From: a virus
Taxonomy: Duplodnaviria > Caudoviricetes
Strand: one strand, 5' to 3'
IMG/VR virus record: IMGVR_UViG_3300037482_000223
Location: 1-37,088 of that record
Length of the DNA: 37,088 bases
The notes beneath the pieces are model-generated. The model was given only the letters and a program-made list of their open reading frames with translations, had not been told where the DNA came from and searched no databases. Position numbers and translations under genes: made by a program. This document shows, piece after piece, positions 1-37,088 of this stretch; within the stretch, counting starts at the first letter, position 1, and every line of letters begins with the position of its first letter.

Positions 1-127
1 CGAACAGTTGCGACACGTTCGCGTAGGTCATCGAATCGCCCGACCCGCCAGTAACAGGAAGCCCCGCCAGAAACGGGGGGACCCCGAGAAGCTGCGCGAT
101 GCGGGATTCAGTGAACTGGGACACCTC
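1..127. repeat. Terminal direct repeat, identical to 36962-37088 (circular assembly overlap)
   Basis: The 127 bp match is exact, interrupts the portal ORF in frame, and 127 is a common assembler k-mer size. Confidence 0.95.
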
Positions 128-958
128 GAGCATGGCCAGATCTCGAGGTGACATGACTTGATGGTCGACCAGCTTGATGTTCCTATCCAAAACTGGCGGT
201 AACCCCAAACCTGCCAAGCGGGCAAGCGCCCATTCATCGCGAATGTCCTTGGCGTCATCTGCGGTCAAATCCTGGTCGGTTTCCAACGTCTGTCCTGCGT
301 CGCCTCCGGTCTCTGCCACAGTCCGGATGTACTTCATCAGCACGCCGGCAGTCAACATCCGCCCACCAGCATTGGCCAAAGGCCCCACTCCATGCGCGTC
401 AGCCGTCGTTGACTTGTAGCGCACATGAAGGATCTCATCAGAAACGTCCCGGCCCCCCGGCCCCATTCGATAGATCCTTCCACCACCACGAATCTCCACG
501 TCGACCACCCATGGTGGGATTACCCGGAATGTCATCGGACGGTCGTCGGCGAACGTGGTCATCGGCAAGATGAACACCTCACCAAGCAGGTAATCCCAGA
601 TGTATTGTTTGATAAACTCACTCCAACCCGTGTAGATCGTCGGATCAGGGTTCGACATCCATGACGCCGGACCGACAACTTCCCCCCCAACGGTCCGGTA
701 GGCGGGCATCGACGACACGACCCTCGAGTTGATGTCCAAACACATCCACGCCACGTCAATGAGTTCGTTGAACCGGGAACCAAAATCCCAATTCGGCACA
801 TTCCACTCAGCAGGCCATCCCGCCCATGGAGACGGCAGAGGCCGGGGCAACGCCCGGGATTCGGTAGGAGTCCAGTCGCCCACCAACTCCACACCCTGGG
901 CGTCGCCTGGATTCGCGTTAGTTGTGGTATCAGCAAACCAGTTCGACCAGAACGCCAT
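1..958 (-). CDS. Portal protein, HK97 family, 5' part (continues across the junction to 36696; about 407 aa in total)
   Basis: ATG at 958 abuts the TerL stop. Translation MAFWSNWF…VAWMCLDINSRVVSSMP…EILHVRY…HGVGPL is in frame with ORF 36696-37085 (IAQLLGVPPFLAG…TYANV). It lies between TerL and the protease. Confidence 0.93.
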   Translation of the reverse strand, partial: MAFWSNWFADTTTNANPGDAQGVELVGDWTPTESRALPRPLPSPWAGWPAEWNVPNWDFGSRFNELIDVAWMCLDINSRVVSSMPAYRTVGGEVVGPASWMSNPDPTIYTGWSEFIKQYIWDYLLGEVFILPMTTFADDRPMTFRVIPPWVVDVEIRGGGRIYRMGPGGRDVSDEILHVRYKSTTADAHGVGPLANAGGRMLTAGVLMKYIRTVAETGGDAGQTLETDQDLTADDAKDIRDEWALARLAGLGLPPVLDRNIKLVDHQVMSPRDLAMLEVSQFTESRIAQLLGVPPFLAGLPVTGGSGDSMTYANVSQLF

Positions 959-2374
959 TCAGGAAACCTCCGATAACGAATAGATCCTCGGCCTCCGCGG
1001 TGGCGTCACTACCTGGGTCGCCTGGTGGACCGCCACCGCCATCGCGATCACCCCGCGGGACTGGGGGGAGCGAAGCAGTCGCCAGCCACCCACCTCGGTC
1101 TCTTTGGCCACCGCCCCCAGCACCTGGGACCGCAACACCGGGTCACCGTCGTGGCGCAACCGGCCCTCGCGGATCGTCTCCAACAACACCGAGCTGAACG
1201 CCGACAACCGTTGAGCCCGGTACGGATGCCAGGCCACCGGCAGCCCACGAGCCTCTAGGATCTCCGCGGAGCGGCGGAACTCCTCGGAGCCCCACACGAT
1301 TTCCTTAACATCGAAGGACTCGGCCAGGGCGATCAGCCTTTGCTCGATGAACGCCAACGGCACCTCTCCATCACCGATCTCGGTACGGACCGCCACCGCG
1401 TCGTTGTCCCGCCGTGCGGCGTAAGCCACCCCCGGGTTGGTGCCAGCGTCGACCGCCACCCAGATCTCCTCGCCTTCGACCACACCACCGATGTCCACCG
1501 CCAGCGAATCCCAATCCTTGGCCTCGAGCCAGGCGTCATCAGGCACCCCCCACACCCCGCAGGCATACCTGGCCCAGCGGGCCGGAGTCATCAAAGGGGA
1601 GTTCTTGCGACGGGCCAGCTCGGCGACAGTGAGCCGTTTCAACGGGTTGGCCCTCTTCACCACCCGCAGGTCGTCCCGGTCGTCGTCATCAGCCAGCGAC
1701 CATTCGTGGAGTACAAACGCCCCATCATCAGACCTGGCGTGGCAATACGCTCCACGGCGCCGATACGAACCGAACCCTTCAGCACGGGTACGGATCTGAC
1801 CTAGTGGGGAAGCCTCGTCCAACCCAGCCGTGGAAATGGTCACCATCCGCCCCGACCGGGCGTCAATACCATCGGACAGGACCCCGTAAAGCTCACCGTT
1901 CGGGTGACGGTGCAACTCGTCCACCAGCGCCAGGGTCGGCAACACCCCGTCAGCCGTCTTAGCGTCCGCGGCGATCACCCGGATACGAGCCGAAGCGTCA
2001 TCCACCCGACGGATCTGACGGTAAGCCCCACCAAACCGGCCCCGCACTTCCAGACTATCGGCCAACGCCGATGACTCCACCATGTCAGCCGCCTGCTCGA
2101 ACAGGATCCCCGCCTGCTCCGCCGACGAAGCCACCACCACCACATCAGCCTTCGGCCAAGCCGTCAAGTGGTACAACGCCAGAGCAGCGAACAGAGTCGT
2201 CTTCCCGTTCTTCTTCGGGACCACCACCACCTCTTCAACTACCCCAGCGAAATGGTCCCGCAGGATCCGCTTCTGGAACGGCTCGAGAACCAACGGCGAC
2301 CCATCCTTCAACGGCAAGCCCTGGCAGAAACGCTCGAAACCGGCCAGGGAGTACACCGTTTTTTTAGGTGGCAC
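959..2374 (-). CDS. terL: Terminase large subunit (Terminase_1/HK97-like)
   Basis: LEPFQ motif, Walker A VPKKNGKTT, Walker B LALVDELH, coupling motif ISTAG, KRANP; directly upstream of the portal. Confidence 0.95.
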   Translation of the reverse strand: MPPKKTVYSLAGFERFCQGLPLKDGSPLVLEPFQKRILRDHFAGVVEEVVVVPKKNGKTTLFAALALYHLTAWPKADVVVVASSAEQAGILFEQAADMVESSALADSLEVRGRFGGAYRQIRRVDDASARIRVIAADAKTADGVLPTLALVDELHRHPNGELYGVLSDGIDARSGRMVTISTAGLDEASPLGQIRTRAEGFGSYRRRGAYCHARSDDGAFVLHEWSLADDDDRDDLRVVKRANPLKRLTVAELARRKNSPLMTPARWARYACGVWGVPDDAWLEAKDWDSLAVDIGGVVEGEEIWVAVDAGTNPGVAYAARRDNDAVAVRTEIGDGEVPLAFIEQRLIALAESFDVKEIVWGSEEFRRSAEILEARGLPVAWHPYRAQRLSAFSSVLLETIREGRLRHDGDPVLRSQVLGAVAKETEVGGWRLLRSPQSRGVIAMAVAVHQATQVVTPPRRPRIYSLSEVS

Positions 2375-2392
2375 GCTGAGAGCTCTCTTGGC

Positions 2393-2728
2393 TCATGTCG
2401 TGGGGAAAAAACGGGAACGCTTCGCCTTTGCGATCCTGTGACCTTGGGCTCGGTTGTGGCTGCGGTGTTCGGCCCGGTAGTTGGATCGCATGGATTTGCC
2501 GCCGAGGCTGAGTGCGACGATGTGGCCGGCTTCGAGGGGGTCACCGGGGAGGGGGCCTAATCCGCAGAGGGCGCAGACCTTCTCTTCCCGTTTGACCTGT
2601 TTGGCGATCCGGTCGTGGGTGGAGTCGTGGAGGCGGGGCCCGGTAGGGGTGGATCTACCGTGGAGGGAGCACCGGGATCTACCTTGTGGAGAAGGGGCAC
2701 CACAGATGATGCAGGCTCGGCGGGGCAT
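2393..2728 (-). CDS. HNH endonuclease (terminase-associated, HK97 gp74-like)
   Basis: CIICG…CSLH, CALCG…GHIVALSLGG…NYRAEHRSHN; immediately upstream of TerL. Confidence 0.88.
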   Translation of the reverse strand: MPRRACIICGAPSPQGRSRCSLHGRSTPTGPRLHDSTHDRIAKQVKREEKVCALCGLGPLPGDPLEAGHIVALSLGGKSMRSNYRAEHRSHNRAQGHRIAKAKRSRFFPTT

Positions 2729-2833
2729 AGGGCATCACCTCATCAATGAGACCAGCCCCCGCCTTAGGGATGACGAGGGCTGTTCGGTTGCATAGGAGTC
2801 GGACGCGACTGGTCAGTCGATCCGGTGGGAGTG

Positions 2834-2862
2834 AATCTAGTTACACGCTTGTCATTTCGCAA
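2834..2862 (-). promoter_or_regulatory. Putative sigma70-type late promoter
   Basis: TTGCGA-17 bp-TAGATT on the minus strand, in the intergenic gap upstream of the HNH gene. Confidence 0.5.
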
Positions 2863-2906
2863 CCACCACTAGAGGGTTTCAGTCGGCCAAGGGTGGTTGG
2901 CCGACA

Positions 2907-3320
2907 TTACCAAGGAACGGATGGTTGAGGCGTCTTAGCATCAACGACAACGACCTCCGACGCAACAACCTCGCCAACCAAGTACCTCTTGCCATCAGCA
3001 TCCTTCAGGTAGCGCCTCACAGCAACACCCTCACCAGTAACGAAGTCAGCAATCTCATCAAGCTCGAAGCCGTGATCAACAAACCAAGCTTCCCATTGAT
3101 CTCGATACTCTGGCGGCCACCCCCACCATCGTGCTCGCGATACGATTTGCTCACCCATTCGCTGCCTCCCTAACACCAACAGACGAGCGATAGCCTTACG
3201 CCATGCCCATTCAGGCAGCCACCACGGACGAGGCTGCAAGGCAAGACGGATCTCCTGCTCACGCATCTTCATCCCGGCGACCGTCACCGATTCTGCCCAC
3301 TCTCTAATTACTTCATCCAT
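2907..3320 (-). CDS. Hypothetical protein
   Basis: 137 aa ORF overlapping the upstream gene's stop, with a GGAGG RBS. Confidence 0.7.
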   Translation of the reverse strand: MDEVIREWAESVTVAGMKMREQEIRLALQPRPWWLPEWAWRKAIARLLVLGRQRMGEQIVSRARWWGWPPEYRDQWEAWFVDHGFELDEIADFVTGEGVAVRRYLKDADGKRYLVGEVVASEVVVVDAKTPQPSVPW

Positions 3321-3876
3321 TCGCTACCTCCTTCTCAAACCTCCGCCCGCACCCTCCACACCCCAAACGATACGCCGTGTAGGACTGTTGGACCCCACGT
3401 TTCCTACAGTCCTTCCGATGACAAACCGGGGGGGCAGGCAGCTCATACTCGTATTGGGAGGCTGAGGACACCGCAGCGAACTCGGCGGTCTTCGCCTCCA
3501 GCTTGTTGGTGAACTCTCGGCGCAGGATGTCGAGCTCTCTCACCATGAACCTGACGTCGGCCCGGTGTTTGCGGTGGGTGAGGACGGCCAGCTCGGTGCT
3601 CGAGGTGGAGGCGTTCTCCCCGTCTGGGATGTAGCCGACACGCATGGTGTCCTCGATCGGGGCGCCGCGGGAGGGGTCCTGAAGGTCGGCAGCCTCGGCG
3701 AGGACATGGAGAAGCTTGCGGAGTGGTGGGTAGACGCCCATCAGGTCGAGAATCCGGGGGGTGGCCAGCCAACGCCAGCGGTCGAGACGCTGTCTGGTCT
3801 TGGCGTGGGCGAGCTTCTCTCTGGCGAGCTGACGGTTGAGATCTTCGAGTTTGCGTTCCCAGGAGGACTTACCCAT
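3313..3876 (-). CDS. Hypothetical protein with coiled coil and C-terminal Cys cluster (possible late regulator)
   Basis: 187 aa; CHRKDC…CGGCG; position near the end of the early operon. Confidence 0.65.
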   Translation of the reverse strand: MGKSSWERKLEDLNRQLAREKLAHAKTRQRLDRWRWLATPRILDLMGVYPPLRKLLHVLAEAADLQDPSRGAPIEDTMRVGYIPDGENASTSSTELAVLTHRKHRADVRFMVRELDILRREFTNKLEAKTAEFAAVSSASQYEYELPAPPVCHRKDCRKRGVQQSYTAYRLGCGGCGRRFEKEVANG

Positions 3877-3884
3877 CGCTCATC

Positions 3885-4100
3885 TCACTCGTCCTTCCCA
3901 CTGGAGTCTTCGGGGTCGATCAGCTTCGCCAACTCTCTACGCAAATCCTTGACAGCCTCGCTGAGAGCGAACACCTGGTAGGTGAACGACCTCGCCACCT
4001 CACCATCAGGGACCTTGAACCATTCAGGACGACCCTCGCGGAACCGGCGCATAGTCTCCCGGTCGTAGTTTTCGTTACGCCACCAGCTACGCAGGCTCAT
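3885..4100 (-). CDS. Hypothetical protein
   Basis: 71 aa, translationally coupled, ends GKDE in the junction repeat. Confidence 0.7.
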   Translation of the reverse strand: MSLRSWWRNENYDRETMRRFREGRPEWFKVPDGEVARSFTYQVFALSEAVKDLRRELAKLIDPEDSSGKDE

Positions 4101-4444
4101 CTCACACGCCCATCAAGGTCGTGTCGGGTAAACCTCGCATCCAGAATGCACCCAGCCACACGAACAGCGTCATCCCCAAGGCTGGTACACCCCCGGAGAA
4201 CGTCAGCGAGCTCGGCTAGTTCGCTCTCCTCAGTAGGCGTCCACCGGGTAACAGTCCAGATAGCAGCGGGATCTAAAGCAGCAAAACAGACGGGGCAGAG
4301 AATCCCGCCATCACTCCCATACAACGCCACCCATTCTGGCGAGAACCACGTGATATTCGGCCCACCGCACTGGTGGCAGTAGTCCTCCGGGTGGAAATCC
4401 ACCCACCCCTTCTCACGTTGATCAGCGATTAGCTCAGGGCTCAT
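4097..4444 (-). CDS. Hypothetical Zn-finger protein
   Basis: CHQCG…LCPVCF; starts in the junction repeat. Confidence 0.7.
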   Translation of the reverse strand: MSPELIADQREKGWVDFHPEDYCHQCGGPNITWFSPEWVALYGSDGGILCPVCFAALDPAAIWTVTRWTPTEESELAELADVLRGCTSLGDDAVRVAGCILDARFTRHDLDGRVR

Positions 4445-4445
4445 C

Positions 4446-4607
4446 TCACTCGTCCTTCCCCACTGGGTGAACCGACAGCGAGATATGGCGAATCTCCCCG
4501 CGTTCCACCCTATCGGCCAGACAACGGAGGTAATGGGCGATGCCGTCGCTGCGGTGCTTTGGATACTGCTTCACGAACTGACAATCGCAATTGGTCGTGA
4601 CGTTCAT
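4446..4607 (-). CDS. Small hypothetical protein (53 aa, MNVTTNCDCQ…VGKDE)
   Basis: Translated by hand; starts and stops within copies of the junction repeat and fills the gap exactly. Confidence 0.65.
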   Translation of the reverse strand: MNVTTNCDCQFVKQYPKHRSDGIAHYLRCLADRVERGEIRHISLSVHPVGKDE

Positions 4608-4608
4608 C

Positions 4609-5118
4609 TCACTCGTCCTTCCTGTCTGACCCTTCCCTCAGCTTGGCGTAGTCATCGTCGGCGGTGAGCCAACCGAAGTGCAACGCCGTGTTCCTCAACA
4701 CCGCCTCCAACTGTGGGCTAATGCCGAACCGCTCCCGCTGGATCTCCAACGATCGCGCCAGCGAGCCGTCATCGTGCCGTTCCGTCGCTGCCTTCCAGTC
4801 AGCCAACATCTCAACCAGGTCGACCAGGGTCATACCATTGATCCCATTCTCGAAGTGCTCGGGGTGGTGGCGGTTGTGCGCGTAGTGATGGACGAGGCCT
4901 TCGCCCATCGCCGCGAGGAACCCCTTGTACTCGTCACTGCCGTAGGTCGAGTCGCGCAGCTTCGGGGTGAACTCGTTGAAAATCGCCAACTCCGGGGGTT
5001 CGGTCTTGGAATTGTCATGGCTGGCAGCACGCTCATCGAGTTCCTCCGAGACGGCATCCATGAGTTCCCACACCCTGGCCTGATGCTTGTGCGTGTCGGG
5101 TCGGCTGTCGTAGCTCAT
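4609..5118 (-). CDS. HD-like metal-dependent phosphohydrolase (DUF5662-like)
   Basis: THKH…HDNSK…HHYAHNRHHPEH…EMLADWKAA; start moved to ATG 5118, which overlaps the upstream stop. Confidence 0.8.
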   Translation of the reverse strand: MSYDSRPDTHKHQARVWELMDAVSEELDERAASHDNSKTEPPELAIFNEFTPKLRDSTYGSDEYKGFLAAMGEGLVHHYAHNRHHPEHFENGINGMTLVDLVEMLADWKAATERHDDGSLARSLEIQRERFGISPQLEAVLRNTALHFGWLTADDDYAKLREGSDRKDE

Positions 5119-5456
5119 CCCATCCTCTCTTTCAGTATCCGCGCCTGAGCCTCCCAAGCAGCACGAGCCACACGCCGCGCCTCGTTGCGATCCGCTGCCC
5201 GTATGTTCCACCACGGATGCCCAGCCGATGGGAGGTCTGACGAATCGGCTATAACCATCGCCTCGGCCATTGCTTCGAGGACAGCAGGGGAAGGAAGCCA
5301 GCCGACACCGTGACAGGAGGGGCAGGGTTCGTAGAGTTCGGTGCCGTCAGTGTGAAACTGTGGAACGCCATGGTTGTAGAGAAGCCTGTCGCTCACACCA
5401 CTTCCTTCACATTCCCCGCAGGGCAGCCATCCGAGACGCGAAGAGAGGTCAATCAC
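5115..5456 (-). CDS. Hypothetical protein with DnaJ-type CxxCxGxG zinc finger
   Basis: CGECEGSG…CPSCHGVG; GTG start at 5456 overlaps the upstream TGA. Confidence 0.7.
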   Translation of the reverse strand: MIDLSSRLGWLPCGECEGSGVSDRLLYNHGVPQFHTDGTELYEPCPSCHGVGWLPSPAVLEAMAEAMVIADSSDLPSAGHPWWNIRAADRNEARRVARAAWEAQARILKERMG

Positions 5457-5545
5457 AACTGACCCCACACTCTCGCCAGGAATATCGACAGCACCATCAG
5501 CCAGACGATCACCGTGAACTTGAACACCCATTCGGGATCGCTCAT
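5453..5545 (-). CDS. 30 aa membrane peptide (MSDPEWVFKFTVIVWLMVLSIFLARVWGQL)
   Basis: Translated by hand; 4-bp overlaps at both ends; hydrophobic helix. Confidence 0.6.
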   Translation of the reverse strand: MSDPEWVFKFTVIVWLMVLSIFLARVWGQL

Positions 5546-5829
5546 CCCGTCTTCTCTCTTTCACCGGCATCCGACGAGAACAAGGCAGCCTCTAACGCTC
5601 GCCTGACCTTCCACGGCGCAGGCGTAAAGCGGTCACATGACTCCTCAAGTGACTTATGCGCTACCTCGACCATCTCCTCGGTGACCTCTTGGCGCACATA
5701 CCAGCCCGAGTAGTCGGGACCATCAAACGTGAAGCGCTCATCGCCCGTCCGCGGGTCAGGGTCAACGTCGTGGATGTAGGGCAAGTCATCGCACGGATGC
5801 TTACCGACGAAAACACGGAGGGCGCTCAT
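5542..5829 (-). CDS. Hypothetical protein
   Basis: 95 aa, coupled; C-terminus paralogous to that of 5826-6107. Confidence 0.7.
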   Translation of the reverse strand: MSALRVFVGKHPCDDLPYIHDVDPDPRTGDERFTFDGPDYSGWYVRQEVTEEMVEVAHKSLEESCDRFTPAPWKVRRALEAALFSSDAGEREKTG

Positions 5830-6107
5830 CTCGTCTCCTCTCGTTCACCGGCATCCGACGAGAACAAGGCAGCGGAGAGGATGGCCCTGATTCGCTTGCG
5901 GTCTGTCACTGGCCCTACGCCTGGTCGAAGATTGGCGTATGCCTCGGCTGCCCTTTCGACCATCTCCTCGGAGGGTTCGGAGAGGACGGTGCGAGAACCT
6001 TCTTGACACCAGCCATACCCATTCGTCATGTGGGCCTCGACGCTCCCATGCTCACAATCCTCCTCGATCACGATGCGGCGGCTCACGTCATGTCCAATCT
6101 GCGCCAT
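5826..6107 (-). CDS. Hypothetical protein
   Basis: 93 aa; shares EEMVE…AALFSSDAGERE with its neighbour. Confidence 0.7.
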   Translation of the reverse strand: MAQIGHDVSRRIVIEEDCEHGSVEAHMTNGYGWCQEGSRTVLSEPSEEMVERAAEAYANLRPGVGPVTDRKRIRAILSAALFSSDAGEREETR

Positions 6108-6477
6108 CCCAACTCGTCTCGTTTCTGGTAGTGACCCAGTCGTGCCGGTCCGTCAACACTTCGACCGACCACGGAGAAGCACTCGCCTGACCCGAGGCCA
6201 CAACCACATACGCTTTGTCGAAGTACGCCACGGCCGCTTTCAGCGCTTCTCGCATGCGGCCGGCATCTTCACTTCTGCCGAGAAGGTGGGAGAGTTCCTC
6301 GCGAAGTTCGTCCTCTGCCCAATCAGCGCTCGTGGCTTCACCGATCAATCGCCGCGCGTCGCCTGCCAGCGCGTCATCCGTCGGACGGCTCCAAGTCTTC
6401 TCTTGGAGCTGACTATGCACCTCGCCGAGCGAGAACGCTCCGTCAACGTAGGCGCGAATGACGTCAGCGGGGATCAC
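6088..6477 (-). CDS. Hypothetical protein
   Basis: GTG start overlaps the upstream stop, GGAGG RBS; 129 aa. Confidence 0.65.
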   Translation of the reverse strand: MIPADVIRAYVDGAFSLGEVHSQLQEKTWSRPTDDALAGDARRLIGEATSADWAEDELREELSHLLGRSEDAGRMREALKAAVAYFDKAYVVVASGQASASPWSVEVLTDRHDWVTTRNETSWDGADWT

Positions 6478-6923
6478 GACTCCTCCTCGGCAGGGACGAC
6501 CGCAGCGGGAGCAGCATGATTGGTCCCGTCGGGTAAACGAAAGATGCGGTAACGGCCAGGTTGCAGATAGAAAATCTTGTTGAGCCACGCCCCCTCAGTC
6601 TCAACCCACACCTCCTTCTCCAATTCAGGATGATCGTGCGGATTGGCATGGCCCTCCTCGGCAGGAACGAGAAACACCCTGGCCACTGCGCATCGGTCGG
6701 CGCGGTCAACTCCCGTAGCACACCAGATCTCCCCATTCGGAACCAACGAAGCGTCTCGACGATGCTCCTCACACCACAGAACTTCGGGAGCTTCGACCAC
6801 GGCACGAGCAGCCGCGATAATCGGGTTGATCTCGACCCTGTCACCCTTCTCTTGAATGACGTATAGACCGTCCATCGCGAGCCAATCCAACGCTTCTTTC
6901 AGTCTTGTCCTATCCACCATCAC
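6474..6923 (-). CDS. Hypothetical protein
   Basis: 149 aa with GGAG RBS, in operon. Confidence 0.65.
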   Translation of the reverse strand: MMVDRTRLKEALDWLAMDGLYVIQEKGDRVEINPIIAAARAVVEAPEVLWCEEHRRDASLVPNGEIWCATGVDRADRCAVARVFLVPAEEGHANPHDHPELEKEVWVETEGAWLNKIFYLQPGRYRIFRLPDGTNHAAPAAVVPAEEES

Positions 6924-6932
6924 TGTGTCTCC

Positions 6933-7136
6933 CTATCCGACACGCCGCCATCTTCCTGTCATGTCCAATCTGCGCCATCCCAACTCGTCTCGTATCTGAT
7001 TGATGCATCCCACCAGAGCGAGGGCGTCGCCGCGTTTCGTTCCCCGGTGGACGTGGCCGGTGTAGTCGAGCAGTTCGCCTTGAAGCCGAATTAGTTCTGC
7101 GTCTCTCAACGCGTAGGGGGTCACGGGGATACCCAT
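6933..7136 (-). CDS. Hypothetical protein (67 aa)
   Basis: TGATG coupling to the upstream gene. Confidence 0.65.
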   Translation of the reverse strand: MGIPVTPYALRDAELIRLQGELLDYTGHVHRGTKRGDALALVGCINQIRDELGWRRLDMTGRWRRVG

Positions 7137-7501
7137 CAGCCTGCGTCCTCGGCCGGTTTCCAATTCACACGCGGTCGCATCCGACCGGTAGCCACCCAAC
7201 AGTCACGACACCGAGAGAACTGCGCGGGCATCCCCTTCAACCGCGGAGGCCACAACGCTGCAACCCCATTCGACCCCCACAAGCGCAGCCGTCTTACCCC
7301 ACAGGCAGACGTGAACGTGCCAGACCCCATCACTCCGTCAATGACACTCTCCATGTCCACGGCGTGGATGGTGTTGGGCCACCGTTGCAACACGCCGATG
7401 AGCGGCGCGTCGAACGCCAAGCCGAACAGGTGGGGAGCGTTAGCCGCAGCCCATTGCAACGGCCACTGCTGACGAGTCACGGCAACGGCAGGGGTTCCCA
7501 T
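7136..7501 (-). CDS. Hypothetical Zn-binding protein
   Basis: IHAV…SACG…CRDC; abuts the resolvase stop. Confidence 0.7.
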   Translation of the reverse strand: MGTPAVAVTRQQWPLQWAAANAPHLFGLAFDAPLIGVLQRWPNTIHAVDMESVIDGVMGSGTFTSACGVRRLRLWGSNGVAALWPPRLKGMPAQFSRCRDCWVATGRMRPRVNWKPAEDAG

Positions 7502-7867
7502 CTAGCCCACCCCCTCGCCACACGACTCTGCCAGCAGCTCCAGATAGCGGGGGAGTGTCAAGACCACGATCACCGGGCCGTCCTGGGTGCGGCGTTGGTT
7601 GCCGTCGCGGCGAGTCATCTTCCGCCACACCAAGAAAGTGTGGGGGGTCCCTGATTTGAGCATGGCCTTCTCGAGTGCTCGAGGCACGTTGAGGTTCATC
7701 CGGTCTTTCACCTCGCCGACCCATTCGACGTCGGTGAAGATGCGAACGTCTCCCCGGTCGTTGACCGACCCTTCGGCGAGACGTTCGGCGATGAGCCCGT
7801 AATCCTGTGCTGCACGGACGACGAAGGATTCCATGCGGGTTCCGAGGTCTTTGGGGCGGGTTCTCAT
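7502..7867 (-). CDS. Holliday junction resolvase, PD-(D/E)XK type
   Basis: KDLGTRMES…DRGDV…EVKDR pattern typical of actinophage resolvases. Confidence 0.8.
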   Translation of the reverse strand: MRTRPKDLGTRMESFVVRAAQDYGLIAERLAEGSVNDRGDVRIFTDVEWVGEVKDRMNLNVPRALEKAMLKSGTPHTFLVWRKMTRRDGNQRRTQDGPVIVVLTLPRYLELLAESCGEGVG

Positions 7868-9126
7868 CACCAAGGATCCGGTAGGTCGTCGATGTCATCG
7901 ATGGTCAGAATCTCATCTTCTGAGGGGGTGTCGGAAGACCCCTCAGAAGGCCCTCTGGAAGGGTGGGGTGTACTACTAGACACCCCAGACTGTCCGTGTC
8001 GCTGACCAGGGCTTTTAGAGGCCTGTCCGTGGACTGTCCGTGGCTCCTCAGACAGCGGTAGATGTATCTGGTCGGAGCTGGTTCGGCGGTATTTGATAGC
8101 AGCCGAAAGTAGATCATTCGGGGCGGTCTCCCCGTTGTCTTTGAGGATCTGCCGAACGCTGGGTCGACCGAGTTCGGGGTCAACTCCCAGACTGTCGAGT
8201 ACCTTGGCGAGCCGCTTGGTCCCTTCCGGCCAGCTGGCTACCGCCGGGGTGTAGGTGACCGGAAAATGGTTTCTATCGAGCTCGGCGTATTCGGGGACCC
8301 ATCCCATCCGCCGTTTCTCCGCTTTCAGCCGGACTCCTTGGTCTCGTCGTTGTAACCGCCAGATGAGGTCGACGTCGTCACGTTTCGCTGAGGTGCCTCG
8401 AGCTCCCAGAGTGACATCCTTGCCGGCGTGGTCGACCCGGAGGACGGCCCGCCCAGCTGATTTGAGGAGCCGGCCGGTATACAGGTCATAATTGTGGAGG
8501 GTGTCGGCGTCGTTCTCTTTCCCGGCGACGATCCTCATGAAAGTGTCGATGATGACCAGTTGGGCGTCCCGTTCGGCACACAGTTCGGCGAGAGCCTGGC
8601 CTCCTTCGGCGGTGTCGAGGTTGGGGATGGTGGGATGAAGCTGATAGTGGAGGTTGGTCAGGTCGGTTTCCGGGCCGTAGTCCATGTCGTAGAGCCGGTC
8701 CATCAGGTCAGCGTTGGTCATCTCGAAATCCAGGTAGAGGACTGAGATGCCTTTGATGGCAGCCTGGCAGGCGAGCGCTAAGACGAGCTCGGACTTGCCT
8801 TCCCCGGCGGGGGCGTAGAGGGCGATGCTGCGCCCTCGAGGGATGACCGGGTCTATCAGCCAGTCGTGTTCGGTGGTTGTCTGGGTCCAAAATGTTTTCC
8901 AGTCGACGTCGGGATCGTCCGGGTCTGGTCCCCCGGGCAGGTGGATATCGGAGACCAACACGAACCACTCATCGATGTATCCCGGCTCGTAGGCGGCGAG
9001 CCACCCTCCCGCCGTGTCGACGAGAGGATGAGCACCGTTGCTTCTGGCCTTGAGGACGACCTCATAGTCATCTGGCAGTTGTGTGAGGGTCTTGGAGAGG
9101 GTCAAAGGGCATCTACCCACCACCAA
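7867..9126 (-). CDS. AAA_25/RepA-like replicative helicase
   Basis: WLIDPVIPRG, Walker A APAGEGKS, VLYLDFEM, Walker B LVIIDT, VDHAGKD…ARGTSAKRDDVD. Confidence 0.88.
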   Translation of the reverse strand: MVVGRCPLTLSKTLTQLPDDYEVVLKARSNGAHPLVDTAGGWLAAYEPGYIDEWFVLVSDIHLPGGPDPDDPDVDWKTFWTQTTTEHDWLIDPVIPRGRSIALYAPAGEGKSELVLALACQAAIKGISVLYLDFEMTNADLMDRLYDMDYGPETDLTNLHYQLHPTIPNLDTAEGGQALAELCAERDAQLVIIDTFMRIVAGKENDADTLHNYDLYTGRLLKSAGRAVLRVDHAGKDVTLGARGTSAKRDDVDLIWRLQRRDQGVRLKAEKRRMGWVPEYAELDRNHFPVTYTPAVASWPEGTKRLAKVLDSLGVDPELGRPSVRQILKDNGETAPNDLLSAAIKYRRTSSDQIHLPLSEEPRTVHGQASKSPGQRHGQSGVSSSTPHPSRGPSEGSSDTPSEDEILTIDDIDDLPDPW

Positions 9127-9499
9127 GCTCAGGATCGACGTCTGGGACGATCACTGAGGGCTTGAAGATGACTCGGTAGCGGTACACGCTTACATCGGCA
9201 GACTCCAACTGCTCAACAAAATAGGAGACGTTGTCACTTAGCCCGAGGAAGTGCTTCTTGTACTCGTCCGGGCCGATTTTGCAGGTGACCTCCAACTGAT
9301 TGACCTGATCCTCGATCGAACATCGCCCCTCGATCGACAACAAGTAACTGTCGGTGATCCCATTGAAAAACACGACACGGCGCTCAATCTCAAATTGATC
9401 CGCTGCGACCGACAGGTTGCGTGATGCCACTTGGGCGTCGGTATCGCACCCCACCAATATGAGCGCACTCAGACAGAGGATGGTGATGAACCTCCCCAT
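9113..9499 (-). CDS. Phage lipoprotein (widespread beta-sandwich family)
   Basis: Lipobox LVGC; ASRNLS.AADQFEIERRVVFFNGITD…KKHFLGLSDNV signature. Confidence 0.85.
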   Translation of the reverse strand: MGRFITILCLSALILVGCDTDAQVASRNLSVAADQFEIERRVVFFNGITDSYLLSIEGRCSIEDQVNQLEVTCKIGPDEYKKHFLGLSDNVSYFVEQLESADVSVYRYRVIFKPSVIVPDVDPELGGG

Positions 9500-9954
9500 T
9501 AGAACGGTGCCTCATCATCGGCAGCAGCCTTCTTCGCTCGCGCCGGGGCTTTGCCTTTGCCCGCACGGAGTTTGACGACCTTCTCTTTCTCCTGGGGGCT
9601 GCCCTCCCGGTCGAACCCGTCGAACCGTTCGAACATGACCTGGCAGCGAACCCCGATGTAGTTCTCGAGGTCGACGGTCTCCTCGTCGGGATCCCAACCG
9701 AGCCCTCGCGCCCAGCCGTAGAGCTTGGATCTCTTGGACAGCTTCTGGGAGGCGAAGGCCCACGTCTCACGCTGGACCTCTTCGCCGTTGTCCAGGGTGT
9801 AGATGTCACCATCCAATTCGATGATGAACTTCAATCCGGGACCCCATTGTCCATCGGTGGTTTCCTCGATCGACGTGATCTGCCCGTCGAACCATTCGTC
9901 TTCTTCGTGTAGCTCGAAGCCTCCCGATTCGGAGACTGTCAATGTGAGTGGCAT
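9499..9954 (-). CDS. Single-stranded DNA-binding-like protein (alternative start 10032)
   Basis: Beta-rich OB-like body, acidic tail DDEAPF, strong GGGAGG RBS before MPLTL; replication context. Confidence 0.65.
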   Translation of the reverse strand: MPLTLTVSESGGFELHEEDEWFDGQITSIEETTDGQWGPGLKFIIELDGDIYTLDNGEEVQRETWAFASQKLSKRSKLYGWARGLGWDPDEETVDLENYIGVRCQVMFERFDGFDREGSPQEKEKVVKLRAGKGKAPARAKKAAADDEAPF

Positions 9955-9979
9955 TAGGAACCTCCCTTGGTTGTCGTGG
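9943..9979. repeat. 37 bp direct repeat, copy 1
   Basis: TGTGAGTGGCATTAGGAACCTCCCTTGGTTGTCGTGG, identical to 10541-10577. Confidence 0.95.
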
Positions 9980-10028
9980 TCGCTTGGGTCTTCCCCGAAT
10001 AGGGAAGTTTGGATAGTAGATAAGACGG

Positions 10029-10310
10029 TCATGGTGATGTAACACCTGCAACGTTTAGAGCCGGTTGATGACGCCTTATCTGAATTGCTTCAGCCGTTTC
10101 TGCGTGGTATCGAGAGTCGTACTCCTCCCATTCGATTCGGGTGAATGACTTGTAACGCATAGCACCGCTCAGATGTTGCGAGATGCGTCGCAGCAGGTGA
10201 TTAGTCACACCCACATATTGCAACTGGTCACCAAGCAAAAGTCGGTAAACGACCTGAGCACCAGGAGGAGGGAAGTCACCACTTATGGAGCCAGAGTCCA
10301 TCAGAGTCAC
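10029..10310 (-). CDS. Small GIY-YIG nuclease domain protein
   Basis: VVYRL…YVGVT…RRISQH…AE…I…P.LN. Confidence 0.85.
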   Translation of the reverse strand: MTLMDSGSISGDFPPPGAQVVYRLLLGDQLQYVGVTNHLLRRISQHLSGAMRYKSFTRIEWEEYDSRYHAETAEAIQIRRHQPALNVAGVTSP

Positions 10311-10552
10311 GATGTCGTCTTCCGGCGAGCTTGTGATGACTTGAGTGCCAACCGATAGAAGTACGCCTTCTTGGCATGTTCCGCGCGACGCGCTCGCTCC
10401 TTGGGGTGAAGCTTGCCTTCTGGATCGACCTCTTTCTCGAATCGATCCATAAAAGCTTTGCGTGCTGGTTCAGTATTGGTGCCCCCCTGTGCATGAAGCT
10501 GGTGAGCAGCCGACCTTGACTTCATCGATCGCTGGTTTGGTGTGAGTGGCAT
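10307..10552 (-). CDS. Small basic protein of a family common in actinobacterial mobile elements
   Basis: T.PARKAF.DRFEKEVDPEG.L.P.ERARRAEHAKKAYF.RLALKS..ARR pattern. Confidence 0.8.
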   Translation of the reverse strand: MPLTPNQRSMKSRSAAHQLHAQGGTNTEPARKAFMDRFEKEVDPEGKLHPKERARRAEHAKKAYFYRLALKSSQARRKTTS

Positions 10553-10577
10553 TAGGAACCTCCCTTGGTTGTCGTGG
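10541..10577. repeat. 37 bp direct repeat, copy 2
   Basis: Identical to 9943-9979. Confidence 0.95.
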
Positions 10578-10752
10578 CCACGTCATCCTCCTGGTGGAGG
10601 ACATTTAAGGATCGATGCCAGTCGGCGTGTTGCTCCCAATACCAGAAGGGGATTAGGGCATAACAGCCATCACACAAACTGACCGAGTGGTGGATGTTGG
10701 CGTCTTCATCTTCGATGATGTATTCGGTGTATGGGACTCGTTCAACCGGCAT
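10552..10752 (-). CDS. Small C2H2-like Zn-finger protein (66 aa)
   Basis: CDGC…HADWH; ATG 10752 preceded by GAGGAG. Confidence 0.65.
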   Translation of the reverse strand: MPVERVPYTEYIIEDEDANIHHSVSLCDGCYALIPFWYWEQHADWHRSLNVLHQEDDVATTTKGGS

Positions 10753-11557
10753 GGCTCTCCTCTTCCACCATTTCCAACACCCCATCAAAGGCATCCGCCT
10801 CAAAGTCGTCCCTCCACTTCTGCACCGACCGCAAGGCGACAAAGGTGCGGAAGGCCCGCTCGGTCAGCTTCACCGGATGAGCCTTGAAGGTGGCGTCCCC
10901 GGGAAGGTGGACTACGTGGGCTTCGGTGATCTGCGGGAATGCGAGCTCGGTACCGTCGCTGGCGCCGATGAAGTCGGCGTTGGCGTAGGCCACCAGTTGC
11001 AGGGCGTGCTCCGGGTAAATGTTGTTGGAGGTCTTCCAGTCGACCGCGCACACCGCCCCGTTGTGGAGTTTGACGATGGCGTCGACGGTGCCGGCGTACT
11101 CGTATTGCCGGTTGAACACGGTGACCTCGGAGTGGAGCACCCGGTGGACGTGGGCGTTGAGATATTGGATGGCCCCGGCGATGTAGGGGAGGAGGTCGAG
11201 GTCATCGACAGCTGGCAGTTCGAGCCCGGCGTAGTCGGGCACCTTGATCTTCTGTGCCATCCACAAGTCGACCGTCTCGTGGACGGCGGTGCCGATGTTT
11301 CCCTTCCGCTTCATGTTCCGGTAGGGGGCACCCTTCAACAGATCTACCGCGTCATCCGGCGGCAGGTTCTCCCAGGAAGGGATGTGCTCCACCGCGTAAC
11401 GTGCCACCTCGCGGGCGGCCCAGTTGGGTAGAGCAGGCTTGTTGAGGTTGCCGAGGATGGTGGTGACGCTCGGGACGACGAGCTCCGGCTGGTCGGTGTT
11501 CGGCGGCCAGACATAACGCCGGCCACCCTTGTTGCGGGCGAGGGAAGGGGCGCTCAC
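10742..11557 (-). CDS. PD-(D/E)XK (Cas4/RecB-like) exonuclease
   Basis: PSVTTIL…GTAVH…SE…YAGTVD…DWKTS…LQLVAY. Confidence 0.88.
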   Translation of the reverse strand: MSAPSLARNKGGRRYVWPPNTDQPELVVPSVTTILGNLNKPALPNWAAREVARYAVEHIPSWENLPPDDAVDLLKGAPYRNMKRKGNIGTAVHETVDLWMAQKIKVPDYAGLELPAVDDLDLLPYIAGAIQYLNAHVHRVLHSEVTVFNRQYEYAGTVDAIVKLHNGAVCAVDWKTSNNIYPEHALQLVAYANADFIGASDGTELAFPQITEAHVVHLPGDATFKAHPVKLTERAFRTFVALRSVQKWRDDFEADAFDGVLEMVEEESHAG

Positions 11558-11739
11558 ACATTCTCCTCGAGCCACCGGTCGTGACAATCCTCACATTCGA
11601 CCAGCCAGGCTTCGGACGGGTGCCGGGTGAGGATCAGAAAGGTCTCCGAGCCGCAGGAGGGGCATTCGGGCTGCCGACGCTGCCGGTGCCGTTCCACCAC
11701 TTCGGCGGCGTACCCGGCGAGGATCTCGGCGGGGTTCAT
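11554..11739 (-). CDS. Zn-ribbon protein
   Basis: CPSCGS…ECEDCH..W. Confidence 0.7.
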   Translation of the reverse strand: MNPAEILAGYAAEVVERHRQRRQPECPSCGSETFLILTRHPSEAWLVECEDCHDRWLEENV

Positions 11740-11813
11740 CCGTACAGCCTCCACAGGGTTTCACCGATGAGGATGCCGATGGCGGAGAGGACCCGACGGG
11801 CTTCGACGGTCAC
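11736..11813 (-). CDS. 25 aa peptide (MTVEARRVLSAIGILIGETLWRLYG)
   Basis: 4-bp overlaps on both sides; GGAGG RBS. Confidence 0.5.
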   Translation of the reverse strand: MTVEARRVLSAIGILIGETLWRLYG

Positions 11814-12061
11814 GCCACCCTCCTTCGCATCCTCCGCCGCTGCTGAGCGTTGGTCCCGGCGAAGATGCCGAAGTCGTCGTGAGCCGAATAGGAGAGCGCA
11901 TAGTCCAGGCATTCGGCGCGCACGGCACACCCGGCGCAGATCCGGTGTGCCCGCCGGTCTGCCGGTCCCTGGACGGTGGGGAAGAACAGGTCGGAGGGCA
12001 TCCCCCGGCAGGCAGCATGGATCATCCAGTCGGGGGTGTCGAAGTAGTCGGCGAGGTTCAC
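11810..12061 (-). CDS. whiB: WhiB-family Fe-S transcription regulator
   Basis: W…AAC…LFFP…ICAGCAVRAECLDYAL…GIFAG…R. Confidence 0.95.
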   Translation of the reverse strand: MNLADYFDTPDWMIHAACRGMPSDLFFPTVQGPADRRAHRICAGCAVRAECLDYALSYSAHDDFGIFAGTNAQQRRRMRRRVA

Positions 12062-13353
12062 ACTGTCACCTCGTCGAAGAAGAACGGCCCGACTCGCTCC
12101 CGGGCCAACTCAAGATTCCGCTCGTCTAGATCGATGCCGATGCTGTCATGGCCGTGGCCGTGAGCCACCATCAACGTCGTACCTGATCCGGCGAATGGGT
12201 CGAGGACTAGGCCGGGACGCCAATCGTCGTGGCCACAGTCGGTCCAGCCGGTTGTTCTGTCAATCCGCGAAGCTCGACCGTGAATCATTCCTGCTGGATT
12301 CGGGTCATAGTTCCCGATTTGCCGACCTTCTCCAAGGTTGGCTAAAACTCTTGGTTCAGCGTTGTTTTTGGCCGGGTCTTCTAGTGACTGGTATTCCGTC
12401 TCAACGATCCGCCGACTCGGCTCCCCACACGTCCGACACACCCGTTCCGGGGTCATCGCCTTCACCAATGGCACCACCAGCTCAGCGGGAAAAACTGCGT
12501 AATGGGAGCCCTTAAAACCGCCGGGGGGGATCTCCCAGTAGTCGAGGAGGGGAGCGCCCGCAGTAGGATCGGAGTCAACCTGAGCGAGCGTTGACCAATT
12601 GCCGTCCCTCTGTTGCGAGGGCAAGTCGTGCCGAGGCGTTGCCGACCTCGCGTGAGTGTTCGGACTCGATGCCTTCCTCGTCGCCAGGTCATCCCAATAC
12701 CGTTTCCCCGACAGGCACGCCACCACCACGTCAGACGTAGCTGGCCTCCACTTATCACCGAGAGCACCGACAGGTGGGTTGGGACGACACCAGGTGACCA
12801 CGTTGCGTACCCGCCATTGCCCGGTGGGAGAGGGTTGGCCGGTGAGCGGGTTGAAGCCGTAGGCGAGGGCGACCCGGTACAGCTCGGGGATGAGGGTGCG
12901 GGATTTGGCGAGCGGCCAGCCTTGACCAGCGCCGGTCAGTGTGTTCGCTCCCGAGAAGGTCGGGTCGCGCATCCCGTCCGGGTTGCCTCGATCATCGGCG
13001 TAGCGGGCAAGACGACCGGAGCCACCGTAAGCCTCCTGGTACTCTCGCCACCCGTTCTCTTGGTAGTCGCCACCCGCGCCACCGCTCCCCGCGTAGGTGT
13101 CGCCCAGCTCGATCGCAATGCTCCCGTGCGGAGCCAACACCCGCCGCAACTCCTGTGTCACTCGGAGCAGCACGTCAAGAAACTCGGCAGGTGTCGCCTC
13201 AGACCCGATCTCCTTCCCCTTGTCCGGATGGTCGCTAGGCAAATAAGAGCGAAGCGCCAGAAACGGGGGAGACGTGACCACCAGATCCACTGACCCGTCG
13301 TCGATGGTGGCGAGCCCGTCAAACACGTCAGCAACCAGGTAGCGGACGGTCAT
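12058..13353 (-). CDS. Orphan DNA methyltransferase, N4-C/N6-A, beta class
   Basis: Motif IV VTSPPF near the N-terminus, HYAVFP, motif I VLDPFAGSGTT near the C-terminus; real start MTVRYL at 13353. Confidence 0.92.
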   Translation of the reverse strand: MTVRYLVADVFDGLATIDDGSVDLVVTSPPFLALRSYLPSDHPDKGKEIGSEATPAEFLDVLLRVTQELRRVLAPHGSIAIELGDTYAGSGGAGGDYQENGWREYQEAYGGSGRLARYADDRGNPDGMRDPTFSGANTLTGAGQGWPLAKSRTLIPELYRVALAYGFNPLTGQPSPTGQWRVRNVVTWCRPNPPVGALGDKWRPATSDVVVACLSGKRYWDDLATRKASSPNTHARSATPRHDLPSQQRDGNWSTLAQVDSDPTAGAPLLDYWEIPPGGFKGSHYAVFPAELVVPLVKAMTPERVCRTCGEPSRRIVETEYQSLEDPAKNNAEPRVLANLGEGRQIGNYDPNPAGMIHGRASRIDRTTGWTDCGHDDWRPGLVLDPFAGSGTTLMVAHGHGHDSIGIDLDERNLELARERVGPFFFDEVTV

Positions 13354-13475
13354 TCCTCTACCTCCGGATACCACTGTTCCACCAGGCGCCCCAGCCATCC
13401 GCCGAGCAACCAGCCGATCACACCGGAGGCGAGAATCCAGAGGACGCCGATCAGGAGGATGGTGGAGAGGGTCAT
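13350..13475 (-). CDS. Small membrane protein (41 aa)
   Basis: Hydrophobic MTLSTILLIGVLWILASGVIGWLLGG; coupled on both sides. Confidence 0.65.
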   Translation of the reverse strand: MTLSTILLIGVLWILASGVIGWLLGGWLGRLVEQWYPEVEE

Positions 13476-13708
13476 TCGGTCCATTCCCGTTCCCCGCATC
13501 GTCGACAGATGAAATAGAACCCAAGTCCTTGCTCGTAATCCCAATCATGTTCAGCGCATGGAGGTCGTCGCGATGATGGAAGCTGACCCTGATAAAGACG
13601 CAGGTCATGATCGGTGCAATAGACACATGGACCCATCTGCTTCCATTGACAGGTGTTATGCGTCTCCAACAAGGCATCGAAAGGGTTCGATTCAGCATTG
13701 GCTCCCAT
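13472..13708 (-). CDS. Cys/His-rich hypothetical protein
   Basis: HNTC…C..C..H, C.EHDW…ICRRCG. Confidence 0.7.
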   Translation of the reverse strand: MGANAESNPFDALLETHNTCQWKQMGPCVYCTDHDLRLYQGQLPSSRRPPCAEHDWDYEQGLGFYFICRRCGEREWTE

Positions 13709-14197
13709 TTAGCGACACTCCCCCCGAAGCCACGGACTCCAATGCCCCCACCCTCCATCGGCGTAGAGGGCCGCAGAAATCTTCAGGTTGACCGCGGGAT
13801 CGAACAGGTCGCTCGACTTATAACCGAACACCGATGCCCAAGAAGGGAGCACCTGGAGAAGACCCGACGCGCCACTCGAGGGATTGCGAGCGTCAGGGTT
13901 GCCTCTCGACTCCGCAGCGATCAGACAGAGGGCCGTCTCCACGTCATCGAAATAGACGGCCACCAGCGCCCGCCACCGTTCCACATCCACGCCCATCCCA
14001 CGGAACACCGGGCTCTCCGGCTGGCTCTCGTCCCAATACCAGGGGTGTCGTTGCCGCATGTCCACCAGTTCGGCGAGCAGACCGGTCGACAGGTCGATTT
14101 CAGCGGCGGTGTGCCAGGCGTCCTCCCAGACGGTCATCTCTGCCTGAGTGTGGGCGTGGATGGGGACGAGGAGGCTGGCTGTCAGCACCAGGGTCAC
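13709..14197 (-). CDS. Lytic transglycosylase (SLT-like) with hydrophobic N-terminus
   Basis: IAAESRGNPDA.N..SGASGLLQ…DPAVN…GW.HW; GTG start at 14197 overlaps the upstream stop. Confidence 0.88.
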   Translation of the reverse strand: MTLVLTASLLVPIHAHTQAEMTVWEDAWHTAAEIDLSTGLLAELVDMRQRHPWYWDESQPESPVFRGMGVDVERWRALVAVYFDDVETALCLIAAESRGNPDARNPSSGASGLLQVLPSWASVFGYKSSDLFDPAVNLKISAALYADGGWGHWSPWLRGECR

Positions 14198-14367
14198 GGA
14201 ATCCGCCCGTGTATCTGAGAATCGAACCGCCGATACGAGTCGTCGAGGGTGACGGGAGGCGGGCGGCGGGACCGGGACGCAAGCCAGCTCCATACCAGGC
14301 TCAGCACCAAGCCCGCGGAGATCCCGGTCACGCCACCCATGAGGAAACCGCTCTGGAAGGAGGTCAT
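14194..14367 (-). CDS. Small membrane protein (57 aa, MTSFQSGFLMGGVTG…)
   Basis: Translated by hand; coupled on both sides; one TM helix. Confidence 0.65.
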   Translation of the reverse strand: MTSFQSGFLMGGVTGISAGLVLSLVWSWLASRSRRPPPVTLDDSYRRFDSQIHGRIP

Positions 14368-14579
14368 GACTTGTCCTCCTCATCGCGGACGATGATGAAT
14401 TTCAACCGCCAAAGTTCCAGAGTCTCCCCTGTCCCCTCACGAACCTCCCAGTGGCTGGATTCATAGGGTGTCAAACCAAGATGAGCATCGATAAGGATGG
14501 CTTTGAGGTCCCAGACCATCTCCGCCTCTGGTGTCGTCTCGCGCCTCACGCCGACTCCGTCGGTTGGGTGGGGGTCCAC
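14364..14579 (-). CDS. Hypothetical protein
   Basis: 71 aa in operon; start uncertain. Confidence 0.5.
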   Translation of the reverse strand: MDPHPTDGVGVRRETTPEAEMVWDLKAILIDAHLGLTPYESSHWEVREGTGETLELWRLKFIIVRDEEDKS

Positions 14580-14827
14580 GCAGGCACCCCCGACCCAACC
14601 TCTATCCCAGCGACCCGCGGTGAAGATCCGACAGGCAGTGACGAGGGACCGCCGGGAAGGGTTGCCGCGAGAGTGGTCAAATGGGGCGCATTTGAGGAGA
14701 GGCTGTCTAGACCTTCACTCCCGCGGCAAGACGGACAAACCAAATCTTGGTGGAGTTCGGAGCGGATGAACACGGTCACCCGGTCGTCACCACAGACAGG
14801 GCAGAAGGCGGGTTCGAGGACGGTCAT
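14546..14827 (-). CDS. Zn-ribbon hypothetical protein
   Basis: CPVCG…CPSC; ATGA coupling. Confidence 0.55.
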   Translation of the reverse strand: MTVLEPAFCPVCGDDRVTVFIRSELHQDLVCPSCRGSEGLDSLSSNAPHLTTLAATLPGGPSSLPVGSSPRVAGIEVGSGVPAWTPTQPTESA

Positions 14828-15063
14828 ATCTGATCCGCCACCCGGAGGTAAATCACACCCTGCTTGACTGTGATGTCGATTCCAATCAGCTGCGCGTAAA
14901 TCGCACTACGCGCTGATGTCCAAGCATTGCTTGTGGATATCCCCTCAGGAACGTCACTTGCGAACCATTCGTCACGGTTGGCTATTGCCTTAGCGGCCAC
15001 CTCTTCTATTTCCGGCCACTTGGTGAGCCGCTTGACCGGTGGAGCTTCCCGTCGGACAGTCAC
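14824..15063 (-). CDS. Hypothetical protein, possibly DNA-binding
   Basis: 79 aa, GAGGAG RBS, coupled. Confidence 0.7.
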   Translation of the reverse strand: MTVRREAPPVKRLTKWPEIEEVAAKAIANRDEWFASDVPEGISTSNAWTSARSAIYAQLIGIDITVKQGVIYLRVADQI

Positions 15064-15236
15064 TTCGTCTCCTCATCCCGATACTCGCGGGGCAGCCGGT
15101 AATCCCACGACGGATCAAGACGTGGCCGGTAGACACCGAGGGTGCGACGGGGGAAATGTCGCAGGCCGACCCGAGGGAGCTCCGTGGGGGAGAGGAGGGG
15201 ACGAAATCGGCCTGCGAACTTTGTGGTGGTGGTCAT
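15060..15236 (-). CDS. Hypothetical 58 aa Arg/Pro-rich protein
   Basis: Translated by hand (MTTTTKFAGRF…DEETK); 4-bp overlaps at both ends. Confidence 0.5.
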   Translation of the reverse strand: MTTTTKFAGRFRPLLSPTELPRVGLRHFPRRTLGVYRPRLDPSWDYRLPREYRDEETK

Positions 15237-15427
15237 GATGCTTTCTCGTTGCGTTGGGTGGGTGCGGGGAGATCGAGGGTCTTCAACATCTGGTAGACCG
15301 CCGACCGTGTGACGTCTAGTACTCGGGAGATCTCAGCGACCGAAGCCCCGGCGTTGTAGAGGCTGGCGACCTTCGCCCGTCGGGCCTGGATCCCTCGTTC
15401 GCGTGGTGTGAGTGTGTCAGTGTTCAA
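15233..15427 (-). CDS. Cro-like HTH protein
   Basis: LYNAGASVAEISRVLDVTRSAVYQML HTH; divergent from the repressor; TTG start placed downstream of the promoter. Confidence 0.82.
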   Translation of the reverse strand: MNTDTLTPRERGIQARRAKVASLYNAGASVAEISRVLDVTRSAVYQMLKTLDLPAPTQRNEKAS

Positions 15428-15437
15428 GACATTAGAC

Positions 15438-15466
15438 ACTGTAGACCCAACCACTCTGCGTGTCAA
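15438..15466 (-). promoter_or_regulatory. Early (lytic) promoter
   Basis: TTGACA-17 bp-TACAGT. Confidence 0.75.
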
Positions 15467-15481
15467 GTATCAAGTCCACTC

Positions 15482-15511
15482 TTGACATGAACACTTGAAG
15501 CCCTGTATCTT
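15482..15511 (+). promoter_or_regulatory. Repressor promoter
   Basis: TTGACA-18 bp-TATCTT; AAGGAGG RBS at about 15543-15549. Confidence 0.6.
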
Positions 15512-15556
15512 CACCAGTGAGGGCTCCACCGGGTAGAGAGCTAAGGAGGCTCCGAC

Positions 15557-15856
15557 ATGAGTGAACAACTCGCCAAGGCGCTGCAGGAGAGACTGGGAGA
15601 CCGAAGCCTCAGAGCGTTAGCACGGGACCTGGGTGTTGCAGTAGGCACCGCCGAAGGCTGGCTCAAAGGGTGGCGGACACCAGACATCAAGCACATCTCC
15701 CGACTGGCTGTCTATCTTGGCGTCGACCCGAGCGTCATCGTCGACTGGGAGATAGCTGCAAGCGTGACTTTACATAACGTGGATTCAGGACCCTGGCTAC
15801 CACTCCGGGTCGTCCGACCTACAGACAACCGTCCTTATGCCAGCCAGGCTGCCTGA
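15557..15856 (+). CDS. XRE-family HTH immunity repressor with C-terminal ssrA-like tag
   Basis: SLRALARDLGVAVGTAEGWLKGWRTP…LAVYLGV HTH_3 pattern; C-terminus TDNRPYASQAA. Confidence 0.88.
   Translation: MSEQLAKALQERLGDRSLRALARDLGVAVGTAEGWLKGWRTPDIKHISRLAVYLGVDPSVIVDWEIAASVTLHNVDSGPWLPLRVVRPTDNRPYASQAA
15767..15794 (-). other. dif-like site 1 (candidate attP), good XerD arm
   Basis: Minus strand AGGGTCCTGAA-TCCACG-TTATGTAAAGT; right arm matches E. coli dif XerD arm TTATGTTAAAT at 9/11. Confidence 0.55.
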
Positions 15857-15879
15857 GCCGGGAGGGAAGGAGTCATGCG

Positions 15880-16176
15880 ATGTCATGGTCATCATTCCAC
15901 CGGGGGGACTATCAGAGGATGCGCCGCAATCTCACCGTAGCCCTGTTGGAGGCTGAGGCGATGGAGCCTCGGATCCAGCTTGCTTTCTCTCGAGGGCTGG
16001 TACCGGCCGAGCTGACCGCCAAGATGAGCTTGATCCGTCTCCTGTTGGAACGTGCCGACTTGTTGACCCGCAACGGGCTCGACGTCGCCATCGCGGATAC
16101 CCGCCTCTATTACACCGTCTACGCTGACACCACCTATTCAGACTCAGCGTTAGCCAACAGAGGGAGAGTCGCATGA
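15880..16176 (+). CDS. Hypothetical helical protein co-transcribed with the repressor
   Basis: 98 aa, AAGGAG upstream. Confidence 0.7.
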   Translation: MSWSSFHRGDYQRMRRNLTVALLEAEAMEPRIQLAFSRGLVPAELTAKMSLIRLLLERADLLTRNGLDVAIADTRLYYTVYADTTYSDSALANRGRVA

Positions 16177-16215
16177 ACCCATATCAGGCGAACGACCACT
16201 AGACGCTTCCGTGAG

Positions 16216-16243
16216 GTGTCCGATAGTCTGGACTATCTATGAG
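16216..16243 (+). other. dif-like site 2, XerC-type arm, inverted relative to site 1
   Basis: GTGTCCGATAG-TCTGGA-CTATCTATGAG; GATAG/CTATC inverted repeat around a 6 bp spacer. Confidence 0.4.
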
Positions 16244-16361
16244 AACACCACCAGACCTGTTTGACAGCCGGCCTCCACCAATGTGGGCGGTTCTTGTCAT
16301 CTCCGCGGCCGCTGCTCTTGTCGCCTATCTGGCTTACGTCGGGTTGCTTGCCCTGATCTAG
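16239..16361 (+). CDS. 40 aa membrane peptide
   Basis: Translated by hand: MRTPPDLFDSRPPPMWAVLVISAAAALVAYLAYVGLLALI. Confidence 0.55.
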   Translation: MRTPPDLFDSRPPPMWAVLVISAAAALVAYLAYVGLLALI

Positions 16362-16430
16362 TCTCCCTGAGCGGGAGCGGCGTCACCAAGAGATGCTCGA
16401 CGCCACTCGTAAGCAGCCCGACCCATAAGC

Positions 16431-16470
16431 AAAAGACCCGCCACCATCCTTAACGGACAGTGACGGGTCT
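16431..16470 (-). terminator. Intrinsic terminator of the late operon
   Basis: AGACCCG…CGGGTCT stem followed by a T run on the minus strand, at the convergence point. Confidence 0.6.
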
Positions 16471-16488
16471 CGGCTGTAGAAGATCAGT

Positions 16489-16734
16489 TTACAGGTTCCG
16501 TGTCCTCTCGTCGACACGCTTCCTCGACCGGCGGTCGAGGATGAAATGGACAAACAAGAACACCAGCAGGATCACCAGCAGAGCGGTGAGTGGCCAGAAG
16601 CTCCGTTGCAGGAACCACACCGACTCGCTCAGCGTGTCCCCGCGGTCAGTGTCGACCAGCGCCCAGGTTTCAGCTCCGACAAAGATCCCGAGCCAGGCCA
16701 TCCAGAACCAGAACCAGGGGCGCTTGGGGTTCAT
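16489..16734 (-). CDS. Membrane protein, 2 TM (lysis cassette)
   Basis: Two hydrophobic segments flanking GDTLSE.VW; basic tail. Confidence 0.8.
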   Translation of the reverse strand: MNPKRPWFWFWMAWLGIFVGAETWALVDTDRGDTLSESVWFLQRSFWPLTALLVILLVFLFVHFILDRRSRKRVDERTRNL

Positions 16735-16904
16735 GCTTCTCTGACGATGTAACCGCCGGCGAAGCCGAGCACCGTCGAGATGGCGGCACCCACCTCGGCG
16801 GATACGTCAAGCCCCCAGACGGCACCGAGCGCCCAGGCGACGATGATGCCAAGGGCACCACCGGCACCAGCTCCGGTCACTTTGCGGGTTGGGGCAACGG
16901 ACAT
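16731..16904 (-). CDS. Holin-like protein, 2 TM (57 aa)
   Basis: PTRKVTGAGAGGALGIIVAW…EVGAAISTVLGFAGGY, actinophage holin pattern; AGGAGG RBS. Confidence 0.8.
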   Translation of the reverse strand: MSVAPTRKVTGAGAGGALGIIVAWALGAVWGLDVSAEVGAAISTVLGFAGGYIVREA

Positions 16905-16976
16905 GGGTTTACCTCCTGGTTTGATTTCATGGCGGCCGAAAAGAACACGGAGAAACGCCGCAGGGCGGGGCATCGG

Positions 16977-17321
16977 TCAGGAGATGTCGAAGTCGTCTCG
17001 TCGGAGGAGCCGCCGTTTCCGCACCCAGGTGTAGATCGACCAAGCGGCAAGGATGATCGGGATTCCGACCAGGAGAGCGACCACCACACTCCGCAGATTC
17101 GCCGCCCCGGTCACAGACACCAATCCTGCGGTCAGGAACATGGATTGCACTCCCAGCCGGACGCCTTCCCCGATCACCTGATGCCGGACCAACTCGTGTA
17201 GGTCGGGGTGTGGCGGTTCGGAATGCATAACAAGCCAACGCTCCCGCACCGCGTCGATGAACAGGAGGATGCTGACCAGGACACCCAAAGATGAGGCTCC
17301 GACGACTATCTCTGCTTCCAT
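16977..17321 (-). CDS. Membrane protein, 3 TM
   Basis: Three hydrophobic segments; AGGAGG RBS. Confidence 0.75.
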   Translation of the reverse strand: MEAEIVVGASSLGVLVSILLFIDAVRERWLVMHSEPPHPDLHELVRHQVIGEGVRLGVQSMFLTAGLVSVTGAANLRSVVVALLVGIPIILAAWSIYTWVRKRRLLRRDDFDIS

Positions 17322-17455
17322 GACCCTCCTGACCGTTTGATCTCATAGAGCCTGAGTTGGGTTTCGAGGGCAGCGAGCCGCAGGCTTGTCTCACTCAGGA
17401 GACGCCGACGCCTCTCCTCCTCTGTCTTGCGTCGCTCGTTCTTCTTCGGTCTCAT
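17306..17455 (-). CDS. Small basic coiled-coil protein (49 aa)
   Basis: MRPKKNERRKTEEERRRRLL…; ATGA coupling. Confidence 0.6.
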   Translation of the reverse strand: MRPKKNERRKTEEERRRRLLSETSLRLAALETQLRLYEIKRSGGSWKQR

Positions 17456-17661
17456 GGTGGTTCCACCAGGGTCACCGCCTTGTCGGTCGCGGCCACGCTC
17501 TTCATCGCCAACTGGATCCAATGGTCTCGTTCTGCTTCGAGACGCCGATATGCCTTCCCGGTGAACCACCATTCCCTGACAGCACCAGTCACCACAATGA
17601 TCAGAGCTACCAAGAGTCCAAGCGGCCCGAGTAGCAAGTTGAAGAGTTCTGACTCAGTCAC
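17452..17661 (-). CDS. Membrane protein, 1 TM plus coiled coil
   Basis: LLLGPLGLLVALIIVV…ERDHW; directly after the endolysin. Confidence 0.75.
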   Translation of the reverse strand: MTESELFNLLLGPLGLLVALIIVVTGAVREWWFTGKAYRRLEAERDHWIQLAMKSVAATDKAVTLVEPP

Positions 17662-17667
17662 AGTTCA

Positions 17668-18546
17668 TCAGACGAGCTTCACCGTGTCGCCGCGGGCCAG
17701 CCCGCCACCACCGCCGGCCTCTTCCAAAGTTTTGACGCGTGCTAGCAGATCCTTGATCGCATAAACGCCGGCCCGGTCCAGGAACGTAGCGAGCTCGTCG
17801 TTGAAGGCGACGCCTCCCGGTTGGGTGGCTGAGGACATCACCCCGGCGGCTACCGCCCGGTCGAATGCGGGTTTGAGTACGGCCTGGCCGTCGTCGGCTT
17901 TGCTGTTGCGGTCAACCATGTCTTCCTCCATGAGGGCTTGGGTGTCTGTTCTGATTTGTGGCATCGGGTTGGTGAACCCACCCCACCGTGGGTCGATCTT
18001 CCGTGTCGTCCACTCCCGGTGGCCGACCACCCGGAACGCGGGGTCCCAGCCCATGTGCTGGCAGATGGCGGCGTTAGACCGGATGAGCGCGTCACGTTGG
18101 GCATCGGCGATATAGGTGCCATTGCCGAGATGTTGGACTTCGTTGTCGATGAACCAAGCGTTTCCGCCGACACCAGGGTTAGAACCGGCGGGCTGGCCTG
18201 AACTGTTGTAGGTGTCGGATGATGCCGGGAGCGGTTTGTCGGAGCTGACCGCGGCCAACACCTTCTGGTCTCCGTAACCCGAATCGAATGCCCACCCGGC
18301 GTTGAGAATCACTACCACCCCGTCACCTCGGATGGTCAGATTGCACTTCTCCTCGAGCGACGAGTTGCGGTAATAGGGAGGGTTGGGGTAGTCGATGAGG
18401 ATCGACGACCCGGCGGTGTGGTGGTTGAGGAGTCCGACCGGCTTGTAATCGGAGAACGGGCGCATCGTCCGGGTCTTCCAGCCGGTGTGTTCGACGACGG
18501 TGAGCCCGGCGTCCCGGTGGATGTCGACCAACCAGTCGAGTTTCAT
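17668..18546 (-). CDS. Endolysin, N-acetylmuramoyl-L-alanine amidase (Amidase_2) with SLH-like C-terminal motif
   Basis: NHHTAG…NEVQH…VVGHREWTTRKIDP. Confidence 0.92.
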   Translation of the reverse strand: MKLDWLVDIHRDAGLTVVEHTGWKTRTMRPFSDYKPVGLLNHHTAGSSILIDYPNPPYYRNSSLEEKCNLTIRGDGVVVILNAGWAFDSGYGDQKVLAAVSSDKPLPASSDTYNSSGQPAGSNPGVGGNAWFIDNEVQHLGNGTYIADAQRDALIRSNAAICQHMGWDPAFRVVGHREWTTRKIDPRWGGFTNPMPQIRTDTQALMEEDMVDRNSKADDGQAVLKPAFDRAVAAGVMSSATQPGGVAFNDELATFLDRAGVYAIKDLLARVKTLEEAGGGGGLARGDTVKLV

Positions 18547-18554
18547 CGCTCCTC

Positions 18555-19106
18555 CTATCCGAGCCCGTATAGGGCGACCCGGGACCCGGTGACAAAGTTG
18601 GTGCCTGCTTCAGGGACCAGTCGGATGATGTCGATGACAGACGTGTTCTCCCAGCGGCCGGAGAAGATCGAGTCGTACCAGGTCGCATCGTCGACGAAAA
18701 CACCACGGCCAATGAACAGCTTGTGGTGGTCGGTGTCGGCATACCCGAAGATCTTGAACTCGACAGCAGCGAACGACCCGCTGGCTGCGGTAACGGCAGC
18801 GACAATCCCGCCTTCTACTTGGGCGCTAGCCCCCGAGGTGAGCGTGTTCGCAGTGTTGCCCTCGAACCGGCGACGTGTCGAATAGTTGTTACCGGCGTCG
18901 ATGGTGGTATTACCGACCCGGATGTAGACCTCGTCGGTGGCGACAGCCGCCCGGTCGGTCCGCAACTCACAGAGGAGCAACAAGTCTCGATGTGCTCCCG
19001 TGATACCGGAGAACTCGATATTGGTCGCCGCAGCGCCAAGCACCGTTTCAGCGAGGAGCACCAGATCCCCGCCGCCTCCACCAACGGCCGTTGGTAACCA
19101 GCCCAT
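18555..19106 (-). CDS. Minor tail / fibre tip protein
   Basis: LLAETVLGAAATNIEFSGI…NFVTGSRVALYG, beta-rich; follows the tail-tip gene. Confidence 0.75.
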   Translation of the reverse strand: MGWLPTAVGGGGGDLVLLAETVLGAAATNIEFSGITGAHRDLLLLCELRTDRAAVATDEVYIRVGNTTIDAGNNYSTRRRFEGNTANTLTSGASAQVEGGIVAAVTAASGSFAAVEFKIFGYADTDHHKLFIGRGVFVDDATWYDSIFSGRWENTSVIDIIRLVPEAGTNFVTGSRVALYGLG

Positions 19107-22100
19107 CAGCCGCCCTTCCCCACCGTGTAATGCTCAGCCACTTCAGCGGCGGTCAACGCCCGGTCCCAGACTGCGACCTCGTCGAGCTGGCCGTCGACAC
19201 GGTATTTCTCCGAGAATGATTCGGCTGCATCCCAGCCGATAGACACGATCTCTGTGTTGGCGGTGATGCTCAGCCCACCAGTGTCGGTGTCGACCAGCAC
19301 CCCGTTGAGATACAACCTTGTGGTTGAGGTTCCGTCGAATGTGACGACGGCGTGGTAGTCGGTGTCATTGGAGAGGGCTCCTGAGGCCACAACCTGGATG
19401 TCGGTGTTGTCGGTGAAGAACACTCCTGCTGCGACCACCCCAAACTCCCAGCCCAGCTTCGACGTGTCTCCCTCCCGTTTGTGGATGAGGATTTGAGTGA
19501 TCGAATCGAGGGCGTCGCCGTTGAACCAGGCTTCGAGTGTGAACGGCCCCGAGGTGAAGTCCATGTCTGCCCAGTCCGCGCCATTCACGCCCTGGTTCGA
19601 TCCGTTGAGATCGACCGATGGTGAGCCTGAACCATCTTTCATCACTCCGGCGGCACCGAGGGTCGGAGCGTTGAGATAGGTGGCGTTGAACGGCCCGGAT
19701 GCGTGGCCGGCGGAGTCGACGGCGGTAGTCCCGGAGGCCTCGTCGAAACGCCAGTAGGCGAGCGGCCCGTCGGCGAGGACAACATCCACATACCGGCGGC
19801 GGGCCGACCCGACGTCGACCAGGTAGAGGGCCAAAGACGCCGACGCCAGGTCGTGGGTCAACGAGTCGTCGTGGTCGACGTACACCTTCACCTGGTCTCC
19901 GGCCAGGAACGGGATGGCAGGGGCGACCCCTTCGAACAGCCGGCCATCCACCGCGGTCCACAGACCGGGGTCGTCATCCGGCGGCCAGACAACGGTCTCG
20001 GCACCGCCGCGGACCCGGACGATCCAGACGCTGCCACCACCCTCCCAGGTGTTCCACCCGATCAGAACAGCGACGTTGTAATAGCCGGGCTCTTGGATAG
20101 TGACCTCGGTGGCCGGGAACGTGGGGATCGCAAACGCCAACGTGGTTATGACCGCCGACAGATTGGCCCAGGCGACCTCCTCACCAGATACCGCGATCGT
20201 CTGGGTGGTGGACCGACCCAGGTGGATGTGGGCACCCGTCCTCTGCCCACCGGCTGCGAGCAGAGCCGTCTGGGTACCACCACCTCGGCCCGGCCGACGC
20301 TTCAATTCGTCGAGCAGGAAGTCGACCGCCTTGGCGAGTGCGGCGTCGGGTGAGAACACTGTCGACCCTTGCACCACATACCTGGTGGGGGTCTGATGCG
20401 CCCAGGTGATCCGGCGCACCCGGCGGGCTTCCTTGGCGAGTATGCCGGGGAACTGCCACCAGATCTTCGACCCCTCCTCGTAGTCGATGAGGGGGACCGA
20501 GGAGTCGGAGCCGAGCACGGTGGCGGTGGCGGCGGCCAGGTTGTCGGCCTGCTCTGCGAAGTGAGCGTCCAAAAGTGCTTGAAGGGAGTCATTGGAGCCG
20601 AGTTGCTCGGCGTCGACGATCCGCTCCCGGCGCCCCATGTTGGTGACCAGCGTGGCGTCGGTGTCCTCGAGGGTGAGCCCTCCCGGCCCCCAGGCCAGCA
20701 TCGTGGAGAACCGGGGGATCCGTTTCACGATCTCGGCGTCTTCGATCTTCCCCCCGGCGGTTACCGACGCTCCACCTGCAGCGGTCGTCTGGTCGTCGAT
20801 TTCGCTGCCGGGAGCCCACAGCTGCAGATCATGGGTGTTCCCGCCGGATGGGACCGCCTTGGCTTTGACCCGCCATTCCCAACCCATCGAATGCAGCGTT
20901 CCGAGTGGCTTGCCGAGGTGGGCGTTCTCCCCGAACCATGCGGTGAACGACATCGGTGTCACCGTGTTCCCGGCGGTGTCGGTGGTGTCAGTGAAGTCGG
21001 GGTCCAAGAAGGTGGCGGTGCCGCGGGTTTGGGCGGCTTCGAGAAGCTGGCGGATGATCTTGGTCCCGGTGGCCTCCGGGTCTCCGGCGAGGAAGGTGGC
21101 CCCCTGCCAGTTCACGTAGAAGGCGCCGGCGTTGGCGGGGTCGACCGCCACCCGGAAGATCACCTGATTGACTCCGGCGGGGATGGTCAGACTGTCGATG
21201 GTCAATGTCTGATACGACCCTGAGGTGAGGGTGACTACTTTGCGGGCGATCCGTCCTCCGAAGATGTCGCGGACGACGATGATGAACAGCCCGGCGGATG
21301 AGACAGTCGGCTGGACCCGGATCGAAATATTGGAGTAGGTCTCCCCGGGGATCACGTTGAGGACGATCTGAGACCCAGCGAAACCGTTGAATGCGTTGAC
21401 CCTGAGCGTCCAGTCGGCCCCCGTGTCGAGGGGGGTGGTCCGTACTTCGAGGGCGGGCACACCGTAGGTGCCATGCTGGTCGGGGTCGCCCGCCTCGGCG
21501 TCGATCGGCTTGGAGATGGTGATCGGCGACGGGTCGAAGCCGCCTTCGAGAGTTTTGGCGAGGACGTGAGAGTTGGCTGGTGTCAGGTTCGACCCGTCCA
21601 CCGTGACCGTTGTCGGATCCGGTGGGTTGTAGAAGGTGATGATCCACGGGTCGGCAGCGGTCCCTGACCCTGAGACAGTGACGTCTTGAACTGTGGACAG
21701 GCCCTGCAGACCCGACCCGGCATCCACCCCCGAGCCTTCCAACCCGTCGGCGGAGATGTCGAAGGCGAGGGCCTCAGTGGTGTCACCGTCGACGGTGACC
21801 GTGAATGTCCCCGCGGTGGCGGTGGTATGGAGGCTCCACTCCTCTTTGATGTTCCCCAGGTCCTCGAGCCCGAGAGGCGGGAGGATGTTCTCGGTGCCCC
21901 ACTTCCAATCCTGGGCGCCGTCCCGATCGGTTTTCGGGTAGATGCCGATGGTCTCGACGACCCCATTGATTTGAGGTCCGGTGATCGCCCGACGCGACGG
22001 TCTCTCCTCGGGAATCGCCACCCGGGCAGCCTCGAACTCATCGATGAGCTGAGCACCGGCAAAGGCTCGAATCAGGGAGCCTGTGGAACCGGTGACCTGT

Positions 22101-22264
22101 GCCAGGTCAGGCCAGTTGGCGGGGACCAGCAGTGTCTCGTCGGTCCAGCCTGACAGCTCTTTGACACCCGACGAACCGGCTAGAGCGTATTGGGCTGGGA
22201 CGGCGAAGCGTCGTTCGAACGTCGCCGATGTGGGGAGGGTCCACACCTCGAAACGGAGCAGCAT
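19106..22264 (-). CDS. Central tail-tip (Tal-like) protein with carbohydrate-binding and C-terminal LamG domains
   Basis: 1052 aa after Dit; C-terminus PLAYWRFDE…FTLEAWF…YHAVVTFDG…LYLNG…LDEVAVWDRALTAAEV. Confidence 0.85.
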   Translation of the reverse strand: MLLRFEVWTLPTSATFERRFAVPAQYALAGSSGVKELSGWTDETLLVPANWPDLAQVTGSTGSLIRAFAGAQLIDEFEAARVAIPEERPSRRAITGPQINGVVETIGIYPKTDRDGAQDWKWGTENILPPLGLEDLGNIKEEWSLHTTATAGTFTVTVDGDTTEALAFDISADGLEGSGVDAGSGLQGLSTVQDVTVSGSGTAADPWIITFYNPPDPTTVTVDGSNLTPANSHVLAKTLEGGFDPSPITISKPIDAEAGDPDQHGTYGVPALEVRTTPLDTGADWTLRVNAFNGFAGSQIVLNVIPGETYSNISIRVQPTVSSAGLFIIVVRDIFGGRIARKVVTLTSGSYQTLTIDSLTIPAGVNQVIFRVAVDPANAGAFYVNWQGATFLAGDPEATGTKIIRQLLEAAQTRGTATFLDPDFTDTTDTAGNTVTPMSFTAWFGENAHLGKPLGTLHSMGWEWRVKAKAVPSGGNTHDLQLWAPGSEIDDQTTAAGGASVTAGGKIEDAEIVKRIPRFSTMLAWGPGGLTLEDTDATLVTNMGRRERIVDAEQLGSNDSLQALLDAHFAEQADNLAAATATVLGSDSSVPLIDYEEGSKIWWQFPGILAKEARRVRRITWAHQTPTRYVVQGSTVFSPDAALAKAVDFLLDELKRRPGRGGGTQTALLAAGGQRTGAHIHLGRSTTQTIAVSGEEVAWANLSAVITTLAFAIPTFPATEVTIQEPGYYNVAVLIGWNTWEGGGSVWIVRVRGGAETVVWPPDDDPGLWTAVDGRLFEGVAPAIPFLAGDQVKVYVDHDDSLTHDLASASLALYLVDVGSARRRYVDVVLADGPLAYWRFDEASGTTAVDSAGHASGPFNATYLNAPTLGAAGVMKDGSGSPSVDLNGSNQGVNGADWADMDFTSGPFTLEAWFNGDALDSITQILIHKREGDTSKLGWEFGVVAAGVFFTDNTDIQVVASGALSNDTDYHAVVTFDGTSTTRLYLNGVLVDTDTGGLSITANTEIVSIGWDAAESFSEKYRVDGQLDEVAVWDRALTAAEVAEHYTVGKGG

Positions 22265-23023
22265 CTAAGCCCACCTGTTACGCCATTTGATGGTCGTCGA
22301 CGCGGTGGTGACCACCGTGACCGTCGAAGCCTGCTGCAGCCGACACCAGGCGAGCTCGGTGAAGCTGACATCCCCGCGGACGTCTGCCCCCGTGTTGTCG
22401 AGGACGGTACCTGCCCCGACGTCGACGGTCACCGGGTAGGTGGGCCCTGCGGCGGCGGTGATCTGGTATTCGGATCCGTCAGGGTTGGTGACCGTCACGG
22501 TAGAGGCAACCGAGAAGATGATGATCGGGTCGAAGATGACCCGGTCTCCTGATGTGACCACCGCCGGCGGGTTGCCTACCGCCGATGATTCAGTGGCAGC
22601 CTGCCACGAGCCGGACGGGACGGTCAGCAGGAACACATAGACGTGACGTTGCGCGCCGACGAATCCGGGCGTGTTCGACTTGACAATGGCACGCACAGCA
22701 CCCATGTGGGGGAGAGTGCGGGTCAGGACCGGCGCCGGTTTGTTGATCTCTCGTTTCAGCAGCGACAGATTCTCATAAATGTGTCCGGCTTCTCCGTCGG
22801 CATGGTTGACCGCCCCTGTCTCGTCGGTCCATCGGAGGTGGACTCGAAGGGTGGCGACCAATGGTGAGAAGGGAGCTTCATTGTCGAATGTGATCCCGTC
22901 CCTGCCCGGCACCTGGACACCGACATCACTGTATGGGGAGGGCACCTCGTCTTCGATGGTGGCGAACGTGGCCACGTCGAGAAGGTCGAGGGCATTGATA
23001 GCGTGGGCGTAATCCCATGTCAT
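22265..23023 (-). CDS. Distal tail (Dit-like) protein
   Basis: Follows the TMP; VPGRDG motif; ends WRNRWA. Confidence 0.8.
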   Translation of the reverse strand: MTWDYAHAINALDLLDVATFATIEDEVPSPYSDVGVQVPGRDGITFDNEAPFSPLVATLRVHLRWTDETGAVNHADGEAGHIYENLSLLKREINKPAPVLTRTLPHMGAVRAIVKSNTPGFVGAQRHVYVFLLTVPSGSWQAATESSAVGNPPAVVTSGDRVIFDPIIIFSVASTVTVTNPDGSEYQITAAAGPTYPVTVDVGAGTVLDNTGADVRGDVSFTELAWCRLQQASTVTVVTTASTTIKWRNRWA

Positions 23024-25197
23024 AGCGTTTCCATCCGTCGCAGCACCGAATGGATCGCCCCTACCAGTTGGGCGTCAGTGTTGGTGTTCCCCGACGATTG
23101 GATAGGGATGTTCCAGGTGTTGTTGGTGTTGCCCATCCCGGCGATCAGCCGTTGCACGTCAGCGTTCGAGACGACGAACCCGGAAGTGTCTGGGATCCAC
23201 AACTCGGGGCCTCGCTCCCCAAGAATGGCCGGCTGGCGAGCAGCGACACGACCGCCATGCTGGCGGAACTGGATATTCCCGACCTGGGCACCCTCTCCCG
23301 CCGCGATGGCGTCAATAGCCAACTTGCTGCCGCCGGTCTTGAAGAACACTGTGAGGTCGGCCCGGGCGCTGGTCCCGTCCAGGGTGTCCAACCGTTCCTG
23401 GACTATGGCTAGATCCTCAGCGGTCAAACCGAGTTGTTCGCCGAGCTGGAAGAAGGCTTGCTCCGTTCGACCCATCGTTTCTGGAAGAGCAGACGCCGAC
23501 GAGTTGGCCTCCTGCTGAGCTTCCAACAGTCCGAACAGGGCTTCCTCCACGTCACCGGTAGACGCCTCAGCATCATCGGCTACGTCTTTGTAATTGGCCA
23601 TGGCGTCAGCTAGGCGTTGCTGATCGCTGATGGCCCGAAAGACAGGGTCGGTAAGACGCCGGAAGGCTGTGTCATACGCTTCGATTGCCACCGCGGCATC
23701 CTGGATTGCAAGCACAGTCTCTTCAAAGGCGGACGCTAGATCTTCTTGAACATCCACTGCAACGCTGGCGGCAACACCGGTCCTTTGGAGATTGTTAGCC
23801 ACTGTGTTGACTCCACTCGACAACCCCTCGGCTGCTTCGTCTCCTTCGAACCATGATGCCCACAGTTCGTCAAATGCGTCCTTGAGGTCGAAAATGACAC
23901 CGCCGGGTAGCGATCTGAAGAGACGCGTAAACAGATCCCCTTGAAACGCACCCGATGACTCGACATCGTCACTGCTCTGCCCGAGATCGTTGAGGAGCCC
24001 GATGAGATCTGCTAATGGTTCTGCGACCACCAATACACTGTCAGCCACTGTGATCAGAACCGGTACTAGCCCTTCACCGAGAGCAATCTGAAGGTCGGTG
24101 ACTCTCCCCTTCAAGAGATCAAGTTTCCCCTGGAATGATTCCAACTGTTTGTTGGAGACATCTTGAGTGATTCCACCCATCTCACGGACGTTTGTCTCAT
24201 ACTCCCTGATGGCGTCCGAGGTGCCCAGTAGGACAGTGAGTGCAGAGATGGACTTGTCGGTAAACCCAAGGGTCGCCAGTTCAGCCTTCCTCTGAGCGTC
24301 TGACATTCCCCCAAGCCGATCTTCCAACTCTCCGATGATGTCAGCAAAAAGGCGGAATTCGCCTCGAGAGTCGAACACGGCGACACCGGCTCTCTCGAAA
24401 GCATCCACGTTGGCGAGGGCACTCGTCTGAAGATCGCGCAGCACAATGGCGAATTGGGTGCCGGCCTCCTCACCCTTGACGCCCTGATCGGCAAAGGCCG
24501 CAAGAACTGCCACACCTTCCTCGATGTCGATACCGACCGACCGCATCGCAGCACCGGCCTTATTGGTTAACGCCTCCGAGAACTGCTCCACTGTGGCATT
24601 GGCGAGAATGTTGGCTCCAGTGAGAGCATCCGTTACCCGCGTTAGATTGGTGAGATTCTGCTGGGCATCGTCAACAGTGAGACCCAGCGCCGATTGTGCG
24701 TCAGTCGCTAGATCCGTTGCCCGCGCCATATCGAACATGCCCGCCTGAGCGAACGCAGCAACTTGCGGCATCGCGGCTATGGCTTGTTCAGCGTCTAAAC
24801 CTGCCGACGCGAGGAAGAAATACGCTTCCGCCGCGTCCTCCGCGGCGATCCGGGTAGTCTTGCCCACCTCCCTGGCCGCGTCGGACATGTCCTCCCGCAA
24901 TGTCTCGGAGACATTGCCCATGATGGCTATGGACTGGTTCATAGCATCATCGAACCCGAGGAAGGCCTGAACAGAATCCTTCCCGAACTTGGTGACCGCT
25001 CCCACCGCGATCCCGGCAACCGCGAATTTGGCAGTGGTCGCCAGGCCGCTCATCTGCTTGTCAAGTTTCCCGGTGGCGACCCCAGTGGTCTTAGCTGACT
25101 GGCCTATCTGATTCGTTGACGTCGCTGCCTGCCTGGCCGCCTGGTTGTACTGCTGAGCGTCCATCCTGAGCTGGACGAGCAATTGCTCAACTGGCAT
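23020..25197 (-). CDS. Tape measure protein (TP901-family core)
   Basis: FDDAMNQ…LASAGLDAEQ…QGVKGEEAGT; C-terminal GG.V…GERGPEL. Confidence 0.95.
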   Translation of the reverse strand: MPVEQLLVQLRMDAQQYNQAARQAATSTNQIGQSAKTTGVATGKLDKQMSGLATTAKFAVAGIAVGAVTKFGKDSVQAFLGFDDAMNQSIAIMGNVSETLREDMSDAAREVGKTTRIAAEDAAEAYFFLASAGLDAEQAIAAMPQVAAFAQAGMFDMARATDLATDAQSALGLTVDDAQQNLTNLTRVTDALTGANILANATVEQFSEALTNKAGAAMRSVGIDIEEGVAVLAAFADQGVKGEEAGTQFAIVLRDLQTSALANVDAFERAGVAVFDSRGEFRLFADIIGELEDRLGGMSDAQRKAELATLGFTDKSISALTVLLGTSDAIREYETNVREMGGITQDVSNKQLESFQGKLDLLKGRVTDLQIALGEGLVPVLITVADSVLVVAEPLADLIGLLNDLGQSSDDVESSGAFQGDLFTRLFRSLPGGVIFDLKDAFDELWASWFEGDEAAEGLSSGVNTVANNLQRTGVAASVAVDVQEDLASAFEETVLAIQDAAVAIEAYDTAFRRLTDPVFRAISDQQRLADAMANYKDVADDAEASTGDVEEALFGLLEAQQEANSSASALPETMGRTEQAFFQLGEQLGLTAEDLAIVQERLDTLDGTSARADLTVFFKTGGSKLAIDAIAAGEGAQVGNIQFRQHGGRVAARQPAILGERGPELWIPDTSGFVVSNADVQRLIAGMGNTNNTWNIPIQSSGNTNTDAQLVGAIHSVLRRMETL

Positions 25198-25481
25198 TAC
25201 TCATCTTCTCCTCTCGCCGGGAACCACCCGAATGTCAACCCATGCTGATCCTCTGATCGAGCCCGGTTCTGCTCCCGAACCTTCTCCGCGTAGGGCTCCA
25301 TCTCCGCGCACACCGGGCAGATTCGGTAGCCCGGCTCGAGGCCAGCCAGCTCTTCTTTGTCCCACGGCCAATGCCCACAGGTGTTCCGGGTGCGTTCCTC
25401 AGCCAAGAACATGTCGACGACATCACGGTCGTCGGGCAGCCATTCGGGCTCGCCCGGTTCCACGACGCGGCCCAAGAACAC
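25197..25481 (-). CDS. Tail assembly chaperone, frameshifted second ORF (gpT-like)
   Basis: Lies between TAC and TMP; its frame is open back to about 25590, overlapping the TAC end in -1; CGH…CPVC. Confidence 0.75.
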   Translation of the reverse strand: MFLGRVVEPGEPEWLPDDRDVVDMFLAEERTRNTCGHWPWDKEELAGLEPGYRICPVCAEMEPYAEKVREQNRARSEDQHGLTFGWFPARGEDE

Positions 25482-25501
25482 TGAATAGGGGATGTGCCCT
25501 T

Positions 25502-26083
25502 CTACTGCGTAGGTGACACGGGATCGGAAGCCGGCGTCTTTGCGGAACCGATCCCTAAGGTAGGGAGGGTTGTGACTCCCTTGTTGGTCTTATCCCAGAC
25601 CAGTATCCACAGTCGTGTCCAAATCGCATCCGACCAGTCCCCCGATTCATACATCTCCACCCATTCATCAACGGATGCTTCAGGTTCGATCACCGATTTG
25701 GCGAAGAGGTATGGGAGGATCGTGTCGTAATTGAATCGCGGTGGGTCGATCACGATCAGAGGATTGTTCTTATCCTGGGTCTTCCATTCCTCCAATTGTT
25801 CGGACGTCGGAGGGTGTTCATTGAACAAATCCTCAAGTTCGTATCGTGGGATGGCTTGACATACAAAAGAGACCGCTGCCTCACGAGCGGCGGTCTCAGC
25901 CTCATCTATGCGTTTCTGTAATTCGGGTAGCTTCGAGCCGAGCCCCTGATCCAGACGGGCCTCCATCTTTCTCTGCGCGATATGTTCGGCTCTCGCCTCT
26001 TCAAGCTCGATACGAAGCGTGTCGTCGAGAATAAAGTCCTCGCTGTTTCGACGAGGTTTGTACCCGAGATCCTTGAGGCTCAC
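25502..26083 (-). CDS. Tail assembly chaperone (gpG-like)
   Basis: Follows the major tail gene; EHPPT motif. Confidence 0.8.
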   Translation of the reverse strand: MSLKDLGYKPRRNSEDFILDDTLRIELEEARAEHIAQRKMEARLDQGLGSKLPELQKRIDEAETAAREAAVSFVCQAIPRYELEDLFNEHPPTSEQLEEWKTQDKNNPLIVIDPPRFNYDTILPYLFAKSVIEPEASVDEWVEMYESGDWSDAIWTRLWILVWDKTNKGVTTLPTLGIGSAKTPASDPVSPTQ

Positions 26084-26568
26084 GTCAGGACAAGATCGCG
26101 AATGACCGTGTCGAGGATTTCCATCGGAACCGACATCCGCCGTGGGTCACCACGAGGTGTGTCTACATCCGATTTGGTACCCACCGACACCGCAGCCGCG
26201 TCACACTTGTCACCGATCGCCGGTGTCCCATGGTCGCCAGCAGCGATGTTGCCACCTTCAAACTTGACCAGCCAGTAAGGCGTGTCGTCATCGAGGGCTG
26301 GGATTGCCACCGCGCCCGTCTTCCGACGGAACGCTTCGACGGTGAGACTGTCCAATGTCAGGGTGCCGGGTTCATTGTTGTCCTGTCGAGATGCGATTAC
26401 CGATGTGTCCATCCGGTTGGTGGTGCCGGCAAAGTTCAACGGTGCTGGCAAGTCGGCGTGGATCGCCACCCCGGCGTTGACCGCCGCGGCCGTAATCGCC
26501 GTCGGCCAACCAGCCGGTTCGGTTGCCAGGACATAGACGCTCTGCTCAAAGCCTCCTGGGGTTGCCAT
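26080..26568 (-). CDS. Major tail (tube) protein
   Basis: Position after the tail terminator; actinophage tube-like PTAITAAAVNAG…PG. Confidence 0.8.
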   Translation of the reverse strand: MATPGGFEQSVYVLATEPAGWPTAITAAAVNAGVAIHADLPAPLNFAGTTNRMDTSVIASRQDNNEPGTLTLDSLTVEAFRRKTGAVAIPALDDDTPYWLVKFEGGNIAAGDHGTPAIGDKCDAAAVSVGTKSDVDTPRGDPRRMSVPMEILDTVIRDLVLT

Positions 26569-26723
26569 TATTCGTTCTCCTCAGTCTCAGGCTGGGCCTT
26601 CTTCGACGCCAGCTTCCATCCGCGGGCCTTCCACACCTGCTCGAAGCTCTGCTCCGAGACGAGGACAGGGGCCTCTTTCGTGTGTTCGAGGTCCGGGTGG
26701 ACCATCGCCACTTGTTTGCTCAT
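26568..26723 (-). CDS. Small neck/tail gene (51 aa, MSKQVAMVHPDL…WKARGWKL)
   Basis: Translated by hand; AGGAG RBS; TAATG coupling to the major tail gene. Confidence 0.75.
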   Translation of the reverse strand: MSKQVAMVHPDLEHTKEAPVLVSEQSFEQVWKARGWKLASKKAQPETEENE

Positions 26724-26730
26724 CGTTCTC

Positions 26731-27126
26731 CTAGCTCACATAGACAAGGAACCGGTCGGTCGAGTAGAAGACTGGGCCGTCGTCGTCCCTCAGCACCCCC
26801 GACCCAAAGTCGAGCTCGATTGGCCCGGTGTCCCAGCCTGTCACGACCGGCTGGTGGCCAAGCAGGGCGGTACGCACGTCGAACTGCAACTCCTGCGCGG
26901 CGTCCATGCTCGCTCCGACACAGGTCACCTGGAACAGTTGGCGGCTGATCTGGTTCGGATCGGAGAGTGACCCTTGGGTGTCCCGATCGGGTAGTGGATA
27001 GAGGACCGAGTAGGGCGGTGAGGCGTTGGGTGGCCTGACCGCGTCGCCGACAGGCTTCGATGTCTGCGAGGAGATACGGGCGGCGAGCGCGTTGTAAAGG
27101 GGTCGTGGCGCGTGGATCGTGGTCAT
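26731..27126 (-). CDS. Tail terminator (DUF3168/gp17-like)
   Basis: PYSVLYP…FQVTCVG…A; synteny. Confidence 0.85.
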   Translation of the reverse strand: MTTIHAPRPLYNALAARISSQTSKPVGDAVRPPNASPPYSVLYPLPDRDTQGSLSDPNQISRQLFQVTCVGASMDAAQELQFDVRTALLGHQPVVTGWDTGPIELDFGSGVLRDDDGPVFYSTDRFLVYVS

Positions 27127-27437
27127 GTCAACTGGCGGATGACCCGGCGCCCAGCATCTTCGGCGGCAGGACGGACGAGACGGTTCACCGTAGGGCCAAC
27201 GAAGGGCTGCGGGGCAGTATCTGATGTTCCATACTCGACGAAGCCGCCGTAAGGAGCACCGACCTCGACGCCATCTCCGGTCTCACGAATCGAGTCTCGG
27301 AGCGCCCCGGTGTCGACCGGTGCATTGCGCCGCATCTCGTCGGCCACCTTCCGAGACCATTCAGCCTTCCACGGCTCCTCGACGACCGGGGAGTTGAGCC
27401 GGGCGGCGAACCGGGTTACCTGGGATGCGTCAATCAT
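27123..27437 (-). CDS. HK97 gp10-like neck protein
   Basis: APVDTGALRDSI…YGGFVEYGTS…PQPF. Confidence 0.92.
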   Translation of the reverse strand: MIDASQVTRFAARLNSPVVEEPWKAEWSRKVADEMRRNAPVDTGALRDSIRETGDGVEVGAPYGGFVEYGTSDTAPQPFVGPTVNRLVRPAAEDAGRRVIRQLT

Positions 27438-27822
27438 CGGTGACCACCTTGGTCTCGTAGCGGCGATGGGTCAGGTAAGAGTCGGTGAACCCTCTGAGCA
27501 CGGTCAGCGTCGGGATGTCAGGGTCGAGCGTCGACGTAACCACCACCTCGTCACGCTCTTTGAGCTCGGCGGCATCGAAGGGAAGATGCAGGTCGTAGTC
27601 AACCTCCTGTCGACGGTCCTCTCCGAACTCGGTCTCGGAGGCGCTGGCCGGTCTCGCCAGACATTCCCCGGAGTAGGGGTTCGACGTCGGATACTCGGTT
27701 TCCCCAGTCGTCTCGTTGAAGGTGGGCATCGAGAAGTCGTAGCGGGTGACCACGCAGGAGTCGACGAACCGGGTCGCCCACTCGGTACGGAAGAAGGCGA
27801 CCGTCGAAGAAGCGACGCTCAT
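27430..27822 (-). CDS. Head-tail stopper (DUF6093-like)
   Basis: DSCVVTR…TG…YSGEC…DPD; synteny. Confidence 0.8.
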   Translation of the reverse strand: MSVASSTVAFFRTEWATRFVDSCVVTRYDFSMPTFNETTGETEYPTSNPYSGECLARPASASETEFGEDRRQEVDYDLHLPFDAAELKERDEVVVTSTLDPDIPTLTVLRGFTDSYLTHRRYETKVVTDD

Positions 27823-28469
27823 GCGAATCCCAGCGGGATGCTCCGGTAACGTCCCAACTGGGCGATCTCATGCTCTTCTAAGTAGACGAAAGCGGTGAGC
27901 CCGCCACCAGCGAAAGACTCTCCGCTACCGGTGGCATAGGTGACGGTGTCCGACCCGGATAGGCTCACCGACTGGACGGCTCCAGCCGAACCTGCAGGAA
28001 TAGCCGCCGAAGCCGCTCCCTTACGGAACGCCCGGGCCACCACCTCAGCGCACATCGACCCGAGATGCTCGAGGGCGATGTCATGCAGGTCGTCAGTGCC
28101 AGCCAGGTACCCGCCTTCGTAGACCACTTCGATCGACTGAGGCTTGTACGCCTTCCAGAGGATCTGGGATCCAGTGGTGCTGGTGCGGATCACCTTGCCG
28201 TTCGGGTACCATTTGAAGTCGGTGACAGCGAGCACCACAGCATCCTCAGTAACGGTCGTGACTTCGGTGACTGGCCAGGTCCGAAGGAAGAGGGCCACCC
28301 GGCCGCCGTCGAACGTGTCGGTGCGGGTGCCCGACTCGAGAGGCCGTCCCACATGGGATTCGATGAGTGCCTGAGCGTCGGCGATCAGCGCAGTAACCGT
28401 GGCGTCGGGTTCAGCGGAGATATCCCATTGAAGCTTCTGTTCGACGTCGAGCTGGGTGCAAAGGGCCAT
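27819..28469 (-). CDS. Head-tail adaptor (gp6/gp15-like)
   Basis: LCT..DV…LI..A…IESHVGR…PVTEVTTV…IEVVYEGGY. Confidence 0.85.
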   Translation of the reverse strand: MALCTQLDVEQKLQWDISAEPDATVTALIADAQALIESHVGRPLESGTRTDTFDGGRVALFLRTWPVTEVTTVTEDAVVLAVTDFKWYPNGKVIRTSTTGSQILWKAYKPQSIEVVYEGGYLAGTDDLHDIALEHLGSMCAEVVARAFRKGAASAAIPAGSAGAVQSVSLSGSDTVTYATGSGESFAGGGLTAFVYLEEHEIAQLGRYRSIPLGFA

Positions 28470-28478
28470 CTCTCTCCT

Positions 28479-30239
28479 TTACCAGGGTGGCGGGTCGTTA
28501 GGGCCGAGCGGCGAATACGCCACACCCGCCGACGTGTAGGCGACGGGGGCGGGAGCCCAGAAGGTGAGAGCGGTCCTCGTCCCGCTCGCGGTCGATGTCT
28601 GATCTTCTTGGGTGACCGTGGCCGACCCGGTGAACGTGGGCAGGGAGAACGTGCCCATGCCCAAACCGGTTTGGGCGTCCTGGAAGGCTGCAAGCGTACC
28701 GGTGAAGGCGGGAGCGGTGAACGATCCTGAAGCGGCCGCAGTGTCGTCTTGCTGAGTCGGAGCGGCGGACCCGGTTACCGGGCCAGGAGTGAACGTGCCC
28801 GAAGCCGTCGACGTGTCGTCTTCTTGGATTGGTGAGCCGACACCGACTTTGGCGTCTGAGGTGAACGTGCCGGTCGCCGACCCCGTGTCGGATTGTTGGG
28901 TGACGGCTGCGCTACCGGTGAACGTTCCCGAAGTGAACGTGCCGGAGGCGGTCGAGGTTTGATCCGCCTGGGTCGGGATGCCGGAACCGGTGACGGTCGG
29001 GGCGACGAACGTACCCGACGCTGTTGAAGTGTTGTCGTCTTGTGTGGCGGCAGCAGACCCTGTGAGAGTCGGATTCGTGAACGTGCCGGTCGCAGTTGAA
29101 GTGTCGTCGGCTTGAGTTGGGGAGCCACTGCCGGTGAACGACCCAGCGACGATGATCTGGACGACTTCTGATCCGGACGTCCAGGTTCCCGACCAGCCGA
29201 ACACCTGGTAGTCGTAGTCGTTTTCAGCCGGCCCGACGTCAGTGTACAGGTTGGGAACCGTGCGAGCCAGCGGTGTGTCAACGTCGGGATCGAATACTGC
29301 ACCGGTCTGGGGTGTGCGGCGGAACACCGCGTAGTCCCAGCGGACCCCCGACGCTGTCGACGTGTCGGCTTGCTGTGTTGGGCTTGCGGTTCCGGTGAAC
29401 GTCGGCGGGGTGAAGGCGCCGGAGGCTGTCGAAGTGTCCGCGGCCTGTGTAGGGCTTGCCGACCCGGTGAAGACGGGAGCGGTGAAAGATCCCGAGGCGG
29501 TGGAGGTGTCGTCTTCTTCTACTGCGACAGCGGATCCGGTGAGGGTCGGATTGGTGAAGGTGCCCGACGCTATGGAAGTATCCGCTTCTTGGGTCGAACT
29601 GGCTGAGCCGATGAACGTCGGGGGAGTGAACGTACCCGACACTGCACTCGTGTCGTCTTCTTGAGTAGGAGAGGCAGAGCCAGTGAACGTCGGGGGGGCA
29701 GCCTCCCCATCCCAGATCGACCTGCCAGGGTCAGCACCAGGATCATCAACTTCGATAGTGATGGTCTGGTTGCCGTGTCCTCCGGTAGCTGTACGTTGAG
29801 CAGCAATCAAACACTCGAAACGGTCGAGAGTGGCACCTGCTGCTGAGTCCCATGCACCAGTAGTAGCGACTTTCAGCCCTGTTCCAGAAAACGCTGATTC
29901 AATTTGGGCACGGGTGTCTAAATCAGAGGTAAGGCCATTACCAACCCGAGCAAAATGCCCTGCCGACCCCCCAAGAGTGAGCAGGCCATACACCATGTCG
30001 GCACCGGCTGCGGTGCAGTCGATGACACACTGGAAATCGCCAGACTCCCAATCAGCACTACCGGGTTCCCCCGAAACCGTATTGAATAAGTAGGCGAGAG
30101 TATCAGCACCATCAGCATGGTTAGCTGAAACCAAAGTGGTAACCGACGAACCTTGGGTTAGAGACTGCTCAACCTCATGAGTGGCCGCATGAACCGAACT
30201 GGCGAGAGTGGTTGAACGGTGGTAGTAGGTTTTCGCCAT
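28479..30239 (-). CDS. Thr/Ser-rich fibre protein with 13 copies of a 24 aa repeat
   Basis: FTGSASPTQxDDTSTASGTFTxPT repeated 5 + 8 times. Confidence 0.85.
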   Translation of the reverse strand: MAKTYYHRSTTLASSVHAATHEVEQSLTQGSSVTTLVSANHADGADTLAYLFNTVSGEPGSADWESGDFQCVIDCTAAGADMVYGLLTLGGSAGHFARVGNGLTSDLDTRAQIESAFSGTGLKVATTGAWDSAAGATLDRFECLIAAQRTATGGHGNQTITIEVDDPGADPGRSIWDGEAAPPTFTGSASPTQEDDTSAVSGTFTPPTFIGSASSTQEADTSIASGTFTNPTLTGSAVAVEEDDTSTASGSFTAPVFTGSASPTQAADTSTASGAFTPPTFTGTASPTQQADTSTASGVRWDYAVFRRTPQTGAVFDPDVDTPLARTVPNLYTDVGPAENDYDYQVFGWSGTWTSGSEVVQIIVAGSFTGSGSPTQADDTSTATGTFTNPTLTGSAAATQDDNTSTASGTFVAPTVTGSGIPTQADQTSTASGTFTSGTFTGSAAVTQQSDTGSATGTFTSDAKVGVGSPIQEDDTSTASGTFTPGPVTGSAAPTQQDDTAAASGSFTAPAFTGTLAAFQDAQTGLGMGTFSLPTFTGSATVTQEDQTSTASGTRTALTFWAPAPVAYTSAGVAYSPLGPNDPPPW

Positions 30240-30800
30240 TTACCCGACCACCCGACCGTCAACAACGTTCCCTTCGGGTACCCCTTCAGTCCATTCCCTC
30301 CACCCCTTTAAACTTCGCTCTTCAACGGTGCTAGCAAAGTCAACATCAGACATCCAAATTCCGTGACGGACCAGTGACGAATCTGGTGGAACGAACTCGG
30401 CCCAAGGTTCCACAACTCTATCCGGTGAAGATTCGATTGACAGTCCCGACCCGACGTAGACCACCTGGCTCTGTCTGGTGTTATACAGCCCTCCCACCGT
30501 CTCGTCGGGGGCCAAGGTGAGGAACGTCCACTCAGCGGCATAGAACTCAGTCTCTGCCCGGTCGGTCAGATCATCGTTCCAGACTGTCACCTTGGCTCCG
30601 TCAGGAATGTCTTCCACCGCATAATGGTCGGCCTCGAAAGACACCCCTTGAACGTTGATGGCGTTGACCCAGCCAGGCGTCGAGTCGGCACCGACTTCCA
30701 AATTAGGCAAAACACGGAAAGGTAAGGAAGCCCAATCTACCGAGTCAATTTCCTGCCAATCGGAGGGTGGGACTGTTGCCCATTGATAGAGAATCTTCAT
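30240..30800 (-). CDS. Hypothetical Trp/acidic virion-module protein (186 aa)
   Basis: TAATG coupling upstream; its stop abuts the next ATG. Confidence 0.75.
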   Translation of the reverse strand: MKILYQWATVPPSDWQEIDSVDWASLPFRVLPNLEVGADSTPGWVNAINVQGVSFEADHYAVEDIPDGAKVTVWNDDLTDRAETEFYAAEWTFLTLAPDETVGGLYNTRQSQVVYVGSGLSIESSPDRVVEPWAEFVPPDSSLVRHGIWMSDVDFASTVEERSLKGWREWTEGVPEGNVVDGRVVG

Positions 30801-32194
30801 TAGAAGCTGGCATCCCACGTCAGGTCGACATCCGCACCGGTTTGGACGGCAGCAAGGTTGGCCGGGTCGAAGCCGATCCCGTAGGTGGTGGCTATGTAAT
30901 CATCGAGGTTGGCTCGCTCGGTGGAGTCCAGGGCTTTGTGCCAGGAGGCAGCCAAGGCAACATCGCCACCGAAGTTGCCAGCAGTGATCTCGCCCATGTA
31001 AATGTCGTCGTAATCCAGCGTTCCGCCCTTGGCAGCCGTGGCTACCTGGACTCCGTTGTGGTAAAAGACCACATCGGCCCCGTCCCAGACGATGAGCAGA
31101 AAGGCATCTTGGGTGGTGTCCACTCCTGATGTGGCTAATTGGATGTCGCCAGCCTCCGTGGTCCTGACGAACGTTCCCCACTCCGACGCCGTCTCCCCCT
31201 CGGTAAAAGCAAATATCCAATCGAAGGCGGCTCCTTCGAGACCAAACGGCCAAGTGCGCGAGGTTCCCTCGGCGGTAGCTCGACACACGACTGCTATTGA
31301 GACTTCCGTCAGACCAGAAGCAATGAAGGTTTCGTCTCTGCGGCGAAAATCGTCTACCCCGTCGAAACGATAGACCGCGTGACCGTTCAACTCATTGGTT
31401 TCCCAGGTAGGCTGGGTGCCGCCGATATTGAGATGCCAGCCATTACCAGACTGGTCGGTGACGACAGCAACCGGATCGCCATCGACTAGCCCAGTGTGGT
31501 CTTTAGCTTCGTAGCGATTTGCGAGACTTGCGGTGGGAAAACCGGTGAACGTGCCGCTCGCGGTGGGTGTGTCGTCGGCTTGGGTGGGTGAGGCCGTCCC
31601 GGTGAACGACGCAGCCCCGAGGTCTCCACCCTCGAAGTCGTCGATGGTGTTGGTATGCGAGACGAGCAGGCCGGTTCGTAGCTGCCCGCTGAACGTGGTA
31701 TCGGTGGTAGGGCCGACCACGGACACGTTGTTAGCGAAGCCTTCCAACTGGTCGCCGTTGACATCTAAGCGGAGAACGACACCGTTCCCGGGAGCGGCTG
31801 CATCGACCGAGGCGATCTGGGCGAGCGTGCCGTTGGTGACTTTGAAGAGCCGGTAGGTGGAAGTGGTGGTGTTGCGTACCAGGAAGAGATACCCGGAGTC
31901 CGCCGCCGGATCGAAACGGACTATGATCCCAACAGTGTTGGTGGTCCCGGCCCAGGTGACCACCGTGACCTCCGCGGAATGGTCGTCGGAGGCCAGGTCC
32001 GATTCAGCTCGGTAACGCAGGTTGTTGACGCTGGAGGTGCCTACGGCGGTGTCGGAGGCTTCTAGGACCGTAATATTTTGGCCGGCACTTCCGAAGGTTT
32101 TGGTCCACGAGTGCCCGCCGTTCGGCCCGGTTGCCGTGTGGTCCTGGAGAAGCGTGTTGGTGGCTTCAACGAACGTGTCGCCGATCGTCGCCAT
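30800..32194 (-). CDS. Two-domain lectin/LamG-like fibre protein
   Basis: ConA-like N-terminal domain, one 24 aa repeat, then WxDQSGNG-type LamG domain (TDQSGNG…NGH…FDGVDD). Confidence 0.8.
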   Translation of the reverse strand: MATIGDTFVEATNTLLQDHTATGPNGGHSWTKTFGSAGQNITVLEASDTAVGTSSVNNLRYRAESDLASDDHSAEVTVVTWAGTTNTVGIIVRFDPAADSGYLFLVRNTTTSTYRLFKVTNGTLAQIASVDAAAPGNGVVLRLDVNGDQLEGFANNVSVVGPTTDTTFSGQLRTGLLVSHTNTIDDFEGGDLGAASFTGTASPTQADDTPTASGTFTGFPTASLANRYEAKDHTGLVDGDPVAVVTDQSGNGWHLNIGGTQPTWETNELNGHAVYRFDGVDDFRRRDETFIASGLTEVSIAVVCRATAEGTSRTWPFGLEGAAFDWIFAFTEGETASEWGTFVRTTEAGDIQLATSGVDTTQDAFLLIVWDGADVVFYHNGVQVATAAKGGTLDYDDIYMGEITAGNFGGDVALAASWHKALDSTERANLDDYIATTYGIGFDPANLAAVQTGADVDLTWDASF

Positions 32195-32206
32195 CAGACC
32201 ACCCCC

Positions 32207-33484
32207 CTACGGACGGGAACATTCCACACCGTCGATGACCACCCTGGTCTCGGGATGCGGGTTCGCCCAGTCCACGTCATCACAGGTCAGGTTGGTTCCG
32301 TTGACCGTGAACGTGATCGGCTGGCCGTTCGAGATAGGGGCGTCCGCGACGAGGATGCGGGTGGCGGTTGTGTTGGTGAACGTGACCGTCCCGGCGAACG
32401 CGTGCTTACGGAGGATGATCTCCCCTACGTCGGAGTCGGAGAGCACCCAGCCGACCGCGTGGACTTCGACGTAGGGGACGGTGACGTTGCGGTAGTCGTA
32501 GTCGTTCCCGTAGGCACCGTGGTCGATGCCCCCGCCCACCCCGGTCTCGTTGATCTTCGAGGGAGAGGGAGTACCGACGAACCCGTCGATGATGTGGTGG
32601 TTGCCGTCGTTCTGCCAGACGAAGATGGCATGGCAGGGTCCACCGCTGAAACTGTTATTCTCGAACACCCACACGTTGCCGCCAGGATTCCCGGCAGCTT
32701 TCGCTGGCCAGTCGAATCCTGAGCAGTCCTTGACATGAGAGGGGGTGACGTTGTGAGCCTCTGAGTTGCGGATCACGTTGCCCGACCCCGCGCCCAACGT
32801 GTAAGCAGCGAGGAGGAACCCTCTGTTGTCGCCGGGCGTGTTGGTCACTCCGTCGACCACCATTCCGTCGACGATGATGTCGTTGGAGTTGTCCAGGGTA
32901 CAGAAGTGGTCCCGCCCGTTCCTGCACTCCCAGCTCGGGTCGCCTTCCGTGTTGGTGCCAGGCGCGTCCCACCACAGTCCCGGGCCCTTGACGTTTTCCG
33001 CCCGGTCATTCAAGAATGTGATCCCATGCGAGCCGTGAGGGACGAAGGCCCGGTTCAACGAGTCGCGGACGGTCACATTCTGAACCAGCGTCTCCCGCGT
33101 GGTGTCGTAGTTGAGATGCCAGTGGAGCGGGTAGAACCCGAGTTGCGGACGACCCGAATCCTCGATGGTCATGTTCCGCAAGGTGGACGGCCCGGCCCCG
33201 TCGGTGAACATGATTCGACTCACGTTCGTGACAATCACCCCGTTCCAGTCGAGGGTGCCACCGTTGACCACGAGGATCTGGTAGCCGTTGCCCTCCAACC
33301 GCCGCGGACCGAAATTCGTCCCGTAAAGCTGATGTTCGGTCCCGTCGACTATGAGGTCGCCGGTCAACTCCATGCTCATACACGCCGCGTCGAGACAGCG
33401 GATAGGCGAGGCCTGCGCGGGCAACGGCAGCCCCAGACCGACAATAAGTGCGAGCGCGGTGAACACGCCTAACAGGCGACGCAT
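32207..33484 (-). CDS. Secreted right-handed beta-helix protein (CEMIP/TMEM2/fibrocystin-like)
   Basis: Signal peptide ending AQA; LGFYPLHWH…V..S.NRAFVPHGSHGI signature. Confidence 0.75.
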   Translation of the reverse strand: MRRLLGVFTALALIVGLGLPLPAQASPIRCLDAACMSMELTGDLIVDGTEHQLYGTNFGPRRLEGNGYQILVVNGGTLDWNGVIVTNVSRIMFTDGAGPSTLRNMTIEDSGRPQLGFYPLHWHLNYDTTRETLVQNVTVRDSLNRAFVPHGSHGITFLNDRAENVKGPGLWWDAPGTNTEGDPSWECRNGRDHFCTLDNSNDIIVDGMVVDGVTNTPGDNRGFLLAAYTLGAGSGNVIRNSEAHNVTPSHVKDCSGFDWPAKAAGNPGGNVWVFENNSFSGGPCHAIFVWQNDGNHHIIDGFVGTPSPSKINETGVGGGIDHGAYGNDYDYRNVTVPYVEVHAVGWVLSDSDVGEIILRKHAFAGTVTFTNTTATRILVADAPISNGQPITFTVNGTNLTCDDVDWANPHPETRVVIDGVECSRP

Positions 33485-33501
33485 GAAACCCCCCTGTCAG
33501 A

Positions 33502-33894
33502 TCAGGGGTTGCCGGCCGTGATGGTGAACGAGCTGATGGCGACGGTCCCGCCTGCGACAAACGAAATGCTGTCGAAATTGAGATCGGCGCCGGACACGGC
33601 CACGTCACCGTCCGTCACATGAGTGGGGACGGTCGATTCGATACGGAACCATGATGCGGTCCCCGTCGCGTCAGCGGACGTGTCGTCAGCTATGGCGTTC
33701 AACGTGAGAACCCCACCGGTCGCGGCAGGGGCGAACGTGGCGTTGCAAACCTGTTCGGACAGTTTGGTCGTCTCCGCCCCACCCGTCGCCGGACGTGTCC
33801 CAGAGAAGATTTTCAACAACGCCGACGCACCGGCCAGCGCCGTGATCTCGTCTAACTGGTTGTTACGCAAAGTCGCGTTGTATCCCAGGGCCAC
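33502..33894 (-). CDS. Conserved ~130 aa virion structural protein
   Basis: RN..LD…LKIFSGTRP…ADATGTASWFRI…DGDV…DL…GGTV.ISSFTIT, a family often seen before fibre genes. Confidence 0.8.
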   Translation of the reverse strand: MALGYNATLRNNQLDEITALAGASALLKIFSGTRPATGGAETTKLSEQVCNATFAPAATGGVLTLNAIADDTSADATGTASWFRIESTVPTHVTDGDVAVSGADLNFDSISFVAGGTVAISSFTITAGNP

Positions 33895-34034
33895 TATTCC
33901 TTCTCCTCACATGTGTCAGCGTGGACGAGTTCGAGCCCCTCGTATCCACATTCGGCGTTGCCGCACGGTGGAGGCGGTGGGGTGAACGTGCCGTACGCTT
34001 CGATCTTGAAGTCGTCCTGTTTGACTTCAGCCAC
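33894..34034 (-). CDS. 46 aa peptide (MAEVKQDDFKIEAYGTFTPPPPPCGNAECGYEGLELVHADTCEEKE)
   Basis: Translated by hand; GGAGG RBS; TAGTG coupling; fills the gap. Confidence 0.65.
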   Translation of the reverse strand: MAEVKQDDFKIEAYGTFTPPPPPCGNAECGYEGLELVHADTCEEKE

Positions 34035-34260
34035 TTTCAGCCTCCAATGCTCCAAGGATCTGCTTCTTGGTCATTCCCTCATCGGCTTCCACCCCCGCCG
34101 CAGCGGCGGCCTCGAGCAGTTCGGCCTTGTTCAGCTTGTCGAGGGGTTTGGGTTCCTCAAGCTCCTTCAACCGTGCTTTGAGCCTGTGCACCCGTTCGGT
34201 CTGGCCGAGTTGTTCGGCTTGGACCAGGTTGGCTTCTAAGTGGGCTTTGATGCCAGCCAT
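34027..34260 (-). CDS. Small protein with HeH/LEM (Rho-N-like) motif
   Basis: LDKLNKAELLEAA…GV…MTKKQILGAL; typical location after a capsid gene. Confidence 0.8.
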   Translation of the reverse strand: MAGIKAHLEANLVQAEQLGQTERVHRLKARLKELEEPKPLDKLNKAELLEAAAAAGVEADEGMTKKQILGALEAESG

Positions 34261-34574
34261 CAGAACACCCGTCGCCAGGTGGCCGTCGCGTCGACAACCG
34301 TCGCGCCGTATGCAGGCGCGGTCGGTTCCGTGGTGGCATGGGATGTGCCGGCGGCGACACACACCAGCAGCTCACCGGTGGACAGGTCGACATAGTCCCC
34401 GAGCGCGTAAGCGGTGGATACGGCCCACAAAGTCGAGATGAGATCCCGACCAACGAAATCCAAATCACCGGTGACAACAGCACGTCCCAACTGGTCGGTG
34501 GCGTTGCTGGTTCCTGGTGTGACGTTGGTGAGTAGGCGACCCAGGTGATCGCGTAGGTTGAGAGTTGTAACCAT
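34260..34574 (-). CDS. Capsid-associated protein with CBM5/12-like motif
   Basis: WAVSTAYALGDYV…CVAAGTS…EP…VVDATATW. Confidence 0.75.
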   Translation of the reverse strand: MVTTLNLRDHLGRLLTNVTPGTSNATDQLGRAVVTGDLDFVGRDLISTLWAVSTAYALGDYVDLSTGELLVCVAAGTSHATTEPTAPAYGATVVDATATWRRVF

Positions 34575-34595
34575 CGGTTACCTCCTTCAAGTAGC

Positions 34596-34623
34596 GAGGG
34601 GGGACGCTCGTGCGTCCCCCCTC
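34596..34623. terminator. Strong hairpin after the capsid gene
   Basis: GAGGGGGGACGC-TCGT-GCGTCCCCCCTC; no U tract, so partial terminator or mRNA stabiliser. Confidence 0.6.
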
Positions 34624-34630
34624 AATTCGA

Positions 34631-35848
34631 TCAGGCTGCGGTCAGTTCGATGATCCCGCCGTCCTCGATGGTCAGTGGGGTGAAGTAGCCGGCGTAGGCC
34701 ACCTGAACACCAAGCACAGACGGCTCGATGACAGACAGCAAGCCGACACGCTGCTCGTAGGCCTCAATGGCGGCTGTTGAGAACAGAAACGCCTTGGTCG
34801 ATCCGAGGCCAGCCGACATGACCGTCTGTACTCCGGCTACACGCCCCTGCGATCCGGATCCGAACATTCCCGCCGACAAACCTTCACCGGTCTCGGTGAC
34901 ATTGGTGATAGGTGGGAACAGCGGGCCGAACGCGGCCAGCCTGTCCGGAGCCAAAGCGAGAATGAGTTGACCGCGGCCTTTCACGGCCGTGTACACATCC
35001 TCGGCAGCGGACCAGAGTGCGGCGCGAATCGTGTCTGCCGTAGGTGAGGCTCCATAGCCGACAGCAGTGGCGGTGGAGGCGTCCAACTCGGTTCCCAGGG
35101 CTTCTTCGGTCTCCTCTGCGAACAGATCGGCTAGATCCTGGGCGACGATGTCCATGATCTGCGGTGAGCTGAAGTCGATGTCCTGACGAGAGATATTGAC
35201 GTATCCACCGTAGGTGACCGCGTTGGCGGTCAGACGGGTGATAGTCATCTTCTGGGACACCAGCTCGGCTTTCTCGTCCCCAGCCGCACCCGCAGCACCT
35301 TGCGCTGCAACGCTGGCCCGTTGCGTCACACGGGGGCGATGCCATGTGGCAGCCGGCATGGGACGAGGGCCCAGCAGATTGATCAAGGGTCGCACCGAAT
35401 CGGTGTAGTTGACCACCGGACCGATAAGCGGATCGGGGACCACACCGAGGTTGTCGGCGGTCTTCTGATGCGAAGCAGCACGGGTGTACACCTCAAGCCG
35501 TTGATGTGACTCGCGGCTTCCTTTCATCGCCGCGATCACATCAACCATGTAGTCGCCCGCGGTCCCATACTTGACACCACCGGGCTCTTCACGCCTGGTG
35601 GCGATCCGCTGGTCGAGCTCTGTAGCTCGAGTCTGGAATTGGTCGAGAACCTGCTCGGTTTTATCGAAACTGACAAGACGCGCGTTGATCTCCTCCATTC
35701 GAGTGGTCAACTCACTGAGCGTCGCGTCCTCCATCTCGTTGGGTTCGCGTCCCTCCTTATCGGCGTGAGAAAGTAACGCCTCGTAGGCGGATTTTTTGTC
35801 CTCCAGCTCGTTCTCAAGCTTTCGGATCTGAGTGTCCAAAGCGGACAT
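34631..35848 (-). CDS. Major capsid protein, HK97 fold with N-terminal delta domain
   Basis: Coiled-coil N-terminus; GDEKAEL…TYGGYVNISRQDIDFSSP. Confidence 0.93.
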   Translation of the reverse strand: MSALDTQIRKLENELEDKKSAYEALLSHADKEGREPNEMEDATLSELTTRMEEINARLVSFDKTEQVLDQFQTRATELDQRIATRREEPGGVKYGTAGDYMVDVIAAMKGSRESHQRLEVYTRAASHQKTADNLGVVPDPLIGPVVNYTDSVRPLINLLGPRPMPAATWHRPRVTQRASVAAQGAAGAAGDEKAELVSQKMTITRLTANAVTYGGYVNISRQDIDFSSPQIMDIVAQDLADLFAEETEEALGTELDASTATAVGYGASPTADTIRAALWSAAEDVYTAVKGRGQLILALAPDRLAAFGPLFPPITNVTETGEGLSAGMFGSGSQGRVAGVQTVMSAGLGSTKAFLFSTAAIEAYEQRVGLLSVIEPSVLGVQVAYAGYFTPLTIEDGGIIELTAA

Positions 35849-35924
35849 AGCAAATACTCCTTCTGATTCGGAGACTTCACTGACTGTCCGCTCGACAGCC
35901 AGCTACCACCCACGCTCTGGGCAG

Positions 35925-36695
35925 TCAGCCGTGTTTTCTGTTGAGACGGTTCAACGCCGCCAGGTAGGCGGGGTCGACGTATGCCTCGTCTAGTGCTTGG
36001 GTATAAGGAGGAGCAGTACCCTCCTCCATGAGCTCTGACTGTTCCTCACGAACAGCCAGCACTTGAGCTCCTTTGAAAGCTGGCGCCCCCACCAGGCTCA
36101 CATGGTCGAGAAAAGCGCGCACCACTTCGCGTAGTCGATTGCGGCGGTGAATCCGGATATCATCAAGACTATTGACCCGAAAACCAATCGACGGAGACAA
36201 CATGTCATCTTCGGCCAACGCCAAGGTCTCGTCTCCTCGGATAGTCCGTCCGATCTTGCCTCGGATGAACAAACCATCCCGATGCCGTGGTTCAGCCTGA
36301 ATCAGTTTGCCGACAAGTTCACCCGGTTGCCCAGGTGGATGATCTCTTGTGATTTGAATTCGTCCCGCGTGGTTCTCTAATCCATCGAATGCACCGCGGC
36401 GGAACACCTCTGCCCATACCTCCCCCCGCCAGGGAACTTCGGCTTCTTGGTCCCAGGGAACCGCGATCATGTCGATTTGGCGTAATTTCTCGTTGACATC
36501 AGCCAATACCGCGTCGCTACGGGTGAATATCTCCGACTCGAGAGCTACCGATCTGTTCTCGCTGGCATATAGGGCTGCCAGTTGAGCTTCAGCCTCTTCG
36601 CGGCTGTCATGACATCCGGCTACCGAACCATCGTCGTCTTTCACTACCGCAAACCCGGAACACGATTCGTGGTTGTCTTCAATGTGCCAAGGCAT
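35925..36695 (-). CDS. HK97-type prohead protease with N-terminal extension
   Basis: AVPWD…EVFRRGAF…DH…GL…GDETL.LA…SIGF…VSLVGAPAFKGAQV. Confidence 0.9.
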   Translation of the reverse strand: MPWHIEDNHESCSGFAVVKDDDGSVAGCHDSREEAEAQLAALYASENRSVALESEIFTRSDAVLADVNEKLRQIDMIAVPWDQEAEVPWRGEVWAEVFRRGAFDGLENHAGRIQITRDHPPGQPGELVGKLIQAEPRHRDGLFIRGKIGRTIRGDETLALAEDDMLSPSIGFRVNSLDDIRIHRRNRLREVVRAFLDHVSLVGAPAFKGAQVLAVREEQSELMEEGTAPPYTQALDEAYVDPAYLAALNRLNRKHG

Positions 36696-37088
36696 TCAAA
36701 CCTCGCTTCCATCCAGTGTGGCTCCGGTGAGAGCCTGGGCGGCCACCGTATCCAACAACCGTTCAGCGGCTTGGAACTGCTCAGACGTGACCAGTCCGGC
36801 CTCTTTGAGTTTCACCCAGGCTTCGGCACGTTCGTTGAACGCCGGTCTCGAATACTCGTCACGATTCAACTCGACCGCCTGGCCGCGGGGGAGCGCCCAA
36901 TTTGATAATGCCTCCATGAGACTGTTCGTGTAAGGCCGCAACGCCGAACGGTCGTGGTAGTCGAACAGTTGCGACACGTTCGCGTAGGTCATCGAATCGC
37001 CCGACCCGCCAGTAACAGGAAGCCCCGCCAGAAACGGGGGGACCCCGAGAAGCTGCGCGATGCGGGATTCAGTGAACTGGGACACCTC
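36696..37088 (-). CDS. Portal protein, 3' part (joined to 1-958)
   Basis: IAQLLGVPP…TYANV…LRPY…E.ALS…GLVTSEQ. Confidence 0.92.
   Translation of the reverse strand, partial: EVSQFTESRIAQLLGVPPFLAGLPVTGGSGDSMTYANVSQLFDYHDRSALRPYTNSLMEALSNWALPRGQAVELNRDEYSRPAFNERAEAWVKLKEAGLVTSEQFQAAERLLDTVAAQALTGATLDGSEV
36962..37088. repeat. Terminal direct repeat, identical to 1-127
   Basis: Exact match. Confidence 0.95.

Follow-up and report, generated by a model that had tools for sequence, protein, structure and literature searches.

How could a tailed phage with a repressor gene and no integrase gene become a prophage, and what might an attachment site be doing inside the repressor gene itself? These questions are raised by the virus record IMGVR_UViG_3300037482_000223 (Duplodnaviria; Caudoviricetes), the whole 37,088-nt stretch of which is referred to below as the window. 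A previous sequence-only reading proposed that a dif-like site lies within the repressor gene, upstream of an ssrA-like degron, and that recombination by the host XerCD would both integrate the genome and replace the degron.

Phage Genome and Repressor/Cro Switch

The window ends with a 127-bp terminal repeat (36962..37088, unstranded), a copy of bases 1-127, indicating that the record is circular; IMG/VR classes it under direct terminal repeats, with a CheckV estimate of 54% completeness. PHROG and Pfam scans reveal a siphovirus-like 37-kb genome encoding terminase, portal, capsid, tape measure, amidase and holin. In the same scans, the 83 window ORFs gave 0 matches to integrase or Par genes, and six-frame searches of the window with PF00589, PF00239, PF07508 and PF13614 found no recombinase or ParA, while the two integrases of record G409, the positive control, were detected. 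The absence of matches and the terminal repeat bear out the earlier claim of a complete genome with no recognisable recombinase or partition gene. Other genes of note in this integrase-free genome are one annotated as RDF (9113-9499; phrog_478, PF25682) and one for a RusA-like resolvase (7502-7873), and 72-bp (24-aa) repeats occur within two large unannotated ORFs of the structural region (28571-31620).

The repressor gene (15557..15856, + strand) encodes 99 aa, with an HTH_3/Cro-C1 domain at residues 14-60, followed by the att site and a tail ending in AA, as defined by Pfam and PHROG scans and by 43 homologues. Its translation ends in TDNRPYASQAA, as previously described. A Cro-like HTH gene (15233..15466, − strand; HTH_23, E 4.8e-7), divergent from the repressor, is the first of a leftward lytic operon and probably starts a few codons later than 15466. 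Two divergent promoter-like sites separate the repressor from this gene and its operon, one for the lytic operon (15438..15466, − strand) and one for the repressor operon (15482..15511, + strand), each a 10/12 match to a sigma-70-like consensus only. A terminator-like hairpin of 17 pairs (16433..16471, − strand) lies between the repressor operon and the convergent lysis genes.

A dif-Type Site Shared with Acidimicrobiia

The motif ACTTTACATAA begins at 15767, codon 71 of the repressor, and is followed by a TTA codon, the rarest Leu codon of the phage (32 of 821 Leu codons in 40 likely window genes). Its 9/11 match to the E. coli XerD arm, on which the sequence-only reading relied, is correct as a count but carries little evidential weight, because a match of equal quality arises in 25 of 100 shuffles. 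The likeness to the E. coli arm is thus weak by itself, and the identification of the site depends on the dif of the host.

A scan of GTDB for the 17-bp core retrieved, from 43/64 parts of the collection, 120 loci with 121 matches, and 97 distinct full-form sites of the form NNNNCC[C/G]ATAA TCCACG TTATGT[C/A/T]AAGT. By hand count, ~69/120 of the records are titled Acidimicrobiia. The site is single copy in 4/5 genomes tested, sits opposite dnaA in two closed chromosomes, at a distance of 49.8% and 51.0% of the chromosome length, and is accompanied by XerC and XerD homologues in 5/5 site-bearing genomes. We take this conserved site as the dif of an Acidimicrobiia group, which is likely to be the host group of the phage. 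Hence, a dif is defined for an uncultured group of Acidimicrobiia, and these phages gain a candidate host group. Several records (L011, L018, L025, L040, L064 and others) are titled Acidobacteriota or Kiloniellales yet carry the Acidimicrobiia-type dif, and their titles may be wrong. In one host genome (L069:10001-10451), another site, its XerC arm degenerate, lies 423 bp from the canonical dif in the same orientation, and an inverted partial copy is present as well, possibly the scar of a dif-integrated element.

Positions 15767-15785 of the window, comprising the XerD arm and the central hexamer, are identical over 19 bp to the Acidimicrobiia dif with an A-variant arm, which occurs in 30/97 distinct sites; by chance, a 19-mer identity would be expected ~1e-7 times per genome. 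On the − strand, the site divides into a predicted XerD-binding arm (15767..15777) identical to the A-variant host arm, a central hexamer TCCACG (15778..15783) identical to the host dif centre, and a predicted degenerate XerC-binding arm (15784..15794), which keeps the inner AA and is without the host CCCATAA. The naming of the arms follows the E. coli layout. The comparison agrees with the 11-6-11 arrangement and degenerate XerC arm described earlier, and the 19-bp identity to a real host dif upholds the claim of a dif-type attachment site: from its sequence, we are confident that the phage site represents a dif-type attP.

Conservation of the Site at the DNA Level

A second phage, found via the 98-aa gene downstream of the repressor (ORF98), contains the same 17-bp core within an unrelated repressor and in another frame. 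Scans of metagenome and viral DNA with an ORF98 alignment yielded 11 loci, 10 of which have exactly one dif-like site in 58 kb, within the repressor ORF that lies upstream (in L262, this ORF is truncated where the contig starts); the exception is L259. The site-bearing repressors belong to five HTH families, with identities of about 22-30% in longer alignments, and the site is read in four frame/orientation combinations. In antisense sites, the XerD arm and the centre are retained, in one frame in the window, L256 and L258 and in another in L002, L261 and L264; in sense sites, it is the XerC arm that is retained with the centre, in one frame in L257 and in another in L260, L262, L263 and L265. 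The repressors of the window and L257 are 77% identical and carry the site in opposite orientations. In 10/10 dif-bearing loci, the host-like arm is the one nearer the HTH domain and the degenerate arm the one nearer the tail.

Because the same core is carried by five HTH families in four frame/orientation combinations, conservation acts at the DNA level. Conservation beyond amino-acid constraint, proposed earlier as a check, therefore held across frames, orientations and unrelated repressors. The independent cases are reduced to approximately seven, since L256 has the same sequence as the window, L258 and L264 count as near-duplicates, and 6/9 metagenome contigs share two assembly prefixes. 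The sites of L002, L262 and L265 are set among tail and lysis genes, indicating that the relatives are tailed phages. In L002 (G406, 41 kb), the second circular relative, six-frame searches found no integrase or ParA, with one weak sub-cut-off resolvase match only.

At the protein level only, 14/43 repressor homologues spell the dif translation after the HTH domain, and 16/43 have a G-V-Y-L-S-type motif in its place (P0012, P0013, P0017, P0019-P0024 and others). Four of the 14 (P0010, P0014-16) appear to conserve the centre and the XerD arm on the tail side; therefore, the arm rule may have exceptions. It is also worth noting that P0089, of the dif type, and P0090, of the G-V-Y-L-S type, have near-identical HTH domains, suggesting that att-tail modules have been swapped; the poorly resolved repressor tree was used only for this point. 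Two further loci, L001 and L006, were set aside as false repressor matches. The same 17-bp core also occurs (L003:5374-5390) in G408, an unrelated, integrase-free tailed actinophage with a circular 15.7-kb genome, where it lies between a Cro-like gene and lysis genes, outside any evident repressor ORF.

The Repressor Tail and Its Predicted Exchange

The 3′ tail that integration is predicted to detach (15795..15856, + strand) contains an R-P-[IT]-[DE] motif and the terminal AA. Among the 43 repressor homologues, 30 end in AA and 7 in VA, including all 14 with dif-translation tails and most of those with the G-V-Y-L-S-type motif, whereas such ends occur in 3/51 window proteins (the repressor, ORF98 and the capsid). 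With 37/43 homologues ending in AA or VA, the -AA end stands as a conserved trait of the repressor family, and the tail is a probable Clp degron, judging from its sequence. The tmRNA tags of the hosts (AEDNFALAA and similar, 5/5 genomes) have only the final AA in common with the repressor tail. The R-P-[IT]-[DE] motif, often preceded by W, is common to dif-bearing, mutually unrelated repressors. Derivation of the tail motif from a tRNA was weighed by visual inspection and discarded.

To predict the tail after integration, 97 host dif flanks were translated in the frame of the window repressor. The predicted prophage repressor reads TLHNVDYG and continues into host DNA for a median of 41 aa from N74 (97 flanks). 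A stop is encountered within 10 aa in 12/97 and within 26 aa in 32/97, 18/97 have no stop within 300 bp, and only 1/97 of the predicted tails ends in AA or VA. For the sense PIIH frame, the predicted host tail has a median length of 8 aa. The sequence-only reading had the prophage repressor ending in …TLHN, which these translations contradict: because the frame continues through NVDYG into host DNA, the repressor would be re-tailed rather than ended at this point. No host-tailed form was found among the 43 homologues or 20 clusters. P0097, P0101, P0107 and P0116 were rejected as such forms, as they are longer by an N-terminal extension (P0104 and P0111 were outside this check).

The ORF98 Protein

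Immediately downstream, ORF98 (15880..16176, + strand) encodes a 98-aa protein ending in RVA, delineated by structure prediction and homologue searches. It is predicted to form a long helical hairpin (pLDDT 79.5), for which Foldseek returned generic hairpin matches only, none significant. No Pfam or PHROG family, GenBank phage match or Atlas match at or above 0.9 was found. Among its 50 homologues, 40 have an Ala C-terminus. ORF98 occupies the position of the integrase in BPs-type switches and, because it is itself Ala-tailed, is the best candidate for a short-lived integration helper. Its presence in five non-dif loci, namely four GTDB genomes away from dif and L259, counts against a dif-specific role. 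One of these loci, a 10-kb element (L266:9306-19506, G183), is bounded by a 43-bp tRNA-Thr repeat, has an ORF98 homologue at its far junction and encodes its own 296-aa Xer-like integrase, and L259 includes the end of an ORF judged by eye to be tyrosine-recombinase-like.

Searches for an Integrated Copy

Prophages with a homologous repressor at chromosomal dif, which the earlier reading expected, did not appear in GTDB flanks, genome samples or IMG/VR scans. None was present at dif in 80 GTDB loci with flanks of up to 10 kb, and the repressor profile matched 0/401 genomes. The ORF98 profile matched 4/401, 0/7, 4/331 and 2/391 genomes in overlapping samples (the same four genomes), none beside dif. 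A sense-type junction pattern gave 4 matches in 401 genomes, none in a repressor-like ORF, and 14-mer pattern scans of IMG/VR provided no new case beyond L265, the remaining matches being apparently due to chance.

Chimeric phage-host reads at 15767-15794 had also been suggested as a check, with an ambiguous outcome. Contigs of samples X1 and X2 are continuous across the site, while one X4 contig diverges from the phage precisely at 15767, where 18 letters of foreign sequence are attached. By depth arithmetic, this contig covers at most ~38 bp, and its end was not recovered a second time. The X4 end was not counted, because it could stem from an attR, from an unoccupied host dif or from a different phage. 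Samples X4-X6 contain close variants in which window positions 15710-15801 are replaced, and loose contig ends in X5 and X6 show a sense-orientation site.

Proposed Mechanism and Alternatives

From the sequences, integration of the phage through the host Xer system appears highly probable. The fuller proposal, that XerCD recombination at dif integrates the phage and swaps the probable AA degron for host sequence, thereby stabilising the repressor, is the explanation we favour, and we consider it likely. Upon infection, the full-length repressor would be degraded by a Clp protease, making lytic growth the default. A crossover inside the identical hexamer would produce an attL composed of the phage XerD arm, the centre and the host XerC arm, i.e., a perfect dif, so that chromosome dimer resolution would survive. 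The attR would keep the degenerate arm, the AA tail and a promoterless ORF98, and its poor recombination would stabilise the prophage, as has been proposed for TLC and the gonococcal island. As computed from the host flanks, the new repressor would run through TLHNVDYG into host DNA and almost never end in AA or VA. ORF98 would be separated from the repressor promoter and might be a short-lived helper of integration, which is the weakest step. With a degenerate-XerC-arm attP, strand exchange might begin with XerD, the junction then being resolved by XerC, by replication or perhaps by the phage RusA-like protein, which is a guess. It counts against the model that, in the window frame, most hosts give no stop at the junction.

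A more ambitious version would have tailed Acidimicrobiia phages replace the BPs-type integrase with XerCD, dimer resolution deciding between lysis and lysogeny by stripping the degron from any repressor fused to the attP-tail-ORF98 module, and ORF98 being a new protease-timed Xer activator, unrelated to XafT, that enables the use of an attP with a degenerate XerC arm. This version is tentative and, on balance, doubtful.

XerCD could also integrate the phage at dif while the tail is no degron, the switch depending on loss of an R-P-I-[DE] interaction motif or on separation of ORF98 from the repressor promoter alone. Such an explanation draws on the limited likeness between the tail and host ssrA tags, confined to the last two residues, on the retention of R-P-[IT]-[DE] across unrelated repressors, and on XacF1 ORF12, a split regulator that affects prophage stability without any proposed degron. 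The AA/VA ends are nevertheless kept in 37/43 homologues with otherwise unalignable tails, which agrees with the two-alanine signature of the BPs type, and we regard a tail that is no degron as unlikely. The lack of an integrated copy in all searches would be expected if the site, in the manner of cer and pdif, resolved dimers of a prophage maintained outside the chromosome like a plasmid, with no stable integration. However, MAGs frequently lose prophages, and no ParA was found. The site always has one degenerate arm and a centre that matches chromosomal dif exactly, which fits recombination with the chromosome, and the position of the site, always between HTH and tail, is sensible only if recombination parts them; maintenance as a plasmid is consequently quite unlikely. 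The degeneracy of half of the site, together with the several other tyrosine recombinases encoded by host genomes, would be compatible with another such enzyme acting in trans, or with a relic or Xer-binding roadblock at which no recombination occurs. A perfect centre with one perfect arm, in both orientations and in five repressor families, is instead the pattern of an active Xer substrate, and makes this last explanation very unlikely.

Comparison with Known Systems

If host XerCD does integrate these phages and exchange the repressor tail, Xer hijacking would be extended to tailed phages of Actinomycetota, and the lysis-lysogeny decision would be tied to a host cell-cycle recombinase by a switch consisting of no more than a repressor and a Cro-like gene, perhaps with one helper. 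Integrase-based predictors would class such phages as lytic. In addition, the natural attP series, in which either arm can be degenerate, is a ready test set for the order of Xer strand exchange.

Integration-dependent immunity is described for BPs, Brujita, Charlie and the M. abscessus MabN/MabB prophages, where two C-terminal alanines are a signature of the repressors and the integrase is tagged too (PMC3694055, PMC9934374). The two systems share a cro gene divergent from the repressor, an attP inside the repressor ORF, C-terminal AA beyond attP, an Ala-tailed next gene and a single core read in different frames by different repressors. Unlike in the BPs type, no phage tyrosine integrase lies beside the repressor, its place being taken by ORF98, and the target is dif instead of a tRNA gene. 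Furthermore, the host stop at or near attL shortens BPs-type repressors, whereas here, in the window frame, a stop near the junction is host-dependent.

Xer-exploiting elements (IMEXs) offer a second comparison. Degenerate arms are reported to hinder FtsK-driven excision of TLC-phi and the gonococcal-island IMEXs (PMC6744903, PMC9226527). These elements, the enterogokushoviruses (PMC7062461) and the PM2-like dif prophage phiCAH24 (bioRxiv 10.64898/2026.02.19.706829) resemble the present phage in being integrase-free with an 11-6-11 attP and one degenerate arm, and none of them is a tailed phage. Enterogokushovirus dif motifs are mostly non-coding (PMC7062461), while the site described here is coding. 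Known Xer-exploiting elements such as TLC have a degenerate XerD arm, whereas the window has an intact XerD arm and a degenerate XerC arm, which counts against the model; the sense-type relatives (L257, L260, L262, L263 and L265) do have a TLC-like degenerate XerD arm. No match to DUF3653/XafT, the TLC-type activator, was found among the 83 window ORFs, and a CTX-type ssDNA-hairpin attP was rejected, since the predicted folding of 15730-15860 does not exceed that of shuffled sequences (z 0.82). The switch resembles the BPs type and the IMEXs, yet it departs from BPs in having no integrase and from TLC and CTX in their defining features.

Full-text searches of mainly open literature revealed neither a tailed phage whose repressor contains a dif attP nor the removal of a degron by Xer. 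The novelty claimed by the sequence-only reading thus appears to hold for the combination in a tailed phage but not for a dif attP inside a regulator, which has already been described in filamentous phages. In XacF1/Cf1c, a dif-like attP lies inside ORF12, a putative repressor gene, and integration by the host XerCD splits the gene (PMC5666396, PMC4076744). RSS0 ORF13 is similarly described as a putative repressor gene with a dif-like attP, split upon integration by the host XerCD (PMC4471427). Both have a dif-type attP within a regulator gene, like the present phage, and both are ssDNA filamentous phages of Proteobacteria for which no degron is proposed in the texts cited. By comparison, the phage analysed here is a 37-kb tailed dsDNA phage of actinobacteria, with a conserved AA tail and two orientations of the site.
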